Source of the DNA: Enoplolaimus lenunculus
Taxonomy: Eukaryota
Assembly: GCA_030248215.1 (NCBI GenBank)
Contig: JASANG010001128.1
Coordinates: 1-64,000 of the forward strand
DNA: 64,000 nucleotides
Direction of reading: 5' to 3'
The notes beneath the pieces were generated by a model. It was not told the DNA's origin. It saw nothing but the letters and a program-made list of their open reading frames with translations, and did not search any database. This document shows, one piece after another, positions 1-64,000 of the stretch (the stretch's first letter is position 1; every line of letters begins with the position of its first letter). Made by a program: the position numbers and the translations under genes.

Positions 1-1
1 A

Positions 2-715
2 TTGAGTTTATTCACAGATAATAGTATTGAGTTGCATAGTACATATAACAACCGCGAATTATTATCGTTTAGCCATGCCGAACAAAAAACGCAAGGTCCA
101 AACTCCGGCGGCTCAGATGCAATTAGACAGTCAGGAAGCGAATCACGAGAACCGAGTGGACACTCCCCAGAATCGGGAACGGTACGAATTTTAACACTTA
201 AAATTCCCTTCTTGGGATCCCACACGGGTTTCCTCAAGAAGCAATTGCAAAAATTGTTTACCCAATTTTTCAGTGATTCTAACATTCAAATTAGAATAGT
301 TGTGTATAATCATATGAAAATTGGTAATTATTTTAGAATAAAGGATAAAATTCCGTTGCTGCTACGTGCTAACGTGGTTTACCAATTTATTTGTTCCAAC
401 TGTCAGTTGGACTACATTGGTTCAACCAGTCGCCAATTATTTAAACGCGTTTGCGAGCATCAGCAACTCTCAGATCGAACACTTATGCCCACTGAGTCTA
501 GCCTGAAATTCAAATCCGCAATTTCGGAGCATTGCCTTAGGTGCCGTCATACGTGTAAATTGGACGAATTTTCGGTTCTTTCTGCCTCTCCAAGGCAAAC
601 TTCGGCTTCAATGTCCAATTTTGCCTTGCATATTCTGGAGTCGCTCTTCATACGCAATTTACGCCCTAAATTAAATGTGCAGAGCAACATGTATAGTTTC
701 AAAGTTTTTGGCTAA
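2..715 (+). CDS. C-terminal part (linker + GIY-YIG endonuclease) of the upstream PLE copy, cut by the window edge
   Basis: Translation matches the end of ORF 2163-4961, including VVYQFICSNCQLDYIGSTSRQLFKRVCEH. Confidence 0.9.
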   Translation: MSLFTDNSIELHSTYNNRELLSFSHAEQKTQGPNSGGSDAIRQSGSESREPSGHSPESGTVRILTLKIPFLGSHTGFLKKQLQKLFTQFFSDSNIQIRIVVYNHMKIGNYFRIKDKIPLLLRANVVYQFICSNCQLDYIGSTSRQLFKRVCEHQQLSDRTLMPTESSLKFKSAISEHCLRCRHTCKLDEFSVLSASPRQTSASMSNFALHILESLFIRNLRPKLNVQSNMYSFKVFG

Positions 716-827
716 TTTTCGCCTAGGTTATCTCGGTTCACGGTGTCTATACTATTAGTCTCGACCTATTCATATGTATATATAATTTTGCACTGTCAAG
801 TTATATTGGTCTGTTGGATTTTCAGAG

Positions 828-865
828 TGACTGAGGATGACGACACCAGTCGTCGAAATATTTCA
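828..865 (+). ncRNA. Minimal type I hammerhead ribozyme of the PLE
   Basis: CTGAGGA core (831-837), stem II GACGAC-ACCA-GTCGTC (839-854), GAAA (855-858), palindromic ATAT stem III, short stem I TGA/TCA; sits where PLE hammerheads normally occur, downstream of the EN ORF. Confidence 0.8.
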
Positions 866-1633
866 ATGGACACTAGTGATAACGCGGTAAATAATAACGA
901 GCAACTCAGCCAGTCTGATACGACGTCGACCGTTGATTCGACTCCGAGCACGATTGAGCTTTCCTCTGATACCAGCGCTGAACTGGATTCGGGCTATTTA
1001 GCGGATAACTCGAACTCGGCAACAACTACTACCAAAGAGTCTACTACGGGTGCGGTAGTTACTGGATCAGTATCCCCACCGGATGACGTACTTATGAACA
1101 GTGCTTCTGACGACAATATTAGCGGCAATAATTCTGGTGCTGAATCAGCAAACTCATTCGATTCATTTAAGTCGAATAAGTCAACATCTAGCAAGGGTTC
1201 GGTTACTGAGGTTGCCAAATCACGCGGCATTCAGGTTAAACCGCAACTACATAACAACTCAACGCAAACTCGTTTTGCCAGAGTTGATATAGAGGTTCCG
1301 ACACTGGTTCAGGTTACACCACCAGGCTCATTTACGCCGATTTTTACACCACCGCAGTTGGTGCGCCAGAACGCATTAGTTCGTGTACCACGATTCCAAA
1401 GTACACCGTATCGGTTGCCACATTGGGTTCAGCGCCCACCAACACCAGCAGTTCCACAACATTGGGCCAACTTGTACGCTGTCTCTACAGGGCAATACGG
1501 CAATAACCGAGGTCGTGGTAAGGGTAACAACAGAGGCGGGACTAAAGGATCAGCTCAACGGAACCAGAGTGAGGATCAAAACACGGACAAAGGCAAATCG
1601 TCTTCGGCGCCGCCATCAGTCACTGGGAAATAG
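866..1633 (+). CDS. PLE upstream ORF1, 255 aa, Ser/Thr/Asn-rich disordered protein with Pro-rich segment and RG/RGG motif
   Basis: First ATG (MDTSDNAV...) of the 743-1633 open frame; NNRGRGKGNNRGG near the C-terminus; no recognisable family. Confidence 0.6.
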   Translation: MDTSDNAVNNNEQLSQSDTTSTVDSTPSTIELSSDTSAELDSGYLADNSNSATTTTKESTTGAVVTGSVSPPDDVLMNSASDDNISGNNSGAESANSFDSFKSNKSTSSKGSVTEVAKSRGIQVKPQLHNNSTQTRFARVDIEVPTLVQVTPPGSFTPIFTPPQLVRQNALVRVPRFQSTPYRLPHWVQRPPTPAVPQHWANLYAVSTGQYGNNRGRGKGNNRGGTKGSAQRNQSEDQNTDKGKSSSAPPSVTGK

Positions 1634-2173
1634 TTGCTACGTGCTTTAAATGGTTGTGCGACATCTACTGCTACAGTACATTCCCACAGCTCATTATTTT
1701 ACGGTTCTATGTTGTGTTTTTTCGTGCCTATTATTCGTGCCACGGTTTATTTTGTGCTGTATCTCATTTTGTCAAAATTTACTGTTTTTTCATATATCTC
1801 GTTACTGTGTCTCAAAGTTTATTTTGTGTATTACAGACAACTATATTTGTGGTGGTTGGACTGTAATACCGAACGTGACTGTCTACAACGCTGGATATTA
1901 GCCCGATTCTTAGCAACTCGGACAATCCTAATATCTTGTCGCTGCATACGTTCAAAACTAAAATTTGGTAATTCTAATAACAACTTAGCTAGTCGTACCT
2001 CTAATTTTGGAAGTAGATCAAATAGACTTGCTAATCAGCACGGTAGTCAGGTCGCTTCGGTAACAGCCGATTCACTGTTTTCCAGTCATCTGTATATCGT
2101 GCTTTATACCTTTATACTTTACTGTGTTTTTTATATAAACGGTCTCAGAACCAGACGGAAATTTGATGCATAA
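1634..2173 (+). CDS. Possible hydrophobic ORF1b, in frame with ORF1 after a single TAG (own ATG at 1709)
   Basis: 179 stop-free codons in AT-rich DNA with two hydrophobic stretches; could instead be an intron or UTR. Confidence 0.3.
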   Translation: MLRALNGCATSTATVHSHSSLFYGSMLCFFVPIIRATVYFVLYLILSKFTVFSYISLLCLKVYFVYYRQLYLWWLDCNTERDCLQRWILARFLATRTILISCRCIRSKLKFGNSNNNLASRTSNFGSRSNRLANQHGSQVASVTADSLFSSHLYIVLYTFILYCVFYINGLRTRRKFDA

Positions 2174-4961
2174 TTCTGAAGGTACAGCCCAAGATTCTGT
2201 TATCAATGATAACTCGGCAAAGCTGGCCATGGACACCGTTAGAAAACTTATCAATACTAGGTTCGGCCCAGGTTTGTTTAACGGTATTCGTAATAAACTC
2301 GGTCCGCAAACCTTGTCTAACTTTCGCATTTTACTAAACTGTTCTTTTAAACTAATGAAATCACTTGAGGACATTAGTTTTCTGGAACAATGCATCAACT
2401 TGTCACTAACCCCTAGATTCCTAAAAATTAGGAGCATAGTGGTTAGGAACAATATTTCTAATCGCAGAAACTTTAATTTCCAGATCCTGAGAAGCGAAAT
2501 TAGAGCTAAAAAGCGTAAAGCCGCAGAATTGAATGTAGTGATCCAGAGATCTAATGCCTGGTTGCAAAACCACTTAGTTTATCTGGACAAATTCGTCCTT
2601 TGCTCCTACATTCGGTGGGCCATCGAATTTAGGCGTAATAAAGTCAAATCGATTCACGAAAGAAAGCTGCAACAGTTGTCTTTTTTGAGCGGAAACAACT
2701 ATGACAAGCTTGATACGTCAGGTACGGTTATCAATCTTTCTAGTCGTGTACTTACTCGTTCTGAGAATACAGTGTTAGCACTCGGTCCCGGTTTCATTCC
2801 ATCAGTCAATAAAGCAGATATGAACCGCGTAGTTGTGGAGAGCGAGCTATTTATTAATTCACTTATGAAAACTGCTTGTGTAAATTCATTGCCTTATGAA
2901 TTCGTGTCTAAATTTCGCCAAAATTTAGAATATGCCGTATTGAGCCTGAGTAGATATCCGAGCCCACCCAACATACCTAAAGATATGTTGGAGGGGCTAA
3001 AAAACTTGAGCAATGACCACTCTATTGTCATATCTAAACCGGATAAAGGCAATGGATTGGTAATCCTTAACCGAGCCGACTACGTCGGTAAGGTTAACAC
3101 AATTCTAGACAATCCTGATGTGTTTCGCTTGATTGACCAAAATGTGAACAATCTGTATAAACACACAGTCAATTTTGAGGATCAAATTAGATCCCTTACC
3201 TCTGAATGTATTAAACGGAATGCAATTTCAGTGGAAACGGCCAAGAAAATTAACCCTTCAGGATCTAGAATCCCAATTTTATACGGTTTGCCTAAAACGC
3301 ATAAAAAAGACGTTCCAGTCAGACCTATTATGTCAGCGGTAAATTCACCCTGCCATAAACTTGCTCAATTTGTGGATAAGCTACTCAAGCCAATAGGCAC
3401 TAACGAGTTTACAGTCAATTCGTCATTTGAGTTTGTGAAACAGGTAACGCAGCTGAACCTGAAAAGTGAAATAATGGTTTCTTTTGATGTTACCTCGTTG
3501 TTTACCAATATACCGATTCTTGATACGCTCGATATTATTGTTAGAGCTATCCAAGAAAAACGGTTGCAAATTGATTTTCCATTGGACCTCTTGGTTAAGG
3601 CAATTAAACTTTGTACACTTAACCTTAAGTTCATTTTTAACGGCAAAGTTTATTCACAATGTGATGGTGTGGCCATGGGGTCTCCCCTTGGTCCCATCTT
3701 GGCTAACGTATTCATGGTATCGTTTGAAAACTCGGCACTCAATGACTGCCCCGATGAATTCAAACCGAATTTCTATCGGCGCTATGTGGATGACACTTTC
3801 CTTACTTTTGATAACCATGATAAAGCAAGGAAATTTTTGGAATTTTTGAACTCAAAACACCCGAAAATCAAATTCACTTCTGAATTTGAACAAAATTGCT
3901 CCATTTCGTTCCTGGATGTTAGAATTACCAGGAACGAAATGGACGGGTCTGTTTCCACCGGTATTTACCGGAAGGCTACTTTTTCAAATCAAATATTAAA
4001 TTATAATTCATTTATGCCGTTGAAGTATAAATCGAATTTAATTTCATGTCTACTGTTTCGTTGTTTTGCAATATCGTCTAACAATGAGAACATTGGTCAA
4101 GAATTGGGTTTTTTAAGACGTTTATTCAGAACAAATAACTTTCCGGTTAATGTTATTGACAAAACGTTTAGAAACTTTATCATGTCTAAATTAAGCATTA
4201 GATCTTCTTTGGATGATACTGATAGTCTTAATTTAAGCAATGAACAATTGAGTTTATTCACAGATAATAGTATTGAGTTGCATAGTACATATAACAACCG
4301 CGAATTATTATCGTTTAGCCATGCCGAACAAAAAACGCAAGGTCCAAACTCCGGCGGCTCAGATGCAATTAGACAGTCAGGAAGCGAATCACGAGAACCG
4401 AGTGGACACTCCCCAGAATCGGGAACGGTACGAATTTTAACACTTAAAATTCCCTTCTTGGGATCCCACACGGGTTTCCTCAAGAAGCAATTGCAAAAAT
4501 TGTTTACCCAATTTTTCAGTGATTCTAACATTCAAATTAGAATAGTTGTGTATAATCATATGAAAATTGGTAATTATTTTAGAATAAAGGATAAAATTCC
4601 GTTGCTGCTACGTGCTAACGTGGTTTACCAATTTATTTGTTCCAACTGTCAGTTGGACTACATTGGTTCAACCAGTCGCCAATTATTTAAACGCGTTTGC
4701 GAGCATCAGCAACTCTCAGATCGAACACTTATGCCCACTGAGTCTAGCCTGAAATTCAAATCCGCAATTTCGGAGCATTGCCTTAGGTGCCGTCATACGT
4801 GTAAATTGGACGAATTTTCGGTTCTTTCTGCCTCTCCAAGGCAAACTTCGGCTTCAATGTCCAATTTTGCCTTGCATATTCTGGAGTCGCTCTTCATACG
4901 CAATTTACGCCCTAAATTAAATGTGCAGAGCAACATGTATAGTTTCAAAGTTTTTGGCTAA
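2166..4961 (+). CDS. PLE reverse transcriptase + C-terminal GIY-YIG endonuclease
   Basis: RT motifs KPDKGNG, YGLPKTHK, RPIMS, SFDVTSLFTN, GVAMGSPLGP, RYVDD, FLDV; EN motif VVY..C..C..YIG.T.R.L..R..EH; ORF uninterrupted. Confidence 0.97.
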   Translation: MHNSEGTAQDSVINDNSAKLAMDTVRKLINTRFGPGLFNGIRNKLGPQTLSNFRILLNCSFKLMKSLEDISFLEQCINLSLTPRFLKIRSIVVRNNISNRRNFNFQILRSEIRAKKRKAAELNVVIQRSNAWLQNHLVYLDKFVLCSYIRWAIEFRRNKVKSIHERKLQQLSFLSGNNYDKLDTSGTVINLSSRVLTRSENTVLALGPGFIPSVNKADMNRVVVESELFINSLMKTACVNSLPYEFVSKFRQNLEYAVLSLSRYPSPPNIPKDMLEGLKNLSNDHSIVISKPDKGNGLVILNRADYVGKVNTILDNPDVFRLIDQNVNNLYKHTVNFEDQIRSLTSECIKRNAISVETAKKINPSGSRIPILYGLPKTHKKDVPVRPIMSAVNSPCHKLAQFVDKLLKPIGTNEFTVNSSFEFVKQVTQLNLKSEIMVSFDVTSLFTNIPILDTLDIIVRAIQEKRLQIDFPLDLLVKAIKLCTLNLKFIFNGKVYSQCDGVAMGSPLGPILANVFMVSFENSALNDCPDEFKPNFYRRYVDDTFLTFDNHDKARKFLEFLNSKHPKIKFTSEFEQNCSISFLDVRITRNEMDGSVSTGIYRKATFSNQILNYNSFMPLKYKSNLISCLLFRCFAISSNNENIGQELGFLRRLFRTNNFPVNVIDKTFRNFIMSKLSIRSSLDDTDSLNLSNEQLSLFTDNSIELHSTYNNRELLSFSHAEQKTQGPNSGGSDAIRQSGSESREPSGHSPESGTVRILTLKIPFLGSHTGFLKKQLQKLFTQFFSDSNIQIRIVVYNHMKIGNYFRIKDKIPLLLRANVVYQFICSNCQLDYIGSTSRQLFKRVCEHQQLSDRTLMPTESSLKFKSAISEHCLRCRHTCKLDEFSVLSASPRQTSASMSNFALHILESLFIRNLRPKLNVQSNMYSFKVFG

Positions 4962-5683
4962 TTTTCGCCTAGGTTATCTCGGTTCACGGTGTCTATACTA
5001 TTAGTCTCGACCTATTCATATGTATATATATCACAACAAATAGAATTAAAACTAAAATTTAACCATTCCGGTTCCGATTAAATTGTGCAATCGAAATCAG
5101 AATAATTCTAATCGGAATCGAAAGTCCGGTTGCATCTTGTCTGTGGATAAAAAACATTTTTCGCTAGAAATTTCAACTCGATCAAACAGCGGGTTTACTG
5201 TTTGATATTCTCGTTCAACAAACAGAACGTTTATAATCTCAAATGTCTTAAGATTTTTGTACCACCCGGGTTTTCAAAAAGTTCTTCAGTTTGCAACACA
5301 GAACGCACCAACCCTCCTGTCAAGATTCGAATACAAAAACCCCCTTTTCAAAATCCTGGCTAAGCCGTTCCATACATACAAACAAATTTACACCGTAAAC
5401 TCATATAATCGGCTTTAGGACGCGACTATAAAACCTAAATTATACCACAACAATCAGACTGACTCTAAGACTGACTCTAAGCTCAATAAACGCCATATGG
5501 TTGTGTTGACAAATTGTTGAAATGGCAAAGAAGGTTCGAGTCCCAAGGATTCGCCGCGCCTCCAATAAATGTCCTGTATCCATCTGTGATTTTAATTGGA
5601 TCAATTTAAGTGGCACCTAACATATCAAAGGGACCGTCTCGACCGAAAAAACCCTGTCACCGTTTGCCACAATATGGGCACTA

Positions 5684-6300
5684 AGGGTTGCGCTATACTC
5701 TTGTTGACGTCCGTTGTCGTCGCCGTCCGTCAGCGGCAGTCACTACACGGTATCATACGTGTGTAATTTGCGTTACGATACGGGTTTCGCTATACTTGTC
5801 GCGTGGCGGACAGTCACCGTCAAGTGCGTCCGTCAACGTACGTCATCCGTCACACGTACAGCGCAGTACGATTGATGGACGGTGCCGTACGGCGCCGGAT
5901 ATAACAAAAGTATAGCGCAACCTAAACGCACGGTAACGTACGACGACGGACGGTGCCGTACGCGTGACGGACGGCGCCGTGCACGTGACGGACGGCGCCG
6001 TGCACGTGACGGACGGCGCCGTGCACGTGACGAACGGCGCCGTGCACGTGACGGACGGCGCCGTGCACGTGACGGACGGCGCCGTGCGCGTGACGGACGG
6101 CGCCGTGCGCGACGGACGGCGCCTGCACGTGATGGACGCCCGACTCAACAACGTTAGCGCACCTAAACGCACGGTAACGTACGACGACGGACGGTGCCGT
6201 ACGCGTGACGGACGGACCTGTGAAGGACGGGAGACGCACAGCGCCGGACGTCAACAAACGTGTAGCGCAACCTAAACGCACAGTGACGCACGGTGACGGG
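5684..6300. repeat. CpG-rich foldback-type repeat with internal 21-bp minisatellite (GTGACGGACGGCGCCGTGCAC)n
   Basis: Inverted ends GGTTGCGCTATAC / GTATAGCGCAACC; about 7 tandem units at ~5964-6130; related sequence at ~39360-39605. Confidence 0.75.
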
Positions 6301-6642
6301 CAAACCTGGTTTTGCGTTCCTTCACGCAACAAACACTGAAACAAAACTGTCGTTATGAAATGTTGAATTTAAATGTTGTCAATCATATCAATTACCGCAA
6401 AAAACAATCCCAAACTCAGCTTACAAACTTTGGCTACTAATGTATTTATTACTAAAGGTTTAATATTTTTTAGTGCTATTAACTTTGTATCGGGCCAGAT
6501 CACACACTGTTGAAATATTAAGATATTAACCGTAATGCCGAAAATTGGGCCGGAAATAGATATGTTTAACATAAAGTACGCATATATACCTACATATATA
6601 CCTATATATATACGTCATATATAATTATATATACATATATGT

Positions 6643-7047
6643 CAGGGTGCAACCGGAATTTCAATTTACTGGAATCGGAATTTGAAAAATTCCCACAAAC
6701 GGAAGATGAAAAATACATGCCGCCGAAACCTTCATTTTAATTTTCTTTTTACAATATTCATGGAGAAATAACCCTAGTTGGAGATAGATGTTCATTTTAT
6801 CTGCTGTATTTTAAATGTTCATAATCCACGCGTGCGAAATCTACCTTCGATGGTTGATTTTCGGCGACTGTCAAGGTTTCGCATACTGTACTAATGAAAT
6901 CTAGTTATTATTTATCGTCATTTTTTTAGTAAAATATCTTAATTTCCATCGACCAAATTTTAATAGCGGAATTTTTAATTCCGGTCAAAATTTCACGGAA
7001 CCGGAAAATGAAAAAAATGCCGGAACCGGAATTCCGGTTGCACCCTG
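6643..7047. mobile_element. hAT-like MITE (TIR CAGGGTGCAACCGGAATT)
   Basis: Inverted termini; flanks ATATATGT/ATATATAT resemble an 8-bp TSD. Confidence 0.8.
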
Positions 7048-7610
7048 ATATATATACCAATTACCAAACCATGTGATATAAAACACAAACAGCTCATGAG
7101 GTGTTAACTTCATTCTGAAGCCTTTAAGCAAGCGTTGTAATACAAATTCAATCAGTCTATCGGTCAACCTAATTTCCGTAAAATTAAGCAATTTATCGTA
7201 TCCAAAAGCAACATCCAAACTGACCGCGATGCCCTAACATTTTCCAAAACAACCCCTAAGCTTACGCAACGGAAACAAGTCATTACAACGAACCGCAGTA
7301 GATTGTTATTCGCAATTTAGAAACACTTCAGAATTAAATTTTTTTCTCTCGACACCAGGGTGCGACCGGATATCAAAAACTGACGGAGCCGGATATCCGG
7401 TCGCACCCTGCTCGATATCACCCGACGTTATTCGACACACGCGAAACTTTAAGCATCGCTAAATTAGCAATTTCAAATGTCTAAAAAAACAACGCTAAAT
7501 TAGTAATTTCAACTATACGTCTAAAAACAAGCCTATTTTAACAGCTGCTGAACACACTGCATTGTCACTCTATGTTATTGCTCGAAACTCATTTATACCC
7601 AAATGAACAA

Positions 7611-8050
7611 GCATCCGTGTTTCAGGATGCAATCGGATGGCAAAAACGCTGTGACCGGATACTTCACGATGCAGCCGGATGGCGACATTACTGAGGTCGG
7701 ATACGTCAGGATGCGGCCGAATGGCGGCATTACTGGGACCGGATACTTCAGGATGCAGCCGGATGGCTCAAACACTGCGACCGGATACTGCTCCAGATGC
7801 AGCCGGATGGCAAAAATACTGCGACCGGATCGAATGGCAAAATTACTGCGACTGGATACTTCAGGATGCAGCCGCATGGCGACATTAACCGGATACTTCA
7901 GAATGCAGCCGGATGGCTACATTACTCGAACCGGATACTTCTCAGGATGCAACCGGATGGCACAAATACTGCGACCAGATCTTGCTCAGGATGCAGCCGG
8001 ACGGTAAAAATACTAGTACCGGATCGTTAAATATCAATCCGGAGCTGGAT
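7611..8050. repeat. Degenerate ~42-bp minisatellite, core CCGGATACTTCAGGATGCAGCCGGATGGC
   Basis: About 9-10 tandem units visible. Confidence 0.85.
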
Positions 8051-11000
8051 ATTAAATAAGCGCACGCTGCTAGCAAACAGAAAACCATACCAACTAAAAT
8101 AGTCAATGCCAAATCGTTTAACTTTCGTGCGCACGGTCGTCCGTCGAATGACCGCAACGCCAAAATCAACGCCTGCAACTACTTCGCAATTCGTATATAA
8201 TTTAAAACTAAACCATGCATTCACATTTTAGGTTGACCAAAAACGCGTTAAAAACCAAACACTACCGTAATCATTGGCAATATCCTGCCATGACTCATTC
8301 ACTGGTTCACAATTAAACACTACGCATGAACCTGAAAGCGACTCAACCAAGAGTCAAAAACATCCGATCTCATACGTCAGATAAAACGGCAATATGTACA
8401 CCGAACACGTCTGATTAGTCATATTATGCGTTTCGCCATATCAACTGAATGAGTTTCATATCATACGTACATACCTTGGTTTGTTTAATACCTCCGAGAC
8501 TACAAAGAACGAACATTCAGAACCGGATACATATTTTAATATCCGGTAAAGGATATTTTTGATGAAACATATTAATCACGATTTATACGGACTGAGATTC
8601 CCTGCCCCTCCCTTCTGGCTACGGGTCCGCTAATCAAGAAACAGCTTGGACCCGGTCCACGAATATAACCAGTACAACCATTGACACTTGTACAGGGGGT
8701 GAAATGGCGACGCCCTGGCTCACTTTGCCCAAAATTTTTGCGTAAAATATGACACATTTAATCGGTTAAAATTAGCAATCCCACTTTTCCAACTGTCGAC
8801 AAAACCCGAAATTTTCTCGATCGCTTCGGTCGCCAACATTCGTGATATACCAATAGGGACGGTGCGTATGCAGTATTTGATAACATACGCCAGGCGCTCT
8901 GCTCCTACGACTTAAAATGAGTTTCATTATTGACCACAAATTGTAAAAAAATCCCTGCTCCTGTCTGTGTCCTCGAATGCCGGAACAGATATCAACATCA
9001 ACTGACTTTATACCGGAATTGCCGGCGGAACACAAATTATTACGCTGGAATCCTGCCATATTGTGTACTGGTTGGAGTTGCGCTATTTGTCCAAAATTTT
9101 CAAAAACTTTTAATACGTTTGTGGCACAATCGGTGCCGCCGATTTAAACATCTTATCGCTTTCTGTTCAACTAACAACCTTTGCTTAATATTTTTAAACC
9201 ATTAAAAATAACTCCAAGCCCCAACCGCTGCCCCCCGCAAATTTATTAGTACACTGCTGACAATTTTTTCCCACACTCTCCCTTGGAACTTTCCCACAGA
9301 ACAATTTCAAATGCCTCAGTAAATCATGACTCATTGGTCAAATCAAAAATTTTGAAACTTATGGGTCATGGGCCAACGGCTTGACCCATGTCTCATTGAC
9401 CCATGGATCAACTATATATACATATGGATCGCGGTGGATCATACCGCACACATTGTGCTGTGACCCCATTTCCATCTCTGCTCCACACCGCACCCCCTCC
9501 TCGCGGAACCAAACCCTGTGTGTACGCGCGTGACTACAATCACTATATAATTTCAGCTCTCAAACCATCGTCATCCCCTCACCCATCTCATGCATTTAAT
9601 CACGTGCCATTCATTGTTCTACGCATTTGCTCTCACTATACTATACATAGCCAAAACCAAGCAATCAACCTCACAAATCTCTATAAATAAACTTTAAAAT
9701 ATACAATCACAGCTAACAAACCAAATACATATATACTTATCTCATATGACTGACTCATACTTCGATAACGAAACTTCCCTATACTCAATAAACTACTCCG
9801 AGCTTTGAAAACTCAACTAAAACAAAAAATATTCAAGTCTAAATGGGGCCAGTTGCTGGCAGCAAGTAATCGTTTCGCGTTCAGTTCAACTTGAAACTCT
9901 TCAATCAAACCGACCATCGCCCGGACCGGTGCTAAAGATTATCCCAGTTAGATTGCGTACGTTAAAGTATAGAATACAGCAGCAAAATGTTTATACACAA
10001 AGCGATCAAATCACCAGCTTCACATACACACAGAGTGGACGCACCGAGAAATTCACATTAGCGCAAGACGAAATCATTGAAACCATTGGTCCAATAAACT
10101 TGCAGGTGCACTGTTAGCAATTTCCTAAGATGTATGGTACGTAACTCAATGCCTTCAATAGACGTAAAAAAAGCAGTTTGATTGGATTTTGGCTTGCAAG
10201 GCGGTGGCCGATTGGCCCCCCTCTGCCCGCACGTCACTGGCTTCACACAAACTAGCAACATAATATAAATATATATTATATATATAGATATATATTATAT
10301 ATACCCATCTTTATAATACATTAAATATAACATATATTTATATATTACGTAATTGTTTTCACTTTAAAGCTATTCTACTGCTGAGCAATTACCTTGAGCC
10401 TATAAATCATTACACTTACCCACACGGCATATATATAAGTAAATATGACATAAATATGCTTATCTACTAGCAGTTAGCTTATATAGAATTGCAACATCAC
10501 ATGTTTTTAGTCGAACGCGTAGGCAAACAGGAGGGTGCGACCGGATACCAAAAAATACCGGAGCCGGATAATTAATTCAAATTTAATACTAATTGCATTC
10601 AAACATCAAAACGTACATAGCTAACAATTCTTCCTTCAGTGGCCCAAGGTACATATCGAAAGTGTTTACGTGACCAAACTTAACATCTAACGCCGATGCA
10701 TTTTAACACTAACAATGACCCTATTAAGTTTTATGTTCTTGTAGCAAAAGATATTCCGTTTTCCCTAAGCACTATATAATAGACGTGACTACGATTACGG
10801 CTATTATTTTTTGCTTAGGCTTAGTTACAGGCACGATGGTACGCGGAAGTTTAGGCTAAACCTTAGGAATACGAATATCCACTCAACAAACGTGTGAACG
10901 CAATTGCAAGTCGCTTAATTTTTTGCACCTGTATTTTGATTGGTCCACTAGAACACACATGTCGTTCAGTGTTTCTGAATTTAATCCAAACTTTTTAATT

Positions 11001-12653
11001 TATTCATTTATATATTGCCGTAGGACGCAAATTAGTCGCATTAATTCATATCAAGCTTCAAAATAAAAATACTCTTTTATTGCAAATACTTGCAGTTGTA
11101 AGAAACTCGTGCAAGTTGCAGTTGCGAGTTCTCGCTGCAAAAACTTGCTCGTATGAATAGCGCTCAAAATTATATAATTGCATCGTAATTGGCATTACGT
11201 AATACAAATGACGATTTCAATTTTTTGAAGTTTTAATAAACATCAGGGCAAGTTAAAATACCGGAGCCGGACGTTAATATTTCACCGGAACCAGATATCC
11301 AGTAGCACTCTGGTAGGCACGCGACGCAACGGCTCAGCCTTGCCTCGGCTAGAAAATAAATTTATTGGAGTCATTAAAGTAGACCCAGAGATACCCCAAA
11401 AACATCCCATTGCGGTAGGGCTAACCAAACGCCAACCCTGCATCCATTCGTATATATTACGTATTGTACATACGTACGTACGTACGTATATCTGTCTTAC
11501 TGCAAAATTGCAAACCGTGTGAACAAACAACACTATTCTAACTAGGAAACAACACACAAATAAACAGAAATAAAAACTCATAGTCACAAATCAAAAAATG
11601 CCGGAAACAATTTCTTCTACGCACAATCAAACCAACAAACTGTCAACTACAACAGCTTCATATTTTTGAACCAAAACAAACCCCTCCGCGCCTGATCAAA
11701 CCAGAATCACTCATTTTTCAACTGGGGTGCAATCTCATATCTGAATTTTGTCGACCTCAAACCACTGCACCAGCATTTACATTAATCCAAGGCGTGTGTT
11801 AAATGTGCTTTTTCCCTGCTTTCACAGAAATTTTGAAAATCAGATATATATCCTATTTATTCCACCCTTTGTATTCGACGTTCCTGACTTTAGAGTGAAA
11901 ACATTTCATCCGGATGGCGTTAGACACGAGGACGTACTTACCTACTTTACATTGGTTCAAAATAAATGACGTCTATTACAAAACGAAAAGCGATAAGCCA
12001 GTTTCTAAATGCAACTATTATTTTCAAACATACAGGTTTCAAAACAATCCAAATAGCGCAACTTATACGTATATATATGAATATATATAATAAATATAAT
12101 ATATATATTATATATACGTATTTCATTAATGAACCAAACACAACCAGTCGTTGAACCAGCATTTGGAGTGAAAACCCGAAGAGCTGTAGTTTCAAAACGA
12201 CGTTTTTTCGTTCACAATGAACATATTTCACCTGCACGAAAGACGCAATTGAAACAAAATTGTAATTCCTGCGTTTGGATTTGATTTTTAAAACACCGAA
12301 CTGAAACATTATTTTTATGCTCGAATGCTCGCAAAGCGTTTGTTTTTGAAAGATTTCTAAATCTATATATTCAAGATGGAACGCCACACATACGTATTTT
12401 GGGCAAATTTCCAGCATTACTTACTTTGTTTACAAAAATTTCTTAGGAAATACACGTGATTGATTGTTATTCGTTCTACGAAAAGAATGTTTGCGTTTCG
12501 CTAACTTTTCGCATTGACCAACGCAGGCAGACTAGTAAAATTTAATAGCGCACGTCTTATTTCAAGCTCGTACGTATCTGACACACAAACAAGTTTAAAA
12601 TTGGCATTCAAGTAAAACATGCGTATTATTAAACTTCAAACGATACTGCGTAA

Positions 12654-13070
12654 TAGGGTGCAACCGGAATTATAAAATACCGGAACCGGAAAGTTAAAAA
12701 ATACCGGAACCGGAGCCGGAACCGGAAAATAAAAAATATTTGTTACCGAAAAATTCATTTTTAGCGCTATTTTATCGCTTTTAATGCTGTAAACACACCA
12801 TTTAGAATATCAAAATCCTGAAACAATTGCAGTAGGTGGAAAATATAAGTATGGCACAAATTGAAAATTTTGGCAATACACGCTCGAACAATTTTAGATA
12901 AATAAGTTAGAATAATACGCCAATTTTTCTTAAATTTTTGAATGAGAAAAAATATTCAATACCGCAAATACCGGTAAATTCCGGTGAAAAAATACCGGAT
13001 TTCTTACCGGAACCGAATAGCAAAAAATACCGGATTTCCCTGCGGGAACCGGAATTCCGGTTGCACCCTG
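12654..13070. mobile_element. hAT-like MITE (CAGGGTGCAACCGG family)
   Basis: TIRs plus perfect 8-bp TSD CTGCGTAA (12646-12653 and 13071-13078). Confidence 0.9.
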
Positions 13071-16000
13071 CTGCGTAATATCAAGAGTTGATCATGACAA
13101 GAGTGTGAAGCGTAACTCTTAGATGCTACACGGTACAAAATGTACCACCGGGCGTTGCGTTTTTGGCCGACCCCCCTTTGCTTAGAGGGGGGTCGCTATC
13201 ACATGAATATTCCCTAAATTAAACTATAAGGGGACCATGTTTGACGCTGCATACATAAAGTGCCATGGTTCGCACCGGTTGTACCCCACTCTAAATAAAA
13301 TGAAAGTAGGGCAAAAACGCAACGCTTGCCGGGTAAATTCTTTTCAACGCAAAATCTACCCAGTTACATGCTCTTGTTCTTGTTGAAGTATGCATCATCC
13401 ACTCTTGGTAATATTAACTTGTAGAATTCGTTTTTCCAGTTTGCAAAAGCTTGCGACAGGCAGTTGAAATTTATCAGCACACAATTATCACCACACAATT
13501 CAATATAATACATCCCCTCTTATGACAAAACAGCTTATACAGTGCACATCCTATTCAGAAACCAAGTGCATATCCGCGAACACAAATAGCAAAAGCGAAT
13601 GCAACGAAAAAATAAACGTATATATCAAGGTTCCACCGGAATTCCTGTTGTGCCCGGAATTCATGCCAAACGATTCAATTCCTGTCCAGACGTCGAAAGA
13701 CGAAAGAATCGGAATTTTACGACGATCTTGTGACAAGTTATCGAGAATAAGCTCGAATCATATTTTACAATCAGCATATTTTAATTTGAATCACAGTCAA
13801 ATAGCAGTAATTCGGTGGTTGCAATATATTTTTACAATTCCTCTTCCGGTTCTTGTTGATGTTCCGATGCAAAAAATGAATTCCTGTTCTTGTTTCTTCT
13901 TTCTGTGCAATAGGTATGTATGTTCGTGTTGGAACCGTGATATATTAATTGCGTAATAAGCTATGTCATAATGCAACATGTAACTTTGATATCAAAGGCC
14001 TGAAGAGCAGATTGGGCTGTGACATATACATAGATATATATATCCAGAACCGGAAGCTGATAAAAGCCGGAACCGGAATTCCGGTTGCACCCTGGATGTA
14101 CGTATATAACTTAGTTCATAGTTTAACAATGCAAACGCGACACATAACTCACAGCACACGGTTAGTACGTACGTACACCAATACAGCAGTCGTTCAGAGG
14201 AAAATCCCAACGGTTTTAATCAAGACACAAATATGATTTTAGCCGCTGTCCTCTGAGATCCAAGAACTTTGTCATTTGCCCTCACATTGACAGATATTTC
14301 TATTACATTATATAAATTTAAAATTTTAAATTATAATGCTCACGGCATATACGTATGTCCACGCTACCAATTCCCGCTGACGCCACAAATAAAATCTTTC
14401 CAGCGACTTGTAGCGGGGTTGTAAATGGTACAACGATACCAGAAAGAGAAACCCAAAATTGATGCTTGATCAGTAATCGCAGTCAGTACCTATCACTTTT
14501 CACGTCAAGGGTTCACAAGCAACCACATTACGATAGGGAACGAAACGTATATGTACATTTATTTCTTAAGTAATCTCTACACTTCTGTCATGATTGGAAA
14601 TCAATTAAAGTCTTAAAGAAAAAACTGTAACTTTTGTGACACGATGTTAATAGACTATACCCATGCAAGTTGTAGGTAGTAAAACAAATTCTACAGTAGC
14701 GATATCCGGTCTCGGTCTAGGTAAGTCACTTATATTTTGTTGGTCTCGGTCTAAGTCTCGTTTTTCTGAGTTTTTCTAGGTTTATAACCGAAACAAAAAA
14801 AATAAGTTCCCGTTTTTCTGCTCAACGTTCATAATAAACGGATTTTGTTGATTTTTAGATAAGTATGAATTTTCGCCAGTTTTAGCAATCATTGTTACAT
14901 ATTACGTATTCTGCAATATTGTTTTTTAAACTTCATTACGTACTTGCTGATTTCACCAATATTTTCAGCAAATAGTAATACCTCTTTGTTTCTCTCAATA
15001 CGATAAACTTGAAAATATTAAATATGGCTGTACACAAATAATGTTTGTAAATGCTTTTTGCAGGGTGGCACCGAATCCACGATTTGATCGAATCCGAATC
15101 CATTGCTAATTTGCCGAATCCGAAACCGAATCTTGCCAGTTGCAAGTTTGCCAGCCGCATAATTTTCAAACATTAATATTTCGTCCGCGACCTCAGTTCT
15201 GAGATTTGTGACTTGAAACAAAAAATATTGATTTATATAATAAGTTATTTAATTTTGTTATTGTTTAACAACTAAAAAACATATGCAGAACATTGTTGGT
15301 TTCAAATTTTTGCCGAATCCAGATTCGAACCTTTGTTGCCACCCTGCCCTTTTAAAAATAAATTCTCTGCAAACAAAACCAGTTGTTATTAGGACGACAC
15401 ATCAAGGTATAAATTTTAACACTTGTTTTCGCTGTTTTACATGTGCTGGAGTTCTGTGATTTTTTTGTGGTAAATAAAAAATAAATTTGCAATAGTTTCT
15501 TAGCTTAAAATCATAAACAAGCCAAAAATTCTAATCGCATTCAACAAATTATTACGCCAAAATAAAAAAGCTACGTATACATATACGAACAACATTCAAA
15601 ACTTTCGTTGGAAAAAATTTTATTATATTTTCGGACATAGTGCAAAATTGACCGAGACAAAAAGTCTTGGTCTCGATATGTAGAATCGGTCCCGGGTCCC
15701 GGTTTTTGACCACGACCGCCCATCCCTGTTCTGCAGCAATAAAAATATACAATAATACCGTAAAAAACTGAACAATATAATAGCTAATTGCTCAAACTAA
15801 CGTATAAAATTCAATTTTATAACATTAATCCATCAGGGTGCAAACGGAATTCCAATCAAAATATAGTTAAGGTTCCGATTGCTGGTATAATCGGAAGCGG
15901 AATCTTACTTTTTATCAAATTTGCCTGCACGAGGCTAGCAGTTTCTTATGCTTGAATGGCGGAAAAGCCCAGACCAAAAATGTTAATATGTTTTCGAAGA

Positions 16001-16254
16001 ATAAATACAAATTAATACCTATGTGGGACTGAAATAGCCCGGACAACCCAATGTAAGGGAATCTTCCTTGTTCATCTAGCGCAATGTATGAAAGTAGATT
16101 TTTCCAGGCCAAGCATACGTAAGTTTAAAAGCACGAATGCGATCTGAAAATTTCTAGTTCCAATTCCAGCATGTGCAAATTTCCTGTTCCAATTATGATT
16201 CCTGTATAATTCAGTTCAGTTTTGCACCCTGTATACCAGATAAACATAACTTAC

Positions 16255-16387
16255 CGCCGACACCGTGCTTGACGTCTGAGCTTCGTGTACTAAATACTGC
16301 TACCACAAGAAGCGTCCAGAAAACAGCTATCAGGGAACGTTGTTGAAAAATAAAATTAGATGGTGAAAATTGAGCAAATTCAAGCAT
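16255..16387 (-). CDS. Candidate first coding exon with signal-peptide-like segment
   Basis: MLEFAQ...SLIAVFWTLLVVAVFSTRS...GVG followed by strong donor G|GTAAGT; downstream exons not identified. Confidence 0.3.
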
Positions 16388-17820
16388 TATAGTTCTCGCC
16401 ACGAACTGCCAGTCGAAAAATAATAAGTGATTAGGTTAAGCGAATGTCATACTAAGACACATTTTAGTTAAAACAAAGATGATGTACGATGACGAAGATT
16501 CCACAACCAACACTCGGATCTTTATTAATCCTTCATTTCTTACTTTATTCAAAAAAATGATCAGCATAAGTTAATATACGTACTGTCCAGCTAAAAATAG
16601 ATTAATAGATTAAAACAGCGTCTTCCACGATTTGACCGAATCCGAATCCAGTGCTAATTTGCCGAATCCGAATCCGAATCCTGCATGTTGCGAATTTCTG
16701 ATATATCTATCATTTGTTTCAGAATATCAACGCAATGCCAGCCGCATAACTTTTAATACGTTAATATATTTCGTCCCGACGTCAGTTCTGAGATTTTTCA
16801 CCTGAAATAAAAAAAATATTGATTTTTATAGCATGCTTAAAAATGAAAAACATATTGCCGAACTTTGTTGGATTCGGCTTTTGGATTCGGCTTTTCCACA
16901 ACTGAATCCGAATCCGAATCCGAACCATTGTTGCCACCCTGCTTGTGTTGCTTCGTGCTTGGTGTACACAGTTAACCGCTGCGGGAACCGAAAAAAGAAT
17001 TTGCCGAAATTTTGGTGGAATAAGAATAGCGGTGGAATCCTGTAGAATTATACGGTTTACTGTCTAAAAAATTTGCACAACGCTCCTTGGAGCAAGGGCG
17101 CCAATCGAGGAACACTTTACACCATGTTTTCGGTCAGTGAAAGGGTTATGATAGTTACCGTTGTAGGTTATTAGACTGGTTTACTGGTTTGCTTAGTTTA
17201 GTTATCCAAATTAAACTTTCATTACTCCACGGGAATTCTTTTTAACGGGGATCTTTTATCATACTGCGGGGTTATTTATAACCTAATGAATGGAACACTG
17301 GAATACGAATGCATCGTGCGTCCAATTGAGCGAAAATGTTACTGAAAATTAATGTTGTTTTCCGATGTATCCATCTATGTAGTTTTCTTTCATGTTGTGG
17401 CTGCAGGGTCTCGCTACAAAACTTTCAGTATGAACAGCACGTATCTTTTTTACGAAATTCAGTTCAATTCAAAATATGGCCTTAAAATAGTATCATTGTA
17501 CTAGCTATGTGAAATAAATGAACAGAAGCTGAGAATATTGTTGCTACATCATAATGCTTTTGGAGTGTCACAACGATACCGGCCTTTTGCCATCCACCAA
17601 TATAAAACGAACATTCATTACATACATGTCCCGATTTGTACAGATTATGATATTTACAATTTAGAATACTTAAAGTCCATTTATAATCAACTTCTCACTT
17701 TTTAATTGCCCCGCGTTTTCGATGGGTCTGTCGAGACAGCTTCGAGCCTATGTCTTTGATGTGTCGGTGAGCGTACAAAACATACAATTCTAAAATTTTT
17801 AGTTATTCTGCAACTGCATC

Positions 17821-18640
17821 ATGCGGGATACACGCTAACTGGGGCAGCGGACAACGCGTTTTGTCCCTTTTACAAGAGCGGGTAACATTCTGTCCCATAG
17901 TCGATCCGCTATCAAATTAAAAAAATTGAATTGTCTGCTATCCAGACGTGACATCTACTGTTTGTACTGCAGTATCATATGATATTCGAAATATTGTATG
18001 TCAGTATCACATACGATATGTTTGAAAATGTCTGCAAACTTGTGGTAACCTAGCTTGCTTGTCCTGTAAAATGTCAATGATACTAAACTTTGAAATTTGA
18101 CTTATTTGTACATATATTTAAAGAAAATTTTTGAAAGAAAGAGAAACGGAGAAGCTAATTGAGCGTTCGAAATGATTTAATGCAACAGGAATAAACTTGA
18201 TGTCTTTTAGAATGTGATATGATACTATAAAGTTTGAAATTTGAATTATTTGTACGTATAAATATATTGAAGGAAAGTTTTTAAAAGAAACAGAAACGTA
18301 GAAGTAATTGAGCGTTCGAAATCATTTAATGCAGCAGGAATCTAACTTTTTCCAATTTTGTTAGAGAGTAACAATTACGCTGACCTGCGTAGTATCATAT
18401 GATATTTAATGGAATTTTGGAATATGATGTGATATTCGCCTAAATGTAGCGTGGTATCATATGAAACATGTGTATTTGTATACAATGATCGCTCGACATC
18501 AGTGATTTGTAAGTGAATATCATGTGACATTTACATTTTGTCATGTTTTTCGGTATTTTGGTAGGAAAATTTTTGTTGACGTCGAATCAATATGGGACAA
18601 AACAGGCTCCGGGCAGCCCCATTTATAACGTGATCACCGC
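17821..18640. mobile_element. Non-autonomous TIR element rich in ATCATATGAT palindromes
   Basis: Imperfect inverted ends (GGGGCAGC...TTTTGTCCC / GGGACAAAA...GCAGCCCC); relative at ~22870-23806. Confidence 0.55.
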
Positions 18641-19475
18641 TTCCGTAGTGTGGCCTGGGTATTCGGTTTAGAAGATTGCTACTGATTAATAACGTGCCAA
18701 ATGACCCAGCAGAAATATATGTGCACATCAGGGTGCTACCGGATATCCGGTTCCGGCTCCGTCTCCGGTATTTTTTCTTGCCGGATATTTGTTTAAAAAT
18801 TTAAAAAAACGAAACTGAGCAGCGATCATGTACAGGTCACAATTTTGTTCTTATTTATGCAGTAGTTCCAGTCCAGGTATCGCGCATGGTGCATTAACAA
18901 CATTATAATGATGCACTTTCAACAATAATAGCATCGAGTTAATTAGCGTATTATTTAATAATACCTACGTGCGTTTATAGTTCCATATCTTTGTGGTTGA
19001 AGTAAAGACTTTTTGCAACTACACATTCGTTGAAGGTAGAGGTACTTGTAGAATAAATTTACATGGCCTGTCAAAGGTTCAGTTTCGTACCTTGCATGTT
19101 CATTTGTAGCAAATACGAAAGAATAACCTTAATCCTGAGCCCACACTTTTTATAGGCCTACACTTCAAAGTGAAGAAAGTCAAAACTAAGTCTAAGTGAA
19201 AACAATAGCCTTAATTCTAAGCTACGCCACCGTTTAAAGTACCTTGGAAAGACTGGATGCCCGACCGTAGACAGACCAAACAAATATTGCAACTGAACGC
19301 AACCTTTACATAAACATAGAATATGGAATAGGGTCGGTGTTAAAGTGTTAAGCTTTGTCCCGGAAACACTTTGAATATAGGACACGGAATGAAGAATTGT
19401 GAGGTACGTTCTAGCATTTGAATGCCGGTTTAGTATTAGATTGGGATAGGCACTTAGACTTGCATGCATACACAC

Positions 19476-19721
19476 CACGGTGCAACCGGAGGTGAAAAAT
19501 GCCGGAGCCGGAGCCGGAGCCGGAGGTGTGGCGAAATTAGGTAGTAAAAATGATCGTTAATTAGTTAATTTTAACCAATATCTGCAATATGTTGTTAAGT
19601 TGTTTGATTTTTACGCTAATTTTCAGCGAAATTTCGGAATGTCTTTCCTGAAAACTGTTACAAAAGTAAAACGAAACACGCGAAAACAGATAAATTTTGC
19701 AAAATTATGCGTTGTACCCTG
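19476..19721. mobile_element. hAT-like MITE
   Basis: Degenerate TIRs with perfect 8-bp TSD ATACACAC; longer relatives at ~27590-27926 and 60845-61209. Confidence 0.85.
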
Positions 19722-19849
19722 ATACACACGAATATATTTCAATTTATGCTTTATTATTGTGTTTGTTTTGAATTTCAGTTGTTTGTGGAAATAAATAATT
19801 GAAAACGTATGTGCTCGTGGTATTTTTTGAGTGATAGGCAATTAATTTA

Positions 19850-20101
19850 CACTGTAAATTTCAATGAGTTAATTAATCAACTCAGACGAATAGTTAGTTA
19901 TTTTTGAGTTAATAAATGTCAAGTTTAACTCACTCTGAATTGAGCTGATTCTCACTCTGAGTTGAGTTGATTCCGGTGGAGTTGATTAATTAAATCAGGA
20001 TGAGTTAAATCAACTCAGTATTTTGAGTTCTGATTGTCCTAACTCAAACTGAGTGATTCAACTCATTCTGAGTTAAAATCAACTCACTGGAATTTACAGT
20101 G
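19850..20101. mobile_element. Palindromic MITE with CACTGTAAATT termini, TA-flanked
   Basis: TA|CACTGTAAATT ... AATTTACAGTG|TA; GAGTT/AACTC-rich; other copies ~59560-59812 and ~62539-62787. Confidence 0.8.
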
Positions 20102-21012
20102 TACGAAAAAACTCATAATTGTTGCTCTCAAACATTAATTCAAAAAGTAATATGGTTTACTAAGCCAAAATACAAACTATAAAAAAATATGACAATCAAT
20201 AAACAAAGAATTAAATTTTTTTCTTGGCTTAGGTTTAGGCTTAGGCTTAGGAATATATATGCTCAATCCGTACGCTTATGCTTAGGCTTAGGCTTAAGGT
20301 TAGGAATATGCGTATATATAGTAGTGTTCCGCCCTTGTGATTTATATTGGCGCCCGAAGGTAAACCAAGTTTAGCTCTCAAAGTGTTTAAGTTCGATACT
20401 GTTTCAGATAGGATCAGAAGTTAAATGCTTAATAACAGAATTCCAACAGTCGATATCGTGGTCTGATCTGATACTTTGTGCCAAAAGACATCAAAACTTT
20501 GCGCTTTAATAGTTTTAGATGTCGTTAGCTTTGTTTGCTTGTTGATTTTAACATATACATCCTACTTTCTTATCAACAGAAAGCTGTATTTCGCAGAGCC
20601 TTATTCAAACACAACTGTATCGCTATATTTTTACTTGGGTTTTGTAAATTGAAGTTTTTACTAAAACTGTTTGCAGCAACAGTATACTTTATTTATGGCC
20701 CATGTACAGAATAGGGCCAAAACAGCAGTATAAACGTATTCCTAAGCCTAAGCCTAGTTAAGCATATTCCTAACCTAAGCCTAAGCCTACTTAAGCCTAG
20801 TTAAGCATATTCCTAGCCTAAGCCTAAGCCTACTTAAGCCTAAGGCTAAGGAAGCGTACGAATGAGCCTATTATGGGCCCTCAATATTATCACTTCTAAA
20901 TTCTGTTAGGCATTCTGCAACTCGGCAGGTGGATATCTCGTGGACAGATATAACGGCCCATGTTTAATTTGAGGAGAGTAATTTTAAAGTTTTAGACTAA
21001 TTTTTTTGCTTA

Positions 21013-21221
21013 CAATGCAAAAAATGGTTGGTCAAATTGACTCTCTCCGAAATGGGCTCTACGGGACTACATAAAACTGAGTCAAATTCAAGTCCGGCAG
21101 AGACAAATTCGACTCATTAGTCGCACGTTTGACTCTGGCGGACTCGATTTTGACTCAGTTTGTGTAGTTCCGTAGAGCCTATTTCATAGAGTGTCAATTT
21201 GACTCACCATTTTTTGCAGTG
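21013..21221. mobile_element. Palindromic MITE with CACTGCAAAAAATGG-type termini
   Basis: Long inverted arms; related copies ~21695-21888, ~30265-30381, ~37470-37573, ~62990-63078. Confidence 0.75.
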
Positions 21222-23180
21222 TAGGATTAGGCTTTGTCTTAGTTGTAGGTTTATCTATTAACGCTGATGCTTGTCAATTCTTGTGGATATTTTAATCCGG
21301 ATATCCATTTTCCGTTTTTGTTCCTATACCAAAAATTTCGTTTATTTTTACGTTCAAAATGAGTAGTTATAAATCACGTAATATATCGCAATTTTTCATT
21401 ACAGATGTGTTGCAATTGTTCGAAATGAAACAAAAATTTGAAGTAGTGAAAAAACTCGTGAGTCAACGAGCGAGAAGTCTGCTGGGCTAAATTTTTGCAC
21501 CAAATTTCGATGTAAAAATTTCATTTTGCGTATCTCCACTGAAAGGAATCTTATCTCTAAATACCCACAAATCCGCCCTTGTCGTTGCATTTGATATGTA
21601 AGAAATTTCACATGGAATCTTCGAGAAATGAAAACAGGCTACATTTTCAAACTAAATTCGTTTAAAACTTACACAACCAACATTTAGTTGGAAGACTGCA
21701 AAAAATGTTGAGTCAAAATTAACTCTCTCCGAAATAGGCTTTTCCTGACTACATAAAACTGAGTCAAAATTCGACTCCGTCTCAGTCAAATCCGACTCAA
21801 TTTGACTCTGTCGGAGTTGAATTTTGACTCAGTTTGTGTAGTCAGGAAAAGCCTATTTCGAAGATTTGACTCCCCAATTTTTGCAGTGTGTGACCTGTGG
21901 TAGTCATAGTCACAAATAGGGGTTATTTAAAAAAATGCTATTCTAATTTATCTTAAATACAATAGAAAGTATATACACCTACGGCCTAAAAGAACTAATG
22001 GAACGAATCAAAGATGCATTCAATTACATATTGAACTGGACCGGCATAACTGCGAAGTATGTTTGATACACGAACTTTTGTTCAGTTTGCTACTGTCAAA
22101 GTATAAAACCGGAAGTCTTTGGCTACGGCAGAAAATTGGAACAATTTTGCGCCCCCCCTAGAAGATTTTAAACTCTGCTTATAGTCGTTTAAAACCCTTA
22201 AATACCCTTGTGAAAAAAATTTCAATTTTCCTAGCAAGGTGAGCTGGTTACTGGCCTGTCTTCGATTGCATCCTGCTATGCATTTGAATTTTTACAGTAC
22301 GATACATATAGGCTTGTTTATTCGTCAAGTACGAATATAAGACACTCCTATTTTTCAGGAACAGGACGGAGAAAGTTCGGATCACGGTTTATATCATGTG
22401 TTACGATTACAATGCGACGGCTTTGGTTTTTATTATGAGAGAGTAATGAAAAATGTAACAAAATTAGAAATTAGTCAAATTGAAAATCATGAAGCGCCGA
22501 ATATGACTTTTCTTAGAGAGTCAGTGATTTGTTAAACTGAAAAATTAGAGGATTAGAAAGGCGTGAAGTGCTCAATAGGACCTTATTATCGAGGCAATAT
22601 TCAACATCAGAAATATCGTGTTATACTTACTATTAGGTTTAACAATACCAGTATTTTCCACATTTCTTCGGCTGCCAAAAACGCACAGTAAGTTAGTGGT
22701 GTACTGACTGCACGCAATAATTGTAATAGAATATAGGACACTTTTATGAAAATTACTTCAAAATACACCGCAGTTGGTGTCGTTTTGGTATACAATACAC
22801 CACCAACTCGGAATTGATTTTCCGGTAGCATTTAATATCTCTTATCCTAATGCAAAGTTCACCCTATAAATGGTGCAGCTGGGTCACGTTTTGTCACGCT
22901 CTATATGTTGGGTAACATTTTGTCTGCGATGTAACCCAATATGATATTCCAAAAACAGTGGTTGTCTCTCCAAACATCATGTATCGTTCATGTTTTGTCT
23001 TTCAATATCATATGATATTCCCTGCATCGTCTGTCAATATCATGTGATAATTTTGAAAATGTCTACTGAGTCAGTTACATAGCTAAGATTACGTATGACG
23101 GAATATCATATGATACTCAAACATGTGCCGTTAGTATCGTATGCTATAATGAGACAATGTAAATAACATACGAATAATAT

Positions 23181-23453
23181 GGCGGGATATTTCAATTTTA
23201 CCGGGAAAATTCAAAATTTGGCGGGAAAATGACATTTTTGGCAAAAAATCCAAGTTTTGGCGGAAAATTCAAATTTTGGGAAAATTCAAATTTCGGCGGG
23301 AAATTTGAATTTTGGCGGGAAAATTCAAATTTGGGAAAATTCAAATTTTGGCGGGAAACTTAAATTTTGGCGGGAAAATTCAAAATTTGGCGGGAGAAGT
23401 CAAATTTTGGCAGGAAAATTCAAATTTTGGCGGGAACATTCAAATTTTGGCGG
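23181..23453. repeat. ~20-bp minisatellite (TTTTGGCGGGAAAATTCAAA)n inside a TIR element
   Basis: About 13 degenerate tandem units. Confidence 0.85.
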
Positions 23454-24221
23454 ATTGTCTTATGAAATGAAATGAACTACATAATAGAATATCATATAAA
23501 ACACTTAAACTGTACAGTCAACATCATATGATACTCCAAATCTGTCTTGCTGAATGTCATATCATATATGCTGTTAATTTAGAATATCATATGATATTCA
23601 CCAATATGTCTGATAGTGTCCTCTTTACATACGAACACTTGTATGTTGAGATGACCTGTGTACTCGTGCTTTGTATAGCAATATCACATGATATTCGACT
23701 TTTGTCTGTCCGTATCATATGATGGTAACAAAAATTTATGTTGATGTCGGATCAACATGTGACAAAACGTGACCCGACTGCCCCAGTTATAACGTGAACC
23801 CCGCATAAGGTTATATTGCGCACTGAATTTCCCGTTTTTATACCTAAAAATGTATTCTACAAGTTTTCGGAACGTGAAAATAATGCTAGTTTACCTGATT
23901 TTGGGTCGGATTTGAATTCAGGGAAGTATAGGTTTACACCAAAATTTTATGACCTTTCTGCTAATTACCGTAGTAAGGTGGGTGTAACCGCATAGATAAA
24001 TTACCGGAAACAGATTGCGGGCAATCGGATAGAAACTGGATGGCGATACTGAGTCACAAAAACTTCCCAAATGTCTTACTTATCAGCCAAAACAATTGCG
24101 GCATACGAATATTCGCCGAACACGCTGCGTGTTTACAGAAACAATGGATGTGCCCAAATTTTACGAATTTGGATAATTTTCATAATTTTTTTGTAATATC
24201 AGAATTTACAGCACATCTGCA

Positions 24222-27200
24222 ATGGAAGATGAAAGGTTACGCCATTTGTAAGTAAATAGAAGTATCGTAATTTAGGTTTTTCCATTCAAAAAAATTTAAT
24301 CAAAATAAACAATATTTGCTCGCTAAAGTCAGTTGCTGATTACCATATAAAGTCACAGAAACAAAACAATTGCTCGCTTCACCGCAAATTACCGTTTAAT
24401 TCTGAACCGTTTTATACATTTTCGTACGCTTGCAGTTAACCCCTTCTCACACTGAGTTTCCTATAGGCAACTAAGCGCAATGTATATACGTTAAATAATG
24501 TATATCGCACCGTGCTTAACAATTGCAACACGTATACATAGTACTAAATCACCACAAGACGTGAGAACCCCCTCGGGCTCGAGCGTCAAGCTCCTATAGC
24601 TGAGTAGTGATGGTAAACGCCTCCCACCCCAGTCACTGGAGTTCGAATCCTAGCATAAAAGTATGTCTCAGGGGAAATGAAAAATATTCATGTGAGGGTT
24701 AAGCGAAAAACTTTCAGTTTACTATTTATAAACATGCAAAAACATTTGGCAAACCGGTACTGTGAAATTGAAATTGCACTAAATAGTACGTTTTTAGCAA
24801 ACTGGCTGAGCTATATAATTTTTGTAGGCGACTGTGTTTAGCGAGTGCAAAACTCACTAATATATATTAATGTAGATGTTTTGCGTGTCAACAAAAACTA
24901 ATCTCGAAGCTGCTCCCTAAAAGCTTAAACTAACTTGATTTAAGATTAAGCTAATCCACCAGTATTAAACTAACTTTTTACATTCACTAAACTAACAGGT
25001 AGGTTTACGCTTAATCTCATTTGAAATCTTACATATTTTAAGTTTGAGCTAAATTTATTGAACTCTTAGATACAAGGTTGCTCTTGTTTGTTAATCTAAA
25101 AATAAGTTTTCTTAAACTCGTGTTAAACTTAAAAATGCGTTAGTTTAAGTAAAACTGAAAATTCTAGTTTAGTTAGTCCGTCCAGCCATTTAAGTTTTAG
25201 TTAAACTGATATTCAAGTTTAGTTAAGCTATAATTTAAGTTTAAGTTTTTAGAGAGTGGAATTCTCACAGGTGCCCGATGGCTATAGGTCTACCAAATGC
25301 TGACCTATCAAGCGGATGATGGTCCCCCAGGCATGGTATCAGGATCTTACAGTGGCCAAGTTACCCTAAAAGCCGTCTCGTTTTTCGGGGACAACAATGT
25401 ACCAGGAGCACACGCAACAAATATAATTGAAACAGTGGGGACACTTGGGAAAGCCGAACAGTTGGGACCGCGGGACAGATGGGAAATTTGGGACATTTGA
25501 GACAGCCCGACAGGCGGGGCGAGTTGTAATCTATGTTATCTGCTCCAGTTACCCCATTTTTTACGGTAAACAGTTGACTCAGCCTTCCAGAATAACCGCT
25601 AATGTTGATGAATAGGTTTCAATTTACTATAGGCACTTTATTTTACGGCAAACAACTGATACTTCCCAGTATTAAGAGTTTCCGCATTCCAGTGACCAGC
25701 TGATAAACAACTGCCCGCAAGCAAACCAGCTAGTAAAAAACCAGTTGGTAAACAATTGACTGGTAAACAATTAGCTGGCAATTTCAACGATTAATACAAG
25801 CAGTTTTTGGTGGCAGCTATTAATGAACCTGGCTAATGGTTTTATCAGGTAGTTTACACCAGGTGATTAATGGGTTTCCCCTGCGTGGTTTACACCAAAC
25901 GATTTGTGGGTTTACCAACAGTTTACACCGCCTGGCTAAAGGATTACTACCAAACGGTTTACGAAGTGATTAACGCGTTTCTGTCAGGGCGTCCGAAAGG
26001 TGGAGTATGAAAGGAAGAAGTTTGTTTCTTAATATTGTTGAAGACTTTGACTCATGTAAAGATCAGGGGCGGAGAGTTTTTCGTTGGGACTAGAATCGAG
26101 CGAGCTTAAGCTTTAGACTAATTTTTTTGCTTGGCTTAGGCTTAGGCTTAGGAATAAACTCATTCTTACGCTCAGGCTTAGGCGTAAGCTTAGACGTAGG
26201 TTTAGGAATATGCTTATATTACTGTTCCGCCCCTGTTCTTCACAATGGCCAAGACATTTAACAGTTTAGCCATTTCAGACGTTACTTTCTGAGCTCTTCA
26301 AGGCTATTAAAGCATGAAATTAAACAAATGTCAGCCTTGAAAACTTTTAAAAGTTTTGAAATTTCAAAACTATTTATTTTGTGTACTATTACGCTCCTTA
26401 AAAAAGCAAAGCTCATGATTGTGAGCTAAAAATGTTTCATGAGAAGAAATACTGACATCATATTCAAGTAACATTGAAATTATGAATTAATTCTTTCGAG
26501 GTGTTTGGTTTTAATTCTATGAAAAGCAAAAGTTGTGTTTCTGCTAAGATTTATAGCTTATATTGATTTATCGTCTAAGATTTGGTTAAATGGTGAGAAT
26601 TTCCGGATGAACTAGCGTCGTAACGCATCATTTACTTCTAACTAACTTCAATTTAGATGCTTCTATACTTATAACTTGCTGGTTTTTGTGAACAGTGAAC
26701 TGACAAGTTAATTGGGCCCATGTATAGAACACGGCCGGAACGTTTTTCGGCAGGACTGTAATAAAATAAGCTTAAGCTTTAGACTAATTTTTTTGCTTTA
26801 GGCTTAGGCTTAGGCTTAAGCTTAGGCTTATGTATAAGGTCATTCTTATGCTTAGACTTAAGCTTAGGCTTATACTTACGAATATGCTGATACTACTGTT
26901 CCGGCCGTGTTGTATACATTGGCCGTTATTTGTATATAAGTGATTTTTTTATGAAGTTTGCGTGTTTATTTTCACTCCGTCTCCATGTCCGCTTTTACCG
27001 GCTGCTTGTTTATTTCAGATATGGAAATGTGCCTTTGCAAGTCGAAGGATTGGAAACCGAATGCAATGACGTTAATAATTTGAGAGCAGCGATGCAACAT
27101 ATTTCATTTCAATTGAAAAAATTCAAACGAAGCGAGTTCAACGATACAGTTAGTTGAATTGGCCAATGTTTAGAACACGGCCGGAACAGTAGTATAAGCA

Positions 27201-30200
27201 TATTGCTAAGCCTAAGCCTAAGCCTTTGCGTATAGATGAGCCTATTCGTAAGCCTAAGCCTAAACCAAAGCGTATAGATGAGCATATTCCTAAGCCTAAG
27301 CCTAAACCTAAGCATATAGATGAGTATATTCCTAAGCCTAAGCCTAAAAGCAAAAAATAGTCTAAAGCTTAAACTAACTCTATTATAGCCCCTCCGAAAA
27401 ACAATCCGGCCCTGTTCTATACATGGGCAGTTGAATTGCCATCAACGGTGTAAGAACAGATAGCAAAAGAAAATAGTGGAAACGAAAAAAGGATATTTAA
27501 GTATAAAAATGTTAAACACATGATTTATTTTTCAGCCACGTCTTCATTAAAAAGTCCTACACTTTGGTGCCCAACTGAATACTACGCTCGAGGGTACAAC
27601 CGGAGGTCTGCCTCCGGCTTCGGCTCTGACATAAAATCAGCATCCGGCTGCGGCTCCGGTAGCATTTTTGCCGGAGATTTTGGGGCAATTTCGGTAGTAA
27701 AATTTCGGACAATTTATCTATTTAGCGCGTTTCGTTTTACTTTTGTCACAGTTTTCAGGAAAGAGTTTCCGAAATTTCGGCGAAACTTAGCGTAAAACCA
27801 AGCAACTTAACAAACATATTGCAGATATTGGCTAGAATTTCACTACGTAACAATCATTTTTACAACCTAAAATTTTGCGTCACCGCTGGCTCCGACCACG
27901 GTATTTGCACATTCGGTTGCACCCTGCACGCTCCTAATTCCTGTTTCGGTATGTCGTTTGATGCTCACCCACCGGATCATTCAAGGATTTAAACTTTATT
28001 CCGAAATAATTGTGGCGTATTAAATTTTCAGAAAACGAACTGAAATCACAGATAGGAATTTGTAAGAAATTTTGTAAAACAATAACATGGACGTTTAATG
28101 AATAAATTTTTCCGACGGCTAACTCAAATTGAGACTGCATCGGCATATGTTCAAAAATACTTGAACCAGGTAACTTCCCGATAATCCAAGGATTGGTTTG
28201 TAATTCAAACAAACAATGGAAATTGTTAAGTGAACCAAACTTGTATCACAGATGAAAGCTAACAACAACCCGTTAACCATAAATCGTCGAAAAGTGCATA
28301 GAAATACAGGATCATATGCTCACATGCGTATATCATCTACCATCACCGATTGGTGTTGAAATTGACAAATTCCCGCAGTTACAATTCATAAAATTGGTAC
28401 AGAAGTTGAACAAATCAAATGCGAAAAATGTGCTCACCTTAGAACATCGCTAGAGCACTGGTTCGAAAGCGATATGATTTATTCTAAACTGGTGATAGGT
28501 GCAACACACATTTGAGAAAACGTCCGCTATTCCTAGTAGCTAATTTATTCAACAGACCCCTTACAAGGAGTAGTATAGCATAGGTGCCGAGAGTAGGTGG
28601 TCGTGGACCCTAAATTGACCGATTGGAGGGCGCTGAGCCCAATTTTTGTCGAACGGATAATAATTTTTGCCAAAGTCTGTCTAAAATTTGCAATTTTTCA
28701 CTAGGCTTCTGCAAATATGCTGCAAAATATTTTCTCGCGCTTCGCACGAAAACTGTTCTCTGAACTTGAGAGCAGGGGTGGGGGCTGACCCAGTGTTTTA
28801 AACCAAATGAGAAAATTTTCGCATGTAACTAAGCTGTACCTCAAGTGCGTCCACACGGGAGGGGCATTGGGGGCCGTGCCCCCACTCCAATTCGGCTGGC
28901 GCCCTCCCAAATAGACTCGGTCTAAAAGTAAACAATCTTGAATTGCTATTTTACTGTGCTCCATTTAAAATTTTTCGGCGGCCATCAAATATAATTCTCT
29001 GGGGACGCCAGTGATCAACCTTGAAGACAGAAATTTGTTAATAAAACTATTCTCCAAGACCGGATCATTTGTCCCCCCTAACTGGTCCCCATCCCGGATT
29101 TAAGCCCCAAGGTAGTTTATAAGAAGCATCCGGTTCCAGCTCGCTTCTCTCCTCCCGATCTTGTCCTGATTGTTCGATTATTTATCGCCAGTTCAAACGC
29201 AAAATATCAAAAAATATTCATGGCTGTGCGCGAAGTTTATATCGTTTTAAGGATTGCCTTCACTTCTATAACATCCACACATTTTGCAATTTTTGCTGAA
29301 ATTGCTATTTCTCGGATGGTGTCCTGAAGGAAGCTACGAAACCTGCCTATTTCGACCCTGGATCTTCTTGTTATGTTTGGTATATCTACGCGACTTCCTG
29401 CGTTGTTGTTCACCCCTCGAATCATAATTTGTTTTCGACACGGCTGCGCAGTAGTAATAATTGCGACCCGTGTTACTTTAAGGTGAAAACCATGTTTTCA
29501 CTACACTTCAATAATAGAGCAAGCTTTAAGCTTTAGACTAATTTTTGCATAGGATTACGTTTAGCAATATGTTTACACTACTGTTGCGGCCCTTTAAAGG
29601 CTATAATTGCAGCTAATGAATGATACATTTATGCGTTTTTGAGTCGTTTATATTTACAATAAAGGATTGTTGTTTTTCAGAAAACGCCAGAATCCATGTC
29701 ATGCGTTGGAGCTGATTTATTATTAATGTAAGATCAAGAGTACACGATACAAAGTGTACAAATCTTGGCGTTCCGCACGGTACAAAATGTGCCACCGGGT
29801 GTTGGGTTTTTGGCAGACGCCCCTTATTTGGAGGTGGGTACAAACTGTGCGATCCATGGAACTTTATGTATCCGGCATCAAAAAGGCTCGGCTTATGGTT
29901 TAATTTAGGGTTATTGCATTTGACAGCGGCTCCGTTTAAATAAGGAGTGGTCTTTCAAAAACGTAACTCATTCTCTAGCGGATATAGAAGGTAGGGGCGA
30001 GGGGGGGGGGCGCACTCCCCCTTGTCAGAAATTTTTTGTGATAAAATAGTAACGTTTCTACGTTACAATTTTCTCCCAGAGAAAATTTTTAGTAAAAAAC
30101 ATTTTTTGACACAAAACATAAAACCTTACATTTTTTACATCTGAAAATGTTTTGGTCATAAAATGATATGATCTCTACCTTTCAAATTTTCCGTTTTATA

Positions 30201-33200
30201 ACATTTTACAGCCCGTCCACGCCCGTCAGAAATTTTTGGATCCACCTATTTACGCATGACGGGTACACTGTAAAAAAATGGGGAGTCAAATGGACTCTCT
30301 CGGTAATAGGCTTTTCCTGGCTACACAAATTGAGTCAAATTCGGCTCCACTAGAGTAAGATTCGATTAATTTTTTACAGTGTACATTTTGTACTATGCGA
30401 AACCCCAAGAGTGGCACACTCTTGTATCATGCACTCTTCCTAAAGAACAGGGTCGAAGCCATTTAAAGTGTGTCAACGACTTTAGCATAAACTTGACCGT
30501 TCATAAACTTGCGCAGCACTTAGACGTAGTTTGTATGATCATTTCGACACAAAAAACCGGGCCTGAAACCTTAGGGGGCATACCTGCGTTCAGTTTCTTT
30601 TGGAAAACATTGCCTCCTATGAAAAGTTTAATTTAGTTTTAATTCAAACTAGAATGTCCTGAATTCTGTTTCTAACATCGTTCTGACCCAGCAGCATGTT
30701 GAGCTGGCTTTGGGCATATTAGGCAAATTTTTTTGTGAGTGAACTTTTTAAGCGAGAAAATTTTATGACTTCTAAGCATCCAAAACATTTATTCTAGTAA
30801 GCATGTTTGTCATTCAATGAGGTAATATAGCCCCTCCATGACTACTGTCTAAACACTTAAATTACAGCGTAACTAAACTTCAATATTAATTGAAGTGAAA
30901 CTTAAATGGTTGGACGGACTAAAACTAAACTGAAATTTTAAGTTTAACTTAAACTAACTCATTTTTAAGTTTAAGGCGAATTTAAGCCAAACTTAATTTT
31001 TTGTTTAAGTAACAAATGCAGCACTGATATAACGTATAGCTTAGAAATCAATAAGTTTAGCTTAAACTAAAAAATATGTAAGATTTCAAATCAATTTAAA
31101 CGTAAACTACCACTAAAGATTAATTAATCATGGAAACTAGTTTAACACCTCTAGATTAACTTAAGTTTAAATCGAGTAAGTTTAAGTTTTAGACAGTACG
31201 TTTGTATACACACAACTTTTAGCTTATCTCAATCCATTTTATGCTATGAACAGCAGAAATCAGGGCCTGAGCAGCCACCCCCATGCCACCCATTTGCGGC
31301 GTCCAACCCTAAAGGGGCCTCCACCCTAACCGGTTGAAACAAAACCGCTAATGTTTTAAAATGCATCTGGCTTCTCGCTCTCTTTAAACAAGAGTATGCA
31401 ACTGGGTACGTTTTATGTTTTAAAACCCGCCATTTCACATTCAATATTGCAAGCAACGGAAATAGATTTGACTATTTTTAGATTCATTTTCGGGCCCATG
31501 TATAGAACAGGGTCGGAACAGTAGTATAAACATATTCTTAAGCCTAAGCCTAAGCCTAAGCGTAAGGATGAGCCAATTCCTAAGCTTAAGCGAAAATTAA
31601 GCCTAAGTCTAACCAAATACGTTAGTCTAAAGCTTTAATCTAAACTCTATTATAGCCCTATAGGAAAACCTTCCGTCCCTGTTCTATACATGGGCCTATT
31701 TTCGTATTTCAGAAATGCCGTAAATGAGTATGAAGCGGCATTGAGAAAAGATTTCACCGAACTTCTGTATTGTGAAGAATGCGAAACGAAAATACTGAAT
31801 TCGATGCAATGTTACGAGGTGGGCATTAGAAGCGTTTACAAGGGTAGGAGATAAACAAGTATATATCTCCCTCTCAAAATTTCTGGGCACACAAATTGTT
31901 ACTGTTAACTGATTTTTAGGGATAGACTAATGGTGATTTTGTTCGAAAATATGCAATTTATCGAAGAAGTTCAACTTTATCTTTTGAAATGCCAAACGTT
32001 TTAACGCTGCTAATTTTGGATTATAATTTTGGGATGAAAAAATATCGAATTTTAAACCGTGGCGCAAATTTGTAAAGAAGACAGAATTTGCCTGTCGCAA
32101 CCGGATATCCGGTCGAAACCTGTTCTAGATCCGTCCGTTCACTAGCGGATACAGAGGGAGGGTGGGGGGGGGCGTACGCCCCTCCTGTTAGAATTTTTTT
32201 GTTAAAATGGTACGGTCCCTCCTACCTTTACCATTTTCCCCCTCAAAAATTTTTGTAGAAATATACAATGTTTACCCTGAGAAATTTTTTCTGATAAAAA
32301 TGATAAGTTCTCTATCATACAATTTTTTCTCCAAGAAAAGTTTTTAGTGATAAAATGATAAGGTCCCTACCTTACAATTTTTGTGTTTCATAACATTTGC
32401 CAGCCCGCCCCTTTAACGTCAGAAATTTTTGGATCCCGTTTGTGCACAGGATGAGATCAGAAAAATTAATGAAACCGAAACTATGATCAAACGCATGACT
32501 GAAGAAACACCGTCAATTCAGACAGTCGAACATTTTCATCAGGGGCCGATGGAGGCTTCCACCAAATCCGAAGCGACTTCTGTTAGGTAAGGTCGCTTAG
32601 TCACTAAGCCATCGTTAACGATTGGCCGATTTTGTCTTCAGACCCAATATTAATATTATAGTCGTTTTTCGGTGCTGAAGTAACCAATCCGAATCCCTGG
32701 TAACGACACTGTCTACAGTAATTCTAATTGATAACTTATCAGTGTGAAGCTGAGAAATACCGATGCAGAAACTATAAATTTGGTAAACCAGGTACTGTAG
32801 TGAACCGGATGAGAAGGGTAGGGAGACAGGCACTTATTTTGTCACTGTAGAGGGCAGATTCCTTGCTATTTGGATCCGGAATGTTATATATTTTTCAATC
32901 CGACTTCAGTTATTTGAACCACACACCTTTTAACTTATGCCAGCTATTTTCTGCGGTTTAAAAATATATATGTCGTAGCCCAAGCTGTAAATTGGGCTAG
33001 CCTACGCCGTAATTCTTTCTATGCAATAAGTGCACGCCTTATGATTGCTTACTACCTTAATGCCATACTCAAATACGATTGGCTGATGCAAATACTTTTT
33101 TCTGATTGGCTAAGTAATCGCCACCTATTGGCTACCTAACAGTTTGCTTTATACTGAGAAATGCAGAATCACGCAGGATTACGACTATAAAACAAAATAA

Positions 33201-36200
33201 ATCTACGTATAAACCCTATATTATAGAAAATATATATTTACGCATGTTGACATTTTTATTTTTGTTCTTAAATAATTTATAGGAATACAGATGTCAGATT
33301 TAAAGCGATGGAAATCGAAGATAAAAAGGTATGTTGCAAACACAACTACTTACACAGTAAACGAAACAGGCTATTTTCTGCAAAATCAAGGATTTTCTTA
33401 GTGGTTCGTAAAGATTAAATTTTTTTATCTGCCCTTCTCACAGAACTTTATCAGTCAATAGCTCAGTGTTACAATCTCCATTCTATTAAAAGTTTGCGAG
33501 ATGTCAAAAAACTTTTGGTGAACGCACGGAATCTCGACCCCCCCCCAGGACTGACACTTGACTATTGTTATTTAGATAGGGGAATTTCGTTCCACGGCGT
33601 TCCGTGGGTTTTGAAATATGTCATACCTTGGCACACGGTAGATATTTCAAATTATTGTGTTTTTTGTAATTTTTCACACAATTAACACTTTCTCGTGCTA
33701 ATTTTTTGTGTAAATTTTAACTCAAATTAGTATTTAAATTAAAGTTTGCAACGTTGCTTAATTTTACTTTCAAAATCTGTTGCGGATTCAGAAAAAATTT
33801 AAGATGAATCGTCTTGAAACTTTTGTGCGCTACAAACGTTGGTTTACAATCATCGTAGAACTTCAGGCCCATGTACAGATCAAGGACGAAACGTTATTCA
33901 ATGAACTGGAATAGAGTAAGTTTAGCTTTAGTCTGATTTTTTACTTAGGCTTAGGGTTAAAGCTTAGGCTTAGGTATAAGTTTACTCTTACACTCAGGAT
34001 TAGGCTTAGGAATATGCTTTTATTACTGTTCCGCCACTTTTCTATACATTGGCCGAAGCTCACAGTGTGTTTTCTTATGCAAATTCCCGTAAATACAGCG
34101 CAGATTCTGCACACAGCATAAACACGGTGCCTTCAGTGAAACTTAGTTTATAAATCATTGTTTTCAACTTCAAAACTGCAAAATTTCAAAACAAAAAGTA
34201 TCGTCTGATACTGAAAAATCTTCGATATTCGTTACGGCGAATGTAAAGAACATGGGCGGAACAGTATAATAACCATATTCCTAAGCCTAAGCCTGAGCCT
34301 AAGCCTAAGCGTAAGAATGAGCATATGACTAAACCTACTGTATTAACCCGAATAAGAGGGGGGTAATAAAAGGGTGGTCCCCATTTTGGGTCCGAATCAA
34401 TAGGAGTCCGTATCCCTAATAAGAGTCCGTTAGAGGATAGAGTGCCTAAACCCTAATTAGAGTCCATAAATGTCAATTAGCCCTAATTGTAGCACATAAA
34501 TGACTTCAGGACCAAATAATTTGAGTTCGAAACTTTACAGCGTACTTAAATTTTGAAAGTACATTCCTAAGTATAACCTTTTATTATCGCTCAAACTATT
34601 GAAACGAGACAAATATACGTTAAATTCAACAGATAGGGCGGCGGAGCGTGGGTTAAAAATAAATAACAGTCCGCAACCGAATAACAAGGTGGGTGCCCTC
34701 TGGAGAGGCCAAATAAATATCAGTCCCCCTCTTATTCGGGTCAATACAGTAAGCCTCTGGAGAGGCCAAATAAATATCAGTCCCCCTCTTATTCGGGTCA
34801 ATACAGTAAGCCTAAGCCTAACGTAAGCCTAAGCCTAAGCTTAAGTCTAAGCCAAAGCGTAAGAATGAGCATTTCCGTAAGCCTAAGCTTGAGCCTGAGC
34901 CAAGCAAAAAATAGTCTAAAGCTTAAACTATACTCTATTGAAGTCCCACGGAAAAACGTTCCGTCCTTGATCTTTGCATAGGCCTTCGTTACGATTATTG
35001 TAAATTGATAATTTATAGAACGTCTTGGCTGTTCAAATTTATTCGTTGTGCGAGAAGAAACTAGAAATGGTCACTGCGATCAAAAATGTAAGTGCTTTTT
35101 TGAAACAATATATTTTCTATCAATTAGTAATGATTAGCTATGTAATTTTATGATTTTATGTAATATATTTTCAATAATCACCAACTATGGTTTTACATGA
35201 TATCGTAGTCTATATACTCAAATAGGCATAGCACCAATCACAAGTTAACAGGGTGCAACCGGAATTCCGGTTCCGATAGCAAATTCCGGTATTTTTCACT
35301 CTCCGGTTTCGGTAATAAATGCGGTATTTTTTCAACAGAATTTTGCGGTATTTTTAGGCTTAGGTTTAAGTTGACACTTTAGACTTGTATAATATACTTT
35401 TAAGACTTGAGTATACACATGTCGATATGAATATAGCTAACATAATACGTTGAGTAAAGAACCAAATCTGTACTGGGCCCGTTTTCTCAAACGTGAGCAG
35501 CACCTGAAATCAGTTGGTGATAGTGTTGGTATTCAATATGATAAATAACAAAGGTGAGCCAACCACCATGACAAGTTTAAATTTAACTCAATAAACAAGT
35601 AATACCCAGAATACATAAAGCAAAATCACCAAGACACTAGAAAACTGCCTAGCTACTCTCGTGACAAAGAAGTACCGGACACACTGGCAAATATTCCATA
35701 TTGCTGACATTATGCAAATCAACTGCGATAGCTAGTGAACTTAAAACCTATTACTAACTGATGATAGTTGGTATACACATTCAAGAATATGGGTCCTAAA
35801 TTTGATTTGGTCCACGAAGCTTGATGTTTATGGACTAATTTGTACTTTTCAACGCTATCCATTTACGGACTATAATAGACGCCTATTGATTCATGCTCAA
35901 AATTGGGACTACGGACTCTAATTACCTCCCGTCTCGAATTCAGGTAAGTGCAATATTAAAAACCTATATACATGTGTCGCTTTGTCGTCGCTAGGGTGAT
36001 TCGGTTTGTAGTACTGTAGTGACCCGAATAAGATGGGAGGGGAGGGCTGACATTTGTTTGGCCTCACCAGAGGGTACCCCACTGCCATTCGGTTACGGAC
36101 TGTTATTTATTTTGAACCTGCACTCCGCCACCCTTCGTTACTGATATATATCCGGTATACTCCTATTGATTGGGACTCAAAATGGGGAACTCCCCTCTTT

Positions 36201-39200
36201 TCCCCTGCTATTCGGGTCACTACAGTATTAATATTTTAGATGCTTGAAAATCGAAAACAATATCACGAAGCTGCGCAAGATGCTATCAGTAACTCTCTTA
36301 AGTGCATCGTCCAGGGAATAGGTAAGTCATTTTGGTTAGTTGCATTAGCCCATCTAAGCCCCGCAACCATGATTAGTCAGGATAAGATAAGTATTGGCGA
36401 GTTGGGCCTGTTTACAGATCAAGGGCAGAACGTTTTTTTGCGGGACCGCAACCGAGTACGCTTTAAGCTTTACACTAATTTTTTTGCTTAGGTTCAGGTA
36501 TAACCTCATTCTTACGCTTAGAAATATGCATATGCTACTGTTACACACAAAATAAATTGTCTTGTATTGAAGAAATATTATCTAAAATTTGAGACAATTA
36601 TGTCTTGATGCTGACTTCAGACAAATGTCTTCAATTCAAGACTTTTATTTGTTAAATTTTTCAGAAATATTGGTGTCAAATTTTTCACACTTAAATGTCT
36701 TAAATTTAAGACTTCGTTTTAAGAACAATTAAGAAAATTATTTCTTAAATATATGACAAATATTTCTGAAATATAAGACATTTATGTCTGAAATAAAACA
36801 CAGAGATTTGCCATGGAAACCGACTCCAAAATTGGGGGCTAAAGCTCACCCCATTTACAACCTAAGATACGTAAACTTAGGTTGGGGGAGCCAGAACTCA
36901 ACCCGAAATATCTTTGAAATTCGATTATTTATATACCCTTTTAAGAATAAAACGGAGCAGCTGTTTTATATACATCAAAACCAAAAAATTAATTCTTGAA
37001 TAAAAACACAACTATTTCTTTAAAGAAAGAAATTTGTGTCTTATAAATTGGCAATAGGAATTTCTTGAATATGTGACAATTATGTTTTTTGTTATTTAAG
37101 AAACGAATTTCTGAACGGTTTAAGGTTATTAATGTCTGAAATACAGAACATTTATGTCTTGAATATTCGATAAAGTAGGAGTCTTGAGATTTTAAGGCAA
37201 TTTATTTTGTGTGTACGGCCCTGTTCTATACGTACATCGAGCGTACATTGAAACAACATTAAACAAATTTTACTCAATTTTTTTAAATTACGCGAAATCA
37301 AATTTGAACTGTCCTATTTGTTTCTGTGACGTGTCCTTTAAATTGAAGACGAAATGACAATAAGTAAAAGTTAAAAGAAATCTTTTAGTAGGGGGTATTT
37401 TATTTAGCAAATTGATAGTTTAAGTAGAGCATTGAAAATTAATGCAATTAATTAGCGAAAATACGAGGCTTGAGTCGAATTTGACTTTAGCAATGTCGAA
37501 TTTGACTCAGTTTGTGTAGTCCGGAAAAGCCTATTTCGAAGAGAGTCAATTTGACTCACCATTTTTTGCAGTGTAGACGCGAAGCTTATTATCCCCTTTC
37601 TCTCAGACTTGAAACCAGTGCTTGCTGAACAGTGATGGCAAACATTTCTCACTCCAGTGTCCCGAGTTCAATTGCAAACTTGAAAATAGCAGTTCAGTTT
37701 AAATAAAATCAAATTTGTGATTCCTCAGATCAGCACCAGCGTCCGCCGGCAGTTTTCGGTCGCTCCCTAGAGGCACATTTGAACGATTTCAAGCAAGACA
37801 TCGCATACGTCATTGAAGATTGCTGTAAAGCTCTGGTGGGCTTAGGATTACGACAAGAGGTAAAAAAACAGGAATTTTTAGTTTCGGCTCCGGAATTGTC
37901 ACAGGGGCCTGATAAGTCTCATCAACCAATTTCGACTTTGTGCGCGCAGGCACGTAGCTAAGCTGGGGAACTTCAAATGCGGAGCAAGCTTATATTTCAG
38001 ATGATGGCAATTTTTAACTGACAAATTCTATTCTAAACTGATCAGCAAAATACCATTGTTCACTCTTCAAAAGTGATAATACATTGATCGTAAGGGTATG
38101 GAACCAACGGTTAGCCATCGAATAAACAGAATTTTTGGTGTATAAATTACGTGAAGGAACGTATTACGTAAATATTGTACAAAACTTCGCAAGCGAAGCT
38201 AACAAGAAGCCAATCACATTTTCAGGACTTCCACTGGCGTATCAACAGCTTTCCCCACCCCTGGGGCTCATGCATAGGTCAGGGGTGGAACGTTTTTCTG
38301 TGTGGGACTTGAATAGAGTAAGCTTAAGCTTATTAAAATTGCTCAAGATAGCTTTGTTCCAGAAAAACCACGCGAACGAAGCGAGACACAACTCAAACAG
38401 AGTTGCGATAGTAAATCTTAAAAGCATTCAGTTTTAGCGACAAAATTATTTCCGAATTTCTTTAAGTACCCAATCAGTTTACAGAAGAAAGGGCTAATAC
38501 AAACCCACGGAACCGCTCCCACTTCGTGTCCCCCTGGTTATGTCCCTATGTGGGATAAACTGAGGGGTGACAACATCGGACCTTCAGCTAAGGCATACGG
38601 CAACGCCTTCAAAATTCTGGTATGTTTTAATAGCCCGATGCGCCGAAAATTCTACAGCCTTGAAGGATTCCAGAATCCAGGTGGGCCGCTACCTTGTCGC
38701 CAGTTGAACCTCTGCGGGTGGGACATAAATACATTTTTTGGTTGTTAAACCAGTAGTTTTCTAGGGTGCCAAAAATTTCCTAAAACGCTGAATGTCACTA
38801 GCCCCCCTCTGGCTACGGATGTTGCATTACCAGGGGACTTTACGACGGACTCTATATGATTCATTTCGAACAACTGCGTTATTTTTGTACACCCTATTAA
38901 ATTCGACAAATGTGAGTTTGATACGGCAACCACAATATTTTGCGTGCAGTCTGTGGTAAAATCTAACTCTGTTCCAATGTACCTAAACAGTAAACGTTCA
39001 CTTCCCGAGCTGGCGTTTTAGACAAAGAGTCTGTCTTAAACTTGACAATTGATTCCAGTCGATTCAGGAATAGAACTTATAAATTGGCAAATATTTATTG
39101 AGTTTTTACTATAATCACTAAATTGCTACTAAATTCATCACAGTTTAAGAACAGAATCACAGTGGTTAAATTTTTCAGAAAACAGATAAACGTTAGAGTA

Positions 39201-42200
39201 GCCTTTTCCACAGTACGCATTTACAAAGGTCAACTCGTTACACGTGAAATGTACATGGTTATTTAGTCTTGAATTCATTTCCAGACTACTGTAATCTACG
39301 AATTTACTAGAGGAGAAATGGTTTATGCAAATAAAAACAGTTTATAAACACGAGTGTGTTTTACTATACTTTCGTTGACCTGCGGCTCCGTACGACGCCG
39401 TTTATCACCGTTCACATACGATAACGTATGGTGACGGGCGGTGACGGACGGCGCCGGACGTCAAGTATAGCGTAGCCGTTATACTGAAAAAAATATGTTG
39501 TCTAAATATCTCTTATATATTTCCGTGTACATATACAGTCACTAGGGGAGGCGCTATACTTTTGATAACGTCCGGTTCCGTCCGTTACCGTACGTCACCG
39601 TGCGGTATCGCACATGACCTACTCAACGCCAGTCTAAGAAAAATAGAAAATATATATTTTATTCGCATTTTTCAGGGTTTATTTCGAGTTTCGGGCAACA
39701 AAAGCCTGGTGAACCGATGGAAAGCCGAAATTGATGCTGGAAAATATACGAGTTTTCAAAACAGCGACGATACAAACGCGATTGCAGGTATAGTGATTGG
39801 TTCTGAATTGTGAAGCTATTATTTCATCTGAGATGGAATTTCAAGGCAGAATTCGCGTTCCGCGACTCTCCGACGAAAGTTAGACAGTAACTGATAATTT
39901 TTTATTAGTTTAAATTCGTTTGAACTTTAGTAAAATTATACGTTTGAATTATGGGAAATTAATTTGCAAAATTTGGTAGCGTTCATTGTGGACTTATCAA
40001 ATTCAGCGTAGCTGAAAACTTATGATCAATAATAAAGTATGACACAAATTAAAAAATTTTGGCAATACACGCTCAGTTAATTTTAGAAAAACAAGTTAGA
40101 ATGATATGCCAATTTTTCTTAATTTTTCGTATGAGAAAAAGTTTTCAATATCGAAAATAGGTACCGCAAAATTCCGGTAAGAAAAATACCTCATTTCCCT
40201 ACCGGAACTGAAATTCCGGTTTCACCCTGATATATATATTTATATATATAGCGTTTTTTGTCTTTGTACTAAAATTGTCCCTAATTTTCCGCTTATTTTT
40301 ATATTCTATTCCAAAATGGTTGTTTTGGAGTCGATTATGTTTATACGGCCTTTATAGAAACTGGAGGGGGCGGATTTTGCTTTGACGGGCTCTGACATTA
40401 ACTTTAGAAACAACCCTTTTCATTCTAAACACGAGACTGAGAGCTCCATCGTTGTTTGCAGAAGATCTGGGAAGGTAAACTCCCCCTCCCCCTCTTTAGA
40501 GGGGGAGGTGGAGGGAATTTGCACATCTCCCCTCCTTCTCCGCTTTAAGTATGAGGATGGGGAGATTTGGGGGTTGAAATTAAGCTCCCCTCCTGTATGG
40601 GTCACAGTATGCTCATATAGCTTAAACACAAGCATGGTAATCTTACCTTATGGTGTTTCTTTTTGTCCGAATCGCCTGCGGTTATAAAACCGCGTGGTTG
40701 GTGGTCGTTCTGTTTTTTGTTGTTGTAAACGAGGGCTACGCCTCGGCTTTTTCGTTGCAGGAGCGTTTTGTGCGGTTTGAGTTATTAAATTACTTATAAC
40801 AGTGCGTCTTGTCTCCGGGCTTTGTTGGGGTTGTTTTTTTGGTTCAATTTTTTAGGGCTATGACCCGGCAAACAAAATTTACTCCAATTTTTGTGGTTTG
40901 GTTTTCGTTTTCGTTTCAGATTTTCAGCTTTTTTATCCCAATTTTGAGAACGTTTTTTGAAAAGTTCTCTTCTGATTGATTTGTCACAGAAAGACGCACT
41001 ATTATTAAAATTATTATTATTATTATAATTGTTATTGTTGTAGTTGATGATGCTGCTGCTGTTGTTGGTGCTTTTAATACTATTACTCATGTTACAACAA
41101 TTTCTAAAGAATTGTTATTAAAACAATTACATGTTTTGGTCATTGGAATGTTTTAAAATGCCTCACCAACTGTTCAGTTTTTCCAAAAACTGTTTTTCTA
41201 TGTATTTTTCTAGCTTCGCATTTTTGATGGTACTAAAATGGCGTCATTTTTTGAGGGAAATAAAATAGTTTGCATTTTTGATGGTACTAAAATGGCGTCA
41301 TTTTTTGAGGGAAATAAAATAGTTTGCATTTTTGCGGGTAATTAAATCAGCTTTACATTCATTAGGGTAATTAAGTAGCGTCACATTCTTTAGGGTAATA
41401 AAATTGACATCATTTTAGAAAACTGGCCTTACATTTTTGAGGGTAGTAAAACTAGCGACAGATTTTTGAGGATAATTAAATGGCGTCATTTTTTGAGGGA
41501 AATAAAATAGTTTGCTTTGTTGAGAGTAATTAAATCGGCTTTACATTTTTAGGGTAACTAAGTAGCGTCACATTCTTTAGGGTAATAAAATTGACATCAT
41601 TTTAGAAAACTGGCCTTGCATTTTTGAGGGTAGTAAATCTAGCGACAGATTTTTGAGGATAATTAAATGGCGTCATTTTTTGAGGGAATTAAAATAGTTT
41701 GCTTTGTTGAGAGTAATTAAATCGGCTTTACATTTTTAGGGTAATTAAGTAGCGTCACATTCTTTAGGGTAATAAAATTGACATCATTTTAGAAAACTGG
41801 CCTAGCATTTTTGAGGGTAGTAAATCTAGCGACAGATTTTTGAGGTTTATTAAATGGCGTCACAATTTTTGAGGGTAATAAATAAACTGTCAAGATTAAA
41901 AAGGTCTACAGAAAAATTTATAGGTTTTAGTCAAAAGTGTAATAAAAATCACTTAGTCAGCTAGTGAAAAATAGCCTTTAGTTCTAACATCAAAAAGCTC
42001 CACCGACAAAATCCGAGTATAAAAGCCGCGACTCAAGCTCAAAAATTCAGTCTTAAAAATGAACAAACTAACTATTAACTCGCATCTTGTCCAAACGCAC
42101 ACTGGAGACAGTGTTGCTTTTGGAAAAAACAGACTGCTCTATAACTTTAGGGAAGTTTGCGCGGAAGCGTACAACTTCCCTGATGATGTAAGGCAGGGAG

Positions 42201-45200
42201 CAAAAGGCAGACTTGTCTTTTGCAAAGAATTCAATAATGTAATAGGTTATGATCCGGATGGTTACCCAGGCAGGGTTTTGGCGTTGGTGGTGAAAAAGAA
42301 CCACGCCGTAACAGCAATGGTTTACGCTGGGTGGGAATATATGTAATTCAACCCGTGCGGTACGTGTTATTAAATCTTTGAAATTAGACTACATATGAGA
42401 CTTATGCCCAGACCCGTAGCCAGCTCACCATGCTAGGGGGAGCCTAAAAATTTTCCACAAAGGGCATACAGTTATTTTCGTCGGCTTACAAGCATGAAAA
42501 TTTTCTAGAGGGGGTCGAAATTTTTTACAGTGGGGGCAATAACATTAACGAGTTATATGTAACGAAAATTACTCTTTCCCGTCATACCAACTGGCCCGTA
42601 TCCAGCTCAACATGCTAGGGGGGCTTAAAATTTTCCAGGAGAGTCATACAATAATGTAAATGCCACAAAATTAAGAGACACCGCAATAGCATTAGCAGTC
42701 AGAACAATGTTTCCATCGTTTTAAATTTTTACTTCACTAAAATTTTGTTTGCTTCTGACCCTGCCATGAAGGGTTATACTGCGCCCCACTTGCGAATTTT
42801 GGCTGCAGGTCTGGCTGGTAGCAGAAAAAAATTGCTGTTTTTACGAAACAATTTCGCTCATGTGCATGCGTAGAGCGATCTTTACAGTTTATCTTTAACG
42901 TAAATCTATTCGCGCTGTCAAGAACTTCAATTTATATCATAGTTTTCGTTTCCGGCCGGCGAAACTAAAACTATACTGCGTTTTAAACGACTTGTACGTA
43001 AACTAAAAACATATGGTTGACTAATAGTGTATTTCTCAAGATTAGTAGATGGTATTGGAATCATGGCGGTTGAGTCATGTCATCTAAAAAGTTATGACAC
43101 AATATATTCAGCTTTTGGGCCAATGATACTTTAAGTGGCGTAACAGTAGAAGTAGCGTGTTCCTAAGTCTAAGCCTAAGCCCAAGCGTTGCAAAAATGTG
43201 TTCCTAAGCCTAAGCCTAAGCCTAAACAAAAAATTGTAATCTAGAACTTAAACCCAGTCTTTTATGGACCCACCAGAAACCTGGAGGTCCCTTAAAGTAA
43301 TATGGGCCCAGCTTAACACGAGTCTAATTAAGCTTATTTTTGGTTGAAGCAACCAACCTATCGCACAAATTTGTGTATCTAAAAGTTCATGAAGCTTAGC
43401 GTAAACTAAAAATATGTAAGATTTTAAATTAGTTGAAGTGTAAACCTACCTGTTAGTTCTGTAAATCTAGAAAGTTAGCTTAACACTGCTGAATTAGCTT
43501 AAGCTTACTTCAAGTCAGTTAAGTTTTTATAGAGTACACTCTCATCGCGCTAAATGTAAGAGAAGCTATTAGGCCTTGATTTTAAGACATTTACGTACAG
43601 CAAAATTTGAACAAATGTAACAACATTCTGTGATTATCAGAAACAAACTTGTCTCGATTAGGTATTTTCCGACGTAAACGCGCGGCTTAGCACGTGATGT
43701 CTAAAATAAAATTGGACGAATCTAAAAGTTACTGTTATTCGTGACGATCGTATGAAATGCGGCACACAAAAGCATAAAATAACTCTATAAATGTCCAAAA
43801 TTTTATCCACACCATTGCTTAAACTTTAGAACGGTAACATGCAAAACCTTAGCGTTTACACATTTGTGGTTTTTAAATTTTAACTTTGTCTGCCACTCCT
43901 TTTTCCTTTGAGCACAAATGAAAAAATTTCAAAACTTTTTTGGCTTTGTCAAGGGCATGATGTGAAAAATGTATGTATTCCTTCTGACAGACTCTGGACC
44001 AAACAGTTGTCCTTTAAATAACGTATTGACAATTTAGGTGGGTATGGACGGCAACGTGACCAAGCATAGGTCGTTTAGAGAGAGAGTGTGAGTTGTCAGC
44101 AGGGCCTACACAGGATATGAGTGACATTTGGACATGTAATTTGGAAACAATAAAACTACAGACTTAGGAGCTCGTACGTGGGGACAATTTTTTTACAGTA
44201 GCGTAAACAGTATAACGTGGATGAAACAATAGCAAAATGAAAATTTGAAGGTTTTTTCCGCTTTCACTTATAATTTTGATGCCACTGGTAGATTCAAAAA
44301 TTTCTAACGGTCAAAGCGAAAATGAGTCAGTAGCTATAAATATATACTAAACATTGTCTAAAGTAATAGTATTTTCCTTGCTTGGATTTTACACATTTTA
44401 ACTGGAGATCCCCAACAATTATAATTAAGTGAAAAAATAGGTACACCATCTCTTTGAAAATTTTATTTGCAATGGTCAACGGGGGATAATCCCCAGCCCA
44501 GCATATGGCCAGACTACCCCATCGCCGTAGGGGCCGCTCCTGGTAGCTGTGCAGACAGCCGCAGGTTTTTGCCCATAGGGCTTTTTTATTATAAAACAAA
44601 TACAATAAAACATACGAATGAAAATAACATATAATTATCAAATATTGGCGTTTTACTTCTTTGTGTGGGTATTGTTGCTGACGAACCCTTTCATCTACTC
44701 CACCACCGTATTTCAATATGAAGCGCACGGTTTATACATTTACAAATTGACTCATCTAGCTTCTATTATGTTAACATCCATAAATCTCCAATGTAGTACT
44801 CTTGCTAAATCAAATGTTGCCAGCTTTGACAAAAACAAAGCTCCATTATGGCAACCGTTACTAAACACATACCCCCTATAAATGCCAACTGCATTTATCA
44901 TAAGGGTTCTGTGTTTAAAGTTTATGGGTAATTTAAGGAACAAATAGTCAAAAATATCAAACAAATAAACCATCTGTGCGCTCCATTTAACATTTTTTGG
45001 TGGTATCAGGAGTATTGTAAAATGCAAATTGCTGTTATTTTTATTTATCCATCTAATTTTAAACCCAGCAGCAGCATTCCACATTTCCAACGAACCATTT
45101 CGCCAATCATCATAACATAATTTTTGTTTCTTTGCTTATTCAGTTTTACCCCCACAGTTTACATTTACCAATAACAATATCATTTCAATAATAACAGCAC

Positions 45201-48200
45201 TAAATAATGCGCATATACAAATAAATAAACGCTTATTATCCATTGTTGTTTTTGGGAGCGGTATTTATTCTTTTTAAGTACTTATAGTCCAAAACACTTC
45301 ACGGTTTGCGTTAATTCTAAGCTCACCAGTAAATTCACCCATTGCAAATATTACGATCGGTTTCCCTAATTCTTTTGAAAAGTCAACTGAAAGCTTAACT
45401 TGACCGCTATTGGTCCGCTCAAATAATCACAGTCACTGCTGTGGTCTTTACTTAAATCTACCGAAAATATTTGGTAACCTGCATCGGCCCAAAAGCCAGT
45501 TGCAATTAAACCTAAGTCCTCGTTCCTAAAGTTTAAGGCTTGCAAAGTATGGTAAAAGGCTCTTAAACAATTACCTTGTTTACACGGTAAAGCAACATTA
45601 CAAGGGTAACGATCATCATTCATAAATATAGTAAATCTATCCATATCCGGTAACGAAAATCTAAATAAATTTTTATCTTTCGTGCCGGTATATGCGTCCT
45701 GTGCAATACCCCAAATATGAATTCTTCTAGGCAACGAACCTTCAAAAATTGGCCAGTCTACATTCTGTAACCCTTTATTTACCGAAAGTGTATGCACCTT
45801 AAATCTTATACCAGGTATTCCAATTCCATTATTTGACAAAATTTTAGTTTGGTTTTCTAATGCCTGCTTTGTTAGTTTTGCTTTTGAAACATAAAGTTTA
45901 AAATCATTTATACGAATGGCTAATGGTTTTTTGACTTATGTACTAAAATTAAATTAGGTGAATTACATATAAACTGTAATTCAATTCTCGACTGTGGTGG
46001 TAAATATGAAGGGTTTAAATTTGCATCTAAAACTAAAGGCATGTAAATTTCAGCCTTTCTCGATCCTTGCATTACAGCTAAACGCTGACTACCTCCAATA
46101 TTACCTTGTACAGTTTCAAAAGCAAATTCTGTGTCTGGTGCATAAATACTCCCGGCTAAATATTGGGTTCTTTGTGCTGAATTCATGAACAGCATATGTA
46201 ACGCATATACCATCCACGGGTAATGCTTTTGGTTAAAAGTTATTGGTTCCCCATTAATTTTCATTTCAACCGATGAAAATAAAGCATAACCAAACATATT
46301 ACAAGGCATAAATTCTAAATTACCATCAACATTTGTACCATCAGCGTTCAGTATTTGCAAATCAATATAAGTATACATTCGTGATAAATCAATTAAATCA
46401 AAAGCACTTTCACTAATTTTAAATCTAAAAATGTCATCTATATCTATACTAGGTAGTTGTTTCACATGCAACTTCAATCAACTGTGTCGATGACACTAAA
46501 TCTTGAAATGGGTACTTTTGCAAGCCCCAATTTAATTTTTCTAAACTGCACGCCTTTTGCGCCATTTTTTACGTTTATTAGTAGTTTTCCTACCCTTTTT
46601 AAGCTTTTTCGTTTTTCTCCGTTTCAATAAACGCTTGGTCTCTTTTTTATAAACTACTGCTGAAGCATGTCCGCTTGCATTCAAACATAACGGGCGAGCC
46701 ATATTTTTGCTTTGAAAACTTTGATATATTATCCTTTTTAAGGGTTTTCAGTTGAACCATAATCTCAAAATTAATTCCGAACCTTTATAAAATTTCACGG
46801 GTTTAAATAATGAGTCTAAAATTTCAAATTTCAATGTTTTTACCAAAGGGTTGTTGAGTGTTAAGTTTGTTGCATTTTTTGCACTATCATTGGTTATAAC
46901 AAGTAAAAGTGGTTTGTATTTCCCATTTATTGACCTTTCCTTCACAAACGAGGCCATTATAAACCTTGCTTGGTTTTCTAACAAATTTATCGGCATTCGC
47001 GCAATATGCCGACCGTGTTTAAGTGTCGCATTCCTAGCTTCAGCATATTTTGCATTTCATTTGAAAGTTTAATTTCACTATCGTTTATGCAATAAACGTT
47101 TATTTTCTGGCTTACGGGGTCTAAGGTAAATTCAATATTTGTCGAAAATTGGTTTAAAAATGTAAGTAACTTATCAACTGTATAGTACCCCTCCTCTACT
47201 GTAAACTCTCATCCATGAATCGTTATTAAAATACCTAATGTGGTTTTGTGAAATATTTAAATGTTGTTCAGGTGTTACAACTTCAAGCACTGTAACACCG
47301 CTGGCGCAAAATGGCGTCGTCAAATCAACGATCGGGTTATCTAATTTACACGCTATAACCACCTCCATATTTTATTCATAATTACAAACATTGAACGCTT
47401 TTAAGCATATTATAAGCAGTATCAATACAACAATTATAATCATCGAAACTGTTGCAACCAGTTACAATAACATTTCCAGTTCTAAATATCAATAATACAC
47501 CAAAATGTAAATTAACTTTTACTGGTTCATGAAACGCTCTATATCTATATCGCCAAAGTTCATATACTTTCGGAAACTTTAGCTTTAACTCAGTGTCTAT
47601 CAACCCTACTACATTTCTCAATTGTAACTCATAAATTTCATTTAATTCATAACCTATGCTTTTAAATGTATCTTTTATTTCTGTAATTAATACTTCAGCT
47701 TTATCCATTGACTTAACCCCAACTAAATTCATTTTGCCGTTACTAAACACTAAAGCAGTACCACCTTTTTTAAATTTCCAAATACCACCTGTAAACATTC
47801 TGCTATCATACATAAATGCATCAATTACAATATACAATTCATATAAATCCAAAGTACACATTAAATCACAAGTTACAGTCAAATTAGTTACTGTTTGTTT
47901 CATCTCTAACTTCCATCCAAAGTTTACCTAACGTATTACTCCCGGTCCATTTACTTATATCTCTGCTTAGCTTATCTGTTATCGAAACTCCTATACCCCA
48001 GTAATTATCGTATTCACTTGCTTCTGCAATCACTGCACAACCTGTTTTTACTAATTCCTTTTTAACATGTTCGTGCTGTTGCACTTTCGCTAATAACCCC
48101 TTTTTCATAATATTATTTGCTAGCCCTTCATTTAACCATTTATTCATGTCATAATTCTTAATCATTTTACCTATTTGTTTATGTTGCCTGGGTCTATACG

Positions 48201-51200
48201 CTCTCATTATTGCCTTATATGCTTCATTATCTCCAAAATATCTTGCTTTCTCACTTTGGTACCATTGCTCGTTACAAACATAACATTTACCATCTATTAT
48301 AACCTTACAAATGTTAAAATTACTAAAGGTACTCCAACCCGATTTAAATAAAACCAAAGGCTCACCATTAACATCAAAACAATGAATTGTATGCTCCATA
48401 ATGAATTTACTAAACTTATATTTTCACCTATTTAAGCATTTAATAAAATATAAGTCACACAAGCTTTATTATTAAAATAGTTGTTTCCATGTTTGTTCTG
48501 GTTTGTGTTTGTTCCTACCTCTACCAAATGCAGCTGCGGGTACATTTATCAATAATTTCTCAAATTTTTCTGAATCTAACGGCCTTGGTGGGGAAAAATT
48601 TATATCTGACACAAAATATTTCAATAAATCAAATATGTTTGAACCTACGGTATTATCAGGGTATACCACTTTATTATTTTCATTCAGTTTTAAGTCTTTG
48701 ATGTTTGCAACCATTAACTCACCCTTTTTTCTTAAATTTTTAGGTAACATTTGAATTAAATTGGTTTGCGTTTCTTCAATTACAGTCACCTCAGCTGGTT
48801 GTGTGATTTCAGTGTTTGATAATTTGTTATTTTTTAATGCATCAAGCCAGCTCATCGGCACAACTGCCATTTTACGAGCCATAGTACGTGTCAAAGTATT
48901 TAACTAGTAATTTTACAATTTTTGGTTTCAAAAATTTACGTTTTCTAGCATTTGATACTCGTTTACTAGCAATGTTTTAAGGGTTTGTCTATTTACGCTG
49001 GTATACTCTAAAGCATTGTATGCAATTTCTGAAAATGCTCTCAAAAGCGATGGGGAAGCAAATTTTACAATTAATCGTATAATTTTTGGTGACGCCTCAT
49101 TCAAATATTTTAAAGTTGCTAAATTTTTTGCAATAGCCATTTTTAAAATTCAAGTTGTATGCCAGGCTTTTTAAGCATAAACATAAACAAACATTTGACC
49201 ATCTTCTGGTAAAATACATTCTCTAACTCTCAAGTTTTCATTTGTTGCTGCTTTTAAATCTAAAAATATGTACCCATATGGTTTTACTGTTGCCTGCTCA
49301 AACGCATTTGTTAAAAAGTTAGGTCTTGAAGGCCACATTTGTCTGCCTAGTGTACAAATCATTGACCGATCTCTAAAGTTGGGAAACAGCACCATGTACT
49401 GGGCATTCCTCGTTATAGTTCGCATGTATTTACCTTCATGATACAAATTTTGAGTTACAAAAATAGTACTCAATCTATTATGCCTTAATTTTGAAAATGC
49501 GGCTGCCAATTGTTTATCATTGGCAGCTTCTAACATTAAATCATCTAAAATACATATTGTCTGGTTTTCACTTGTGGGAAACTCATTCGGTATACCCTCA
49601 AACAGCTCTAAATTCGGTATCTCACTTAAAAATTTAGTGTAAATATCTTGAAATATACCATAACAAAACAAAATTTTATCTACTTTTTTATCAAAAAGGT
49701 TACTTTTCAGTAAACGAAACAACCAGTAAGTTTTGCCACAACCCGTCTGACCACTAACAACACATGTAAAAGGTAACTCAAGCGGCAAGCAGCCGTTCTC
49801 TATACAATCAGCTGTAGTTTGCATTTCAAACTGAAAAGTGTTTTGTGTGTTTTGTACCTTAACTCTGCACTTTTTTCTATGTCTATGTAAATGTTGGCGA
49901 CTGGTATAAGCACGAAAACAATTTGGGCATATATAAGCCATTTGTGTAATTAAAACTACTATTACTTTAACCCTTTTTAAGCATTTATACAATGCAACAT
50001 AGTAAAAGTAGCCCTGGTATACCTTTACATGGTAACGTACCCATGTTATACACCCATGTGTACCTTTCAAGTGTTAGTGTACCCCTAAACGTACCCATAT
50101 TGTATTAGCTTACTATATGCACTTCAATAGTTTATCTCACCAGTTGAATATTTGTAGTCTACACGGGTACCATATCTTTTTCATGTACCCACGAATTCAT
50201 TGTGCTGGGGTACCCTAACCATTTTACAAGGTATTCTGTTCCCTTATTAGTCTTGCGTTTTTTCAAAACTTTTTCAATTTTATATTGCTCATCTAAAACT
50301 TTAACCTTTTGTAACTCTTGTGCATAAAATCTACCTAAAATGGGTTCACTGTTTGCATCTGCAATTTCATATACCGCTGGTGTAAACGGTAACTGTTTTG
50401 TAACCGAAAACACTTCACGTGACCATAGTTGGTTAAACCCTCGTTCAAAAGGTACTCTCTCTTTTGATATTCTCACAACATCATCTAACATAAACTTATA
50501 TCTGACATCAATATCTCTTGCGGGAAAAAGTTTTTCTCGCACACTATCCTCATTTTGTTTGTTTACCTGCGCCGGTGTAAATCCATATCTGTTTTCAGTA
50601 TTGTTGTAAGCTTGTACAACTTTTTGCAAATCATCTATGTATCTACCTCTATTTTTGTATGTTAACAGTTTATAAAGCTTTCCTTTAAGTGTTCTAATAA
50701 AACGTTCAGCTATGCTTGCCTTAGTTTCTTTATTTTTTGCAGTGTAAACATTTATATTTCTACTTTTACAGTACTCATATACCAAATGATTCACAAATTC
50801 TTTTCCGCTATCTGTTTGAAAATTATTGGGTTTCGAGTTATCAAAAACTGTTTTTAATGCATCTAAAATAGTATTACCGGTTTTATTTTTTACCGGCACA
50901 ACCCAAACATATTTTGTGAAACAATCTATAACTACCAGTAAATATTTGAACCCATCATTTAAAGTCGATAAATGCGACATGTCTGCTAAATCTGCTTGAT
51001 ACAAATCACCAATACCTTTCACTACAGTTCTCCTACGCTTGAACCTCAACCTACGCGGTTTATGTAGTGTATAAGTCTCTTCTCCAATTAACCATTCTTT
51101 TACATCTCTTAACCTAACTTTAATTCCCTGCTGCCTAGCTTCTTTATAAAGTTTCTTAGCATTTGAAAAACCTGCGACATTTTTTGGGTTATAAAATATT

Positions 51201-54200
51201 TGTTTCAAATGATTATCCATTGTGTTATAAACATACTATTTGCAAACCCTATTTAAGAATTTTATTTGCAATGGTCAACGGGGGATAATCCCCAGCCCAG
51301 CATATAGCCAGACTACCCCATCGCCGTAGGGGCCGCTCCTGGTAGCTGTGCAGACAGCCGCAGGTTTTGCGTTTTTTACTTTTTTTTATTTTTAAAGGCA
51401 CAATTATATTATAAAATCATAAAATATTGCAAAGTTACGGCGATAATATGCAAATTGCTATAATGTACAATCATGATGTCTTCTTTCCGTTTTTCAATAT
51501 GTGGTTTTGTTGACACGCTCCACCACCATAATTTTAAGTGCACGGTCTATACATCTACAAGTTGACTCAAGGAGTTTTTGTTTCCTTATTTTCAAAGTAA
51601 TATTGTTTATAAATAAAAAATTTGCCAGCTTTCATATAAATAAAGCTTGTATATGGCAATTTAACACTGCCCTTTATAAATGCCATTTGCATTTATCAAA
51701 AGGGCCCCGTGTTTAAACGTTTAGCAAACAAATGGTCATAAATGTCAAATAAGCAGACCATCTGTGCAAAAGTTTTTTCGGTGGTATCCGGAGCATTCCA
51801 TATCAAACCATTTCACGAATCGCAATCATGTCTTCAGTTTTACCCCCACAGTTAATAAACGAAGCATGACTAATTATTTCATGAGCATTATTACAAGTTA
51901 TTCATTATTCATTTCATCTAATAAACTCATAAAATCAATATCATTTATACAGTAATGACCATAAGCATACGAAGTTATACCATCATTTAAAATGTGGCGC
52001 TTATCATCGAAGGCACTTAAACCTACTTTGTTCTGGCTTATTGTATGCATTATATGTTTTTCTGATCTGATATATTTCATTAAATGTCTTTGCTTTGTAT
52101 GGTTAAACAAAGCATTTACATAATTTTTATGACAAATATCATTTTTCACTACACATTTTTTAATCCCTTTTGCTCGTTTCTTTTCAGTATCCCCACATTT
52201 TATACTATACATTTTCGATCTAAGCCCAACAAACTCATCAATCGGTTCTCCTGCAGTTTCATCTTTCATTTTTCCCAAAACCTTTTTGTTTTTAGTTGAA
52301 AATAATGGGTGGTTAGGTGGGTAATCACTAGTATCGAAATTATCTTCATTCAATTTTATATCATTATAAATATCCTTAGTTTTTACAGCATAACATAAGG
52401 AGTCAGTATCCGTAAATAACAATTTACATTTATCACCATACATGCTTTTCATATAATCATAATGAAAGTGATACATTAATGATTTTGATAAATCTAATAC
52501 AGTAAAACCGACATATATCGGTTTACATAATCTAATGGTTTTTCTTTGCATTTTAACAGCAACTAGGTTTTCATTGAAAATTTGCGATCTTTGGTATCTA
52601 GGGCTAGCTACAAGTTTTACAAATTTGTGTTCGTCGGTTACTAATTTTATATCTACGTAACCACGAACATTTTCCATTGTTTTCCCAAATACTGCATTGT
52701 TTAACAGTTTAAATAAATCTTTTTCGAAATCACTTTTAGCGCTTTTGCGCATTTCAGTAATAAACCTAATATAAGATTCCATCCAGTCACATTGAAAAAA
52801 TGAAACCACTCTATGAACATGCACTAATTTCAAACCTAAACGTAAGTAAAGTTGTAAATTTTTCAAGTGAACAATATAACGTTTCTTATCATGTAAATTG
52901 GGTACTAACTTATTAACCGAAGTATTATAACGTTCCTTTGAAAAGGGTGCAAGAAAGATTTTTTGGGCAGGGGCTAAAAACATTTCAGGAGGGGCATACA
53001 AAAATTTTCGATTACTTGGCAAGCAAGGTTATGCATTTTTTAGAAGGTTCAAAAAATTTTCTAGGGTAGGCTGAACCCGCCCCTGGCCCCGTCCGTCTAC
53101 GGGTGCGTCACTTACGCATTTGAATAGCGATCAGTGTTTCGGACAGTTTACTGGTCAACAAAGGTTCAGGTAAATCGCGGAAATACTGTTTAACCAAATC
53201 GGCAACATCGTACACTTGTGACGCGTCAAATGATACAAGATCTGAAAATTGCACATTGCACACTTATTTACTGCAATTTTGTGCAATTTGAAATTAGAAC
53301 TTTGAAAAATTTTGCATATTCTTCGACACAAGGACGTAGCCACGATTTCGTTTCGGAAGGAGATAATCACGTATGAAGCGTTCTTTGACCAGAGAGTCAA
53401 GTGAGCGAGAATTTGTTTTTGACATCTGCTGGGTATTCTACAGCGTGTAAAAGGTTCGTTTTCCGAGTCTTTTCGGAAATTTTGGGGGTATCCCCTATAA
53501 ACCTAAATGTATAAATCACTGTGTAGAATGCTTTTCAACGGGGCTTTGCCCTGCTTAGCTCAGTAGTGACGGAGTTATCGTTTTTCAATTTCAGGTCTGC
53601 TTATGTTGTACTTACGCGAATTGCCAGATTCGTTAATGTGTAACAATCTTTACGACGCGTGGATCAGCGCTGTTTGTTTTAAGTAATTAATGACATTAAT
53701 AAAACGAGACAATTTGTGTTCATTTCTTAATTTACTCAAAATATAACAAACAAATTTAAATATTTCATTTCGGAATTGAAATACATCTATTGACTGTTTG
53801 TGATCGCATCATTTTAATCTTTAAAAGACAGAGATAAAAAATGTTCGCAAATGAGCGTAGTCGAGAAAATTTGTTCTTACAGATAGAAGCACAGTAGAAG
53901 GTCAGTATTAATGGCCCGATATGAAGATCAGAGGCGGAATGTTTTCTGAGGGACTGCAGTAGAGTACGGTTAAGCTATAAACTAATGTTGTGCTTCAGAC
54001 TTAATCTTAAGCCATTCTTGGCCGAAACAGTCGTTCAAAATCGTGTATATGAAAGTGTTTTTATCAGTGCCGTGTTTAAGGTATGATGGCCCCCAAAGTC
54101 AATATGAGGGACCCCCTAAAGTCAATTTGAGATGCCCATAAGGTCAATACCCCTACGTTCGAGTTCTTTTTGAGGTCCTATATACTTTACTGGTCGATTC

Positions 54201-56977
54201 AAAAAATATCTGTTTCGGTATACACTACCATAACGACGGATCCACGATTTTCCCACGGGTCAATTTTAAATCGCGTCTTTAGTAATTTTTCCTATTTGTT
54301 TAACGTTGATTAACAGCGATGAAGATGGAAAAAAATTTGAATTCGTGACGTAACCTAAACCTAACCATTAATTGCCAGCTTTATTCGACTACAAAACACA
54401 TTGCGAGTGTTTAAATGAGAGACATTTGGTCCCGCAAAATTGTCAGCGGTGCCGTACTTCTCCCTCCCTCTGGATCCGCCTGTTGGATGCTGGTAGTAAC
54501 GGGGTGACCGAGTTGCAGTGAGCGAGAATTCCCTTAATTGATTTGAAATTTGTCTTTTTTTGGTGTTTAAGATTTGACGAAACAAGCCGTATCGTTGAAT
54601 TAAAACAAATATTAAAGCGGTTACCCAGAAGCAATTATATCAACTTAAGGTAAGATTCAGTGCTGTGGTAAATTTTGCTCTGGTCAGACATTTTCACCCG
54701 CGGGAATTGGACTGCGATGCGCCGGCACAACTTTGGAGCTGTACACTGGTATGCTTGATATCATGGAACATGGTCGAAGCGAGGATTTCCGGCCCATGTA
54801 AAGATCAGGGACGGAACGCTTTTCTGTGGGGCTGCAATAAGCTTAAGCTTTAGACTAATTTTATGGCTTAGGCGTAGGCTTACGTATAAGTTTATTCTTA
54901 AACTTATGCTTAGATATAACTTTATCCTTACGCTTAGACTTAGGGTTTGAAATATGCTTATACTACTGTACGGCCCTGTTTCACACATTGGCAGGGTTTC
55001 CTATCAGAAGGGTGTATGCTTAACCAATCAGAATTTAAGATGTAAATTTTCTTAATAAATTAAACCGTTTGTAGGTGGTACTTTGTTCGATTCCTCTGCA
55101 AACATTTTAGGTCTACGTAACTTGCAATGTTAGCTGCTGTTATAAGCATCTGTATTTATTTTTAGATATCTGATTAACTTCTTCAAGGAAGTATCAAAAT
55201 ATTCTGCTGAAAACAAAATGTCCGCTTCAAATTTAGCAATTGTTATCGCACCTGATTTGATGCACCCGCAGCATCGTGGAGGGTATGTTTGATCTCGAGG
55301 GTCGGCCTTCAGAGACGGCCAGGGCCCTAATTTTTGTTAAACCATTACGGTAGCTAAAAAGGGTTCGTTCATCTGAGGCATGTAAAAATATTCACTGGAC
55401 GTTTAAAAATTTAAAAAACATTGCCATTGTACCTTACATTTTTGCAGTGTTTGCACGAATTTTACATTTTTATTTCAATTGATACAATCACAACATATCC
55501 TGTTATTACAACTAACAATAATGGAATTTCAGGTAATTCTATAACGGAAACGAACATCGATTTTTACCGGAAACGGAGTCAAATATCCGGTTACACGCTT
55601 GTAGCTTGGAGATTTTAATTTTGCCATGTTTAAGCTGTACAACGTTGCAAAAATTACTTTTTCCAATCGTGTTCTATGAAATCATGACGTCCCTTGTTGG
55701 TAACGTGACGGGCTCGTAGCCAAGGGGGGGGCAGGGGGATCAGCTCTCCAGGAAAAATTTTGGCCCCCCTAGAATATTTTCAACATTGCTTGTAAAGTCA
55801 TAGAAAACCCTTGAATGCCGATCTTGAAAAAGTTTTAGCCCCCTCCCTGGCAAGGTGAGATGGCTATGGGCCTGTAAACGTGTCCATTTGTTTGGGGAGG
55901 GAATCTTTACACACCCTTAATTATTAATATATTTGTGTTCTGAATTTAGAATTGCAGCGTACGACAAATGCAACAAAGTTGTCGAAATGTTTCTGCGTTT
56001 TGCTGACGAGCTTTTCAACCAGGGTAAACAATAATTAAGGCTTAAGTTTAGGCTTAGACTTAGGCTAAAGGCTAGGCTAAACTGCAAGGTTCCGACTGGA
56101 ACTAGATTTTGTCGCAAGCGGAATCGGAATCGGAATAAAATTTTTCTGTCGGAACCGGAATCGAAATCGGAATCAAGTTTTTGTAATTTTATTAAAAGGT
56201 TAAAAGTGTATGACGTTTAACTTTTGTTGCAGTATGCCTGTTTCCGTTACTGTTCAGTTTTAGTAAAAAATTGTTTATATTGCTGAAGGAATACGCGTAC
56301 AACTCGGAATATTTACTAAGAATAAATCAACAGAATAATTGCAAATGAACGAAACAAAACGAAACAAACAAAATCTATGTTCAATCATCTTAAAAACTCA
56401 TAACCGAAAAATTACAATTCCGGCATCAGAACAGCAGTCAGCCGGAATCGAAATCGGAAGTCAAATTTTGCCGGAATTTTAGCCGGAATCGGAAATCCTA
56501 TGGAACCCTGCTAAACTGTAATGTTTTACTGCGCACCGTACATAAAGCGCAGTTCTTCGCCGCATGACGACGCAACCATAAATAAATTATGTCGCCGCGT
56601 TCCAGGTATAATATTGAAATTAAAAAATCACTGCAAATAGTTCGTGATTTTGTGTGCCTACTCTAATCACCAACTCCGCGTATAAGTCCGTATTTCAATG
56701 ACGATATTTCTCTCCGGTTCACACCTACAAGCACAAGTTATACACTTTATTTGCAGGCCTGTGCACAGGTCAACAAGCTAAGACACCGAAACAAATTTAG
56801 GATGGATATGCAGAGGATTTGAAAAAACGTAAATACAAAACTTAAACATTTCCAGGGACGCCAAAACGTTTTCAGTGGGACTAAGACCCCGTGGGGCTGA
56901 TCTGGACACGGGCGCCCATTTCTTTAAACATTTAACTGTCTTGGTATAATTGATTTATTTTTTCAGCGGAATCATGA
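24222..56977 (+). CDS. Spliced host gene: N-terminal BAR-like helical region + RhoGAP (SH3BP1/ARHGAP17/ARHGAP44-like), about 415 aa
   Basis: Phase-consistent GT-AG exons: 24222-24247, 27019-27148, 29681-29727, (30798-30821?), 31713-31818, 32450-32586, 33283-33328, 35019-35087, 36240-36321, 37729-37859, 39676-39787, 53595-53682, 54572-54649, 55166-55282, 55950-56023, 56967-56977. Motifs VFGRSLEAHL, GLFRVSG (arginine finger), YLRELPD, LPRSNYINLRYL, NKMSASNLAIVIAPDL. RhoGAP exons are firm; 5' exons and start codon less so. Confidence 0.85.
24576..24700 (+). mobile_element. tRNA-derived SINE-like repeat
   Basis: A-box-like TAGCTGAGTAGTG and B box GTTCGAATCC; rearranged second copy at ~61640-61830. 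Confidence 0.55.
24918..25255. repeat. AT-rich TTAAAC/GTTTAA foldback repeat
   Basis: Related copies at ~30848-31196 (inverted) and ~43310-43535. Confidence 0.6.
27161..27429. mobile_element. MITE with internal (TTAGGC)n; TIR GGCC(C/A)ATGTATAGAACA
   Basis: TIRs and 8-bp TSD GTTGAATT; more than 15 related copies or fragments in the window. Confidence 0.85.
31493..31696. mobile_element. (TTAGGC)n-containing MITE
   Basis: TIR GGCCCATGTATAGAACAGGG at both ends; TSD CATTTTCG/TATTTTCG. Confidence 0.85.
33866..34054. mobile_element. (TTAGGC)n-containing MITE
   Basis: Same TIR family; TSD GAACTTCA/GAAGCTCA. Confidence 0.75.
34337..34808. mobile_element. TIR element (TACTGTATTGACCCGAATAAGAGGGGG) nested in a TTAGGC MITE
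   Basis: Inverted ends; right end tandemly duplicated (~59 bp); short relative at ~36012-36227. Confidence 0.75.
40648..41090 (-). pseudogene. Basic, low-complexity ORF, probably frameshifted; possibly part of the Polinton
   Basis: ORF 40794-41090 continues in another frame as ...SPETRRTVISNLITQTAQNAPATKKPRRSPRLQQQK...RRRFGQKETP*. Confidence 0.35.
41218..41885. repeat. Higher-order tandem repeat: 3 x 187-bp units built from ~27-bp subunits
   Basis: TGGCGTCA recurs at 41293, 41481, 41668, 41855; subunit approximately TTTTTGAGGGTAATTAAATGGCGTCAC. Confidence 0.9.
42018..42051 (+). promoter_or_regulatory. Canonical TATA box + TCAGT initiator
   Basis: TATAAAAG at 42018-42025 and TCAGT at 42047-42051 (31 nt from TATA start to the A), ATG at 42059. 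Confidence 0.65.
42059..42346 (+). CDS. Intronless 95-aa protein with toxin-RNase-like pattern
   Basis: AAAAATG context, own core promoter; H.V.TH...K, P, F..VIG...G...LVV....VTA pattern resembles small polymorphic-toxin RNase domains (by eye only). Confidence 0.55.
   Translation: MNKLTINSHLVQTHTGDSVAFGKNRLLYNFREVCAEAYNFPDDVRQGAKGRLVFCKEFNNVIGYDPDGYPGRVLALVVKKNHAVTAMVYAGWEYM
44459..44569. repeat. 111-bp GC-rich structured repeat, copy A
   Basis: One mismatch relative to 51258-51368. Confidence 0.9.
44588..45243 (-). pseudogene. Putative membrane/secreted protein pseudogene (copy A)
   Basis: MDNKRLFICICALFSAVIIEMILLLVNV hydrophobic N-terminus, premature stop, frameshift near 44760, hydrophobic C-terminus; paralog at ~51400-51890. 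Confidence 0.55.
45275..46565 (-). pseudogene. Major capsid protein (double jelly-roll, hexon-like), frameshifted
   Basis: Starts MAQKACSLEKL...; segments DLIDLSRMYTYIDLQI, ALFSSVEMKING, LPRRIHIWG..DAYTG..DKNLFRF, DLSKD; ends EFTGELRINANREV; frameshifts near 46450, 45920 and 45370. Confidence 0.85.
46541..46702 (-). CDS. Small Lys/Arg-rich protein (53 aa), candidate virion core/DNA-binding protein
   Basis: MARPLCLNASGHASAVVYKKETKRLLKRRKTKKLKKGRKTTNKRKKWRKRRAV; lies between minor and major capsid genes; has the upstream CTTAAAAAGG motif. Confidence 0.6.
   Translation of the reverse strand: MARPLCLNASGHASAVVYKKETKRLLKRRKTKKLKKGRKTTNKRKKWRKRRAV
46748..47368 (-). pseudogene. Minor capsid protein (penton-like), frameshifted
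   Basis: Fragments 47174-47368 and 46748-46996; C-terminus KTLKFEILDSLFKPVKF...LILRLWF resembles Polinton mCP; expected position. Confidence 0.65.
47382..47903 (-). CDS. TATA-binding protein (TBP) homolog, core domain only, element-encoded
   Basis: Two TBP repeats: VTNLTVTCDL..LDL / YDSRMFTGGIW / TALVFSNGKMNLVGVKS and LRNVVGLID / VLLIFRTGNVIVTG; intronless. Confidence 0.88.
   Translation of the reverse strand: MKQTVTNLTVTCDLMCTLDLYELYIVIDAFMYDSRMFTGGIWKFKKGGTALVFSNGKMNLVGVKSMDKAEVLITEIKDTFKSIGYELNEIYELQLRNVVGLIDTELKLKFPKVYELWRYRYRAFHEPVKVNLHFGVLLIFRTGNVIVTGCNSFDDYNCCIDTAYNMLKSVQCL
47884..48399 (-). CDS. NADAR (YbiA-like) family hydrolase
   Basis: FSNF, EQWYQSEKARYFGD, KQIGK, AKVQQH, IAEASEYDNYWGIG, WTGSNTLGKLWMEVR. 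Confidence 0.9.
   Translation of the reverse strand: MEHTIHCFDVNGEPLVLFKSGWSTFSNFNICKVIIDGKCYVCNEQWYQSEKARYFGDNEAYKAIMRAYRPRQHKQIGKMIKNYDMNKWLNEGLANNIMKKGLLAKVQQHEHVKKELVKTGCAVIAEASEYDNYWGIGVSITDKLSRDISKWTGSNTLGKLWMEVRDETNSN
48472..48882 (-). CDS. Polinton hypothetical protein (~135 aa)
   Basis: Intact ORF within the element gene row; LPKNLRKKG..., GSNIFDLLKY; start may be 48882 or 48870. Confidence 0.65.
   Translation of the reverse strand: MARKMAVVPMSWLDALKNNKLSNTEITQPAEVTVIEETQTNLIQMLPKNLRKKGELMVANIKDLKLNENNKVVYPDNTVGSNIFDLLKYFVSDINFSPPRPLDSEKFEKLLINVPAAAFGRGRNKHKPEQTWKQLF
48928..49140 (-). CDS. Small Polinton hypothetical protein (70 aa, possibly 3'-frameshifted)
   Basis: AAAATGG start directly after the ATPase; LLRAFSEIAYNAL helix; upstream CTTAAAAAGC motif. 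Confidence 0.6.
   Translation of the reverse strand: MAIAKNLATLKYLNEASPKIIRLIVKFASPSLLRAFSEIAYNALEYTSVNRQTLKTLLVNEYQMLENVNF
49171..49941 (-). CDS. A32/FtsK-like genome packaging ATPase with N-terminal zinc-finger-like motif
   Basis: Walker A GQTGCGKT, Walker B ICILDD, RH and TQN motifs; CPNCFRAYTSRQHLHRHRKKC at the N-terminus. Confidence 0.9.
   Translation of the reverse strand: MAYICPNCFRAYTSRQHLHRHRKKCRVKVQNTQNTFQFEMQTTADCIENGCLPLELPFTCVVSGQTGCGKTYWLFRLLKSNLFDKKVDKILFCYGIFQDIYTKFLSEIPNLELFEGIPNEFPTSENQTICILDDLMLEAANDKQLAAAFSKLRHNRLSTIFVTQNLYHEGKYMRTITRNAQYMVLFPNFRDRSMICTLGRQMWPSRPNFLTNAFEQATVKPYGYIFLDLKAATNENLRVRECILPEDGQMFVYVYA
50159..51220 (-). CDS. Retroviral-like (rve) integrase with C-terminal chromodomain
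   Basis: DDE motifs QADLAD, QTDSGKEF, AERFIRTLK; chromodomain YKIEKVL...EYLVKWLGYP...NSWV; intact. Confidence 0.95.
   Translation of the reverse strand: MDNHLKQIFYNPKNVAGFSNAKKLYKEARQQGIKVRLRDVKEWLIGEETYTLHKPRRLRFKRRRTVVKGIGDLYQADLADMSHLSTLNDGFKYLLVVIDCFTKYVWVVPVKNKTGNTILDALKTVFDNSKPNNFQTDSGKEFVNHLVYEYCKSRNINVYTAKNKETKASIAERFIRTLKGKLYKLLTYKNRGRYIDDLQKVVQAYNNTENRYGFTPAQVNKQNEDSVREKLFPARDIDVRYKFMLDDVVRISKERVPFERGFNQLWSREVFSVTKQLPFTPAVYEIADANSEPILGRFYAQELQKVKVLDEQYKIEKVLKKRKTNKGTEYLVKWLGYPSTMNSWVHEKDMVPV
51258..51368. repeat. 111-bp GC-rich structured repeat, copy B
   Basis: Direct repeat of 44459-44569. Confidence 0.9.
51400..51890 (-). pseudogene. Degraded paralog (copy B) of the putative membrane protein
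   Basis: Shared blocks NCGGKTE, AQMV.LFDI.D.LF, INA.GIY.G, CH..ALF..KLA.F, ES.C.CI.RAL. Confidence 0.55.
51898..52942 (-). pseudogene. Protein-primed family B DNA polymerase, C-terminal fragment (5'-truncated)
   Basis: KLLNNAVFGKT, FTDTDS, GKMKDE, EFVGLRSKMYS, AKGI, FDDKR; upstream part replaced by a MITE-like sequence at ~52943-53105. Confidence 0.92.
54791..54993. mobile_element. (TTAGGC)n-family MITE
   Basis: TIRs; TSD GGATTTCC/GGGTTTCC. Confidence 0.8.
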
Positions 56978-57711
56978 ATTTCAAGCAAATTTGTAATGTT
57001 GAGCAAACGATAATGGCTGGGTCTCTGAAATCTTACTTAGATTATACTGAAGTGATTACTTAGTTGCCGACTTAAAAGTATATACTCAAATATCACGCAA
57101 CAAACAAATGCCAAATGTCAGTCATTGTCATAACAAGAAAGTGATAGGTTTTAATCTCAATAAGTCTAGAATTATAGTTAGACCAAGGTTAGTTAGGTGT
57201 TCGTTATGGAATATACTCATTCCTACGCTTAGGCTTAGGTTTAGTCTTAGGCTTAGACTTAGGAATATGCTTATAATACTGTTCCGCATCTCTTTTTGCA
57301 TTGGCCGATACACTTAATTGTCGAGGAAGCTGGTCTCGATGTTTTGTGGATTATGAAAATTCAAGAACAGGCCCGCGTAGCCAGCTCACCTTGCTGGGGG
57401 GTGGGTTGGCTAAACATTTTCAGAGAAGGGCTTATACCCCCATGGCTACGGGCCCGTTCAGGAAGCAAATTGATCAAGGATCGTAGTTTAAAGTTTACTG
57501 GTTAGAGTCACGTTCGTGGCTGTAACTGTTCATTATTCGGGTACCTTAGTGTCTTTCGGCTGTTATAAACGTTTAATTTACACAATTTGATGCAATTTAA
57601 TATATTTTAATTTGGTAAAAATCATAAAATTGCACAATCAAAGGATAGCAACCAATAGCAATAATCAACGTAAAATATTAAAATCATACACCAAGCAACA
57701 GAATAATAAAC

Positions 57712-58023
57712 GAATAGCGATCAAAATACCGGAACCAGAATAGCGATCAAAATACCGGAACCAGAATAGCGATCAAAATACCGGAACCAGAATAGCGATC
57801 AAAATACCGGAACCAGAATAGCGATCAAAATACCGGAACCAGAATAGCGATCAAAATACCGGAACCAGAATAGCGATCAAAATACCGGAACCAGAATAGC
57901 GATCAAAATACCGGAACCAGAATAGCGATCAAAATACCGGAACCAGAATAGCGATCAAAATACCGGAACCAGAATAGCGATCAAAATACCGGAACCAGAA
58001 TAGCGATCAAAATACCGGAACCA
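57712..58023. repeat. Perfect 26-bp tandem repeat x12 (GAATAGCGATCAAAATACCGGAACCA)
   Basis: 312 bp = 12 x 26. Confidence 0.95.
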
Positions 58024-58080
58024 AGACCGGAAACATGACATTAACAGGCGTGGATATGAAGTAGAAATTTGAACGAAACG

Positions 58081-58384
58081 TTGTTTGTTTGTTTATATGT
58101 TTGTTTATTTGTTTGTTTGTTTGTATGTTTGTTTGTTTGTATGTTTGTTTGTTCGTTTGTTTGTTTGTATGTTTGTTTGTTTGTATGTTTGTATGTTTGT
58201 TTGTTTGTATGTTTGTTTATTCGTTTGTTTGTTTGTATGTTTGTTTGTTTGTTTGTATGTTTGTATGTTTGTTTGTTTGTATGTTTGTTTGTATGTTTGT
58301 TTGTATGTTTGTTTGTTTGTATGTTTGTTTGTTTGTTTGTATGTTTGTATGTTTGTTTGTTTGTATGTTTGTTTGTTTGTTTGT
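58081..58384. repeat. (TTTG/TATG)n microsatellite
   Basis: Direct reading. Confidence 0.95.
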
Positions 58385-58755
58385 GAGTTTTGGCACAAAA
58401 ACCGTTTGCTTGTGATCGTCGCGATAAATGCTGTCGACGTCGGCGTCTCAACGAAAAACTCTGATCATTTCTGTACAATCAAAAACGACTGAATTTTGTA
58501 AGACAACGTAATTTTTGACTCATTTGTGAAAACTGGATGGAAAATGTATAATTTACTCTGTGCTTTTATACATTTACACTGTTAAACAAACGAGTGCTCT
58601 GTACGTAAAGCTGTCTTACATGAAGTGTTCCTGTACTCACCCAAAAAGCAAAATAGAGACAAACCCGGATAAGCCCGGATATAACAAAATTTTTTTCTCC
58701 GGTCCCGACAACTCTTCTATATCCGGGTTACACTGTTATTTGTTTCGAAATTTTT

Positions 58756-58962
58756 TTAAAACGCACTCGTGTTATTGTTCGAGCCATAGTTGTTGTTGTT
58801 ATTGTTTTGTGTCGAAAATGCCGTTCGCTCGTCTTGACTGCTACTCCTAACTCGAATCCGGGACGCATGTTGTTGTCCCAGCTGTTGTTGTTGGTGGTGG
58901 TGGTGTTGTTGTCCCAGCTGTTGTTGTAGTTGTTGTTGTTGTTGTTGTAGTTGTTGTTGTAG

Positions 58963-58999
<37 letters not shown>

Positions 59000-59001
59000 A
59001 G

Positions 59002-59041
<40 letters not shown>

Positions 59042-59055
59042 AGTTGTTGTTGTAG

Positions 59056-59086
<31 letters not shown>

Positions 59087-62000
59087 AGTTGTTGTTGTTT
59101 TTGTTGTAGTTGTTGTTGTTGTAGTTGTAAACGTACATGATTCGCTGGTGCCGAAATTGGTTGCCATTGTTGCGTACCACATGTAACATCGTTATCATTT
59201 AAAAACTCTTGATTTCCGTCGTACCCGGCCTTGTTAATTGAAGCTGGTTCAAATTTTGGCTGAGGCAACATTTGTGGCAGATATTGGTTTTGTTGCGATT
59301 GTTGCGTTTGAGGTGTTGCTACACCGTTGTTGTTGTTGTTGTTGTTGTTTCTTAAAGATGTGTTTTTATCTTATATATTAATATCGCTAATAGGGCGAAT
59401 GTTACTTTGACGGGCATAACAGTAGCATAACTGTATTCGTAAGCCTAAGCATCAGCGTAGGCATAACGCTATAATTAAGCTTAAGCCTAAGACGAAGCAA
59501 ACATTTCGTGTAAAAGTTTAGTTTACTCTATTGAATTTTGACCAAAACCACCCCTGCGCACACTGCAAATTCCAATGAGTTGGCTAATCAATTCAACTAG
59601 CGAGTTGGTTATTTCTAAATTAATATCAGTAAACATTAACTCACTCTGAGTTGAGTTGATTCTCACTCTAAGTTGAGTTGACTCTAGGTGAGTTGATGAA
59701 TTAACTCAGAATGAACTGAATCAACTCAAAATTCTAAGTTCTGATAGTTCTAACTCAGACTGAGTGATTCAACTCATTGTGAGTTAAACTCAATTCACTC
59801 AAATTTACAGTGCAGAACAATCGCTTATGTCTCTTATGTCTTGGCGGATACGGAAATTTTCACCAGGGATGCCAAGTGATGTATTATAAGATTGAATACC
59901 TTACGGGCGAAGCGAGCGAGAAACCAAACGCAATTTTAGTCCTAAATCTTAACGATCAATTTCACTTTGATCCTTGTTGAGGAATGATGGTCTATAAATG
60001 GCGTTCCATATTTTGAGTCGTCTAAGTCTGTAGACGACGGTGGAAGCTGAAAAACATGTTAACTCATAAACGATAGCAGCTTACATATAATTATCAAACG
60101 CCGGGTACAGTTGTTGTGATGCCATAGCTGGTGTATTATTGTCGGAATAGCCAGCAAGCGTTTGAACTGTGGTATAGAATCGTGGTTCTGACTCGTAACC
60201 AGTTCCGTATGGGGTCGATTTCATATAAGTTGTTTCAGTGTCGACCGTTGTTGTTTTCGGCGAATCATCATTGGGGTTTATTAATTGAATTTCTTGAACA
60301 ACAATTATTGACTGTCTCATAATAATAATAATAATAATAATAATAATATTAACAACAACAACAACAACAATAATAATAATAGATTGTGAGTGTACTTATT
60401 TGTTTAATTTACCCCACATCAGGGGATAGAACACAAAAGTCCCTCTGTGCACCAGGATGTAAAAACGGATAGTAAACGGAAACAAATAGTGATCAAAATA
60501 GCGGAAACGGATATTGAAGTATAAAAGGTTTAAAGATGTTTTATTTTTCTGCCAACGTAATTGAAGAACGCAAATATTCGCTGGGTTTTCTAAAATTTTA
60601 AAGAAACAAATAGCAGATGCACAGAAATTTTTTGTTAAATTTTGAACGAATTTCGAAAGAACTTGAAATTTGCCAATTACGAAATTTTGATAATTTAACT
60701 TTGTAACCAAGCAAAAACACAGGATCGTAGCCATCTCAGCCTGTTACGGGACAATTTTAAGCTCGACAGTGCCGTTGAAATAACATTGCTTAACAAGCGA
60801 CCGTGAAACTTTTTTTGGAGTGGGCCAAAAAAATTTCTATAGGACAGGGTGCAACCAAAGGTGAAAAATACCGGAGCCGGAGCCGGAGGTTAACAAAACT
60901 TGCCGGAGTCGGAGGTGAGGCGAAATTAGATAGTAACGATGATGGTTCACTAGTTAATTTTAGCCAATATCTGCCATATGTTGTTAATTTGTTTGGTTTT
61001 ACGCTAATTATCTGCGAATTTTTGGAAATTCTTTCCTGAAAATTGCGACAAAAATAAAACGAAACGCGTTCAAACAGATAAATTTTCCAAAATTAAGCAA
61101 AATTTTACTACCAAAATTGCCGCAGAACCTACGGCAAAAATTTTACCGGAGCCGGAGCCGGAGGCCAATTTTCTGCCCGAGCCGGAGGCAGACCTCCGGT
61201 TGTACTCTGCTATATGAAGGATTGTTTCACAGTTGGTCTCACTGTGTCAACGGTTCGACAAAAAAGTAACAAATAGCTCCACGCTAAACATACCCTCGCG
61301 AAAAATATCGTCTACATTTATAAGAAGGCATTCCAAAACAGCGTTGCAGTAGCGATATGGTTCAAATCTGAAAAAACAATCAAACGACTTGTTTCTGTAA
61401 AATCCATGAAAGTTTAGTACTTAAAGAAATTGAAGTCGTTTTGATTTCGTTAAAATTTAGTATTAATTACCATTTATTATACGATCAACCTTAACCCCCC
61501 TTGTAACGTAGAGTAGACTATGAGCCACTTTGCGAAATCCGTATGCCAAAAATTGTACGCAATGCGCAGTATTTAGTAATTAGTACACGTATATGCTACG
61601 CACTAAACCAATCTTCGCAGGAAGTGACGAGTAAACTCGTGCTCGAGTGTCAAGCTCCTATAGCTGGCTGGTGATGGTAAATGCCATAGCATAAGTAGGT
61701 TTCAGATGAAATAGAAAAATATTCATGCGAGAAAGAGATAAGTTACTGGTGATGATAAACGCCTCTCACTCCAGTTTCCGAGGCTTGAATCCTAGCATAG
61801 GTCTCAGATAAAATAGTAAAATATTTATGCGAAGTTTAAAATAAAAAAATTTTGCCTGAAAAATCTGACCGGAGGACCATGATTCACACTCAGCGGAGAG
61901 AAAATGTGGTGACAATTTTGGTCAAAAGATCATCTCTCAAATTAGGAATCAACTCCTGACTCCGAACCTTACCCAGTCGGGTCTGATGATCGTATCAAAT

Positions 62001-63216
62001 CAGGTGCAATAACCATTGCTAAGTTTGAAGCAGTCATTTTGTTTTCAGCAGAATATTTTGCTATTTTAGCAAAAAACATTATCAAATATCTAAAAACACA
62101 CAAAATCTCTAAACTAAATTAACATTAAACTTCTCGTACAGTTGCCCCACAGGCTATAATAGGCTTATGCTTACGCTTAGGTTTCAGAATCGACTTTCTG
62201 ACTCTGAGAACATCAACCTTTGCGGTAGTTTTTGCCTAAGCCTAAAAGCGTTAGGTTTCAAGTGTACAGATGGTGTATAAGAGCCCAAATTTGTTTGGGT
62301 TATTAAGCATTAACCTATGATGAACCAAAAATAATAATCGTACAAATTTTAGCGATGCTATTGGTAAACAACGGCAGCGCTTGTAACCAGGAACTGGTTT
62401 GAAGGATTAAGAAGCCTTATTGACGTTGAAAACATAAATTTTTGACCTTAAAATTGTTTTGATGCAATTGAACAACATTTCGTCCTTGGCTGAGACCACA
62501 TACCATCTTTTGAAACATCGATCCATGTTACTTTTAAACTGTAAATTGCAATGAGTTGATTAATCAATTCAGCTAGCGAGTTGGTTATTTCTAAATTAAT
62601 ATCAGTAACCATTAACTGACTCTGAGTTGAGTTGATGCTCACTCTGAGTTGAGTTGACTCTGGGTGAGTTGCTTAATTATCTCAAAATGAATTGAATCAA
62701 CTCAAAATTCTGAGTTCTGATAGTCCTAACTTAGACTGAGTGATTCAACTCATTCTGAGTTAAAATCAACTCATTGAAATACAGTGTAGGACCGTCCCAG
62801 TTTTTGGTGGGTCTGTAAAATAGTAGGCTTACATTCTAGACTACATTTTTTTGCTTAGGCTTAGGCGTAGGAATATGCTTTTGCAGCGCTTAGGCTTAGC
62901 CTTGGGCTTTAGGAATACGCTTAATCTCTTGTTATGGCCCTACAAGTAACATTGGCCGAAACTTTTAACGAAAAAACAACTAATATGACTCTGGCGGAGT
63001 CGAATTTTGACTCAGTTTGTGTAGTAAGGAAAAGCCTATTTCAAAGAGAGTCAATTTGACTCACTATTTCTTGCAGTGTATCACTCGCTTTGTATAAGCC
63101 ATATACCTTAGTAAACAATTTATGAACTGCGAACGTACTTCAAGTTATCATAATTACATTTCGGCAATTCCTTTACTATTCGCTTCAACGCAGCAACGCG
63201 GTCAGGTCCGTCAACT
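58756..63216 (-). CDS. 3' part of a second RhoGAP gene (paralog) with Q/N-rich C-terminal tail; continues beyond the window
   Basis: Phase-consistent exons 63216-63139 (VDGPDRVAALKRIVKELPKCNYDNLK), 62089-61973 (YLIMFFAKIAKYSAENKMTASNLAMVIAPDL), 61367-61294, 60292-60085, 59350-58756 (polyQ, stop). Confidence 0.85.
60845..61209. mobile_element. hAT-like MITE
   Basis: TIRs CAGGGTGCAACC / GGTTGTACTCTG; TSD CTATAGGA/CTATATGA. Confidence 0.8.
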
Positions 63217-64000
63217 CTGAACGAATAAACACGACAATACGTCAAAAATAGTAAGAATTATATACACTATAAATTAGCTACTTGTTTCTCGCAATACAAA
63301 AATTTTTGCTTAGGCTTAAAAGAGAAATTTGACAAAAGAATGGACGTTTCAGATGTCTTCTTTTGTTATTTTTGACCCATGTAAACATCAGGGGCGCAAC
63401 GTTATTCTGTAAGACTGGAACGAAATATGCTTATAAAGCTCTCGACTATTTTTTTGCTTAGGCTTACGTTTACGCTTTGGAATATGCTTATACTACAGTT
63501 TATGCCCCTGTTCTACACATTGGCCTTATTTCGTAGCAAACTTAAAGAATTCCTAAAAACGTGTACATACTTAAATGATAGTGTAAACAACGTATATTTC
63601 ATGTTATTAATATCAACTACTTTATATCCGCTTTACGTTTCCGGCATATTATGATTTGTATTCGTTTCCGTTTCCGGTATTTGCTCAAATCGTTTATGTA
63701 CTGGTGACTGAGTACCTCGCTGACATACGGACCTTTGTAATGTTAAGACGAATCAGTATTATAAGCATATTCCTAAGCGTAAGCCTAACCTAAGCGTAAG
63801 GTAAAGCCTAAGCCTAAGCCTAAGCCTAAGTTTAAGAGTAAGAATGAGCATATTTGATAAAAAATATCAAAAACTCAAATGACGCAGTTGTCGTAACCTC
63901 CGTCATAATTAGGCCAATGTAAAGAACAGAGGCGGATCAGTATTATAAGCATATTCCTAAGCGTCAGCCTAAGCCTAAGCGTAAGCCTAAGTCTAAGCCT

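Follow-up and report, generated by a model that had tools for sequence, protein, structure and literature searches.

The window analyzed here, 64,000 nucleotides of contig JASANG010001128.1 from Enoplolaimus lenunculus (assembly GCA_030248215.1), contains a Maverick/Polinton element spanning positions 44450–52960, with the following genes and repeats (L108 is a related alpha-type element):

51898..52960, minus strand: protein-primed PolB, C-terminal third; the 5' part and the promoter are lost
51249..51797, no strand assigned: direct repeat copy A, whose final part is a GC-rich block of 110 nt adjoining the integrase box
50159..51220, minus strand: retroviral-type integrase with a chromodomain (Pfam rve, E 2e-12; Chromo, E 1e-9)
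49171..49941, minus strand: packaging ATPase with an N-terminal C2H2-like finger (Pox_A32, E 2e-6, above cut-off)
48874..49140, minus strand: PW-like ORF, frameshifted in the present copy (weak match to L108 ORF113, pairwise E 0.009)
48472..48882, minus strand: 136-aa ORF, homolog of L108 ORF127, without a box; its start overlaps the tail of the PW-like ORF
47884..48399, minus strand: NADAR-domain gene (PF08719, E 1e-36), overlapping the TBP start by 20 nt
47382..47903, minus strand: TBP, 173 aa, without an N-terminal tail (PF00352, 69 bits)
46748..47368, minus strand: putative minor capsid gene, broken across three frames (position fits; weak match to L108, E 0.26)
46541..46702, minus strand: basic core-like ORF, 53 aa
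45274..46565, minus strand: major capsid protein (MCP) gene, broken across four frames (tblastn to L108 MCP, E 9e-12 and 9e-8)
45136..45243, minus strand: hydrophobic ORF, 35 aa
44450..45016, no strand assigned: direct repeat copy B, at the fragment end; 69% to copy A overall, the last 110 nt being nearly identical

The Polinton identity proposed in the initial annotation is borne out by matches for PolB, the integrase, the packaging ATPase and the MCP. The 349 C-terminal residues of PolB are 43–60% identical to Polinton-like PolBs among the best matches, the ATPase clusters with alpha-type ATPases in a tree, three MCP pieces match the MCP of L108, and the gene set as a whole resembles that of L108; the label PW-like was assigned by position and weak likeness. 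The element shares pPolB, a chromodomain integrase, an A32-like ATPase, the MCP and the PW-like ORF with animal Mavericks/Polintons of the alpha-adintovirus type, as presented in the available parts of PMC8097293 and PMC8502044, and differs from them by the addition of TBP and NADAR genes; moreover, in the present copy PolB is truncated and TIRs and a recognisable protease are missing. Since no inverted pair bounds the fragment, we filed it as a defective fragment rather than an intact element; a search for an adenain-like protease gave no match to the L108 protease within this incomplete stretch. In short, the element is a defective, truncated and frameshifted Maverick/Polinton fragment belonging to a multi-copy family. 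Rfam yielded no match for the GC-rich repeat, whose folding is not unusual.

In eight of the ten genes of the element, the motif CTTAAAWR starts 35–40 nt upstream of the ATG on the coding (minus) strand. These eight sites had been noticed before, and their positions, sequences and distances were all reproduced; they are listed here with a doubtful ninth one:

51250..51257, minus strand: CTTAAATA, 37 nt upstream of the integrase ATG
49974..49981, minus strand: CTTAAAAA, 40 nt upstream of the ATPase ATG, with TATAAATG adjoining on the upstream side
49168..49175, minus strand: CTTAAAAA, across the ATPase stop, 35 nt upstream of the PW-like ORF
48429..48436, minus strand: CTTAAATA, 37 nt upstream of the NADAR gene
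47398..47405, minus strand: CTTAAAAG, within the TBP tail, 37 nt upstream of the putative minor capsid gene
46735..46742, minus strand: CTTAAAAA, 40 nt upstream of the basic core-like ORF
46596..46603, minus strand: CTTAAAAA, within the basic ORF, 38 nt upstream of the major capsid ATG
45271..45278, minus strand: CTTAAAAA, across the MCP stop, 35 nt upstream of the small hydrophobic ORF, with TATAAGTA adjoining on the upstream side
48897..48904, minus strand: GTTAAATA, doubtful ninth site, 22 nt upstream of the ATG at 48882

The ninth site had been credited with a distance of 34 nt from the ATG at 48870. This distance is correct, but the first in-frame ATG, at 48882, is only 22 nt away, and the N-terminus that it opens is similar, by eye, to that of the L108 homolog. 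Because of this short distance and because the upstream PW-like ORF covers GTTAAATA with its frame-shifted tail, we regard the site as doubtful.

The weight of the evidence lies in the fixed position of the motif, not in its count. CTTAAAWR occurs eight times on the coding strand and once on the opposite strand of the element, and 24 times on both strands of the remaining ~55 kb of the window; the plain count in the element is modestly above chance (Markov models: mean 2.1–3.7, maximum 6–10, 200 runs each). By contrast, when the best 6-mer was sought without bias within a 6-nt band ahead of the ten gene starts, CTTAAA came out in 8 of 10, whereas the controls (500 sets of ten internal ATGs, and the true windows shuffled 500 times) reached at most 4 of 10; the analytic chance of such positioning is ~1e-12 after correction for the search space. 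Among 40 listed of the ~1250 differences from sibling contigs, a single one falls within a box: the siblings read A at 51251 (W7 of the integrase box), which still fits the motif.

The arrangement of the boxes relative to the genes makes it very improbable that the motif is a by-product of 3' ends or stop codons, such as a polyadenylation-like signal or Leu-Lys codons. Such an origin could be suspected from the two boxes that lie across a TAA stop (ATPase, last MCP piece) and the two located within coding regions (TBP tail, basic core ORF), as already pointed out for several copies. However, the motif is tied to the next ATG rather than to the preceding stop: the distance to the former is tight, whereas that to the latter varies from inside the gene up to ~640 nt, the nearest upstream stop being ~640 nt away from the integrase site and ~180 nt away from the ATPase site. 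Besides, several units are followed by separate AATAAA signals of their own.

This tight spacing, together with the canonical TATA boxes found at similar places in related elements whose examined sequence has no TBP, indicates that the box acts as an element of the core promoter. Within the ATPase tree, from which the mis-framed L007 row was disregarded, the sister clade includes the alpha-type elements L108, L096 and L063, with no TBP in their examined sequence. A canonical TATA is present 36–52 nt upstream of 5 of the 12 ORFs of L108 (the other 7 have none), 39 nt upstream of the ATPase in L096 and L063, and 42 nt upstream of the ATPase in L050, which lies outside the tree and has no TBP in the sequence examined; this pattern was picked after L108 had been viewed, and, as contrary evidence, the alpha-type L109/L111 has such a TATA ahead of only 1 of 21 ORFs. 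Given the similar placement of a canonical TATA before the ATPase gene in these four elements, the box is most likely a TATA equivalent. As for CTTAAAWR itself, among 469 ORFs from 39 loci lacking a TBP match, only 1 is preceded by it at −40 to −35. None of 111 loci proved to be a second TBP-bearing element, and single-protein scans for relatives gave no matches with the ATPase and the integrase and L108 only with the MCP.

The TBP gene had been described as lacking the motif. The box is indeed absent, but the TBP ATG (47903) precedes the NADAR stop (47886–47884), which makes TBP an overlapped second ORF. The missing box thus probably reflects the place of TBP behind NADAR rather than an early promoter, and TBP may therefore lie inside the box programme; the NADAR box (48429..48436) likely serves the TBP ORF too, in what would be a bicistronic unit. 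Both the integrase and the NADAR genes also carry the box, and the PolB promoter is lost from the fragment, two points that bear on the possibly late programme suggested in the initial annotation. The possibility of a NADAR–TBP fusion split by a frameshift was rejected, one sibling contig (X3) spanning the junction with only the 15 gap letters described below.

The claim that the element encodes a TBP holds. The 173-aa ORF matches PF00352 in two stretches, with a score to be compared to a cut-off of 22.9 bits, and its predicted structure (pLDDT 95.7), a model built on a TBP alignment, is close to human TBP (1cdw; TM 0.89–0.90, rmsd 1.7). The TBP fold occupies residues 2–171 of 173, so that a separate Pol II-binding N-terminal domain, a trait of herpesvirus vTBPs, is absent. 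A profile search returned cellular TBPs and a protein Atlas search returned TBP clusters only; no close relatives were found by word search or in viral contigs. The best real relative, P0005, is 40% identical over 98 aa, the top match, P0001, having been discarded as a repeat protein.

In TBP, the C-proximal repeat reads the 5' half of TATA, and Pro191 has been suggested to exclude all bases except T at position 1 (PMC1636458, in part). The DNA face of the element TBP keeps both Asn, three of the four Phe and both Leu. In the TBP of the present copy, the C-terminal stirrup carries a gap of five codons, in frame, near 47521, and the fourth Phe and its Pro, i.e. the Phe-Pro pair reading TATA base 1, fall in this gap. 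Sibling contigs (one contig each, X2 and X3) are 15 nt longer there, and a family-wide five-residue deletion was accordingly rejected; in all frames, the 15 additional letters are free of codons for Phe or Pro, which fits C at box position 1. For comparison, among 42 short tail-less TBPs compared as protein sequences, 39 have residues at this site: Phe or Tyr is kept at the fourth-Phe position in 38 of the 39, but, as a counterpoint, the Pro is missing in 12 of the 39. Sequence comparison supports the view that, in the family's TBP, the residues said to read TATA base 1 are different.

On balance, it appears rather probable that CTTAAAWR is a TATA-equivalent core promoter with the element's own TBP as the likely reader, the 5'-reading surface of this TBP being seemingly altered to accept C at position 1. 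The earlier reading of the box and TBP is supported in part, by the core-promoter behaviour of the box, the reality of the TBP and the differences of the family TBP at the base-1 residues; binding of the box by this TBP, its closure to host TBP and a late programme would be further, putative features.

We find it unlikely, if worth weighing, that host TBP/TFIID instead treats the core promoter as a TATA of weak or non-consensus type, the element TBP being otherwise employed, e.g. as a decoy or a TRF2-like cofactor. The register would then be C-TTAAAWAG-G, which resembles an adenovirus major late box whose bases 2 and 3 have changed places, and it entails more mismatches to TATAWAWR (20 versus 16 over the eight sites). 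Cellular TBP supports TTAAAW-class boxes, in yeast mostly TATTTAAA (PMC4457894, available part), and exchanging A and T alters the minor groove only slightly (PMC1636458), but in yeast TATTAAAA falls below 20% of wild type (PMC2396422) and a TTAAAAGCGT site is very weak (PMC4457894). Fixed TTAAAA boxes do exist in two distant elements with no TBP in the sequence examined, L048 (TTAAAA at −30/−29 in 7 of 12 ORFs) and L007 (CTTAAAAA at −30/−32 in 3 of 15 ORFs), and a canonical-like TATA lies directly upstream of 2 of the 8 sites (ATPase, hydrophobic ORF); on the other hand, CTTAAA is invariant in 8 of 8, tighter than the varied TATA boxes of L108. Finally, the family TBP seems to be without one intercalating Phe, a loss that can abolish TATA binding, as in TRF2 (PMC10005294, in part). 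TRF2/TBPL1 likewise combines a TBP fold with a lost intercalating Phe, but it is cellular and does not bind TATA, whereas the element TBP retains three Phe and both Asn.

The motif extends beyond 8 nt, with an A-rich stretch then TG upstream (A 7/8, A 6/8, A 7/8, T 6/8, G 5/8) and GG.T downstream (G 7/8, G 6/8, T 7/8), and these conserved flanks (AAATG, GG.T) hint at an additional factor. We judge it conceivable but improbable that a different sequence-specific factor, encoded by the host, by the lost left arm or by an unnamed ORF of the element, binds the extended motif (AAATGCTTAAAWRGG) and that TBP is recruited through protein contact. The changed stirrup and the missing left arm would suit such a scheme, as would the columns conserved beyond the box, but the spacing matches that of a TBP site and the Pfam search recognised no further DNA-binding factor in the fragment. 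The TBP stirrup also contacts TFIIB. G/C flanks are usual around TATA boxes (PMC1636458), and a precedent for recruitment is herpesvirus ORF24, which acts in a six-protein complex.

If the element TBP is the reader of the box, it would bind in the usual orientation, with the C-terminal repeat over the CTTA half; host Pol II would start ~30 nt downstream of the box, leaving leaders of 5–10 nt, and the integrase, ATPase, capsid, core and NADAR genes would be driven as a single programme. TBP produced from the NADAR unit, as its second ORF, would create a positive feedback, which could be primed by weak use of the box by host TBP or by a TATAAG located at 47959, 56 nt upstream of the TBP ATG. Element TBP should then prefer CTTAAAAA over TATAAAAG, and the preferences of element and host TBP should be reversed between CTTAAAAAGG and TATAAAAGGG. 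More tentatively, and with somewhat less than an even chance in our opinion, the two may form a natural altered-specificity TBP–TATA pair, in which the Phe-Pro enforcing T at base 1 has been replaced, the promoters have been rewritten to CTTAAAWR, and a minimal sigma-factor-like TBP turns on the genes for virion and integration through a feedback loop barely read by host TBP.

C-terminal-repeat changes likewise shift 5'-base recognition in yeast TBPm3 (TGTA) and at Pro191 (PMC1636458). TBPm3 is engineered, however, and the element TBP does not have the TBPm3 residues at the three positions (Leu and Val are kept), its change being at the Phe-Pro stirrup. The vTBPs of beta/gamma-herpesviruses, such as KSHV ORF24, similarly associate a virus-encoded TBP-like protein, a non-canonical box and host Pol II (PMC13345323, available part). 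Yet ORF24 has several domains, binds the CTD of Pol II and requires five further viral factors, whereas the element TBP is a bare 173-aa saddle, and the late box TATTWAA differs from TATA at base 4, as opposed to bases 1–2 for CTTAAAWR.

The novelty claimed for the system must be narrowed. A TBP-like gene in a Polinton-like genome is already on record, as a gene labelled TBP in a MELD virus with an adintovirus-like PolB (PMC8502044, Fig. 5 legend); this is a label only, motif and specificity being undiscussed in the part of that article at hand. The promoter link was not found in the literature searched, the accessible portions of PMC8097293 mentioning neither TATA nor TBP and those of PMC8502044 no promoter. 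Activation of capsid genes in Mavericks/Polintons is essentially undescribed in this literature, and virions of vertebrate elements had not been observed (PMC8097293). With a fixed box and an element-encoded TBP, the system can be tested directly and the virion programme can be marked; should the change in specificity prove true, this would also be a natural example of joint change in TBP and TATA, and the herpesvirus late-gene strategy would have a very small counterpart. The present copy is decayed, and the proposed mechanism would apply to its family, in which third codon positions account for 19 of the 27 coding differences from siblings among those listed, including 2 of 2 in TBP.

The eight CTTAAAWR boxes that lie 35–40 nt before the ATG of eight of the ten genes of the element, a truncated, frameshifted Maverick/Polinton, agree exactly in sequence and distance with the values of the initial annotation, and the box series is a real feature. 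The motif has eight matches on the coding strand and one on the opposite strand of the 8.5-kb element, and 24 on both strands together in the remainder of the window; Markov models gave means of 2.1–3.7 and maxima of 6–10, so that the count alone is only modestly above chance. What stands out from chance is the position of the box rather than the number of copies. CTTAAA was the top 6-mer, at 8/10, in an unbiased search of any 6-nt band before the ten gene starts, and the positional enrichment expected over shuffles was found: 500 shuffles and 500 sets of internal ATGs all reached 4/10 or less, against 8/10 for the true starts, with an analytic chance estimate for box placement of ~1e-12, corrected. 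The conserved motif is wider than 8 nt, with AAATG on the 5′ side and GG.T on the 3′ side. Its description as TATAWAWR, the eukaryotic TATA consensus, changed at positions 1–2 holds, as bases 1 and 2 differ in all eight sites, and the box is very probably a TATA equivalent. A ninth site (48904), assigned to a further gene, is doubtful, since the first in-frame ATG (48882) is only 22 nt away and the site lies within the shifted-frame tail of the PW-like ORF.

For comparison, we fetched 111 Polinton-like loci (797 kb, mostly partial), in which no TBP match was found (best E 0.085); the comparison is thus a TBP-negative arm only. ORF starts were scored in the 39 loci that reach 8 kb or more, excluding L111, which overlaps L109, and including some near-duplicates. 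An equal frequency of the motif in TBP-lacking relatives, which the initial annotation had set against its own reading, was not observed (CTTAAAWR at −40 to −35 upstream of 1 of 469 ORFs of the 39 loci), although A-rich boxes do exist there, in L048 and L007. The sister clade of the element in the ATPase tree consists of L108, L096, L063 and L109. Canonical-type TATA occurs at −36 to −52 before 5/12 ORFs of L108 (ATPase, integrase, minor capsid, core-like and PC4), at −39 before 1/4 ORFs of L096, at −39 before the L063 ATPase and at −42 in L050, and before only 1/21 ORFs of L109/L111. L108 (1–12321), a near-complete alpha-type element with a protease, PC4, canonical TATA boxes and no TBP, is useful as a control.

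L048, distant from the element in the tree, carries TTAAAA at −30/−29 before 7/12 ORFs, and L007, whose mis-framed row was left out of account in the tree, carries CTTAAAAA at −30/−32 before 3/15; both bear a second A-rich block directly upstream of the ATG. Since neither locus has a TBP match, a fixed A-rich box needs no element TBP, a point in favor of a cellular TBP as reader. Yeast cellular TBP can work with TTAAAW boxes, mainly with TATTTAAA; a TTAAAAGCGT site was very weak in yeast (excerpts of PMC4457894), and TATTAAAA dropped to less than 20% of wild type in yeast (PMC2396422). The two-part A-rich signal shared by the Polinton-like contigs L048, L007, L008 and L009 (TTAAAA or AAAAAT ~25–30 nt upstream of the ATG, TAAAA adjoining it) is a different promoter class.

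Contigs from three DNA runs, made on two samples within a single study from which the window itself may derive, span the element from end to end and show many variants; summed depth, which is not a copy number, is far higher over the element than over unique flanks (~620–1770 vs 10–46 in X1, the contig set of one run). The simple reading is that the element belongs to a multi-copy family. Coding-frame differences between siblings fall at third positions in 19 of 27 printed rows (40 rows of ~1250 being printed), an excess that fits purifying selection between lineages. One contig of the X2 set represents another, more diverged family of the same organism, which resembles the element only in patches across integrase and PolB.

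The element TBP matches PF00352 (69 bits) and 35 solved TBP sequences; its predicted model, built from a 43-row alignment that biases it toward the TBP fold, has a pLDDT of 95.7 and a TM of 0.90 to human TBP. The protein lacks an N-terminal tail, and no close relative was found; it falls, without a resolved order, into a grade of 42 TBPs that are short and long-branched. Compared to canonical plant TBP (residues matched by index, in Arabidopsis-style numbering), it retains N27, N117, F57, F74, F165, L72, L163, V119, V161 and T173 and is altered at V29, A58, V80, T82, V171 and K169; basic residues number 20 (vs 28) and acidic residues 19 (vs 14). E146–G150, including F148 and P149, are missing from this copy; sibling contigs (one in X2, one in the third set, X3, none in X1) are 15 nt longer at 47521, so that the gap reflects decay of this copy. 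The 15 extra letters contain no Phe or Pro codon in any frame; the other short TBPs with residues at the gap have Phe or Tyr in 38/39 and Pro in 27/39.

Recognition of the 5′ half of TATA falls to the C-proximal TBP repeat, in which yeast Pro191 has been suggested to exclude all bases except T at position 1 (excerpts of PMC1636458); the Phe-pair kink is set between TATA bases 1 and 2 (portions of PMC10005294 and PMC1935006). As the Phe-Pro of the C-proximal repeat is gapped or changed and the box is changed at bases 1–2, the protein and DNA changes lie at the same end, an agreement that falls short of proof: TRF2, in which one Phe is lost, does not bind TATA (same portion of PMC10005294). We lean slightly toward the element TBP as the reader of the box. 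The contribution of the element is the pairing of a box that has C at base 1 with a family TBP seemingly devoid of the Phe-Pro that reads base 1. A TBP-like gene label is present in a MELD virus in the sections of PMC8502044 consulted, where "promoter" is absent, and neither TATA nor TBP occurs in the consulted sections of PMC8097293; among the papers listed by literature searches, none was on a TBP-linked Polinton promoter. The herpesvirus ORF24 system with its TATTWAA box (excerpts of PMC13345323), of which the element is not a member, serves as a working model.

Two genes have no box: TBP starts inside the NADAR end and the 136-aa ORF inside the PW-like tail, and AATAAA follows each overlapped pair (48470, 47376). 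In this layout both would probably be the second ORF on an mRNA started from a box; the element TBP would therefore feed back on its own synthesis via the NADAR mRNA. Priming may rely on weak use of the box by host TBP or, alternatively, on the following site, which may be a host-read promoter or chance:

47954–47959, minus strand: TATAAG, which precedes the TBP ATG by 56 nt, within the NADAR coding sequence

A late transcription program, as put forward in the initial annotation, is at most a candidate reading, as the PolB promoter is gone from the fragment and integrase also has a box.

On the minus strand the element spans ~52960–44450, in the order PolB C-terminus, repeat A, integrase, ATPase, PW-like ORF, 136-aa ORF, NADAR, TBP, putative minor capsid, basic ORF, major capsid, 35-aa hydrophobic ORF and repeat B; a search around it for terminal inverted repeats found none. 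With a cut PolB and with frameshifts in the PW-like gene and in both capsid genes, the copy in the window is a fossil. The repeats comprise:

51249–51797 and 44450–45016: direct repeat of ~600 nt, 69% alike, final 110 nt GC-rich and nearly identical
44600–45135 and 51500–51880: two decayed copies of one unnamed ORF in the repeat

One repeat copy adjoins the integrase box and the other closes the fragment; the repeat, with no Rfam match and a folding z of ~−0.7, may serve as an activator upstream of the genes or as an end for recombination. The decayed ORF copies did not match the L108 protease. A C2H2-like zinc finger opens the ATPase (49870–49941) and is absent in the six closest homologs of the alignment. 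At 150 nt from the upstream end of the element is a RhoGAP exon bounded by introns, which, taken with the alpha-type gene set, suggests an animal host. Two RhoGAP exon pieces at 53111–53263 and 61972–62118 (minus strand) are in reversed domain order (profile 110–147 upstream of 47–84), for which tandem genes, a rearrangement or an assembly issue are the alternatives. The host DNA also carries simple tandem arrays at 57712–58023, 58080–58400 and 58850–59350 (26-nt unit, ACAA, CAA).
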